A DNA stretch of 39,095 nt from a virus (taxonomy: Duplodnaviria > Caudoviricetes). A program made the position numbers and the translations under genes. The notes under the pieces were generated by a model that saw only the letters and a list, made by a program, of their open reading frames with translations, ran no database searches and was not told where the DNA came from. Below, one piece after another: positions 1-39,095 of this stretch (the first letter of the stretch is position 1; each line of letters starts with the position of its first letter). Where the stretch lies: positions 1 through 39,095 of IMG/VR virus record IMGVR_UViG_3300003394_000001; one strand, given 5' to 3'.

Positions 1-76
1 TGCCCTAGCTTTAACTTCAGGGATAGTAAAAGTCTTAGCTTTTGGTTCTAGCATCCCGCCTGCTTTACCTGCGGCA
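1..76. repeat. 76-bp direct terminal repeat (left copy), most likely assembly overlap of a circular contig
   Basis: Bases 1-76 (tgccctagct...cctgcggca) are identical to 39020-39095, and the repeat falls inside a CDS. Confidence 0.97.
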
Positions 77-675
77 GCTCCCGCCACAAGTGATGAGCCA
101 AGACCTACTGCCTGACCAAGAAGAGGATTACCAGTAATCTCAGTCGTCAGTTCAGCAGCAGGCTCTACTACAGCACCGCCAGCAGCGGCAGCAGGAAGAC
201 TACGGGACAACTGCCCTGCTGTCGCAGGAGCAAGCTTTGCCAACCCTGCTTGACTGGTTAATGCAGAAACACCACCTTGTGCAAACTTCTCTGCTGTCGT
301 CTCAGGGGCAGGAGCCAGTTGAGAAAGCATTGCTGCTTGCTTCTCAGAAGCGTAAGGGAGGCGTGATTCAGAGCCCACCAAATTAGCTCCAAGATTATAT
401 AAACCAGAGCCAAAGTCCAAGACTGCCGTAGCAGGGGCAGTGAAGGCTTCGTACAAAGTCCTCCCTGTCATTGCTGCTTGGCGGCCTGCCTCTTGAGCTA
501 AAGAACGAGGCTGTTGGATGTCCATACGGCGCGGGTCATTAGCCATCGTTGTACGGCCTCCGCCGACAGGTGCTTCAACCTCTCCCAAGTGAGTTTTAAT
601 CTTGGTTAATGCCTGTTCTTTGGATAAGCCATCAGCCAGATCATACTGCTGTCCTTTATATTCGTAGATAGGCAT
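1..675 (-). CDS. N-terminal part of a ~503-aa putative internal virion/DNA-ejection protein spanning the contig junction
   Basis: Not in the ORF track. ATG at 675 (MPIYEYKGQQYDLADGLSKEQ...) is open to position 1 and in frame with ORF 38183..39073 through the terminal overlap. Ala/Gly-rich, third gene of the ejection cluster. Confidence 0.85.
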   Translation of the reverse strand, partial: MPIYEYKGQQYDLADGLSKEQALTKIKTHLGEVEAPVGGGRTTMANDPRRMDIQQPRSLAQEAGRQAAMTGRTLYEAFTAPATAVLDFGSGLYNLGANLVGSESRLPYASEKQAAMLSQLAPAPETTAEKFAQGGVSALTSQAGLAKLAPATAGQLSRSLPAAAAGGAVVEPAAELTTEITGNPLLGQAVGLGSSLVAGAAAGKAGGMLEPKAKTFTIPEVKARA

Positions 676-678
676 AGT

Positions 679-1884
679 TTAATCCAGTTTAATTACTTGG
701 GGGCCTTGAGAAGAACCCTCGTAGAAAGAACCTACGCCTTGCGCTTTACGGCGGCTCTCAATACGACCTTTAGTACGTTCTTGTGCTTGTACCAGTGCCT
801 TTTGATAGCGTGTCAACGCCTCATAAGTAGCGACTGTATCGTTACGTCCGTAAGAAGCAACTAATGCCTTAGCGAAGCGCAGTACGTCCTTATCGGTCTG
901 AACGCCCTTTTCTGCACTCACCTGCAAGTTAGTAGCGGTATCCACAGCGGACTTAAGACCCTCATAAGCACGAGCTTCAGGTGTCGAATTACCTGCTGCT
1001 AACTGAGCTTCATACTTAAGATTCTTCAAAGGGCCGAGTTCCAGCTTACGTACACCTTGTGCGTCAGGGGCCAAGGCGCTGACAGCAGGAGTAAGGGCTT
1101 GGATTTGACCTGTGTAAGAATCAATAGCTTCTAAGTCCTTGCCTTCTTCCTTCTGGAGTCCGGGAGACAACGGCTTAGTTGTCTGTTGTCCTTGCTTCAA
1201 CGAAGCAGTCAACTGAGCAATCTCTTGACGAGACTGTGCAGCCATCTGAGCAATCTGCACTTGTGTAGCGCCTTGTTGAGCAGCAACATCAAGACGATTC
1301 TGAGCAGCAAGTTTAGCAGCTTCAATCCTAGCATCAGCAGCGTCTTTGCGAGACTGTGTTGTCTGAATGCTTGTCATAATCTTATCAGGATCGCCATACT
1401 TACGGACGACCTGCAAGTACTGCTCTTCTGTTGCGTCAGGGCCCAGAGCAGCCAACTCTGCACGAAGCTTCTCTTCTTGAACAGTAGTCAGTTCTACTTT
1501 CTTCTGTTCAGCAACAGCTTTACCTGTTTGAGCTGCTCGAAGCTGTGCCTGACGAGCCTGATCCATCACAACCATAGCCTGCTGCCCAAAGCCTTGACTA
1601 CCGAGTGTCTGAGCAAGCGTAGCCAAACCTTCAGGGGTTGTTGTATTGGCCTGCTTCATAATGTTCTGCAAAGCAGCAGCCTTCTGCATCTCAGGGTCTT
1701 GAGCACCAAGCATACCACCCAATGCACCACCCAAGCGACTAGCGCCTGAGTAGATGCCAGCGGTAGCTCGTTGGAAAGGATCCATCTTAGCGTACTGCAT
1801 AGCCTCTTGTTGCAAGGCTTGATCGCGCTGTGCCTGAAGGGATTCTGGAGTGATCCCAAATAAACTATTAACTACTTCAGCCAT
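679..1884 (-). CDS. Putative internal virion/DNA-ejection protein
   Basis: 401 aa, Ala/Gln-rich and likely helical; located downstream of the tail genes as in P22/T7-like podoviruses. Confidence 0.65.
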   Translation of the reverse strand: MAEVVNSLFGITPESLQAQRDQALQQEAMQYAKMDPFQRATAGIYSGASRLGGALGGMLGAQDPEMQKAAALQNIMKQANTTTPEGLATLAQTLGSQGFGQQAMVVMDQARQAQLRAAQTGKAVAEQKKVELTTVQEEKLRAELAALGPDATEEQYLQVVRKYGDPDKIMTSIQTTQSRKDAADARIEAAKLAAQNRLDVAAQQGATQVQIAQMAAQSRQEIAQLTASLKQGQQTTKPLSPGLQKEEGKDLEAIDSYTGQIQALTPAVSALAPDAQGVRKLELGPLKNLKYEAQLAAGNSTPEARAYEGLKSAVDTATNLQVSAEKGVQTDKDVLRFAKALVASYGRNDTVATYEALTRYQKALVQAQERTKGRIESRRKAQGVGSFYEGSSQGPQVIKLD

Positions 1885-1887
1885 GTA

Positions 1888-2856
1888 TCACTCCCAAGAT
1901 TGTGTGCCAAAAGCGTAGGCGTTAGGGTCAGCTTGAAACTGTCCCGAAGAAGGGCTCATCCAGTTAGACACGCCTTGAGTGAACTGCCTGTTGTTCGCCA
2001 GACCTGAAATAGTAGATCCTAGAGGACTGTAGGCGTTAGCAGACTCCATTGCACGAGCAGCGTTAGTGCCGCCTGCGAACAATGTCTGACCCACGTTAGC
2101 GCCTGCTTGAGAGGAACGACCACCAATGTTCAAGCCCAAGTCCAGAGCACCTTGGCCAGCAGATTCCAAGCCTTGAGCCAAGCCAAACTGAGACTTCAGT
2201 GGGTTATAGCCAGCAGTAGCCAAGTCTAAGCCTGTGCCGAACAAACCTGCACCGAAGGTAGTCTGTGCTCTTCCTTGCTCTTGTGCCTGTGCAGCCAACT
2301 GCATATCCTGCATCATCTGAGCATTCAAGAGAGCCTGTTGTTCAGGGTTAGCAGCGCCCATCATACCGCCTTGAGAGACTGCAACACCACCACGGCCTGT
2401 ATTGAACAGATTCTGTGTCAAGCCTGCCTGTGCCTGCTGACGACCGGGCTGCAAGAGAGCCTGCTGAGACTGCATCCAGTTCTGTGCAGCCTCTTGAGGA
2501 GACTGAGCCAGATACTGCTGACCTAAGCCAAACAGTTGTTGTTGAGCTGCCTGAGCCTGCTCACCTGTCTGCATACCTGCACCACCTGCCTGAGACAGCA
2601 AGCGATCACGCATTGCAGCCACTTCAGGGGAGACATCGTAGCCTGCCGACTGAAGATAACCTTCAGGAGACATTGTGAAGTTAGAGGAACCGAAGCGGGT
2701 AGTGACACCCACTGGACGGAACTTCTGTGCTTCTGCTGCTACACGAGCAGCTTCAAGTTGTGCGTTAGCGGATGTCTGTGCTGCGTCCTCGGCAGAGTTA
2801 CCGCCAAGAATGCCGCCTAAGAGTCCAAGGCCACCGCTGATCCATGATGCTGGCAT
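1888..2856 (-). CDS. Putative DNA-ejection (pilot-like) protein
   Basis: 322 aa, Gly/Ala/Gln-rich, with a GGLGLLGGILGG hydrophobic N-terminus typical of P22 gp7-like ejection proteins. Confidence 0.65.
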   Translation of the reverse strand: MPASWISGGLGLLGGILGGNSAEDAAQTSANAQLEAARVAAEAQKFRPVGVTTRFGSSNFTMSPEGYLQSAGYDVSPEVAAMRDRLLSQAGGAGMQTGEQAQAAQQQLFGLGQQYLAQSPQEAAQNWMQSQQALLQPGRQQAQAGLTQNLFNTGRGGVAVSQGGMMGAANPEQQALLNAQMMQDMQLAAQAQEQGRAQTTFGAGLFGTGLDLATAGYNPLKSQFGLAQGLESAGQGALDLGLNIGGRSSQAGANVGQTLFAGGTNAARAMESANAYSPLGSTISGLANNRQFTQGVSNWMSPSSGQFQADPNAYAFGTQSWE

Positions 2857-2857
2857 A

Positions 2858-3199
2858 TTAAGCCTCTACTTTCTTGTCTTGTTTGATTAAAACTTGATCT
2901 ACTTTATTCACGTCAGTTTCCTCGGTTTGATGGATACAGAACCATACTGAATCCTCTAATGCTAGAATGGTGTGGTTTACATCTTTAACAATATTGATAC
3001 AAGCAGGGGCTGTGTATGTCTCTACTACATCGTTGTCAAACAATACCCTGACCTTACCTTGAGCTAAGATACTCAAGTGGTCATAGGTATGTTTGTGTTG
3101 GCAAGCTAATGATCCTTTGGGGAGAGTCATCTGCTTGGCGTATAAGCCTTCAGAGAAGTGATGCTGAATCATGTTGTCAGGCGTTAAGCTGTCAGGCAT
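2858..3199 (-). CDS. Cupin-fold protein
   Basis: HKH...H and downstream NH motifs with cupin beta-strand pattern, 113 aa. Confidence 0.65.
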   Translation of the reverse strand: MPDSLTPDNMIQHHFSEGLYAKQMTLPKGSLACQHKHTYDHLSILAQGKVRVLFDNDVVETYTAPACINIVKDVNHTILALEDSVWFCIHQTEETDVNKVDQVLIKQDKKVEA

Positions 3200-3868
3200 T
3201 TATGCCGTGCGTTTCCACATCGCAACTGTGATGTACGGCTGGAGGTTGGCGTTAGTTCCAGACACACCTGCTGAGGCTGTAGTGAACGCATGAGTATGTG
3301 AGGCATCCATACTGATATTATAATTAGGTTGAGCATTTTGGCCCACACCACTAAAAGAACCAGTAGATGAGAACACACCGGATGCAGTGGGTGTCCCTGA
3401 AGTAAATCCACCTGTAATTGAGGTATTATTTGTTGTTCCTGTATGTGTGTGACTAACAACAACAGCATCTTTACTACCGCCTGTCTCTTCCAAAGCATCG
3501 AACAGTGAATCACCGCCATTCAAGCCTACCATCACTCGACCCGCACCGAAGGCTATCCAAGTACCGAAACCAAGCAAAGTAGCTGGATTGGTAGTTACAC
3601 CTGCGTTAATGTAGATAGACCCTACTGGGTATAAGGCTTGAATAGCTGCTACTGTTGCCACAGTAGTTCCTGCTGCTGATAATGCAGGAGTCGGAGCAGC
3701 TACAGTACCTGTGAATGTAGGATCAGCAATATCAGCTTTAGTTGCTACAGCCGTTGCAATGTTGTTAAACTCAGTATCAAACTCAGCACCCTTGATAATC
3801 TTTGAAGGGTTGCCAGAGGATAAAGAATCCTTACTGGTAAAGTTTGTACTTTTTACGTATTCTGTCAT
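3200..3868 (-). CDS. Tail-associated structural protein (gp10 C-terminal/tail-collar-like domain)
   Basis: LYPVGSIYI..NP..LGFGTW..FGAGRV.VG motif, HTH repeats, NLQPYITV.MWKR C-terminus. Confidence 0.75.
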   Translation of the reverse strand: MTEYVKSTNFTSKDSLSSGNPSKIIKGAEFDTEFNNIATAVATKADIADPTFTGTVAAPTPALSAAGTTVATVAAIQALYPVGSIYINAGVTTNPATLLGFGTWIAFGAGRVMVGLNGGDSLFDALEETGGSKDAVVVSHTHTGTTNNTSITGGFTSGTPTASGVFSSTGSFSGVGQNAQPNYNISMDASHTHAFTTASAGVSGTNANLQPYITVAMWKRTA

Positions 3869-5421
3869 GTTATCTTTCCGTTCTTAGCTAAGATTTCTAA
3901 CTTCTGGATGCTCAGAGGAGCGCCGTTAATATCTGTCTCGTATCCTGTTTGGATTACCTTACCTGCTCCTGTTGGATAGGCAGTCAGTGTCTGCAAAGAA
4001 ACACCATCAGAATACTCAGTACCACTACTATTATACTCTGCAATACCAAACTCTGCAATACCTTGTGTGGGTATTTTAACGTTCTGTGCAGAATAGTTCT
4101 CTTTAAAGTCATATCCCCACTTAATTGTGACATACTGGTTAGTACCGCCAATCACAACCACTGAGAGTTTCTTCAAGACAGAGCTGACCATAGGTGTGCC
4201 TAAGTCAGTATGGTTAGTAAAGTATTGAAAGCGGTATGTACTACCGTTGTCCAGATGGGTAGTATATTTACCAACATACCCTGCTTTACCGATCAAGAGA
4301 CTCTTATCACGGAGGTAGCAGAAGCTCTTAGGCTCAATACTATCCCATGTAGTTACCCTACTAGCGCCATCCTGCAATGCAGCCTTCATGTCAAAGCAGT
4401 ACACTGTCTTTAAGACAGGAAAGGAAATCAGATAGAAGGACTCAAAAGGACTATAGATAGACTTGATGGTAGAAGCTACTTCACCTGCTACGGCACTCAT
4501 TAAGTCATTACGTACGTTCTTAGACAAGTCACGGAAAGGTGCTGACTTCTCTTGGATGGTACGTAGGACGCTACGAACACCTGTGTCAGACAAGAAGATA
4601 ACATCTGAGCCTGTGTTCTGGATGGTGTCTCTAGCGATACAGCCGATACCAGTTAATGAGTCAGAGATCTTGAACACACCTGCTGAGAGTACATCCTGAG
4701 CACCTGAGTACACCAAGATATTGTTCTTACCGAAGATGAACAAGAATCCGTTATGTGAGGCCAAGCCTGTGATGTTATCTGCACCGTTAGGCCACACAGA
4801 GGACACATCAATAGAGCCTGTAGAACCATTAGCCCACTTATGTCCAGAAAGGATGTCAGACCAGTAGATTACTGTCTTCTCAGTAGCTAGATCAGCCACC
4901 CATAGACGACCATAAGCAGACAGAACAATGTTACCTGAAGGAACAGTACCTGTGTAGCCAGTCTTCTCAGACACTCGGCGATACGTTGTAGTACTCACAG
5001 CAGGATCAAACACCAGTGGATCATGTCCAGACTGGAAGAAGTAAAGTACTTCGTTCAAGGCTGCGATCTGCCAGTTGTTAGCTGTGATTGTAGGAGCAGT
5101 ACCTCCACCGCCGTAGGTCAAGGTAGTCAGTGTGCTACCTACGAGCTTGAAGAGCTTACTGTTACCTGCTGCGATGGTGTACTCAGAACCACTGTCTGTA
5201 ACCAACTGACCGATAGCTTCTACGTTAGAGGAGCCTAAGTCAGTGTTGGTTGTGTTTACTGGCGACCAGCCTTTACGAGCACCTACACGGCCATACTGGT
5301 CAATAACACAGTTGACAGCCGTAAGAGCGAAGCCGGAGGCTAAGTCTAGGGAGCTATCTTGTGTATTCAGGCCATAGAAGCCGGGAGCTGTAATACTAAA
5401 TGTTTGAATGGGTTGTGCCAT
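3865..5421 (-). CDS. Tail nozzle / tail tubular protein B-like
   Basis: 518 aa, beta-rich, N-terminal GLN motif, follows the adaptor gene in podovirus order. Confidence 0.7.
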   Translation of the reverse strand: MAQPIQTFSITAPGFYGLNTQDSSLDLASGFALTAVNCVIDQYGRVGARKGWSPVNTTNTDLGSSNVEAIGQLVTDSGSEYTIAAGNSKLFKLVGSTLTTLTYGGGGTAPTITANNWQIAALNEVLYFFQSGHDPLVFDPAVSTTTYRRVSEKTGYTGTVPSGNIVLSAYGRLWVADLATEKTVIYWSDILSGHKWANGSTGSIDVSSVWPNGADNITGLASHNGFLFIFGKNNILVYSGAQDVLSAGVFKISDSLTGIGCIARDTIQNTGSDVIFLSDTGVRSVLRTIQEKSAPFRDLSKNVRNDLMSAVAGEVASTIKSIYSPFESFYLISFPVLKTVYCFDMKAALQDGASRVTTWDSIEPKSFCYLRDKSLLIGKAGYVGKYTTHLDNGSTYRFQYFTNHTDLGTPMVSSVLKKLSVVVIGGTNQYVTIKWGYDFKENYSAQNVKIPTQGIAEFGIAEYNSSGTEYSDGVSLQTLTAYPTGAGKVIQTGYETDINGAPLSIQKLEILAKNGKIT

Positions 5422-5424
5422 ATG

Positions 5425-6078
5425 TTACACAGCCTCCCACGCATCTTCCTCAACATAACGTGAACTCTCGATGGCAATAGCATCTGCCAAGGAAGCCTTA
5501 TACAGTCCGTAAGCCTCTGAACTATTCAAACCACCATCTTCACCACGTTCAACCAGCGCACGTGCAAAAGCCCCTAAGATAACAGGCTCTTTAGGGGCGA
5601 ACAATGTGTCTGAGTCTGCTGAAAGTTCAGACTGAGGAATGTAGAGATTAAACGAGAGGGAGAGGCCAGCAGTAGGGATAGGGAAGACATTAACTTTAGT
5701 GTCTCCTGTACTGTCCAATCCATTGAAGTTGTAGTACAAGGGAGAACCTGTCTGCTCACTGGTAAGCAGGTACTGAGACATCATCTTTGTAGTTAAGGCA
5801 TTGATGGTAGTCTTGTTGGTAACGTCTGTAGCTTCAATGACTTTAAAGCGAGTGCCTGAACCTGTCAGCACATAGTTATGTGTGCCAGCAACAGTGGTTA
5901 CTGTAAGCGTACTGTTCAATGCGTTCCACGAGTAAGCATCTTCTACTTGTCTCTTGGAGTCATTAACCAGCTTACCGATAAGTTTAGATAGTGTGTTCTC
6001 ATTGACTGTAGAGACTTCAGGTTCGCGCATACGAATCAAGATGTCATTCACAAGTCCGAGGTATGTTGGCAGTGCCAT
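5425..6078 (-). CDS. Head-tail adaptor / tail tubular protein A-like
   Basis: 217 aa, TYL.LVN.IL..MRE N-terminus, position after the capsid genes. Confidence 0.7.
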   Translation of the reverse strand: MALPTYLGLVNDILIRMREPEVSTVNENTLSKLIGKLVNDSKRQVEDAYSWNALNSTLTVTTVAGTHNYVLTGSGTRFKVIEATDVTNKTTINALTTKMMSQYLLTSEQTGSPLYYNFNGLDSTGDTKVNVFPIPTAGLSLSFNLYIPQSELSADSDTLFAPKEPVILGAFARALVERGEDGGLNSSEAYGLYKASLADAIAIESSRYVEEDAWEAV

Positions 6079-6081
6079 AAC

Positions 6082-6417
6082 TTAGATTCCTTCTTTCTTA
6101 AACAATTCAAAGGTACAGATGGTACTGAATGAACTTCCTGCTTCGCTTGTCATCACAATAGTATCATTCTCTTCCATCACCACGTAAGCACCTCCATCCA
6201 TACGGACATAGGTTTTGGAACTAACACCACTGTCCATTACATAGATGTTCTGCGAAGCACTAGAATCATGCCAGTACACGGAGATGGACTTGGTAGAGCC
6301 TGTGTTGTTAAACAGATACATCAAACCCCACTTGGCAAAGTAGCCAACAGGAACTGTATATACTGTCGTAGGGGTCGCTGCTGTTAGGTTTACACCTACG
6401 GATACAGGACGAGTCAT
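6082..6417 (-). CDS. Hypothetical virion protein
   Basis: 111 aa, beta-rich (T.VYTVP motif), AAGGA RBS, in the structural operon. Confidence 0.6.
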   Translation of the reverse strand: MTRPVSVGVNLTAATPTTVYTVPVGYFAKWGLMYLFNNTGSTKSISVYWHDSSASQNIYVMDSGVSSKTYVRMDGGAYVVMEENDTIVMTSEAGSSFSTICTFELFKKEGI

Positions 6418-6418
6418 G

Positions 6419-6595
6419 TTATTCCTTGCGCTTAGGCTTAGTTGTGGCTGTCTTTACCGCAGGAGATACCACAGGAGGTTCTTCTTGTAATTCATACCAC
6501 TCAGGGTTACTTCTGAAACTTTGAATATCCACTGCACTCTTAACCTCTGCAATGGTCTGAGGACGGTTACTTGTCTTCATCTGGAAACGTACCAT
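6419..6595 (-). CDS. Small hypothetical protein (58 aa)
   Basis: Not in the ORF track. MVRFQMKTSNRPQ...KPKRKE with upstream AAGGAG; fills the gap after the capsid terminator. Confidence 0.7.
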   Translation of the reverse strand: MVRFQMKTSNRPQTIAEVKSAVDIQSFRSNPEWYELQEEPPVVSPAVKTATTKPKRKE

Positions 6596-6640
6596 ATGTC
6601 TGTATCTCCTTTATTTATTACTCACGGTGTAAGCAGTAAA

Positions 6641-6666
6641 CAAAAGAGAGCCCCGAAGGGCCCTCC
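6641..6666 (-). terminator. Rho-independent terminator after major capsid gene
   Basis: Minus strand GAGGGCCC-TTCG-GGGCTCTC-TTTT: C(UUCG)G hairpin plus short U tract. Confidence 0.85.
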
Positions 6667-6677
6667 TTAATCAACCA

Positions 6678-7601
6678 TTAAGCCGCAGAAGCGTCAACGA
6701 TGATTGGAACGCAACCGTAGTCACGCAGTTCGCCCACGCCGTACAGGGTGTCAGCAGTGAACAAGTTACCGAGGTATTCTTGTTTGTACTGAGTCTGAGC
6801 GCGAACGCCGATCTGCTCAACCAACACAGCCCAATCGCGGTGGAACATCAAAGCAGCGCGGTCAGAAGCAGTGTTGCCAGCAGCGGTATCGCAGTTGGTA
6901 GACACATACACTTTAACGCCATAGATGTCGCCGAACTCGCCGTTCATCAGGGTAGTGCCGTTGCCTTTGAAGGCTTGCTCGGTGAAGCGAGCGATACCCA
7001 ACATGCTGTTACGGGCAACAGGAGGAACCACCAGCGAACGACCGTCCATAGGCACGTCTTGATCGTCCAGCAACTGGATAGCAGCACGGATACCAGCATC
7101 AGCGATGTTGGCAGCGTTGGACGAAGAGTAAGTGTAAGCAGCACCGGTAGAACCGATGATACCACCCGAATACTGAGCGTTAGCAGCGTTACCGCCACGA
7201 GCAGCACGAGCCAGTTGGATCAGAGTGGTGTCCACTTGCTTGCCCAGAGCGTGACCAGCGTCATCGGTGTAGAAGCTACGCAGGCTCGACAGAGCTTGGG
7301 CTTCAACGATGTCTTCGATCAAGCGGCTGTACTCGAAGTGTTTGTCGATAGAGATGGACACATCGCCTTCAGTTGCAGCGATCAAGGTGACTTGACTGCC
7401 AGCAGCTTTAGCGGAAGCTGTACCACGGGTAGGCGAAGGAATGTGAACGGTGTCACCTTTCTTGCCTTTGAAGCTCATCTTCTTGACCAGATTGGCCATA
7501 ACGAGCGATTTCTTGTATGCGGCCACAATCTCATCAGACCAAACTTCAGGGATGAAGGTTGCTGCGGTGGTGATTGTGACGTTGTTTGTACCTAAAGCCA
7601 T
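6678..7601 (-). CDS. Major capsid protein
   Basis: 307 aa, FIPEVWS, KGDTVHIP, G.IYGV.VYVS and ADTLYG motifs; follows scaffold, precedes terminator; strongly biased codon usage. Confidence 0.92.
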   Translation of the reverse strand: MALGTNNVTITTAATFIPEVWSDEIVAAYKKSLVMANLVKKMSFKGKKGDTVHIPSPTRGTASAKAAGSQVTLIAATEGDVSISIDKHFEYSRLIEDIVEAQALSSLRSFYTDDAGHALGKQVDTTLIQLARAARGGNAANAQYSGGIIGSTGAAYTYSSSNAANIADAGIRAAIQLLDDQDVPMDGRSLVVPPVARNSMLGIARFTEQAFKGNGTTLMNGEFGDIYGVKVYVSTNCDTAAGNTASDRAALMFHRDWAVLVEQIGVRAQTQYKQEYLGNLFTADTLYGVGELRDYGCVPIIVDASAA

Positions 7602-7657
7602 TTGAATACTCCTATGATTTCAAAAATTGATTATAAATTTACTTTACGTGAGCTTGC

Positions 7658-8446
7658 TCACTTGACTCGACCCTGTTGATAAGCTGCCATGATTTCGGGT
7701 TGCAGCAACTCATAACGATCTGGATCTGTCATCTTAAGACGGATTAAATCCGCACGACGATATACTTTCTTTGCAACTTCGCCAGAACCACTTGTATCCA
7801 CACCTGCGGCTCGGAGAGCTTGTGCCTGTTGTTTCTTACCAGCATCTTGTACGTTGTTGTTGCGAACTTGCTTAAGTTCTTTATATGTGCTCAAGAGTTC
7901 ATCCGCTGAACCAAAGTCAAACTCAGCATCTGCTTTAGCGTAAAGATTAAGACGAATAGGACTAGCTTTCACCCACTCCTGAAATCCAGTGTCGTTGGCG
8001 ATAGTGCCAAAGTCAGGATGTTTGGATGCTAATTGCTGTGCTGTCTTCATCCGCTTTAGCTCAAGGTTAGCTTGTTTAGCTTCAATGACTGCGGGGTTAT
8101 TCTCAATTGCACGTTTAATAGAGTCTTGAGGGTTCTCAAAGAAATCTACTTCGGGCGCACTTTCAACAGGTTGCTCTTTATCGTTTTCGAGTTGTCGTTT
8201 AAGCAGTTGATCCGCTAATGAACGTACTTCGTGTACTTCCTGTGCTTGCCTACCAATCATCTTCTCAGCTTCTTGGTGCATCTTAACAATATCCTCTAAG
8301 GACTTGTCTTTATATTTATCTGGAAATACCTTCTCTACCACACTCTCTTGTTGAGGTTGTTCCACTGCTGGAGTCTCTTGTTGAGGTTGTTCTTCATCAA
8401 TCGTATCCAATGTTGGGTCAAACGATTCTTGCTCAATAAATGCCAT
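7658..8446 (-). CDS. Capsid scaffolding protein
   Basis: 262 aa, acidic coiled-coil, C-terminal I.AAY..GRVK motif, immediately upstream of capsid. Confidence 0.8.
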   Translation of the reverse strand: MAFIEQESFDPTLDTIDEEQPQQETPAVEQPQQESVVEKVFPDKYKDKSLEDIVKMHQEAEKMIGRQAQEVHEVRSLADQLLKRQLENDKEQPVESAPEVDFFENPQDSIKRAIENNPAVIEAKQANLELKRMKTAQQLASKHPDFGTIANDTGFQEWVKASPIRLNLYAKADAEFDFGSADELLSTYKELKQVRNNNVQDAGKKQQAQALRAAGVDTSGSGEVAKKVYRRADLIRLKMTDPDRYELLQPEIMAAYQQGRVK

Positions 8447-8527
8447 ACTGTTATTCTCCTGTCTCTCTTGAGATTATAGGACTATGAAATGTGGGTACTC
8501 TCGTACCTACCCGTTTAATGTGAAGTG

Positions 8528-8770
8528 TTACTCTGGAACAGCGTAAGAGGCTTTCCTCTCTTGCTTCAGCTTATCACTTCGTTTACGTTCCCATGCGTCA
8601 TATGCACCGGGAAAAGCACCTGTGATGCCCTCCAAGTTACTTCTGACACTGGAAACAATTCTCGTTGAGTGCTTACCGCAGGCTCGACAAGCGAGTTCCC
8701 TACAGTCTTCATCAACAAACGCTTCAGAGATGTGTCCATCTTCACAAACAAACTCAAACATTCGGCGCAT
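8528..8770 (-). CDS. FmdB-like zinc-ribbon protein
   Basis: FEFVCEDGH...CRACG zinc-ribbon pattern, 80 aa. Confidence 0.65.
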   Translation of the reverse strand: MRRMFEFVCEDGHISEAFVDEDCRELACRACGKHSTRIVSSVRSNLEGITGAFPGAYDAWERKRSDKLKQERKASYAVPE

Positions 8771-9009
8771 TACTGTGCCTCCTGTAACAGTTGCTCGTAA
8801 ATCTCTTCACAAGTCTTCTTGCGGTTAAGAATCAAATCTAGAATGTCCAACTGTCCTAGTCGGTAGTTTAATGAGTGTTCGTCTTTCACAGTGCGAACAT
8901 TGTCTAGATTAGCTTCTAACTCTTTGAGGTCTTCAATCAAATACTTCCACCCTTCAGTGGACATCATTGAGAAAGTTTCCTCGTAATATCTTTGTAAGGA
9001 TTTTTCCAT
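8770..9009 (-). CDS. Hypothetical head-module protein
   Basis: 79 aa, helical, TAATG-coupled to the next gene, first gene after promoter 9039-9067. Confidence 0.7.
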   Translation of the reverse strand: MEKSLQRYYEETFSMMSTEGWKYLIEDLKELEANLDNVRTVKDEHSLNYRLGQLDILDLILNRKKTCEEIYEQLLQEAQ

Positions 9010-9038
9010 TAGGAGTCCTATTAGTTGTACACTCTATT

Positions 9039-9067
9039 ATTGTAACAGATAAGTAGTATTTTGTCAA
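9039..9067 (-). promoter_or_regulatory. Sigma70 promoter for head genes
   Basis: TTGACA-17 bp-TACAAT with extended -10 TGn, on the minus strand. Confidence 0.8.
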
Positions 9068-9074
9068 TCTTTAT

Positions 9075-10961
9075 TTAAAAGAAAGCAAAGAAATTACCTA
9101 AATATGAGGTTATAGGTGATGCTGAAATTTGCCCGTTGATGTAGCTGATGCTTAGGTAATTAGGACTAACCCCTGTAAAGCTCAACCCGGTGTTGTTACC
9201 CGCATCAGTCGAAAGCAAACCAACATTCCAGCTTGGTGCTTTTAGAATCGCCTGAGTAGTGTTGGTCGATCCTACTTGCAACAAGTTACCCAATACACCA
9301 TTCAAGTTGAACGCACCGAACTCGTTGGTCGTGCTCCCAGTGAACTGCACCCTGCCAATGGCCGTGTTGGTGATGTTGGCGAACTTGTTGGAGCCTGTGA
9401 TCGTCAGTGCGCCTGTGCCGCCTTGGTTGATTGTGGGGTAGGTCTGGACACCGCCGCCAGCAAAGGTCTTGGCAGATGCAGATGTGAGGCTGATCGTGCC
9501 TGTGCCTGTGACTGTCGGGACTGAACCAGAGATATTCCAAGGCGTACCTGATCCTGCAATAGTCCAAGTACCGGAGCCGACTGCGATTGTTCTGGTGTTG
9601 AAGTTGGCGGAGTTAAAACCTGCCAAAGCACCCGTTAAAGATACGTTGTAACCGTTTGCGTCAAACGTACCGCGGGTAACTTGTAGCGTAATTGCAAGTG
9701 ATCTGTTGGTGGTGAAAGCGTCCTGCAACTCCACAGCACCACTCGGCGAATCAATAACAAAAGACTGAGTAAACGTCTTCCCCGCACTTGTAATCGTCTG
9801 ACTACCACGCCCTGCAAAGGTCAGCGTACCCGTGCCCGACAACGTAGTTCCTGTACCGTTGACCCAGTTGCCGTAGATTGCTGGTGTAGTTGAACCTGTT
9901 ACCAGCGTCATCGTGTTGCTGGTACGGGCAGACATATCAATCGTGCCGATGTTGTAGGACTGGTTGACGGTAAGGGTTTGACCTGATGTTGGGTTTGCAG
10001 AAGGAATAACAGCGGTGTCTTGAGCAAGAGGAAAATTAACCGCATTAGCTACGCCGCCAATAGACGTAGCCCAGATGTTGTTAGACCACTGCGTTGTGTT
10101 TGTCGCCACGACATACACCGTCTTAGCTGCATCAAACGTAATCCCACTGTTGCCTTTGCAGTCACCCAAGCGAGTACCAGACACAGGAGCAGCAGCACCA
10201 GCAATGGTGATGTCACGGAAGTCGATGTCAGTTGGTGATGCAACAGCAGCGCAGGTCAGTGTACGAGTTGTGCCGATGGTGTTTGAGCGCACAAACGTTC
10301 GCATCGTGGCGTTGGTTCCTGCGGAGAGCGTCAGGGTGCCGTTGATGGTTTGGTCTGCGGTTAAAGATACAGGTTTAATGCCTGCTGCTGCAATTGCAGA
10401 AAAAGACAGGTTGTTGAATGTGTTTGATCCGCTAATGGTTGCAGTGCCGTTAGATGTGTTTGTAAAACTGACATTGTTGTAAGTCCTGCTTCCGCCATCA
10501 AAACCGGCAGAAGTGGATGACAAAACAATGGATGATGTTCCTGCATTTACAGTAAGGTTTGTCGATGTGGTACAAGCCCATCCACTATTGCTCGTCAACG
10601 TCACCGTACTGCTACCCAGGTTGATCGTGCGGGTGTTGCTGTTGCTGGAAGATAGTTGCGTTGCAGTGACGTTGTAGTTGTTTGTGGTGAATGTTCCAGA
10701 TATGAGCGTCAAAGCCCCGCTAGTGACGAATGCCGCACCCAAGCTGAGTTCAATTCCACTTTTGTCGATGGACGTAGCACCAACAGTCACGCCGCCATTG
10801 GTGAACGTGACAACGCCAGTGCCCGAGTTTGCGTCAAATGTCGGCGTGTCAGCCGATGTAGGAACAGAAGCACCACCAGCGCCACCAGACGTTGCAGACC
10901 AGTTGGCCGTGTTGCCACTGCTCCAGGTGCCCGCTCCGCCAACCCAAAAACGGGCCGCCAT
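9075..10961 (-). CDS. Tail fibre/spike-like beta-helical protein
   Basis: 628 aa, very T/G/S/N-rich, internal repeats, C-terminal NFFAFF. Confidence 0.7.
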   Translation of the reverse strand: MAARFWVGGAGTWSSGNTANWSATSGGAGGASVPTSADTPTFDANSGTGVVTFTNGGVTVGATSIDKSGIELSLGAAFVTSGALTLISGTFTTNNYNVTATQLSSSNSNTRTINLGSSTVTLTSNSGWACTTSTNLTVNAGTSSIVLSSTSAGFDGGSRTYNNVSFTNTSNGTATISGSNTFNNLSFSAIAAAGIKPVSLTADQTINGTLTLSAGTNATMRTFVRSNTIGTTRTLTCAAVASPTDIDFRDITIAGAAAPVSGTRLGDCKGNSGITFDAAKTVYVVATNTTQWSNNIWATSIGGVANAVNFPLAQDTAVIPSANPTSGQTLTVNQSYNIGTIDMSARTSNTMTLVTGSTTPAIYGNWVNGTGTTLSGTGTLTFAGRGSQTITSAGKTFTQSFVIDSPSGAVELQDAFTTNRSLAITLQVTRGTFDANGYNVSLTGALAGFNSANFNTRTIAVGSGTWTIAGSGTPWNISGSVPTVTGTGTISLTSASAKTFAGGGVQTYPTINQGGTGALTITGSNKFANITNTAIGRVQFTGSTTNEFGAFNLNGVLGNLLQVGSTNTTQAILKAPSWNVGLLSTDAGNNTGLSFTGVSPNYLSISYINGQISASPITSYLGNFFAFF

Positions 10962-11134
10962 TACTCACCCGCCACTTCTTCAACAAGAGGCGCAGTTACC
11001 ACGGCTATCCAGTTGTCGCGGCGCTCGGCCTTCATCGCCTCGATCTGCTCGTCGCTCAGGCCGTGATCTTCAGGCAGGTGCAAAGCATCGCGGAACAGGC
11101 CGTGTTCGGTTTGGAATTCAAAGTCGATCTTCAT
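10961..11134 (-). CDS. Small protein coupled to the tail fibre (57 aa), possible chaperone
   Basis: Not in the ORF track. MKIDFEFQTEHGLFRDALHLPEDH...; TAATG overlap with the 628-aa gene. Confidence 0.75.
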   Translation of the reverse strand: MKIDFEFQTEHGLFRDALHLPEDHGLSDEQIEAMKAERRDNWIAVVTAPLVEEVAGE

Positions 11135-11136
11135 AT

Positions 11137-12282
11137 TTAAAATCCAAAGTTTTTAGCAATGATCTGCCACTTAGAAGCAGTGCTGTTGTAGATAAAACCA
11201 ACATAATCGTACTTAGAGCTTCCTGTAGAAGCCGTTGGCAATACTAAATCAGTGGAACCTGCAAAGATAGCATTCCATGAGAAAGTCTGTACGTTAGTTG
11301 ACTGAAGACGAAGCATTAACTTCTGTCCATTAAAAGGAGTACCTGTAGGAGCATTGATAGTTAAAGTACCTGTAGCTTGCGTATTAGCTTGTGTAGCTAA
11401 GTCGGTAGTATCGGCATTGATAGTGATACTTGTGCCATCAGCAATACTAACTACTCGCTCTTGTACGTTCTTATTCGTTAGCGTTTGAGTATCTGTAGTA
11501 CCGACAACATCGCCAGAAGGGGCTGTCTTTCCTGCCCACGAGGTCAAATCAGCGTCATAAGCCTGCACCGTAGTACCAATAGCTGAAGGAGCTAAATAAT
11601 CTGTCCCTGCTATAGCTGCACTGATTGTACCTGCTCCGTTAGCTTTAACGATACCGTTAATAGCACCCACAACTGGATCAGTTTCGGTATAGCTTGTCAG
11701 GTATCCAGCAGAAGCGTGGTTGCCCCAACCATAAGCAGTGTTCCAGTTACTGATATTTGTATTTGTAATCCCGTAAGCAGCACTTGCAACAAAGATAGGA
11801 TCAGTCTCAGTATAACCTGTAATAAAACCAGAATCATTAGTAAGATCACTGGTCTTAGAAGGAATAGTAGGCTTATTTAGAATCTGAGCATCACCGCTAA
11901 CAGCATTCCAGTCAGCATTTACGTTGACTTCAGCTCCTGCTGCAATACCAGCTAACTTGCTCTTTTCAGTAGTAGTATAGTTGTTATCCGTATGGACGTA
12001 TGAAGCATCAACAACAGTATTAGCATTATATGCTTGTACTGAGACACCAATGTCGCTTGAAGTAAGAACACCAGAGGGAGTATTAACGAGATCGTTGTAA
12101 TCCCCCGAAGTAGCAACCACGGCCAAGTCACTAGCTTTAGCCATAGGATGTCCGCCAGCAGTGACTCCATCATGAACAACTACTACATCTTTAGTAGTAT
12201 CTACAGTAACTTCAGCTTCTTCACCTGTGAAAGTAGAGTGCTGAGTTGTAGTTCCTCGTCGAAGTTTTACTGTAATACTCAT
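11137..12282 (-). CDS. Tail fibre protein with Mtd N-terminal-like domain
   Basis: LRRGTT..H..FTG...EVTVDT....VVVHDG.TAGG N-terminus; repeated YTETDP modules. Confidence 0.8.
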   Translation of the reverse strand: MSITVKLRRGTTTQHSTFTGEEAEVTVDTTKDVVVVHDGVTAGGHPMAKASDLAVVATSGDYNDLVNTPSGVLTSSDIGVSVQAYNANTVVDASYVHTDNNYTTTEKSKLAGIAAGAEVNVNADWNAVSGDAQILNKPTIPSKTSDLTNDSGFITGYTETDPIFVASAAYGITNTNISNWNTAYGWGNHASAGYLTSYTETDPVVGAINGIVKANGAGTISAAIAGTDYLAPSAIGTTVQAYDADLTSWAGKTAPSGDVVGTTDTQTLTNKNVQERVVSIADGTSITINADTTDLATQANTQATGTLTINAPTGTPFNGQKLMLRLQSTNVQTFSWNAIFAGSTDLVLPTASTGSSKYDYVGFIYNSTASKWQIIAKNFGF

Positions 12283-12815
12283 AATGTTCCGTAATCTTGT
12301 GTTGTTGTGTTCGTGTCGGTGATTAAGCCGTAATCAAATACCCCAGAGATAGGGGTAATATCAGCCCAAGAAGAACTGGAACCATCTGTTGTTAGATACT
12401 TACCTGAATTGCCTGTTTGAGTGGGTAAAAGCTCATTTAACGAAGATGCTCCGTTCTTAAGCATGGCATAGACGTTCTCGGCCTGTGCTGGAGTAATCTC
12501 TCCTGCATTGATCTCGCTACCGTTAGAGAGATACAGCACCAATGTGCCATCAAAGTCAATTTTGGCATCTACAACTGAGATACCCTGCTTGCCTTCTTGC
12601 CCATCAGTGCCGTCTTTACCGTCTACGCCATCCTTACCGTCTTTACCGTCTAAACCACGCTCCCCTTGCTCTCCTTTAGGCCCTTGATCCCCTTTATCAC
12701 CTTGGGGCCCCGAAGGGCCTTCGAGTTTCTGGATTTCAACGGTCTTAGATTGGAGTTCTACTAGCTGTTTCTTAACATCAGCTACAGCAGAAGCAAGGAG
12801 AAGTGCCTTATCCAT
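12279..12815 (-). CDS. Collagen-like (Gly-X-Y) virion protein
   Basis: GPSGPQGDKGDQGPKGEQGERGLDGKDGKDG... triplet run. Confidence 0.85.
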   Translation of the reverse strand: MDKALLLASAVADVKKQLVELQSKTVEIQKLEGPSGPQGDKGDQGPKGEQGERGLDGKDGKDGVDGKDGTDGQEGKQGISVVDAKIDFDGTLVLYLSNGSEINAGEITPAQAENVYAMLKNGASSLNELLPTQTGNSGKYLTTDGSSSSWADITPISGVFDYGLITDTNTTTQDYGTL

Positions 12816-14820
12816 TCAAAGTATCCTTAAAAAGTTGATCGTTTTTCTTTTTAGATTCCATCTGAGCAAGGGCGATACGCTCGTTAGAGTCAATATCCTT
12901 CTCTTTAAGCATCAAATCAGCCAACTTCATACGTTTAGCGAAGTCAGCGTCTTGATCGAGGTTTGTAGAAGCGGCTTGCACCACCTTTACACGTAACTCT
13001 TCAGGCATAAGCTGAGTTTCAACCATTGTTTGCTGTGCTTCGGCAGTTGCCTTCTGAGTCTGTGCCTGCAAGAGTGCCAGATCAGCCTGTAACTTAGCCA
13101 TAGCAGCTTGTTGTTGCATCTGAGCCTGTTGTTGCTGTTCAGGATTAGGCTGACTCATCTTGTCCAGAGCTGCAATCAGTTCATTCCGGTTGCTCAAGGA
13201 GCTATTACCCAAGATACCTTTAAGGATCAGAGGCAAAACTGGAGTGTCTGGGCCTAATGTCTGTAACAGGGCAATGAACTGCTGCTGTTCAAACTCACGA
13301 GCCAAAATACCCAAGGTAGCTGTAGGCATGAATTTCACATCCACAGAAGGGTAACGCTCAGGATCGAACTGCATGTAGCGCCAAGCTGCTTTGTTGATGA
13401 ACGGAATCAAGAAATCTTCTTGGAAGTTCGTCAATGTACGCTTATACTTCTTGATGATGCCTGCCATTGCCATAGACATACCGCCTGCACCAGCGTCACG
13501 AGGAGCTGCGGAAGGCATACCTGCACTGTCAACAGTACCTGTAGCTTGCAAGAGGAGTCGTTCGTAGTTCTGAGAAGCCATCACAGATGAGTTATCAGGA
13601 GTACCAAAGCGCAAAGGCATCATAATCTGGTTAGGATCACCGTTGGTCAGGAATGCCTTACCGGGCTTAACCTCAAACTTAGCACCACGAGGCAAGCGGG
13701 TAGCATCCATGGCCATCATAGGGACGGCTGTAAGAGCACGAGCATCACTGTCCATACGCAAGCTACCGTCAATGGCCTTCTGCATGTTGTAGGCCTTCTC
13801 CGCTGTACCCCGACCCCATACACGTCCGGGGACTGTATCGTCTTGATACAGCATGACAGGACGATCCTTCATCATGTAGGGATTAGCTTCAGCCTTCAAG
13901 AGCTTACCTCCGTTAGCGATAACGATGATTGCTTCCACCAGTTCAGCGTAGTCATCAGCCAAGGAGTCTTCAGGGAACAGGTCAGCAACCTCTTCTTCGT
14001 TCTCCAACTGTTCTAAGTACTCACGGGGAACCAAGCCGTAGTATGTGAGCATACGCACACGACCATCTTGATAGTTAACCACTTCTTCTGTGACTTCTAA
14101 GTCATCATCAGGAGCATCAATGCCGAGATCAATCTTACGATAGATACCCTTTTCCATGCCTTCAACGATCTTATGCACCGATACGAACTTCTCAATGGCG
14201 CACCCCATAGCATCATCCAAGGATGTGGCATTAGGGTCAACCAAGAAGTTCTTAGGATTCACAGGAACTAGTTTGACGGAGATACGGTCTTTCTCGGTAA
14301 CGCCGATAGCCGCTTGTCCTTGTACGCCGGGGATAGCTTGAGTGGCAGGGGCGTACTCCTTCTCTGTCTTGACAGCGATCTCACCGATACCTGTACCGTA
14401 GATCTCAGCCATGAGTTCAATCTGATCCACAGCCTTCTTAATCTTGTCACGGTTGAAGTCTTCCATCAACTGAGCTTTGATCTGCTCAACGTCCAAGGCA
14501 GTGCCGTTAACGTCCTTCAGATCATCCTCAATATCGAACCACTCACCTTGTCCGAAGATCGCCTCCATGATCTCAGCGTGACGAGTCTCAATCGCCTGCT
14601 GTGTGGCAGGGGAGATGATACGGCTACGCTCAGAAGAGCGTGTACTGTCTTCAGCGGCCCACTGACCACGGAAGATACGTTCGTACTCAAGCCAGTCTTG
14701 TAGGTAGTTCTGGTCGCGGTAATCACGCCACTTGTCAGTGTGTGAGACAACCCATTCAGTCAGCTCTTTGTCGGACTCTGTGGGTTCGTCATACTGACTT
14801 TGTTCTAAGTTGTCATCCAT
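12808..14820 (-). CDS. Portal protein
   Basis: 670 aa directly after TerL; YGTGI and WGRG motifs; Gln-rich helical C-terminus. Confidence 0.88.
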   Translation of the reverse strand: MDDNLEQSQYDEPTESDKELTEWVVSHTDKWRDYRDQNYLQDWLEYERIFRGQWAAEDSTRSSERSRIISPATQQAIETRHAEIMEAIFGQGEWFDIEDDLKDVNGTALDVEQIKAQLMEDFNRDKIKKAVDQIELMAEIYGTGIGEIAVKTEKEYAPATQAIPGVQGQAAIGVTEKDRISVKLVPVNPKNFLVDPNATSLDDAMGCAIEKFVSVHKIVEGMEKGIYRKIDLGIDAPDDDLEVTEEVVNYQDGRVRMLTYYGLVPREYLEQLENEEEVADLFPEDSLADDYAELVEAIIVIANGGKLLKAEANPYMMKDRPVMLYQDDTVPGRVWGRGTAEKAYNMQKAIDGSLRMDSDARALTAVPMMAMDATRLPRGAKFEVKPGKAFLTNGDPNQIMMPLRFGTPDNSSVMASQNYERLLLQATGTVDSAGMPSAAPRDAGAGGMSMAMAGIIKKYKRTLTNFQEDFLIPFINKAAWRYMQFDPERYPSVDVKFMPTATLGILAREFEQQQFIALLQTLGPDTPVLPLILKGILGNSSLSNRNELIAALDKMSQPNPEQQQQAQMQQQAAMAKLQADLALLQAQTQKATAEAQQTMVETQLMPEELRVKVVQAASTNLDQDADFAKRMKLADLMLKEKDIDSNERIALAQMESKKKNDQLFKDTLNG

Positions 14821-14823
14821 TGT

Positions 14824-16083
14824 TTAGTATCCTGAAATAATGTCTAAAGCCTCATACTCATCATCCTCATAATCAGGGACAAACGAGTTAAGGGCCAGTT
14901 GTTCAATATACGCTAAAGCATCCACTAAGTCGTCGTGCACGCCTTTTGTTGGAAATAGTAAAAGCTGGTCTTCAAAGTCAGCCCAATCACCGTCCTCATT
15001 CAAGATGACCTTACCATGCTCCATCCGTCCTTGTAAGGCCCAGATGATACGATCTGTCTTCTTCTTGTTACCATGAGTAAGTGTTTGGATATGAGCGAAG
15101 GTGTTATACTGCCTCATCATGTCCTGTAGGATGGTCAAGGCAGCGTTCTTAGCTGTTCCTCGCTCAATACCTACCGATAACGGCTGGAACTCTTTAATGT
15201 TCTTCAAGATACGCATACACGTATCTTTAATGTCCCATCGTCCATGCTCAATCTTGTTAACCCACCAAGTACCATCGTCTGATACCTTGACCACAGCGAT
15301 AGCTGATTCGTCTAGTCTCTTCTTGTTCTGGGAGCCATCGGCAATGTCTTCAAAGCCTGCCAAGTCAATGGCGATGATGTATGAACCATCCTTAGGCTCA
15401 GGGCCTTTCTTGATCCAGTGCTCTTTGAAGATGTCAGAACCTGAAGTATCAAAGCTGGATAAGTATTCCTGCTTAAAGGCAAAGGAACTCAATGTTCGCT
15501 TGGCTGCTTCGATCTCTTTAGGGTCAATGGTTTCGTTGTCTTGGGTGGTGTAGTGCCATGCCTTCCACTCTTCGTCTGATCCGTCTTTGCCGAGTTTGTA
15601 CACGTCATAGAACCAGTTACGACCGGAAGGAGTCGAGATGAATAGTGCTCTACCTTTCTTGTCCGACAAAGCAGCACGTATAACCTTCTCCCAAATCTCT
15701 TGCTTAATGAACGCGCATTCATCTAGTACGACATAAACTAAAGACACTCCTCGCAGAGAGTCAGGATTGTCAGCACCCCGTACGAGAATCTTACGGCCAT
15801 TGACCAAAGTGATCTCAAGGTTGTTAATGTGAGAGGACTTAATCACTGGACGACCTAAGTCATGCAGCAAGTCCCAGATAATTGTTCTAGCTTGTCCGAG
15901 GGTAGGAGCGATGTACATCACCGCTGACCCTTCAGGGCAGTTCAAAGCCTCGATAAGCAGCGTTACAGCCGACAACCGGGACTTACCACAGCGACGACCA
16001 GCAGCTACAACCTTGAAGCGGTGAGAGTCTTTAAAGACAGTCTGTTGCCAGTTCAGTAATGCAAAGTTAAGTTCAGACATCAA
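14824..16083 (-). CDS. terL: Terminase large subunit
   Basis: Walker A AGRRCGKS, Walker B VVLDE, STP motif, nuclease IDLA and HDDLVDA. Confidence 0.95.
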   Translation of the reverse strand: MMSELNFALLNWQQTVFKDSHRFKVVAAGRRCGKSRLSAVTLLIEALNCPEGSAVMYIAPTLGQARTIIWDLLHDLGRPVIKSSHINNLEITLVNGRKILVRGADNPDSLRGVSLVYVVLDECAFIKQEIWEKVIRAALSDKKGRALFISTPSGRNWFYDVYKLGKDGSDEEWKAWHYTTQDNETIDPKEIEAAKRTLSSFAFKQEYLSSFDTSGSDIFKEHWIKKGPEPKDGSYIIAIDLAGFEDIADGSQNKKRLDESAIAVVKVSDDGTWWVNKIEHGRWDIKDTCMRILKNIKEFQPLSVGIERGTAKNAALTILQDMMRQYNTFAHIQTLTHGNKKKTDRIIWALQGRMEHGKVILNEDGDWADFEDQLLLFPTKGVHDDLVDALAYIEQLALNSFVPDYEDDEYEALDIISGY

Positions 16084-16447
16084 TTATGTCCTCATCGTTA
16101 ACACTGCTTACAGTGGGCGTATTCAAGCCTGTAATGTTGATACTGATCTGAGGTGCTCCACCAGCTTGTTTAGCTGCATCGAACATAGACACAGGGAGGA
16201 TACGATCAACAGCTAACTTCATAGCTGCCATCTGTCCGGGATGTCCGTCAGTCATGGCAATCTCTACCATCTTGTCTAAGATACGACTACCACCGGTGGC
16301 AAGCAATCGTTCCTTGAACTCTTGAAGTCTGGCAGCATCGCCAGCAGGACGACCTACCTTACCTTTGGTTCTGTCCTTCACTGCTTGAAGGTCAGACTTA
16401 GGTGGTCTACCTTTACCTCGTAATTTAGGCTGTACTGTCTCTGTCAT
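16073..16447 (-). CDS. terS: Terminase small subunit (probable start MTETVQ at 16447)
   Basis: GRP-containing basic N-terminus, immediately upstream of TerL, ATGA overlap with the upstream gene. Confidence 0.7.
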   Translation of the reverse strand: MTETVQPKLRGKGRPPKSDLQAVKDRTKGKVGRPAGDAARLQEFKERLLATGGSRILDKMVEIAMTDGHPGQMAAMKLAVDRILPVSMFDAAKQAGGAPQISINITGLNTPTVSSVNDEDIIDV

Positions 16448-16713
16448 ACGGTTGCTTTCTTGCACTCTTTGCAGTAGCTAGAGTAGCCAGAGTAGCTTTT
16501 CTTATCAGCGTAGAAGTCAAACAACTTCTTCTCTTCACCGCACTTAGCACAGGACTTAACACCCTTGCTTAAAGACTCTTTAACAGCTTTCTGCTGTGCG
16601 TACCTACTCTTGTTATATTCCTCACGCTCATCCTGTGGTTTAGACAAATGATGTAAGTGTTCTGTTAAAACCTTAGTTTCTTGAACGTCATACAGACGTG
16701 GTGTGTTTTCCAT
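16444..16713 (-). CDS. Zinc-finger protein (HNH-associated type CxxC..CxxC, no nuclease domain), start MENTPR
   Basis: CAKC.....F....CKEC at the C-terminus; AGAGGA RBS upstream of ATG 16713. Confidence 0.7.
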   Translation of the reverse strand: MENTPRLYDVQETKVLTEHLHHLSKPQDEREEYNKSRYAQQKAVKESLSKGVKSCAKCGEEKKLFDFYADKKSYSGYSSYCKECKKATV

Positions 16714-17029
16714 TTTGATTCCTCTTGAAAAGCTACAGGTGTTCAGACACACGCACCTGTAAACGTGTTTCAAGCCTATCACTAGGTGTCTTTTGTTTGG
16801 TAGACATACCTTAAGTATAGACACCCTGTTAGTTAGACAAAACATCTATGCTTAAAGTACTTTAAAGAAACGTATAAGTTAAGAACTTACTAAGTTAAAT
16901 ATTATAAGTACTTGTTATAAGTATCTGTTAGTAGTTAACTTATACATTCGTTGTATCAACTGTCCAGATTCCTGCTTAGCAACATAAGAGTCCATCACCT
17001 TCTTCGTCACTTCATAGTACAGTATAATA

Positions 17030-17057
17030 AGTATAGCATGCTTTTGTCGGAATGCAA
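17030..17057 (-). promoter_or_regulatory. Sigma70-type promoter for the morphogenesis arm
   Basis: TTGCAT-16 bp-TATACT with extended -10 TGn, on the minus strand. Confidence 0.6.
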
Positions 17058-17259
17058 GCTTTTTCTTCATTTTGTTACAATTATTTACATATGTTACTTT
17101 CTTAAGCCATCTACTTCTTACATTTACGACTATGCACTCGTAGGATTGTCTAGTCTACCTACTTTCCTTACCGATCAACTACTTAGCGCTTTAAGTAACT
17201 AGGTCTAATCTGTCCCTAATTAGTTCCTTTATAGCCTTTTTTGTGAGCGTCAGAGGCTC

Positions 17260-17560
17260 CTGCAAAGTTAAACACTAAAGCCTTACCCCTCCCCCCCATG
17301 ACTTCATAGGCTGCAAAGTTACTAAGCAGTCACGGTCTGTACTCGATAGTCACTCGATGACTAAGCAGTCACTTAATGACCAGTCAGTCAGTTACTGTAC
17401 AGTCTAGTCAGTTACTGCACTGGATGTTAAAGTACTTTCGAGGATACTGCCTATTATTTAAGCAGGTGTGAGAGGCGAAGCAGGTGCCTGCAACGTACAC
17501 TACAACACACACTACAATGACCACCAGAGCCACCACCAGAGTCACCAGATGGCCCAGAGT
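17260..17560. repeat. Cluster of short direct repeats in the divergent non-coding region
   Basis: CTGCAAAGTTA x2 (17260, 17311), ACTAAGCAGTCAC x2 (17321, 17360), AGTCAGTTACTG x2, CACTACAA x2, CACCAGA x3, and a C-rich tract at 17281-17297. Confidence 0.75.
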
Positions 17561-17597
17561 CTGTTACAAACTGTTACAATTGAGTGCATCAAAGAGA

Positions 17598-17625
17598 TTG
17601 ACAAAGCCATCAAGTGGTGTATACT
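17598..17625 (+). promoter_or_regulatory. Sigma70 early promoter
   Basis: TTGACA-16 bp-TATACT upstream of the first early gene. Confidence 0.8.
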
Positions 17626-17652
17626 AGAGCCATCAACAACGGAGCACACATC

Positions 17653-17802
17653 ATGAGCTACACCATTCAAGAGACCTACATCCAGACCTACACCGGACGG
17701 CTTGTCAAGGCTTGGAACGTACTGGACATCACCGGCTTCGTGGTGGACACGTTCAGCCTCAAGCGTGACGCTAAGGAGTGGGTCAAGGCAAGCCAAGTGT
17801 AA
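17653..17802 (+). CDS. Small early hypothetical protein
   Basis: GGAG RBS, start MSYTIQE just after the promoter. Confidence 0.65.
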   Translation: MSYTIQETYIQTYTGRLVKAWNVLDITGFVVDTFSLKRDAKEWVKASQV

Positions 17803-17868
17803 ACACCTATTCACAACGCCTCGAAAGAGGCCTACAATCAACCATCATCAACACTTCAAAGGTCTACA

Positions 17869-17994
17869 ATGTCACACCACAACTACACCCCTGAAATCAA
17901 ACCCGCTGAGTCTCGCGTAGAGTCAATCATCATCACGGTGGCTTGTCTCGCAGTCTTCGCCTTCATTGGTGTCCTGTTGGCATGGAGGGGCTGA
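17869..17994 (+). CDS. Small membrane protein (41 aa)
   Basis: Not in the ORF track. MSHHNYTPEIKPAESRVESIIITVACLAVFAFIGVLLAWRG, one TM helix, AAAGG RBS. Confidence 0.65.
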   Translation: MSHHNYTPEIKPAESRVESIIITVACLAVFAFIGVLLAWRG

Positions 17995-17997
17995 ATC

Positions 17998-18234
17998 ATG
18001 CTTAAATCTACATACTATGCAACCGTTGGTAATAAGTCAATTGATCTACCGTTGGAGTACACCAACATATCCCAAGCTGCCTTATGGCTCGATAAGCGCA
18101 CAGAGTCAGAAAAAGAAGTTAAAATCTATGAACGATTCCCGGTTATTTCATCCTCAGGTGTCGTTGACCACCGCGTCAATGATGTGACAGTACAATGTAT
18201 GGATACACTGTGGAATTACTACGAAGGAAATTAA
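17998..18234 (+). CDS. Hypothetical early protein
   Basis: 78 aa, GGAGG RBS, tightly packed. Confidence 0.65.
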   Translation: MLKSTYYATVGNKSIDLPLEYTNISQAALWLDKRTESEKEVKIYERFPVISSSGVVDHRVNDVTVQCMDTLWNYYEGN

Positions 18235-18235
18235 A

Positions 18236-18529
18236 GTGCAAGAACAACACAACTACCATGTGATTCAGGGGCATCATGCAGTTTACATGAAGTGGCACTT
18301 AGCTGATCCTGAGCCTGTAGGCTATGTGTCGTCTTACAAGTTCGGAGAAAACTACACCCGTTCAATGGCTGAGCACCCTTCAATAAATAAGCAATACCCG
18401 GTGTACGCTTCTAAACCTGAAGGCTTAACAACAAGAGAATGGGAAACCGATGAGCGAACAAAAGAATTGTATATGCACATCAGGCGGCTCGAACAAATCA
18501 TTGAGGCTTGTGCAGGCCAAGTGAAATGA
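18236..18529 (+). CDS. Hypothetical early protein
   Basis: 97 aa, GTG start with AAGGA RBS. Confidence 0.6.
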   Translation: MQEQHNYHVIQGHHAVYMKWHLADPEPVGYVSSYKFGENYTRSMAEHPSINKQYPVYASKPEGLTTREWETDERTKELYMHIRRLEQIIEACAGQVK

Positions 18530-18636
18530 CCCTCCGCTTTATAGGGCTTTAACGTTATGTTAGAGTCCTATGCAGTGCAGTGTTAACGCACTAAATCCCG
18601 CCTGTGATGTACAGGCATACACTTGGAGTTTCTATC

Positions 18637-18873
18637 ATGAGCAATAACACTACGTACAATGGCTGGACAAACTACGCTACATGGCGTGTCAACCTTGAAA
18701 TCTTCGATGGCGGTGACTGGGAAGGCATGGACGCTCAGTCCTTCAAAGACTTGGCAGAAGAGCACATCATGAGTCAATCAGAGGGTATTGCTCAGGATTA
18801 CGCTCTTGCGTTCCTGTCTGACGTTAATTGGTATGAGATTGCAGAACACTACATCGAAGAGGTGGAAGCATGA
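18637..18873 (+). CDS. Hypothetical acidic early protein
   Basis: Start MSNNTTYNGWTNYATW after GGAG RBS. Confidence 0.7.
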   Translation: MSNNTTYNGWTNYATWRVNLEIFDGGDWEGMDAQSFKDLAEEHIMSQSEGIAQDYALAFLSDVNWYEIAEHYIEEVEA

Positions 18874-19064
18874 GTCGCTATGAAGTCCAATTCAAAACCT
18901 CTGGTATAGTGGCATTTAGCGCCTCTGAACGGGGTATCTGTCAGCACTGGTTAGAATGTAACGATTACGAGCCTGAAACGCCCTGCGTTGACCTTGACAC
19001 TAACCTCGTTCGGTGGGTCAGGGGTGACTGTCTGGGCTTGTTTGTCCTTAAGAAAGTAGGTTAG
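18870..19064 (+). CDS. Hypothetical early protein
   Basis: 64 aa, ATGA overlap, GAGG RBS, ends in TAG. Confidence 0.65.
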   Translation: MSRYEVQFKTSGIVAFSASERGICQHWLECNDYEPETPCVDLDTNLVRWVRGDCLGLFVLKKVG

Positions 19065-19068
19065 TATC

Positions 19069-19161
19069 GTGTGGCCTTTCCCTTCCTTTCCTAACCCATT
19101 GGACACTGGGCATAAGCGCCCTAAGTTTAACCCTTCAAACCATGAGGATGCACCGTTGTGA
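19069..19161 (+). CDS. Small Pro-rich peptide (30 aa)
   Basis: Not in the ORF track. MWPFPSFPNPLDTGHKRPKFNPSNHEDAPL; GTGA overlap with the next gene. Confidence 0.5.
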   Translation: MWPFPSFPNPLDTGHKRPKFNPSNHEDAPL

Positions 19162-19400
19162 TAAAGATCAAACAATTCAGCTACACTATCAGAGGCTTTG
19201 AATTCTATGGCCTTTGTGAGGTGCAATCTATCGAGGCTTTACCCTTGATCGTTACCTGCACCGACCTATACCTTGAACATTTGCCGGGAGATCATGATGT
19301 AAAGAATATCGTAGACTATCAAGTGATCTTGGACATTGAAGATATGGTGAGGATTGAACATGAGAACCCGAAGGGAGCGAATGACTATGAGAACACCTAA
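19158..19400 (+). CDS. Hypothetical early protein
   Basis: 80 aa, GAGGA RBS. Confidence 0.6.
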   Translation: MIKIKQFSYTIRGFEFYGLCEVQSIEALPLIVTCTDLYLEHLPGDHDVKNIVDYQVILDIEDMVRIEHENPKGANDYENT

Positions 19401-19473
19401 CCACTGGCTAGTGCTGTCAATGGTGCTTTTGGCTTACATGATCGCAGGATACTATGATTCAATACATTATTGA
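19387..19473 (+). CDS. Small hydrophobic peptide (28 aa)
   Basis: Not in the ORF track. MRTPNHWLVLSMVLLAYMIAGYYDSIHY, upstream GGGAG. Confidence 0.45.
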   Translation: MRTPNHWLVLSMVLLAYMIAGYYDSIHY

Positions 19474-19573
19474 CCTATTGTTACCTTAACGAAAGCCCTG
19501 AGAAGGGGCTTAAACGGGCCTACAACGGCCTCAAACACATCAACTAAGGGCTACATAGCCAAAGGAGTAAATA

Positions 19574-19804
19574 ATGCGTTGTATCGCTTGTGATAAAACA
19601 TTGAATGACTACGAATCAACACGTAGGCACGCTATCACCAATGAATTCTTAGACACCTGTAATCGGTGCATGAAGGACATCCCTAACATTCCTACAAAGG
19701 ACAGACAGGACTTGTTGAAAGAGGCTGACTACGACGACGATATGGACATCGAAGACACTGACTCTGTTACATCTTGTTACACTTTAGGGCTTGACAAGGA
19801 TTGA
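19574..19804 (+). CDS. Small zinc-finger protein with acidic tail
   Basis: CIAC...CNRC, strong AAGGAG RBS. Confidence 0.75.
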   Translation: MRCIACDKTLNDYESTRRHAITNEFLDTCNRCMKDIPNIPTKDRQDLLKEADYDDDMDIEDTDSVTSCYTLGLDKD

Positions 19805-19818
19805 ACAGCGGATATAAT
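19791..19818 (+). promoter_or_regulatory. Sigma70 promoter
   Basis: Perfect TTGACA-16 bp-TATAAT. Confidence 0.85.
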
Positions 19819-19988
19819 AATACTATAGAGACTGAGACGTTGCTTCTATGCATTGATGTTAACCTACTATAAGTTACTAATATAAGTACTTATACAGAGA
19901 CATAGAAGCATAGAAGAAATGTCTTAGGACTTTAAAGTACTATAGATGTGTATCTAAATGTGTCTAACTTCTGTTAACAGGTTTTAAT

Positions 19989-20177
19989 ATGAATGATTCA
20001 ATGATTGAGTATATGGACAACCAAGAGCAAGAACTTGTACGCTTTGAGTGCTGGTATCACTCTGTGATTGATGATATGGCTGGCCTTATTCGTGCCAATG
20101 GCTATGAACAGGTAATGTTTGACGTAATGTGTGCAGTAAAACGAATGTCTGAGGACGTTAAAGGAGACGAACAATGA
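19989..20177 (+). CDS. Hypothetical protein
   Basis: 62 aa, first ORF after the AT-rich gap. Confidence 0.6.
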   Translation: MNDSMIEYMDNQEQELVRFECWYHSVIDDMAGLIRANGYEQVMFDVMCAVKRMSEDVKGDEQ

Positions 20178-20230
20178 TTGTCTCTCTGTTTGTGGGTGTC
20201 TTAACACTTTTAAAGGTGGTCTTGAAATGA
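20174..20230 (+). CDS. Putative 18-aa hydrophobic minipeptide
   Basis: MIVSLFVGVLTLLKVVLK; AAGGAG RBS; ATGA overlaps with both neighbours. Confidence 0.5.
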   Translation: MIVSLFVGVLTLLKVVLK

Positions 20231-20550
20231 ATATTGAAGAACTTAAACTTGTACTTGAAACTGTGGCTGTTGTTACAGACGACGCTAAGAGCGTCGCTAT
20301 CTGGTATTTTGTTTTTAACTACGGGTGCTCTTTCATCCTTACTCTTGCCGGAATGATAGGTTTTGGATGGCTTGTTTGGGTCATTACAAAGGCTATCTTA
20401 TCCACAAATGAATGGGCTCAGGTAGGGCTAAAATTAGCTAGGGGATGGGGAGCGCAGAGCGCAAGAGGCACTTATCATAGCCCTAATGAATATGACAATC
20501 TTCCAGCTATCGATAAGTGCCTTATGGCGGCTAAGGAACACAAAAAATGA
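20227..20550 (+). CDS. Hypothetical membrane protein
   Basis: 107 aa with a central hydrophobic segment. Confidence 0.65.
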   Translation: MNIEELKLVLETVAVVTDDAKSVAIWYFVFNYGCSFILTLAGMIGFGWLVWVITKAILSTNEWAQVGLKLARGWGAQSARGTYHSPNEYDNLPAIDKCLMAAKEHKK

Positions 20551-20825
20551 CAAACAACAACCCGTATAGCTTGGACGTTAACGTTGAGAACGCTACCTGT
20601 GTTGTCGAGTTCGATATTGATCGCTTTGGCGACATCAACTATGAGACATGGGAAGTGTTCTTTAACAAGGACTTTGTAGTCTCTGAGAAGAGCCTTCACG
20701 CTGACAACTGGGTACGTATTAACGATGTTATCCATGACAAGACATGGGAGTCCATTGAAGACCAGATCAAGGCACAGTGGGCGGATGTAGAGGAACAACA
20801 GAGGGCTTATGATGAAGACTATTAA
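20547..20825 (+). CDS. Hypothetical acidic protein
   Basis: 92 aa, AAGGA RBS, ATGA overlap. Confidence 0.7.
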   Translation: MTNNNPYSLDVNVENATCVVEFDIDRFGDINYETWEVFFNKDFVVSEKSLHADNWVRINDVIHDKTWESIEDQIKAQWADVEEQQRAYDEDY

Positions 20826-21216
20826 AGAGACGTTAGAGCTGGCGCTGGAGGCATTGCAAAGAGATGGCTGGAAAAAAGCTGGTGATGCAATTCGGGCACT
20901 TGAAGAAGCACTTACGTCCGTTCCGGACTGGGCCAGCGAAGTGATAGAGCAGCCCAGTGGCGGAGCCACGTTAGCACCCGTGGCGAAGCCACATGAGCAG
21001 GAGCCGCTTACTGACGAACACATTGAGCGCATTTACCACCGTTACGGCGGGGACATGATTAACTGTGCCAGAGCAATTGAACGAGCAGCACAGCGCACAT
21101 GGGTTGGGCTGACCATTGAAGACAAGAAAGAGTACATAGCACAAGACTTTGGCGGGAGTCGCACAGATGCTATGGATTGGACAGAGAAACGGCTTAAGGA
21201 GAAGAACAGTGACTAG
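20809..21216 (+). CDS. Hypothetical protein
   Basis: 135 aa with short modules (LELALEAL, EPLTDE, ARAIE, TWVGLT). Confidence 0.7.
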   Translation: MMKTIKETLELALEALQRDGWKKAGDAIRALEEALTSVPDWASEVIEQPSGGATLAPVAKPHEQEPLTDEHIERIYHRYGGDMINCARAIERAAQRTWVGLTIEDKKEYIAQDFGGSRTDAMDWTEKRLKEKNSD

Positions 21217-22807
21217 CAAGTTTCTGAAGCACATCGCCTGTGAGCACTGCGGAAGCACTGATGCGAACTCGCTCTATGATGATGGGCATACACACTGCTT
21301 TAAGTGCGGAACAACCGAACATGAGCATGAAGCTGAAGATAGACACGCCACGAGGCACAACATGGCACGGAAGACCGCGACACCAATGGAAATCAAAGGA
21401 CAATTCAAATCAATCCCTGATCGAGGAATCAGTCAGGCAACCTGTGAAAAGTACGGAGTAACAACCGATGGAGACAACCAATATTATCCTTACACTGACG
21501 CAGCAGGAGTTAGAACGGCTGTTAAACAACGCACTGTTTCTACAAAGAAATTCTCTATCTCAGGAGACTTCAACGGAGCAACTCTATTCGGTCAGTCTCT
21601 CTTTCACGAAGGAGGAAAGGCTCTCACCATCACAGAAGGAGAACTTGATGCTCTCGCAGCTTTCCAGATGCAAGGAAGTCTCTACCCTACAGTGAGCATT
21701 CGCAATGGCGCTCAGGCAGCGTTAAAGGACTGCAAAGCTAACTACGAGTGGATCAACACCTTTGACTCTGTAGTCATCTGCTTTGATGCCGATGAGCCGG
21801 GGAAGAAAGCTGCTAAGGAAGTGGCTGAGTTGTTCGGCAACAAGGCCAAGATCATGCAGTACAAGGACGGATACAAGGATGCTTGTGAATACTTGCAATC
21901 AGGTGCGTCTAAGGAGTTTGTTAATGCTTGGTGGAGAGCTGCTCCTTATGTGCCTGACGGTATTGTTAACGCTGCTGACCTCTGGGAAGAAATCTCCAAA
22001 CCAGAGCCGATTGCAGAGGCTCAGTACCCTTGGGCAGGATTGAATAAGCTGTTGTACGGTATCCGTCCTGCTGAGTTGATTACAGTTACCGCAGGCAGTG
22101 GCTTGGGTAAGAGTCAATTCTTGCGTGAAATACTGTACAATCTGCTGAAGACAACTAGCTGGAACATTGGTGGACTCTTCCTTGAGGAATCTACTCGTAA
22201 GACAGCACGAAGTATCATGTCATTGCACGCTAACAAGCTGTTGCACTTACCTGATACACCTACAACTGAACAGGAATTGAAGGAGGCTTTTGATGCTACT
22301 CTTGGCTCTAATCGTATATACCTTTTTGATCATTTTGGTAGTAGCGATGTGGATAACATTTCTAATCGAATCCGATACATGGCAAAAGCTTGTGATTGCC
22401 GTGTTGTATTTCTCGACCACATTAGCATCGTGGTTAGCGGTCAGGATCTGGGAGATGAGCGCAAAGCTATTGACAACATGATGACAAAGCTGCGTACCTT
22501 GGTACAGGAGTTGAATATCACTCTGATCTGTGTGAGTCATCTCCGTAGGCCTCAAGGCAACCAAGGACACGAGGATGGTGGTAGTGTGTCTCTGTCTCAG
22601 TTGCGAGGCTCAGGTGCTATTGCACAGTTGAGCGATGCTGTGATCACGTTGGAGCGTAATAGCATGGCTGAGAATGAGGATGAACGTCACTTAACCAAGA
22701 TTGCAGTGGCAAAGAATCGGTACAACGGGGAAACTGGCCCTGCTTGTAAGTTACAATACAATGGCTATACTGGACGTATGACTGAAGTTGAGGAGGAAAT
22801 ACTATGA
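21209..22807 (+). CDS. T7 gp4-like DNA primase-helicase (probable GTG start at 21209)
   Basis: Zinc finger CEHC..HCFKC, TOPRIM EGELD and FDADEPG, Walker A GSGLGKS, LDH, SQLRGSG, KNR; AAGGAG RBS. Confidence 0.96.
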   Translation: MTSKFLKHIACEHCGSTDANSLYDDGHTHCFKCGTTEHEHEAEDRHATRHNMARKTATPMEIKGQFKSIPDRGISQATCEKYGVTTDGDNQYYPYTDAAGVRTAVKQRTVSTKKFSISGDFNGATLFGQSLFHEGGKALTITEGELDALAAFQMQGSLYPTVSIRNGAQAALKDCKANYEWINTFDSVVICFDADEPGKKAAKEVAELFGNKAKIMQYKDGYKDACEYLQSGASKEFVNAWWRAAPYVPDGIVNAADLWEEISKPEPIAEAQYPWAGLNKLLYGIRPAELITVTAGSGLGKSQFLREILYNLLKTTSWNIGGLFLEESTRKTARSIMSLHANKLLHLPDTPTTEQELKEAFDATLGSNRIYLFDHFGSSDVDNISNRIRYMAKACDCRVVFLDHISIVVSGQDLGDERKAIDNMMTKLRTLVQELNITLICVSHLRRPQGNQGHEDGGSVSLSQLRGSGAIAQLSDAVITLERNSMAENEDERHLTKIAVAKNRYNGETGPACKLQYNGYTGRMTEVEEEIL

Positions 22808-22977
22808 CAGACAATGTAATCCCTTTCAAGGAACCTGATCCTAAATGTTCCTTCTGTGGTACACTTAAAAGTGTCGCTAAGAAGTTCATTGCTGGGTCTA
22901 ATGGTAAGAATATCTGTGGAGAATGTGTTAAACACGCTACAAAGCGGCTTAAGGAGAGCGAACATGGCAATGAGTGA
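22804..22977 (+). CDS. Stand-alone ClpX C4-type zinc-finger protein (57 aa)
   Basis: Not in the ORF track. KCSFCGTLKSVAKKFIAGSNGKNICGECV matches the ClpX N-domain pattern CSFCG......KLIAG....IC.ECV; GAGGAGG RBS; ATGA overlap with the helicase. Confidence 0.8.
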   Translation: MTDNVIPFKEPDPKCSFCGTLKSVAKKFIAGSNGKNICGECVKHATKRLKESEHGNE

Positions 22978-23134
22978 TGGAGGCAAGGGAAGTGCCCCAC
23001 GGCCTTTCTCGGTGAGTAACGATGAATATGCAAACCGATGGGATGCTATCTTCGGACGGGATAAAGACAAAGAGGAAGAACCTAAAGGTAAGGCCTTGGA
23101 AGAGGAACCGTTGAAGGAAGATGACAATGACTAA
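22964..23134 (+). CDS. Small hypothetical protein (56 aa)
   Basis: Start MAMSDGGKGSAPRP after AAGGAG RBS. Confidence 0.7.
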   Translation: MAMSDGGKGSAPRPFSVSNDEYANRWDAIFGRDKDKEEEPKGKALEEEPLKEDDND

Positions 23135-23354
23135 AGATGACATTATCCGCATGGCGCGAGAGTCTTGGATTTCAGAAAAAGAAGCTGAAATGATTGGGGA
23201 GTTTGATGGGTATTTGTCATGCACATACCTTAATGACCTTATACGCTTCGCCGACCTTGTCGCATCAGCCGAGCGTGAGGCGTGTGCAGTCTTGGCAGAA
23301 AAGGAAGCACAGTATAGCGTTGCAACAGCTATCAGGGAACGGAGTCTTTCATGA
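23121..23354 (+). CDS. Hypothetical protein
   Basis: 77 aa, DIIRMARE...RFA.LV...EREACA pattern. Confidence 0.7.
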   Translation: MTMTKDDIIRMARESWISEKEAEMIGEFDGYLSCTYLNDLIRFADLVASAEREACAVLAEKEAQYSVATAIRERSLS

Positions 23355-23500
23355 CAGTAGAGCATCTAATTGTAGGAGCTACCGGCGTAGGCTATCTGAT
23401 CGTAGGTGTGCTACAATGGACGAAGGGAGAAATCTCTAACGGGATGATCTGGACGGGCTATGCCTTTGCTCAGATTGGTTTATGGCTTAACATTCGATGA
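23351..23500 (+). CDS. Small two-TM membrane protein (49 aa)
   Basis: Not in the ORF track. MTVEHLIVGATGVGYLIVGVLQW...GYAFAQIGLWLNIR; GGAG RBS; ATGA overlap. Confidence 0.7.
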   Translation: MTVEHLIVGATGVGYLIVGVLQWTKGEISNGMIWTGYAFAQIGLWLNIR

Positions 23501-23511
23501 GGAGAAAGATC

Positions 23512-23733
23512 ATGCCCGACATCAGCATGTGTAACGACTATTCATGTCCTGACTTTGATAGGTGCTACCGAGCACAGGCCAAGCCTTCGGAGTATCGTCA
23601 GAGTTACTTCTCAGGTTCTCCTCGGAGCATGGATGGTTGTCAATACTTGTGGCCTTTGGAAGAAACAGATGAGAATCGTACTGGACATCGAAACAAACCT
23701 AGCACACGACAAGATACACCTAGTCGTAACTAA
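23512..23733 (+). CDS. Small Cys-rich protein
   Basis: MPDISMC....C.....CYR...QSYF..C; GAGGAG RBS. Confidence 0.7.
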   Translation: MPDISMCNDYSCPDFDRCYRAQAKPSEYRQSYFSGSPRSMDGCQYLWPLEETDENRTGHRNKPSTRQDTPSRN

Positions 23734-25381
23734 AGACATTGACAACGGAGAAGTAAGAACATGGAAAGTAGCCGACAACCTGCGGGAGTATTTAAAGGGC
23801 GTGTCGTTGATAGTCATGCACAACGGCATCTCTTTCGATGCACCAGTATTGAATCGCTTATGGAAGACGAAGATTCGTTTGAGTCAAGTGTACGATACAT
23901 TGATAGTAAGCAGGCTTCTCGAACCGAGCCGCGAGACAGGACACAGCCTCGAAGCGTGGGGCAACACGTTAGGGTTCCACAAGATTGACTACGCAGCCGT
24001 ATGGCAATGGATGATGGACAGGAAAGAGGAGTACAAGAATGAGTGTTTCGACTATCCTATTGACAACCTTCTTACTGATTACTGTATTAGGGACGTTGAA
24101 GTTACTGCTAAGTTGTACACTCACTTGGTTAGTGAACTGGAGCAGAAGCAGTTTAGCCAAGAGTCGGTAGACCTTGAACATCGTGTGGCAGCAATCATAT
24201 CGGAGCAAGAGCGTAATGGATTCAAACTCGACCAGATCTATACTACCTGTTTACTTACTGACATCAAGTCAAAAGTGGCAGGAATATATGAGCGAATGCA
24301 GGCTAGGTGGCCGCCAGTCACCGTTGAACGATTCTCTGACAAAACAGGAAAGCGACTCAAAGATTCCATTGTTACTTTCAACCCCGGAAGCAGACAACAG
24401 ATCGGAGAGAAGCTGAAGGAACTTGGGTGGAAACCTAAGGAGTTCACCGAGACAGGGATACCTAAGATTGACGAGACAGTGCTCGCTAATGTTAAGATAC
24501 CAGAGGCTCAGATCATTGCTGAGTACCTGATGCTGAACAAGCGAGTAAGTCAGATTGAATCTTGGTTAGAGGCTGTAGGTAAGGACGGACGAGTACATGG
24601 TAAGGTGATTACCAATGGTGCTGTGACAGGTCGGATGACCCATAGCAGCCCTAACATGGCTCAGATTCCCAATGCAGGTTCCATCTACGGGCCTGAGTGC
24701 AGGGAGTGCTGGTCAGTTGAAGAAGGTAATGTGTTGGTAGGTTGCGATGCTTCAGGTCTGGAGCTTCGTATGTTGGCTCACTATATGAAGGATGAAGATT
24801 ATGTCAGAACTGTCTGTGAGGGATCATCTAAAGATGGAACGGATGTTCATACAGTTAACCAAAGAGCAGCAGGACTCGCTACTAGAGACAATGCAAAAAC
24901 TTTTATCTACGCCTTCCTCTATGGAGCAGGAGATGCAAAGATTGGTAGCATTGTGGGAGGCAGTGCAAGAGATGGGACAAAGCTCAAAGCTAAGTTCCTT
25001 GCTCAAACCCCTGCCCTCGCCAAGCTCCTCGAAAGAGTCAGCAAGCAAGCAGCCAAAGGGTGGGTTCCCGGACTTGATGGGAGGCGTATTTGGGTTCGAT
25101 CCGAGCATGCGGCTCTCAATTCGCTCCTCCAAGGCGCAGGCGCTGTAGTGATGAAGAAGGCTTTGGTCTTGTTTGACGACAAGGTTAAGGCTAACAAGTG
25201 GACGGTGAAGTATGCCGCCAATGTCCACGATGAGGCTCAGTTAGAATGTTCAAAAGATATTGCCGAAGATGTTGGCAAAGCCTTTAAACAGAGTATAATT
25301 GAGGCAGGGGAAGCTTACAATCTACGCTGTCCTTTGGATGGTGAGTACAAGATAGGAAATAATTGGCGTGAAACCCATTGA
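23669..25381 (+). CDS. polA: Family A DNA polymerase (T7 gp5-like), probable start MRIVLDIET
   Basis: Exonuclease motifs DIET, HNGISFD, YCIRD; motif A DASGLELR, motif B RDNAKTFIYAFLYG, motif C VHDE. Confidence 0.97.
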   Translation: MRIVLDIETNLAHDKIHLVVTKDIDNGEVRTWKVADNLREYLKGVSLIVMHNGISFDAPVLNRLWKTKIRLSQVYDTLIVSRLLEPSRETGHSLEAWGNTLGFHKIDYAAVWQWMMDRKEEYKNECFDYPIDNLLTDYCIRDVEVTAKLYTHLVSELEQKQFSQESVDLEHRVAAIISEQERNGFKLDQIYTTCLLTDIKSKVAGIYERMQARWPPVTVERFSDKTGKRLKDSIVTFNPGSRQQIGEKLKELGWKPKEFTETGIPKIDETVLANVKIPEAQIIAEYLMLNKRVSQIESWLEAVGKDGRVHGKVITNGAVTGRMTHSSPNMAQIPNAGSIYGPECRECWSVEEGNVLVGCDASGLELRMLAHYMKDEDYVRTVCEGSSKDGTDVHTVNQRAAGLATRDNAKTFIYAFLYGAGDAKIGSIVGGSARDGTKLKAKFLAQTPALAKLLERVSKQAAKGWVPGLDGRRIWVRSEHAALNSLLQGAGAVVMKKALVLFDDKVKANKWTVKYAANVHDEAQLECSKDIAEDVGKAFKQSIIEAGEAYNLRCPLDGEYKIGNNWRETH

Positions 25382-25390
25382 AAGGAAGGT

Positions 25391-26119
25391 ATGAATGAGC
25401 TGGCTTTATTCTCAGGCGCTGGTGGAGGAATACTTGGAGGAAAACTCCTTGGATGGCGCACAATTTGCGCCGTTGAATGGGGAAAGTATCCAGCAAGCGT
25501 ATTGCTCGCCCGGCAAAATGAAGGACTTCTCCCGCCTTTCCCGATTTGGGATGATGTTCAAACCTTTGACGGAAAACCTTGGCGAGGAATTGTTGACGTT
25601 GTATCTGGAGGATTTCCGTGCCAAGACATTAGTTCAGCAGGCCGAGGCGCTGGAATTGAAGGAGAAAGGTCAAGTATGTGGAAACACATGGCAAGGATCA
25701 TTGGAGAAGTTCGACCAACTTCCGCTTGGATTGAAAACTCCTCTATGCTTGTTAAAAGAGGATTGGGAACCGTCCTTAAAGACTTGGCCGAGATGGGGTA
25801 CAATGCTGAATGGGGAGTGTTTTCAGCAGGAGCCGTTGGAGCAAATCACGAGAGGCAGAGAATTTGGATACTTGCCTACTCCAACTTGTCACAACTCGAA
25901 GGAAGGAGCGTATCCAGCGGAGTATACAAGGAAAACACCGACTTTGGCGACTCACGTTGGTGGCAAGATTCATCCGGAATTCACCGAATGGATGATGGGG
26001 TGGCCGCTAGGATGGACAGGCTTAAAGCCACTGGAAACGGACAAGTACCAAAAGTGGCAGCAAATGCATGGATTAAACTAATGAAACGAATTAAAGAAAA
26101 TAATTGTAACAAACCTTGA
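25391..26119 (+). CDS. dcm: C5-cytosine DNA methyltransferase, catalytic (alpha) polypeptide
   Basis: Motif I LFSGAGG, IV GGFPCQ, VI ENS, VIII RQRIW, X RLKATGNGQVP; motif IX absent. Confidence 0.92.
   Translation: MNELALFSGAGGGILGGKLLGWRTICAVEWGKYPASVLLARQNEGLLPPFPIWDDVQTFDGKPWRGIVDVVSGGFPCQDISSAGRGAGIEGERSSMWKHMARIIGEVRPTSAWIENSSMLVKRGLGTVLKDLAEMGYNAEWGVFSAGAVGANHERQRIWILAYSNLSQLEGRSVSSGVYKENTDFGDSRWWQDSSGIHRMDDGVAARMDRLKATGNGQVPKVAANAWIKLMKRIKENNCNKP
25395..26081 (+). CDS. Overlapping +1-frame polypeptide, putative beta subunit of the C5 methyltransferase
   Basis: 228 codons open entirely inside dcm; carries LPTPT...TPTL and motif-IX-like HPEFTEWMMGWPLGWT. Confidence 0.75.
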   Translation: MSWLYSQALVEEYLEENSLDGAQFAPLNGESIQQAYCSPGKMKDFSRLSRFGMMFKPLTENLGEELLTLYLEDFRAKTLVQQAEALELKEKGQVCGNTWQGSLEKFDQLPLGLKTPLCLLKEDWEPSLKTWPRWGTMLNGECFQQEPLEQITRGREFGYLPTPTCHNSKEGAYPAEYTRKTPTLATHVGGKIHPEFTEWMMGWPLGWTGLKPLETDKYQKWQQMHGLN

Positions 26120-26143
26120 CATGACGTTAAAGTGATGTACAAT
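26116..26143 (+). promoter_or_regulatory. Sigma70 promoter for tRNA/ssb
   Basis: TTGACA-16 bp-TACAAT, 12 nt before the tRNA. Confidence 0.8.
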
Positions 26144-26155
26144 ATTAGGTAAGAA

Positions 26156-26240
26156 GCGAGTGTGGTGGAACTGGTATACACAGCAGACTTAAAATCTGCC
26201 GCCGAAAGGATTGAGGGTTCAAAGCCCTCCACTCGTACCA
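26156..26240 (+). tRNA. trnL: tRNA-Leu (anticodon UAA)
   Basis: Acceptor GCGAGTG/CACTCGT plus ACCA, anticodon arm GCAGA-CTTAAAA-TCTGC, long variable arm, T arm GAGGG-TTCAAAG-CCCTC. Confidence 0.93.
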
Positions 26241-26441
26241 AAGAAAGCTCGGAGTCATTCTCCGATAAACTCGGAAGCTGTAACAGCATCAGGATAAACG
26301 AGTTGAAAAGCATAGACCTAATGACTCACTCTATTTATTTGGGGTAGAATACTTAGGTAATTCTTGACCATTCACGACAGATCGGAAAGACGGTCACTTT
26401 CATAACATTTAAGAGCTGCTACGCAGCGTAAGGAAATTCAA

Positions 26442-26855
26442 ATGGACAACAAACCTGTCAAAGTCTCTGGTCAACTCTTCTGGGCTAATTGGATGAAAGA
26501 GTTCAATACCAAATTTAACAGCGATAATGAAAAGTACGAATGTACTCTGGGTATGCTCTCTGACAAGGCTTGCGAGGCTCTGAAGGAACAAGGCATCGTG
26601 ATTAAGAACAAAGACACAATGGGTAACTACATTGTTGGTAAATCTAAGTTCCTGTTCGAGCCTGTGGACGCTGAAGGTAATCCAGTGGCTATCGAGAAGA
26701 TCGGTAACGGCACTAAGGTGACAGCTCTGGTGGGCTCCTATCGCCACAAGATGAGTGCCAAGTTTGGCTCTGCTCCTTCAATCAGTAAGTTGATCGTTAC
26801 TGACTTGGTTGTCTACGGTGAAGATGCCGAAGGTGATGATGACGACATCCTGTAA
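26442..26855 (+). CDS. ssb: Single-stranded DNA-binding protein (gp2.5-like)
   Basis: 137 aa, KY...L and IGNGTK motifs, acidic tail EDAEGDDDDIL. Confidence 0.85.
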   Translation: MDNKPVKVSGQLFWANWMKEFNTKFNSDNEKYECTLGMLSDKACEALKEQGIVIKNKDTMGNYIVGKSKFLFEPVDAEGNPVAIEKIGNGTKVTALVGSYRHKMSAKFGSAPSISKLIVTDLVVYGEDAEGDDDDIL

Positions 26856-26862
26856 ATAAAGC

Positions 26863-26891
26863 TTGACATTCTCTCTCCAATGTGGTATAAT
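26863..26891 (+). promoter_or_regulatory. Consensus sigma70 promoter of the HNH gene
   Basis: TTGACA-17 bp-TATAAT with extended -10 TGn. Confidence 0.85.
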
Positions 26892-26922
26892 ATTGTTTTG
26901 TTTATATTGTATTGGAGATGAG

Positions 26923-27429
26923 ATGAAGACTGAACGTAAGATTACTAAACGGGACGATAAAGGACGAGTGGTAGAGTTTGTGTTTCTTGTGGACGGAAAA
27001 GAAGTTCCAGAAGGGCAAAAATATTGCAACTCTTGTTCCTCTATCAAAGATATTTCACTTTTTTCTGCTTATGGGAATTCTTGTAAAGAATGTGCTAACG
27101 CTAAATCTAGGGCGTTTTATAGCAAATCTAAACAAAATTCTGAATGGGTTAAAGAAAGAAATGAAAAAACTGCTCGTGACGGTATCGAAAAGAAACAAAG
27201 GGCTGTGGATTATTTAGGAGGTAAATGTCAAGACTGCGGTGGGAAGTTTCCGCTGCCTGTGTATGACTTTCATCACTTAGACCCTACAGAAAAAGAACAT
27301 AACTTAGGAAATATCTTGCGTCGAAAGAATTTTTCTGAAATTGAGAAAGAACTATCAAAGTGCGTTCTTCTCTGCGCGAATTGCCATCGCATCCGTCACT
27401 TTGAAGGAGGTAAAAATGAAGTCAAATGA
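26923..27429 (+). CDS. Free-standing HNH homing endonuclease (start MKTERK)
   Basis: N-terminal CNSC..CKEC zinc finger, CQDC, DFHHLDP...LLCANCHRIRH; AT-rich relative to neighbours; GGAG RBS. Confidence 0.88.
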   Translation: MKTERKITKRDDKGRVVEFVFLVDGKEVPEGQKYCNSCSSIKDISLFSAYGNSCKECANAKSRAFYSKSKQNSEWVKERNEKTARDGIEKKQRAVDYLGGKCQDCGGKFPLPVYDFHHLDPTEKEHNLGNILRRKNFSEIEKELSKCVLLCANCHRIRHFEGGKNEVK

Positions 27430-28186
27430 TCCTAAGATTGCGCTAGTGGACGCTGATTTCCTTTAGCTGGTCTATCGCATCGGATTTTCTACTGAGGACG
27501 AACCCGTGGGCATCGCTAAGGCACGATTAACGGAGTGGTTAGAAGACTTTATCTATGTGAATCTCAAGGCTGACGAATACAAGGCTTGGATTACGGGTAA
27601 AACTAACTACCGTTATGACATTGCCAAGACAGTCCCCTACAAAGGAAATCGTAAGGATGCAGTCAAGCCTAAGCACTACGAAGCCCTACGGGAGCATCTA
27701 GTCAAGCGTCATGGAGCTATCCTTACAGTTGGTGAGGAAGCTGACGATACCGTAGCCATTGCGTCCACGAAGCTGTTAGATCAGTGCTGGATTGTTCATG
27801 TGGATAAGGATCTCGATCAGCTTCAAGGATGGCACTACAACCCTGTTCGAGATGAGAGATACTATGTCGATGAGTTCACAGCGTACAAGTCGTTTGCAAC
27901 GCAACTTCTCACTGGAGATAGGATTGACAATATCCCGTGCTTGGCGGGAATTGGCCCTAAGAAGGCTGAAAAAGCTCTCCAAGACGCAAAGACGAAAGAA
28001 GAACTCTTACGTTGTGCGTGGGAAAAGTATCAAGAACTTGGGCATACGCTGGAGTATTTTACTGAACAAGGACAGCTCTTGTGGCTGAGACGATATGAAG
28101 GAGAATTATGGCAACCGGACGTAAAATTACTGCCAAGCAAGTTGCAACTAAGTACGGATTCCGCAGTGGACTCGAAGAAAGAGTAG
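27416..28186 (+). CDS. 5'-3' exonuclease (T7 gp6/FEN-like) with an in-frame TAG at 27464-27466
   Basis: GGAGG RBS, then ATG 27416 gives MKSNDPKIALVDADFL*LVYRIGFS..., in frame with ORF 27506..28186 (YKGNR, EADD, DKDL, GDRIDNIP..AGIGPKKA). Confidence 0.9.
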
Positions 28187-28518
28187 CGGAACAACTGGAT
28201 CAGTTAGGTGTGTCTTATACGTATGAGAAGGTTAAGTTGAAGTACATTCGACCTGCTTCTGAACATATCTACACACCTGACTTTGTGCTTGCTAGTGGCA
28301 TCATCGTTGAGACTAAGGGGAGATTTCTCCTAGCTGATCGTATGAAGCACCTGATGGTCAAGAAACATAATCCAGAGTTAGACATTAGGTTTGTATTCAG
28401 TAATTCCAATGCACGTATCAGCAAAGCGTCTAAGACAACGTATGCTATGTGGTGTAGGAAGCACGGATACAAGTTTGCTGATAAGACAATTCCTCAGGAG
28501 TGGTTAGATGAATGTTGA
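28108..28518 (+). CDS. Endonuclease I / Holliday junction resolvase (T7 gp3-like)
   Basis: FRSGLE, YTPDF, ETKG, DIRFVF and TTYA.WC motifs. Confidence 0.95.
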   Translation: MATGRKITAKQVATKYGFRSGLEERVAEQLDQLGVSYTYEKVKLKYIRPASEHIYTPDFVLASGIIVETKGRFLLADRMKHLMVKKHNPELDIRFVFSNSNARISKASKTTYAMWCRKHGYKFADKTIPQEWLDEC

Positions 28519-28672
28519 ACTAATTCAAGAGAATGAAGACGGCAGCGCAAGCTATACATTCGACATGACTCGTGAAGAGACAGAATCTCTTATCCGCTAT
28601 GGTATCCTAGAGGCATTAAAGGCAGGGATTCGTGAAGGTGATAAACTGAAAGTAGAGGGCGAAGATGTCTAA
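28508..28672 (+). CDS. Small hypothetical protein (54 aa)
   Basis: Not in the ORF track. MNVELIQENEDGSASYTFD...; AGGAG RBS; fills the gap. Confidence 0.7.
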   Translation: MNVELIQENEDGSASYTFDMTREETESLIRYGILEALKAGIREGDKLKVEGEDV

Positions 28673-29351
28673 TGTAAATTTGGTATGCTATTCCGTACCT
28701 GCTCCGGGACTGGTTGAGAAGGGCATTAAAGATGCTCAAGACCTCTTAGCATTCATGGCTCGTGTCTCTAACCCGGACAACCAGTATGCAACAGAGTCAG
28801 GCCCGAAGTTGTTGAAGTACTTGATTAACAATAAACACTGGTCGCCTCTGGAGATGGTTCACTTGTCAATCGAGATCGAGACAACTCGCGACATTGCACG
28901 ACAGATTCTGCGACACCGCAGCTTCAGCTTCCAAGAGTTTAGCCAGAGGTATGCTGCTGTACAAGGTTTTGAGTTGTCCGAGGTTCGCCTACAGGATTCT
29001 AAGAACCGACAGAACAGCCTTGAAGTTGGTGATTCTAGCCTGCATAACTGGTGGTTCCAAGCACAGAAAAGGGTTCGTGATGACGCTGAGTTGGTTTATA
29101 ACATGGCTCTTGCCAAAGGGGTTGCCAAAGAGCAAGCACGAAAGCTACTGCCTGAAGGATTGACCATGAGTAGGATGTACATGGCTGGTAATCTGCGTAG
29201 TTGGCTTCACTATGTGGATATTCGCTGTGATGCGGCTACGCAGAAGGAACACCGAGAGGTTGCTGAACAGGTGAAACTGATCGTTTGTGAACAGTTCCCT
29301 GCCGTTAAAGAGTTGTTTTATGCAAAGGAATTGACTAATGCTTCTAAATGA
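28665..29351 (+). CDS. thyX: Flavin-dependent thymidylate synthase
   Basis: HWSPLE, RHRSFSFQEFSQRY, NLRSW motifs. Confidence 0.96.
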   Translation: MSNVNLVCYSVPAPGLVEKGIKDAQDLLAFMARVSNPDNQYATESGPKLLKYLINNKHWSPLEMVHLSIEIETTRDIARQILRHRSFSFQEFSQRYAAVQGFELSEVRLQDSKNRQNSLEVGDSSLHNWWFQAQKRVRDDAELVYNMALAKGVAKEQARKLLPEGLTMSRMYMAGNLRSWLHYVDIRCDAATQKEHREVAEQVKLIVCEQFPAVKELFYAKELTNASK

Positions 29352-29646
29352 ATATCAGGAACTAGCGTTCAAGACAGCGATGGAGACAGCTAAGAACCCT
29401 GCTTACATGGTATCTAACCTTACCTCTGAAGCTGGTGAAGTTGCAGGTAAGTATGCCAAGTGGATTCGAGATGGTGTCTTGGACGAAGAAGGGATGCAAA
29501 AGGAAGCCGGTGATGTGCTCTGGCAGATCGCTGGCCTATCTACGGTAATGGGCTGGAGCTTGGCTGACATTGCCAGTAAGAACCTTCAGAAACTTGTAGC
29601 ACGTAAACTTAACAATACCCTCACAGGGTCGGGAGATTCGAGATGA
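29338..29646 (+). CDS. MazG-like NTP pyrophosphohydrolase
   Basis: EAGEV...KEAGDVLW...N..KL..R...L.GSGD.R. Confidence 0.88.
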   Translation: MLLNEYQELAFKTAMETAKNPAYMVSNLTSEAGEVAGKYAKWIRDGVLDEEGMQKEAGDVLWQIAGLSTVMGWSLADIASKNLQKLVARKLNNTLTGSGDSR

Positions 29647-29813
29647 ATGACGATACGGTTTCAAAGATTTGGATGCTTGTTGTATGGCTATCAATCTTTG
29701 CTTTTGCATTTATGGAACAGCCTTATTGGTTAACAGCTTCAATTTCAGTACTTGTAATTAAACAACTTGGACGCATTAACACAACTTTGCGTAATAAAGG
29801 AGGTAACCGATGA
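29643..29813 (+). CDS. Small membrane protein (56 aa)
   Basis: Not in the ORF track. MNDDTVSKIWMLVVWLSIFAFAF...; ATGA overlaps on both sides. Confidence 0.65.
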   Translation: MNDDTVSKIWMLVVWLSIFAFAFMEQPYWLTASISVLVIKQLGRINTTLRNKGGNR

Positions 29814-30088
29814 ACAATGAAGACCAAACAGAATACGCTTTCCAGTATACAGACTGTGATGGTAAAGTCTACAGCACTACCATCAACAATCCCGGCCCTA
29901 CGTGGATGGAAGCCTTGGATGACTATGTAAGCTTCCTTGAGTCGGCCTACAAGTATGATATTCGCTCTAAGGTGCGCGTTAAAGAACCTGCGTATCAACG
30001 TATGGTTGAGAATGAACACGGATACATTGATCCTTGGAATGGTGAATACTTCACCGATGACGAAGACTATGAAGTACATGGGTGGTGA
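29810..30088 (+). CDS. Hypothetical acidic protein
   Basis: 92 aa, AAGGAGG RBS. Confidence 0.75.
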   Translation: MNNEDQTEYAFQYTDCDGKVYSTTINNPGPTWMEALDDYVSFLESAYKYDIRSKVRVKEPAYQRMVENEHGYIDPWNGEYFTDDEDYEVHGW

Positions 30089-30090
30089 GC

Positions 30091-30468
30091 ATGCGTAAAA
30101 ACTACGGACACTATGTAGGGAAAACATCGGCTGAATACCATCAAGACTACCGCCTAAGAAAACCCGAACAGTGTCTTCTTTCTTCTGCTCGAAATCGTGC
30201 ACGTAAGAAAGGAATTCCTTTTGATATTACAGTAGAGGATATTATTATTCCTGAATACTGTCCTATCTTAGGGATACCTTTAACACGAAATCTAGGAAGC
30301 CACGGGGGAACATCTTCGTCTGCTAGTTTAGACAAAATAAGCCCCGAACTAGGTTACGTTAAAGGAAACGTACAGGTTATTTCTTTATTGGCAAACAATA
30401 TGAAAAGTAATGCAACCAAAGAGCAGCTTCTTTTGTTTGCTGAATGGATTAAAAAGGAGTACACATGA
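30091..30468 (+). CDS. HNH-like (His-Me finger) endonuclease
   Basis: CPILGIPL...SLDKI.P.LGYVKGNVQVIS..AN.MK; AT-rich. Confidence 0.75.
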   Translation: MRKNYGHYVGKTSAEYHQDYRLRKPEQCLLSSARNRARKKGIPFDITVEDIIIPEYCPILGIPLTRNLGSHGGTSSSASLDKISPELGYVKGNVQVISLLANNMKSNATKEQLLLFAEWIKKEYT

Positions 30469-31235
30469 AAATATTGGTTGTGCCTGACTGCCAAGTCAAA
30501 GAAGGAGTACCTCTGGATCATCTTGAGTGGGCGGGAAAGGCTATCTGTGACTATCGACCAGATGTGATTGTAAACATTGGTGATTTTGCAGACATGCCCT
30601 CCTTGTCTACTCATGATGTCAAGGGGTCTAAATACTTTGAAGGTCTTCGGTACAAGAAAGATGTAGAGGTGGTTAAGGAGGCTATGAAGAAGCTTCTGAA
30701 ACCTCTGCGTGACTTGCAGAAGACTCAGAAGGAATCCAAGCACAAGGTGTATAAACCTAAGTTGATCCTTACTCTTGGCAACCACGAGAACCGTATTAAC
30801 CGTGCTGTTAATAACAACCCTACTCTGGAAGGACTGATTAGTGTTAAAGACTTGGATTACGACAAGGATTGGGAAGTACATGAATTTCTACACCCTGTAT
30901 TTCTCAACGATGTCGGCTTTAATCATTACTGGCCAGTTGGCGCTATGGGCCGTCCTGCTGGAACCGCTTCGGCGATTGTCAACAAGTTGCACATGAGCTG
31001 CATTGCAGGGCATCAGCAGGGTAAGCAGATTGCCTACGGTAAACGTGCTGATGGTAAGCCTATCTGTGCTATCATTGCAGGTAGTTATTACTTGCACGAT
31101 GAAGACTACATGGATCAGCTCTCTAACCGCCACTGGCGAGGACTGCTGATGTTGAATGATGTTAAGGACGGCGGCTTTGATGAGATGCTGTTGTCGATTG
31201 ACTACCTTGAAAGGAAGTACAGTGAACAAGTGTAA
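30465..31235 (+). CDS. Calcineurin-like metallophosphoesterase
   Basis: PDCQ, IGDFAD, LGNHE and GH motifs. Confidence 0.88.
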   Translation: MKILVVPDCQVKEGVPLDHLEWAGKAICDYRPDVIVNIGDFADMPSLSTHDVKGSKYFEGLRYKKDVEVVKEAMKKLLKPLRDLQKTQKESKHKVYKPKLILTLGNHENRINRAVNNNPTLEGLISVKDLDYDKDWEVHEFLHPVFLNDVGFNHYWPVGAMGRPAGTASAIVNKLHMSCIAGHQQGKQIAYGKRADGKPICAIIAGSYYLHDEDYMDQLSNRHWRGLLMLNDVKDGGFDEMLLSIDYLERKYSEQV

Positions 31236-31695
31236 TACGTGCTTCTACGCACTAAATGATAAGGACTTAGAAACTCCGTGTATTACCTGTACCGGATACT
31301 CTAACTTCGTAAAAGGAGATTTATATATGACACCTAGTCACTCAGCGCAGCCTCTCAAGGAAGCTATTGATGATTGGTTTGAGAAGACTAATGGCGTTGC
31401 TTCTGAGGACTTCTGGGTATCGTATAAAGGCATTACCCACGATCCAGTGGAGAAGCCTAAGCACTACATGTTGTTCGAGGAGCAGGGTATTGAGGTTCGG
31501 GATGTAATCCAAAAGCTAGTCAACAAGTTCGATGAAGAAGCGGTGCATATGTTTTATAGTCATATGTTCATTGCCGATTATGTGCAGATGATGCAATACC
31601 TGATGCGATTCATGGACAAGAATGGCCTAGAGGACTTGAAAAAAGCTCGATGGTATTTGGATAAGATGATTGATGACTATGAATCTGACGTTTGA
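31222..31695 (+). CDS. DUF3310-like protein (T7 gp1.7 nucleotide-kinase related), probable GTG start
   Basis: DPVEKPKHY...IE...KNGLEDLKKARWYL; N-terminal Cys cluster. Confidence 0.8.
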   Translation: MNKCNTCFYALNDKDLETPCITCTGYSNFVKGDLYMTPSHSAQPLKEAIDDWFEKTNGVASEDFWVSYKGITHDPVEKPKHYMLFEEQGIEVRDVIQKLVNKFDEEAVHMFYSHMFIADYVQMMQYLMRFMDKNGLEDLKKARWYLDKMIDDYESDV

Positions 31696-31834
31696 AGAGC
31701 TTAAAGAGAAGCTTCAACGTATTGATGAAGTCACGCTGTTGGAGCTGCTTAATATCCACAGCGATGACATCATTGAACGCTTTGAAGATTACATTGAAGA
31801 TAAACAAGAACAACTGATGAGAGAAATTTACTGA
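31679..31834 (+). CDS. Small acidic protein (51 aa)
   Basis: Not in the ORF track. MNLTFEELKEKLQRIDEVTLLELLNI...; TGATG overlap with RNR beta. Confidence 0.75.
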   Translation: MNLTFEELKEKLQRIDEVTLLELLNIHSDDIIERFEDYIEDKQEQLMREIY

Positions 31835-32790
31835 TGCGTAACCTGCTAACAAAGAAGACAACATACACCTTCGACTATCCAGAGGCTCTAGCCTTTGCAG
31901 ATAAGCAGAATGGTGTGTTCTGGACTTTTGACGAAATTGATCTGGAGAAAGATGTACACAGCATTCTTACCGACTTTACTCCTGCTGAACGGCATGGTGT
32001 TACTACTTCACTTAAACTCTTCACCAAGTACGAACGTATTGTTGGCGATGAGTATTGGTCTGGTACTGTTAAACCTAACTTCCAGCATCCTGATATTGGC
32101 CTGATGGCTGATGCCTTCTGCTACTTTGAAAGTAATGTACATGCACGCTTTTATAACCGCATCAATGAACTACTTGGATTGGCTACTGAAGAGTTCCATC
32201 AATCTTGGCAGTATGATCCTGTACTGGCTAGCCGTGTCGGGTACTTGGATGCTATTGCTGGTAGTCGTGATATTCCCCTTTCCTTGGCAGTCTTCTCAAT
32301 GATGGAAGGCTGTATCCTGTACTCTAGCTTTGCTTTCCTGAAGCACTTCCAGAGTAACGGTAAGAACAAACTGAGTAACCTCGTTGCAGGTATCAACTTC
32401 TCCGTGCGAGATGAGAATATCCACCACGAAGCAGGTGCTTGGTTGTTCCGTACGTACATGGAAGAGAACAAGCTGGACAAGGAGTGGATGAAAGAGCGCA
32501 TTAATGTTGCAGCAAAGGCTCTGGTGGATCATGAACATCGCATTGTTGACTTGTTGTTCTCTCATGGGGACATTGAGGGCATCAACGCTACAGCCATGAA
32601 AGCCTTCGTCAATGCACGAGCTAACATTTGCTTGAGCAATTTGGGCTTTGACACTATCTTTGATGAAACTGGTGATACAATCTCCGAATGGTTCTACTTG
32701 GGTATCAGCTCAAGCACCATCCACGATTTCTTCGCCAAGGTTGGAAATCAATATAATCGTAAATGGAATGAAAAGGGCTTCGTATGGTAA
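31834..32790 (+). CDS. nrdB: Ribonucleotide reductase class I beta subunit
   Basis: FWT.DEI....D, E...H...Y, MEG..LYSSF, RDE.IH, DFF...Y. Confidence 0.93.
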   Translation: MRNLLTKKTTYTFDYPEALAFADKQNGVFWTFDEIDLEKDVHSILTDFTPAERHGVTTSLKLFTKYERIVGDEYWSGTVKPNFQHPDIGLMADAFCYFESNVHARFYNRINELLGLATEEFHQSWQYDPVLASRVGYLDAIAGSRDIPLSLAVFSMMEGCILYSSFAFLKHFQSNGKNKLSNLVAGINFSVRDENIHHEAGAWLFRTYMEENKLDKEWMKERINVAAKALVDHEHRIVDLLFSHGDIEGINATAMKAFVNARANICLSNLGFDTIFDETGDTISEWFYLGISSSTIHDFFAKVGNQYNRKWNEKGFVW

Positions 32791-34496
32791 GTACACCTGT
32801 GTTGGACAATAAGTATGAGTTCCTGAGTGCGGAGCGTAAGCGTCTCCAACAACAAGGGCTGTTGCCTACATGGTATCAGACAGGAGGATGGGGACTGTTC
32901 AAGAGCAAATACATGGAAGGCTCCACTAGCTTTAAGAATCGTGTGGAACAGATCGCTGCTACGGCAGCTAAACATGCACCTAAGGATGGAGTAGATTGGT
33001 ATGCAAAGTTCGTTGAAGTTATTTGGAACGGCTGGCTTAGTCCTTCAACGCCTACACTGGCTAACTTGGGCACTACTAAAGGGATGCCTGTCGCTTGTAG
33101 TGGTCAGTACATTGGTGATTCTGTTGCTGACTTTTATGGTGAACTACTTGATACTGCTGTGCTCACTAAGAATGGCTTTGGTACTAGCGGGTATCTGGGT
33201 GACATTCGACCACGGGGCTCACAGATCGCCACTGGTGGCACGGCTTCGGGAGTCTTACCAGTCTTTCAAACCTTCGTAGATGCTATGAAGCGAGTAACTC
33301 AAGGGGTTGCTCGCCGAGGGGCTTGGGCAGGTTATCTTCCTCTTGACCATCCTGACTTTAACGAGTTGGCTGATTGGGTGAAGAATAACCCTGATGATGC
33401 TAACGTAGGCTGGACAGTCAGTAAAGACTTTATGGAGTCCTTGGATAGTGGTCATCCTGAAGCTATTGAGCGTTATCAGAAGGCGTTGAAGCTGAAGATG
33501 CTGACAGGTAAGGGTTACTTTTTGTTCACCGATAAGGTTGCTGAAGCTCGTCCTGATATGTACAAGGAACATAACTTGGATGTTAAAGCCTCTAACCTGT
33601 GTACGGAGATCATGCTGCACAGTGGTGAGGAAGAGACATTCACCTGTATCTTGGCATCAATGAACTTGGAGAAGTATGATGAGTGGAAAGACACGGATGC
33701 TGTATTTACTGCGACAGTATTTCTTGATTGTGTTGTTAGTGAGTTCCTGTCGATGGCTACTGGCAAAAGAGGCTTTGAAAAAGCAGTGGCGAGTACTGAA
33801 AAGAGCCGTGCGCTAGGCTTAGGTGTCTTGGGCTGGCATTCGTTGCTGCACAAGAAGATGATTCCTTTTGAGAGCTTCCAAGCTCGTAAACTTAACGTGG
33901 AGATCTTTGATGGAATTAACCAGAAGTCAACAGAGGCAAGCCGGTATCTTGCAGTGCAACTTGGAGAGCCTGCTTATTGCAAAGGATACGGAGTCCGCAA
34001 TACACACCGCCTTGCTGTTGCTCCCACCATGTCAACAAGCCAGCTTATGGGCGGGGTATCTCAAGGTATTGAACCATTTATTGGCAACGTATTCGTCCAA
34101 CAAGGAGCAGGTGGAGAAACCATCCGAGTAGTGCCTGAGCTGCTGGAGATCATGAAGCGTGAAGGTGTGTACAGTCGTGAGACATTGCTTGAGATTGCAA
34201 GCCACGATGGTTCCATCCAGCATGTGACATGGATGACCGATGCAGAGAAGGAAGTGTTCAAGACAGCCTTTGAGATTGACCCTTATGTCATCTTGAACCA
34301 AGCGTCTGAGCGTCAACTGTATATCTGCCAAGGTCAGTCCATCAATCTGTTCTTCGGTGCAGATGATCCAGAGGAGCATATCAGTGCTGTCCACAAGGCA
34401 GCGTTTAAAGATCCTCTTATCTTGAGTCTGTATTACATTCGTACCAAGGCTGGCGTGAGTGCCAGTAGCGGTGAATGTGTTGCCTGCCACGCATAA
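32784..34496 (+). CDS. nrdA: Ribonucleotide reductase class I alpha subunit (short, no ATP cone)
   Basis: STP, SNLCTEI, GLG, APT.S.S, QGQS.NL, YY, C-terminal CVAC. Confidence 0.95.
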   Translation: MVSTPVLDNKYEFLSAERKRLQQQGLLPTWYQTGGWGLFKSKYMEGSTSFKNRVEQIAATAAKHAPKDGVDWYAKFVEVIWNGWLSPSTPTLANLGTTKGMPVACSGQYIGDSVADFYGELLDTAVLTKNGFGTSGYLGDIRPRGSQIATGGTASGVLPVFQTFVDAMKRVTQGVARRGAWAGYLPLDHPDFNELADWVKNNPDDANVGWTVSKDFMESLDSGHPEAIERYQKALKLKMLTGKGYFLFTDKVAEARPDMYKEHNLDVKASNLCTEIMLHSGEEETFTCILASMNLEKYDEWKDTDAVFTATVFLDCVVSEFLSMATGKRGFEKAVASTEKSRALGLGVLGWHSLLHKKMIPFESFQARKLNVEIFDGINQKSTEASRYLAVQLGEPAYCKGYGVRNTHRLAVAPTMSTSQLMGGVSQGIEPFIGNVFVQQGAGGETIRVVPELLEIMKREGVYSRETLLEIASHDGSIQHVTWMTDAEKEVFKTAFEIDPYVILNQASERQLYICQGQSINLFFGADDPEEHISAVHKAAFKDPLILSLYYIRTKAGVSASSGECVACHA

Positions 34497-34508
34497 CTAA
34501 GGAGTAAA

Positions 34509-34694
34509 ATGAAGATTGAAGTATATAGCAAGGAGAATTGCCCTGCATGTACGGCTCTGAAGGCTCGCCTGAACAAGGATGGCGAGTCCTTTACAGAGAT
34601 CGTAGTAGGTGTTGACCTGTCTCGTGAGGACTTCCTTGAGAGGTTCCCACAGGTACGTCAGATGCCTCATCTAGTCTTTATCAACGAAGCTTAA
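34509..34694 (+). CDS. Glutaredoxin
   Basis: YSKENCPAC and QMP motifs, after RNR. Confidence 0.9.
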   Translation: MKIEVYSKENCPACTALKARLNKDGESFTEIVVGVDLSREDFLERFPQVRQMPHLVFINEA

Positions 34695-34708
34695 CCAAGG
34701 AAGTATTA

Positions 34709-35455
34709 ATGGCAACTAAGCAAATGAACCGAGCTATCCCGGCTAAGGAACTGACTCCTCGTGAGAAGGTTAGTAACAGTCTGAAGTTGAAGCTGGATGA
34801 CATGACAGTCATTAAGCCTAAGACTGAGAAGCAGATGGACTTCTTTGAGGCGTATCAGGCCAGTAACTACTTCATGGCCTTGCATGGCGTAGCAGGTACA
34901 GGTAAGACATACATTGCCTTGTACAAAGCCTTGGAAGAGGCTATGGATCGTAACAATCCCTTTAACAAGGTGACTATCATCCGTAGTAGCGTTCAAGGGC
35001 GTGACATGGGCTTCTTGCCGGGAGATGCAGATGAGAAGATGGAGGTGTATATCCAGCCTTACCGTCAGATCTGTAGTGACCTGTTCAAGCGTAAGGATGC
35101 TTGGGATCGCTTGGTTGAGCAAGGACATATCGAGTTTGTCTCTACCTCGTTCATTCGAGGTACTACCTTCTCCAATAGCATCATTGTTGTTGATGAGGTG
35201 CAGAATATGACCTTCGAGGAACTAGACACCATCATTACCCGTGTTGGTGACAAGTCCAAGATTATCTTCTGCGGCGATTACCGACAGACTGACTTGAAGA
35301 AGAAGGATGACAAAAGCGGTATCCTGAAGTTCTTTGACATTGCAGGCTTGATGAAGGAGTTCATTCGCATTGAGTTCCACATTGAGGATATTGTCCGTAG
35401 TTCACTTGTTAAGAACTACATTATTGCCCGTGTTAAATATGAGGATGGTGAATAA
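34709..35455 (+). CDS. phoH: PhoH-family ATPase
   Basis: GVAGTGKT, GFLPG..EK, RG.T, DEVQN, TR.G, GD..Q.D, DIVRS. Confidence 0.96.
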   Translation: MATKQMNRAIPAKELTPREKVSNSLKLKLDDMTVIKPKTEKQMDFFEAYQASNYFMALHGVAGTGKTYIALYKALEEAMDRNNPFNKVTIIRSSVQGRDMGFLPGDADEKMEVYIQPYRQICSDLFKRKDAWDRLVEQGHIEFVSTSFIRGTTFSNSIIVVDEVQNMTFEELDTIITRVGDKSKIIFCGDYRQTDLKKKDDKSGILKFFDIAGLMKEFIRIEFHIEDIVRSSLVKNYIIARVKYEDGE

Positions 35456-36093
35456 TGGCTAAAGCTAACGAAGGTATTGAAGAACTTATGATGATGATGC
35501 CAGAGCAAAAGGGACTTATCCGCACAAGCACTCAGCAGATGAGCACTCACTTGGTATTCTTGGATGAAGATATTACTTCTCCGGGTAACTACCGTGATGT
35601 CATTCACTGCTTGGCTACGTGCGGTGAGAACGATAACGTGAACATCCTGATTAACAGCTCAGGTGGGCGTGCTGATAGTGCATGGTCGATCATTGAGGCT
35701 ATGAAGGGCTGCCGAGGAGATGTCTCTGTGACTGTTCTTGGTTCTGCCTACAGCGCGGCCTCTATGATTGCTTGTATGGCCAATGAGTGCTACATTGCTG
35801 AGAGTGCAGATTTCATGCTCCACACAGCTCACTATGGCTCTATCGGTACAGTGCCTAACGTCAAGAACCAGACTGACTTTGCTACCAAGCAGATCAACAA
35901 GCTACTGGATACCTGCTACACAGGTTTTTTGACAGCTAAGGAACTTGATGAGCTGAAGAACGGTAAGGAGTTCTGGTATTCAGCAGACGAGGCACAAGCT
36001 CGCATGTTAAAACGATATAAGTATTTGAACAATTTGAATAAGCCGCCTAAGCCTAAGAAGTCTAAGGTAGTTGTGCAAGAGACGGTAGAGTAA
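35455..36093 (+). CDS. ClpP-like serine protease
   Basis: INSSGG, AYSAASMI (catalytic Ser), FMLH (His), EFWYSADEA. Confidence 0.82.
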   Translation: MAKANEGIEELMMMMPEQKGLIRTSTQQMSTHLVFLDEDITSPGNYRDVIHCLATCGENDNVNILINSSGGRADSAWSIIEAMKGCRGDVSVTVLGSAYSAASMIACMANECYIAESADFMLHTAHYGSIGTVPNVKNQTDFATKQINKLLDTCYTGFLTAKELDELKNGKEFWYSADEAQARMLKRYKYLNNLNKPPKPKKSKVVVQETVE

Positions 36094-36095
36094 AC

Positions 36096-36139
36096 GAAAA
36101 AGGCCACTAGAGCGTCAACTCTAGTGGCCTTATCTGTTT
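36096..36139. terminator. Bidirectional Rho-independent terminator between converging arms
   Basis: AAGGCCACTAGAG-cgtcaa-CTCTAGTGGCCTT 13-bp stem with A run on the left and T-rich tail on the right. Confidence 0.9.
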
Positions 36140-36143
36140 GTGC

Positions 36144-36371
36144 TTACAGTTTCTGATTGTGCAAGATAGTGAACACAGCAGCGATACCGCCTGCAATCCA
36201 CAGGATAGGTTTAGCTACCTTAGCTACCCAATCGAGGACTGTGAAAGCCCCTTGAGCAGCGTGGAAAGCAGATACCATGTCCTCTGTATCTGTTGCTACT
36301 TTGTCTACCTTAGCTTCTACCGCTATTAGCCTCTCGTAGATCTCGTTGTGGGATACATCTCTCTGTTCCAT
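36144..36371 (-). CDS. Small membrane protein of the lysis cassette (holin/antiholin-like), start MEQRDV
   Basis: ERL..VE coiled segment and C-terminal TM helix. Confidence 0.6.
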   Translation of the reverse strand: MEQRDVSHNEIYERLIAVEAKVDKVATDTEDMVSAFHAAQGAFTVLDWVAKVAKPILWIAGGIAAVFTILHNQKL

Positions 36372-36372
36372 C

Positions 36373-36870
36373 TCACTTACTTCCTTTGCGTAGGTTATCA
36401 ATAGCAGGGATTACTTGCAAGTTTTCTGCTATATGTAATCCTCCTTTAGCGAGAGGGATGATATGGTCAACATGAAAAGATTCTCCTAAAGACATAGCAA
36501 TATAGAAGTCACGTAAAGCATACATCTGAATAATCTCAGGAGTTATATCAGTTCTCAACTGCGCTCTGCGTTTAGCGTTATCAGCGTTAATTCTATTCTT
36601 GTGATCTGCTCTGTCTTTTGCCTTCCACTGTTTAACCTTTTCTGGGTTATCCTGTCTGTACCTATTGTTAGATTCTAGTTTAGACGAGTAATTTCTTTTC
36701 GCATAGTCTGAAGAAATCTTACGGTATTTCTCAGGATTTTCTGCATACTTTTGCTTCTTTACAGAAGCCGTACACTCCTTGCATCGGCTTGCCTTGCCAG
36801 TTGTTGTTCTGACATCTGGACTAAACAAAGCTAATGATTTGGTTAGTTTGCAACAGGAGCAATCTTTCAT
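36373..36870 (-). CDS. HNH homing endonuclease
   Basis: CSCC...CKEC zinc finger; HVDHIIPL..GGLH...NLQ......N..K; AT-rich. Confidence 0.92.
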   Translation of the reverse strand: MKDCSCCKLTKSLALFSPDVRTTTGKASRCKECTASVKKQKYAENPEKYRKISSDYAKRNYSSKLESNNRYRQDNPEKVKQWKAKDRADHKNRINADNAKRRAQLRTDITPEIIQMYALRDFYIAMSLGESFHVDHIIPLAKGGLHIAENLQVIPAIDNLRKGSK

Positions 36871-37271
36871 TTTCGTCCTCGTAATTCAACAATCTTTTCA
36901 AGGCTACGTGAGCCAAAGTAAGCACCAAAAATCAGCATACCCCAATTACCCAACAAAGTCACATATGACTCGTTAGCATTGTAGCCGAAAGCAGACATCA
37001 TCGCAAACGTAAAGTAGCCACTCAGAATTGCAATCAATGACATAGGACGGATGTTCTTAGACAGCCAAGAATCACTAGCCATGTCTGCTGACCAACGTTC
37101 AGTGACATTGCTTTGATCCACCTCAAATAATTTAGTATCATTAGCAATACGGGCTAGTTCGCCACTCTGAGCAAGTTCAGCAAGCTTCATCTGAGCCTCT
37201 GCCTTTTGAGCAGGATCAGGAAAGAACTTATCGAGCAGCTTACCAGCAAAGGGTAATAGTAAGTTTATCAT
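36867..37271 (-). CDS. Holin (3TM / GTA-holin-like)
   Basis: LLDKFFPDP, RW.ADM.SDSWLSKNIRP, GAYFG.RS.EK. Confidence 0.8.
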   Translation of the reverse strand: MINLLLPFAGKLLDKFFPDPAQKAEAQMKLAELAQSGELARIANDTKLFEVDQSNVTERWSADMASDSWLSKNIRPMSLIAILSGYFTFAMMSAFGYNANESYVTLLGNWGMLIFGAYFGSRSLEKIVELRGRK

Positions 37272-37283
37272 ATTCTTTTATCT

Positions 37284-37778
37284 TTAATAACCACATTGCA
37301 TAGCTTTGCAGTAAAGTAATACTTCAATTCCGCCCCACATAAGCAAGATTAAGATAATAGAAGATAGTGTTATAGCAAGCCACAACTCAGTATCTTCCTT
37401 ACGCTTCTTACCCGCCTGTTTAGCAGCATCAGCAGCTCGTCTGCGTTGAGCCTTGTCATCCTCGTCCATCTGCTTGCGCCTGTTAACAATCTTCTCCCAT
37501 ACATCCATGTTGTTAGGGAAGAACAATCCTTTAACCTGCTCCTCAAACTGTCTGGCACTCTCGATAGCAAGCTCAAGCTCAACTGCCTTGCCCATGTTAG
37601 AGCCTTTGAAACCTCCTTTGCTACCTTCTTCCAATACCTTTACAGCATCAGCTTTGGCATCAAAGTACTTACCCAAGACAGGGCCAAGACTGCGAACATC
37701 ATCCACAGTCTTGATTGTCTTCTTCACCAGATTAACAGCAGTAGTTACCGCTGCTAGGGCTGTTAAGGGATCAATCAT
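37284..37778 (-). CDS. Hypothetical membrane-anchored protein in the lysis cassette
   Basis: 164 aa, MIDPLTALA N-terminus, coiled coil, C-terminal TM. Confidence 0.7.
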   Translation of the reverse strand: MIDPLTALAAVTTAVNLVKKTIKTVDDVRSLGPVLGKYFDAKADAVKVLEEGSKGGFKGSNMGKAVELELAIESARQFEEQVKGLFFPNNMDVWEKIVNRRKQMDEDDKAQRRRAADAAKQAGKKRKEDTELWLAITLSSIILILLMWGGIEVLLYCKAMQCGY

Positions 37779-37788
37779 AGCTCCTCAC

Positions 37789-38172
37789 TTAAGGATACAC
37801 GCTACGGTGTAATTCAAAGTGAGGGCCATCTTTAAAGGACTGCCAATCACCACCCCAGACCAGATCAATCTTCATGTCTTTAGCAATCTTCTTGATGTGT
37901 TCAGCAACAGTCTGATAGTGCTTAAAGTCCCAAGTAACTTCACCATCTTTGATGACAGCAATATCCACAGCCTTACCTGTGATGTGCCTACTGTTCATCG
38001 TCTGAGACTTCCCCGCATCAAAGAGAGCCTTCTGGCGCTCCTTAGTGCGAAGACCTTCAGTGATGGAGAAGTCCAGAGGACTGTCTTTGATAGCTTCGTT
38101 GAAGACCCTCTGCAAGTCTGGGTGGACTTGAGAGAGCCTCTCGGAGCTTTTAGTTCCGAATGAGAATGTCAT
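37789..38172 (-). CDS. Endolysin, peptidase M15 (L-Ala-D-Glu peptidase type)
   Basis: EGLR...Q, SRH..G.AVD, WGGDW..F.D.PHFEL. Confidence 0.93.
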   Translation of the reverse strand: MTFSFGTKSSERLSQVHPDLQRVFNEAIKDSPLDFSITEGLRTKERQKALFDAGKSQTMNSRHITGKAVDIAVIKDGEVTWDFKHYQTVAEHIKKIAKDMKIDLVWGGDWQSFKDGPHFELHRSVYP

Positions 38173-38182
38173 TAGTTACTCC

Positions 38183-39094
38183 TTAAGGCTGGAGGCCAAG
38201 AGCACCGCCGAGCAGTCCTTGGTACTTGTAGTTAGGAACATCCTTAGCTGTACCGGAAGCAATCGAGCGTGTTAGAGCTTCTAACTGTCTACGTTTAGAC
38301 ATACTCAAAGCTGTCTCCGCTGCCATGCCGCCAAGTGCTAAAGAGCCTCCGATTACTGGATCATAGATTACAGCACCACCAGCGCCTGCGGCAGATAGGT
38401 GACTCTTGCGTGGGTCGAAACGAGACAAGATAGACAAGAATGTATCCACAGGGCCGCCGTTGACAGTAGCCTTCATCGCGTTGATCTCTGCGTCTGTGAA
38501 CATCTTGGCTTTCTTCTTGTTCGCTAAGATGCTCTCCAGTTGTCCACGAATTAACTCAGCTTCTGACTTCTTAGGGTTAGTTGCTCGTGCCTCAGCGACA
38601 TCGAAAGCGTCCTGAACGATCTGTGCTTTACTGGCAGCTCTCCAGTCCTTACGTGCTGACATAACTGATTGAACTGCCTTATCCAAGCCTTCTTTACCTG
38701 CCATCACATCACGACCAGTAAGACCACCTAAGTAGTCATCCATACCATTAACCATGACTTTACCAAGTCGGCGAGTATTAGAATCATTATCGTTAGAAAG
38801 ATTGGTAGCGATAGACCGGAGCTTTTCAAGTTTATTGAAAGGGACACGCTCAGTACCAATAATCTCTTCAAATGTTTCTAAAGCATTCGCAATCTTAGTG
38901 TCTGTCTTAGGGATGTAGTTATTCTCTGCTAAGTCATTACGCAAAGTACCCACCATATCCAAAGCACTCTTTGGTTTAACAGTAACACCTGCCTCGTCCA
39001 TCTTAGCGTAGTTAGCGGCTGCCCTAGCTTTAACTTCAGGGATAGTAAAAGTCTTAGCTTTTGGTTCTAGCATCCCGCCTGCTTTACCTGCGGC
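38183..39094 (-). CDS. C-terminal part of the ~503-aa putative ejection protein that starts at 675
   Basis: Frame is open to the window end and continuous with 1..675 via the 76-bp overlap. Confidence 0.85.
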   Translation of the reverse strand, partial: AAGKAGGMLEPKAKTFTIPEVKARAAANYAKMDEAGVTVKPKSALDMVGTLRNDLAENNYIPKTDTKIANALETFEEIIGTERVPFNKLEKLRSIATNLSNDNDSNTRRLGKVMVNGMDDYLGGLTGRDVMAGKEGLDKAVQSVMSARKDWRAASKAQIVQDAFDVAEARATNPKKSEAELIRGQLESILANKKKAKMFTDAEINAMKATVNGGPVDTFLSILSRFDPRKSHLSAAGAGGAVIYDPVIGGSLALGGMAAETALSMSKRRQLEALTRSIASGTAKDVPNYKYQGLLGGALGLQP

Positions 39095-39095
39095 A
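39020..39095. repeat. 76-bp direct terminal repeat (right copy)
   Basis: Identical to 1-76. Confidence 0.97.

Follow-up and report, generated by a model that had tools for sequence, protein, structure and literature searches.

The exonuclease gene of the phage genome analysed here (IMG/VR record IMGVR_UViG_3300003394_000001, 39,095 bases; hereafter the window) is interrupted in its N-terminal motif by an in-frame stop codon, and the CTT-TAG-CTG insertion responsible is confirmed as real. Comparison across relatives suggests that the interruption is probably crossed by a peptidyl-tRNA hop over the stop, making the locus a miniature counterpart of the T4 mobA/gene 60 cassette. We lean, by a slight balance, towards the wider proposal that these loci contain the first natural, selected in-frame stop-hop: a ‘translational intron’ of 4–7 bases, repeatedly installed by a family of HNH endonucleases in a flap-exonuclease motif, which would act without RNA structure or peptide signal and be offset by a promoter and Shine–Dalgarno (SD) sequence borne on the cassette.

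The window is a complete genome bounded by direct terminal repeats. Its replication block is T7-like and comprises a primase-helicase, a family A polymerase without the 5'-3' exonuclease domain, the exonuclease and endonuclease I. Sequencing runs containing this genome carry mostly freshwater labels, and the closest cultured exonucleases, those of Roseobacter CRP-5 and Lentibacter ICBM2, are 40–43% identical. Upstream of the region of interest, a cytosine methyltransferase gene (25391–26119) is overlapped almost end to end by a same-strand frame of 228 codons (25395–26081), and a tRNA-Leu(TAA) gene (26156–26240), kept in 62/62 relatives checked, lies behind an 11/12 promoter match (26116–26143). 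Three further endonuclease VII/HNH-like genes occur elsewhere, at 16444–16845, 30082–30468 and 36373–36870, with terminase, metallophosphoesterase and holin genes as their respective neighbours.

All features of the cassette lie on the plus strand. Directly 3' of the stop of a gene inferred to be SSB-like (26442–26855; no family match) is a predicted, cassette-borne sigma-70 consensus promoter (26863–26891; TTGACA-17-TATAAT, 12/12, with an extended -10). A free-standing HNH endonuclease gene of 168 aa follows (26923–27429), a putative homing endonuclease matching PHROGs phrog_2255 at E 1.7e-29 and without any Pfam match at E 0.001. As the original prediction stated, a strong ribosome-binding site and an ATG at 27416 are in frame with an intact exonuclease: the very strong SD AAGGAGGT (27404–27411) is embedded in the 3' end of the HNH gene, where it codes for FEGG, and precedes 16 codons supplied by the cassette, MKSNDPKIALVDADFL (27416–27463), which encode strand beta-1 and the invariant D-x-D (GAC GCT GAT TTC, 27449–27460). 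The last of these is the putative take-off codon CTT (Leu 16, 27461–27463). Then come the in-frame stop TAG (27464–27466; TGA in some distant alleles), the putative landing codon CTG (27467–27469), between whose second and third base the 3' boundary of the cassette falls, and the intact, recipient-derived remainder of the 5'-3' (flap) exonuclease (27470–28186). Beyond TAG the frame continues as LVYRIGF and stays open until a TAG at 28184–28186, giving 256 codons in all or 254 aa with six nucleotides skipped.

Several observations establish the insertion. A Logan contig of run X1 spans 26700–27697 at a word depth of 33.9 with 0 differences to the window, CTTTAG included; because this run is possibly the source sample, its contig does not count as independent confirmation. 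A pattern search recovered the same L-TAG-L arrangement in 18 other IMG/VR contigs, seven of them with only 60–69% exonuclease identity, and together these records rule out an assembly error. By way of a chance estimate, the pattern CTN-TAG-CTN fits 12 of the 1031 TAGs in the window. When 80 close relatives were retrieved by the downstream protein and two with truncated N-termini were dropped, the motif was free of the two extra codons in 67 of the 78 readable loci, as in DADFLVY, and 11/78 had L-stop-L. Because the motif without the two codons prevails, the change is an insertion and not a nonsense mutation, and the predicted restoration of DADFLVY upon its removal is what the insert-less relatives display. 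Nor are homologues normally two residues longer at this site: in a set limited to 240 related proteins, 221 had the normal three-residue spacing, 18 had no motif match and a single one (P0040) read LQL. P0040 is a gene-caller artefact in which TAG was read as Q, as judged from Q at two further positions where its relatives have TAG; genuine longer spacing was accordingly found in 0/240 proteins, and a nonsense mutation in a longer motif is ruled out. Reassignment of TAG (code 15) was likewise rejected, since the 61 listed genes are open in code 11 except at the exonuclease stop, and relatives use TGA or change frame. Just 3/61 listed genes end in TAG. Compared with the complete genome, the exonuclease gene matches nothing besides itself and is the sole gene of its kind.

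The interrupted gene encodes a protein of the FEN fold. A model of the insert-less relative L002 matches E. coli ExoIX, T5 FEN and T4 RNase H at E values of about 1e-9 to 1e-7, and FEN-type motifs are present, namely the N-terminal beta-strand Asp, EADD, DKD and GD..D; a match to PF02739 begins at residue 6, below the Pfam cut-off. D11 and D13, which directly precede the break, are invariant in 42 insert-less homologues. The first Asp of D-x-D is likely catalytic, as in the FEN family, for which the one support found is the title of the T4 RNase H D19N entry. We also presume, by T7 gp6, that the exonuclease is essential; a literature search for support of this found none.

The insertion is closely tied to the upstream nuclease gene. 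With a GC content of 38% against 46% for the genome, the HNH gene is intergenic and sporadic, occurring in 11/78 close relatives. It ends across the exonuclease start, directly upstream, in 11/11 insert contigs and in 0/67 insert-less contigs, two of which have an unrelated HNH at this place, and matched Leu codons flank the stop in the HNH-bearing close relatives, both as originally predicted. Searches started from the HNH protein found the gap at 17/17 distinct junctions where this protein was at least 55% identical to that of the window, and the HNH clade of the window (nine rows, support 100/99) is wholly insert-bearing. The predicted association does not extend to the whole family, however. 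Among 95 distinct exonucleases, 26 combine insert and HNH, one has the insert without the HNH, 17 have a more distant HNH without the insert and 51 have neither; because these 17 loci, which include the cultured phages Bas93, ECBP2 and PKM.Hi.22.6, are insert-less, not all such nucleases require the insert. The association grows looser with distance; insert state changes about six times on the HNH tree, and an independent-pairs test over the whole exonuclease tree gave a median p of 0.06, short of significance.

At L148 (1501–1683) an apparently truncated HNH gene of about 60 codons stands beside a retained insert and an intact exonuclease, resembling the decayed mobA of T4. At L251 a related HNH (match 2001–2324) lies inside the exonuclease gene, splitting it between query residues of about 85 and 97. 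Unrelated HNH-like genes separate the SSB-like gene from an insert-less exonuclease at L044 (2432–2920) and L069 (1533–2003), and other cargo genes occupy the same slot at L007, L028 and L060. L308 (900–1839) has the insert without an upstream HNH, and its exonuclease is fused after EADD to what appears by eye to be an HNH-AP2-like nuclease, a second invader; this invasion led us to discard the locus as proof that the insert can outlive the HNH in a working gene.

Wider pattern searches combined with HNH-based ones found a stop-containing gap at this motif in 27 viral contigs, nine further metagenome contigs (L132, which is the window itself, and L135, which repeats L083, were left out of the count) and two GenBank phages, that is, in 38 other records whose exonucleases are about 30% to more than 90% identical. 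In the viral-contig pattern scans, 4/22, 6/33 and 1/27 matches were unrelated and were set aside; a scan of bacterial genomes gave 105 matches, 0 of them exonucleases, and 16/213 exonuclease-bearing loci could not be parsed in the locus survey. The six-nucleotide class comprises 26 distinct alleles, with CTT (24/26) or CTG (2/26) at take-off and CTN at landing in 26/26, where insert-less alleles use TTA or TTG in 15/52; the stop is TGA in the distant alleles L162, L237 and L284. Two alleles have seven nucleotides, CTT TAG T CTA in L136, known from one contig, and CTT TGA C CTA in Vibrio phage Phriendly. A four-nucleotide class (L164/L172/L174 and L240, L174 having a further one-base discrepancy) reads CGA TAG Y TAY, with C or T before the Tyr codon. 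Codons of the form CTN thus flank the stop in 26/26 six-nucleotide alleles and in both seven-nucleotide alleles and are unmatched in the four-nucleotide ones; this matching may simply reflect where the cassette ends. Pattern scans allowing any middle codon found a sense codon in place of the stop in 0/18 and 0/26 exonuclease matches. In L284 (1899–2013; PQ867848.1, Zobellviridae) the gap is displaced downstream by one codon relative to the window (CTT CTG TGA CTA TAT) and the annotated exonuclease starts downstream. The N-termini of P0228, P0233, P0160 and P0178 resemble an out-of-frame D-x-D-h-L, a hint of more frame-changing variants of four nucleotides or one. RNA runs X19, X21, X22 and X24 yielded no contig over the cassette, and the two contigs reaching the site are insert-less alleles.

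Phriendly, a phage of V. natriegens, provides a cultured example. Its announcement, which reports three rounds of plaque purification and assembly at 66.7-fold, makes no mention of the gene (PMC6776788). Its locus consists of the HNH, AAGGAGG and 15 codons ending in CTT, followed by TGA C CTA CGT TAT, and the cultured relatives IME271 and VP506 are without the HNH and without exactly these seven bases. No second exonuclease copy was found in Phriendly. The corresponding region (L425:1904–2759, MN062185.1 21263–22121, with the junction at 21308–21317 of that record) carries just two GenBank annotations, a hypothetical protein that is truncated and an HNH fragment of 43 aa, and contains a longer open HNH frame without an obvious ATG start and the exonuclease with its seven-nucleotide gap.

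A promoter match of 11–12/12 at the same spacing is found in most close cassette alleles and is absent from L027, L031 and L212. Median SD pairing energies were -12.9 kcal/mol for 21 insert alleles, -3.3 for 18 alleles with HNH and no insert and -6.6 for 52 plain alleles, a difference that p-values overstate because the alleles compared are mutually related. Counted from the T of TAG, ten close alleles share one sequence between -75 and +4 and begin to differ at +5; beyond the landing codon, 52–57 of 57 bases agree with insert-less alleles. On the 95-row exonuclease tree, insert alleles are scattered, requiring 15 changes, at least eight of them forced by well-supported branches; a single insert clade was rejected on a 34-row subset (p-AU 2e-41). 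Such scatter, together with the sharp end of the cassette, is what repeated homing would leave.

Rate comparisons indicate that the exonuclease gene stays under purifying selection. EADD, DKD and GD..D are retained in a long open frame in 28/30 insert alleles, the exceptions being one cut by a contig end and one invaded by another HNH (L308). Values of dN/dS were 0.01–0.16 in 11 unsaturated insert pairs (two more were saturated at synonymous sites), against 0.06–0.15 in nine insert-less pairs, and the exonuclease part of the window (27470–28186) gave 0.07–0.12 against two insert relatives. This downstream signal may partly be inherited from recently invaded recipients. Across 17 alleles, the last seven cassette-borne codons before the break show pN 0.14 and pS 0.78, the pattern of a sequence conserved as protein.

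No stimulatory structure was found near the stop in 29 alleles. The hairpin proposed as a signal (27446–27475) can be drawn by pairing GCTGA (27452–27456) with TTAGC (27463–27467), but 186/200 shuffled sequences fold as well; its local z ranges from -1.5 to +1.1 in the 29 alleles, and it is lost in distant alleles. The fold z was +1.54 for 27395–27520, upstream values were -1.4 or higher, and a downstream z of -2 or below was reached in only 3/29 alleles.

We propose that the mobile HNH cassette has replaced the exonuclease start by its own 16 codons and stop. A leucyl peptidyl-tRNA would then leave CUU while the A site holds the stop without decoding it, and would pair anew with CUG six bases further along, yielding the full 254-residue enzyme; the hop would presumably be inefficient, its cost met by the consensus promoter and very strong SD. 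The HNH enzyme would nick insert-less exonuclease genes at or near the Leu codon, with repair in mixed infections spreading the cassette, and the inserted bases would likely protect the gene against the nuclease that the cassette itself encodes, conferring immunity where amino-acid changes are not tolerated. Re-pairing is the only process that would by itself restore the ancestral spacing in the four-, six- and seven-nucleotide geometries alike. Its weakest part is the four-nucleotide class, which would need a first-position mismatch (CGA to AGY). The junction peptides predicted from hopping are IALVDADFLVYR for the window and DCDILRYELG for Phriendly.

The main rival would combine readthrough with +1 shifting, the extra residues being tolerated: the stop would be read through in six-nucleotide alleles (L-x-L, 256 aa) and the frame shifted by +1 in the seven- and four-nucleotide ones, leaving one or two added residues after D-x-D in an enzyme active enough to serve. 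Its junction products would be IALVDADFLxLVYR in the window and, after a +1 shift, DCDILDLRYELG in Phriendly. CUU-UGA-C, present in Phriendly, is the +1 frameshift site of the prfB type, and the stops here precede C or U, of which C makes for weak termination. The seven-nucleotide alleles are returned to frame equally well if CUU-stop is the site of a +1 shift, and AlphaFold fits the two extra residues into a loop ahead of helix 1 while the protein stays folded (mean pLDDT 89). We nevertheless judge this explanation unlikely. Turning TAG into a sense codon takes one base change and would supply the same protein in full amount, but is seen in 0/26 alleles, the genuinely longer spacing is missing from all 240 proteins surveyed, and no suppressor tRNA is present in the window. 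Within the readthrough model itself, helix 1 is delayed from the second Asp to residue 17 and local pLDDT falls from 96 to 76. Different alleles would need different mechanisms. Readthrough had been put forward as an alternative in the original prediction, which did not foresee the frame-changing four- and seven-nucleotide variants; because these exist, plain readthrough is not the general rule, and they favour hopping. For the window a +1 shift is excluded, as shifts of +1 and -1 stop after 21 and 10 codons, respectively.

Somewhat less probable still is a dead or dispensable gene, knocked out by a purely parasitic cassette, its function being taken over by host Pol I, ExoIX or RNase H or by co-infecting phages. 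Many lineages have acquired the cassette recently, so that downstream conservation could be inherited, and L308 combines the insert with a second HNH invading the same gene. Against this, the N-terminal copy looks translated, being conserved as protein in the 17 alleles, the SD of the cassette is stronger than that of insert-less alleles, and in the groups in which every sampled member has the insert (L083/L084/L088 and L292/L300) dS reaches 0.5–1.0 with dN/dS of 0.01–0.16 and no breaks. Improbable, too, is removal or recoding of the bases before or outside normal decoding, whether the RNA is cut and religated, the polymerase skips or a phage-encoded factor acts: four to seven nucleotides are too short for a self-splicing element, no structure is shared, and in the reporter-type precedent, phiHau3, the bypass occurs in translation. 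The only tRNA, Leu(TAA), was rejected as a decoding helper because it occurs with and without the insert, in 8/8 insert and 54/54 insert-less loci. We give very little credence to a split enzyme, in which the 16-residue peptide would reassemble with a C-terminal part that has its own initiation, as for the nrdA split by mobE in phage Aeh1, although other HNH insertions offer a precedent in the accessible text of 10.1101/2022.08.31.505936 and PMC2988022. The restart codon suggested for the window, GTG 27506, does exist and has a modest SD (-5.8 kcal/mol), but it is found in 2/30 insert alleles, no start position is shared, and seven alleles have no ATG, GTG or TTG within the first 50 codons. 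A protein restarted there would also be missing the invariant Tyr and the greater part of helix 1, and the cassette adds no dimerization tails.

The proposed hop places the locus beside the T4 mobA element, described in the available portions of the sources (10.1101/2022.08.31.505936; PMC7026636; PMC2988022) as bringing a homologous region for replacement, which finishes with a take-off codon and stop, and an insert that blocks nicking by MobA. As far as those portions describe the T4 cassette, both systems have a free-standing HNH gene, a replacement copy ending in take-off codon and stop, a matched landing codon and an insert tied to the nuclease, with repeated insertion at one conserved site; in both, the gap is absent from relatives and its exact removal restores the ancestral protein. 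The differences, again by the accessible descriptions of T4, are considerable. The gap is six nucleotides here (4–7 across alleles) and 50 in gene 60, the codons specify Leu and not Gly, the gap is in frame, and take-off is at codon 10–16 instead of 46. The host gene is an unsplit flap exonuclease here and, in T4 gene 39/60, a topoisomerase split in two. The take-off stem-loop, 5' stem-loop, 3' barrier and internal mini-SD of gene 60 are unsupported here, and its nascent-peptide stimulator acts about 30 residues before take-off, whereas only 10–16 codons precede the stop here and the nascent peptide is just 10–16 residues long in nearly all alleles. Because it uses another gene, a far shorter gap and none of the stimulators, the cassette would work like that of T4 without being a member of the same system.

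A further parallel is with synthetic stop-hops in E. coli (Weiss 1987, as cited in PMC5009743 and 10.1101/2024.12.09.627546), in which, according to the excerpts available, a stop lies between matching codons and nine bases give one amino acid, as proposed here. Those were low-level laboratory constructs (unstimulated stop-hops are low level in the text accessible from 10.1101/2024.12.09.627546), whereas the present case is natural and conserved, in a conserved motif. The original prediction had pointed to such a classic stop-hop; matched-codon constructs are indeed described in the available part of PMC5009743, but the example it named, CUU UAG CUA, was not found in our literature search. On natural hopping over an in-frame stop, that part of the same 2016 review states that ‘no occurences are known’ (PMC5009743). 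In the phiHau3 terminase, bypass of 10 nucleotides was detected by mass spectrometry in E. coli, as presented in the sections available (PMC10732093). There, too, a short insert (7–10 nucleotides) lies in a conserved phage enzyme motif and is absent from relatives, and bypassing was argued from extra residues unseen in homologues; phiHau3 differs in its trigger, a rare UUA sense codon, and in its proposed regulatory role, and the accessible text mentions no homing endonuclease or HNH. The mitochondrial byps of Magnusiomyces capitatus, as far as the available text of 10.1101/2022.08.31.505936 and PMC5009743 describes them, are likewise mobile inserts made harmless by ribosome jumping, with landing sometimes imperfectly matched, but they are 27–55 nucleotides long and involve an unused sense codon and organellar ribosomes. 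Our literature search, whose scope excluded subscription journals and bioRxiv supplements (those of Manning and Atkins could hold cases), found no report of bypassing in a phage exonuclease, and the accessible portions of PMC12646305, 10.1101/2024.12.09.627546 and PMC2754532 contain no exonuclease case.

Programmed bypassing has been shown for very few genes. If ribosomes hop at these loci, an effect seen in synthetic constructs would be one used in nature, and the natural series of alleles (six, seven and four nucleotides; TAG and TGA; matched and unmatched landing) would amount to a ready-made mutational scan, with Phriendly on V. natriegens, a harmless laboratory host, as a cultured phage in which a direct test is possible. 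The finding also explains annotation errors, the gene being truncated in two GenBank records and given an invented Gln at the stop in one database entry. If the reading is true, the arrangement would be a plausible minimal form for the origin of the T4 gene 60 bypass, and short hops would join introns and inteins as a third general means by which homing nucleases reside in conserved coding sites.
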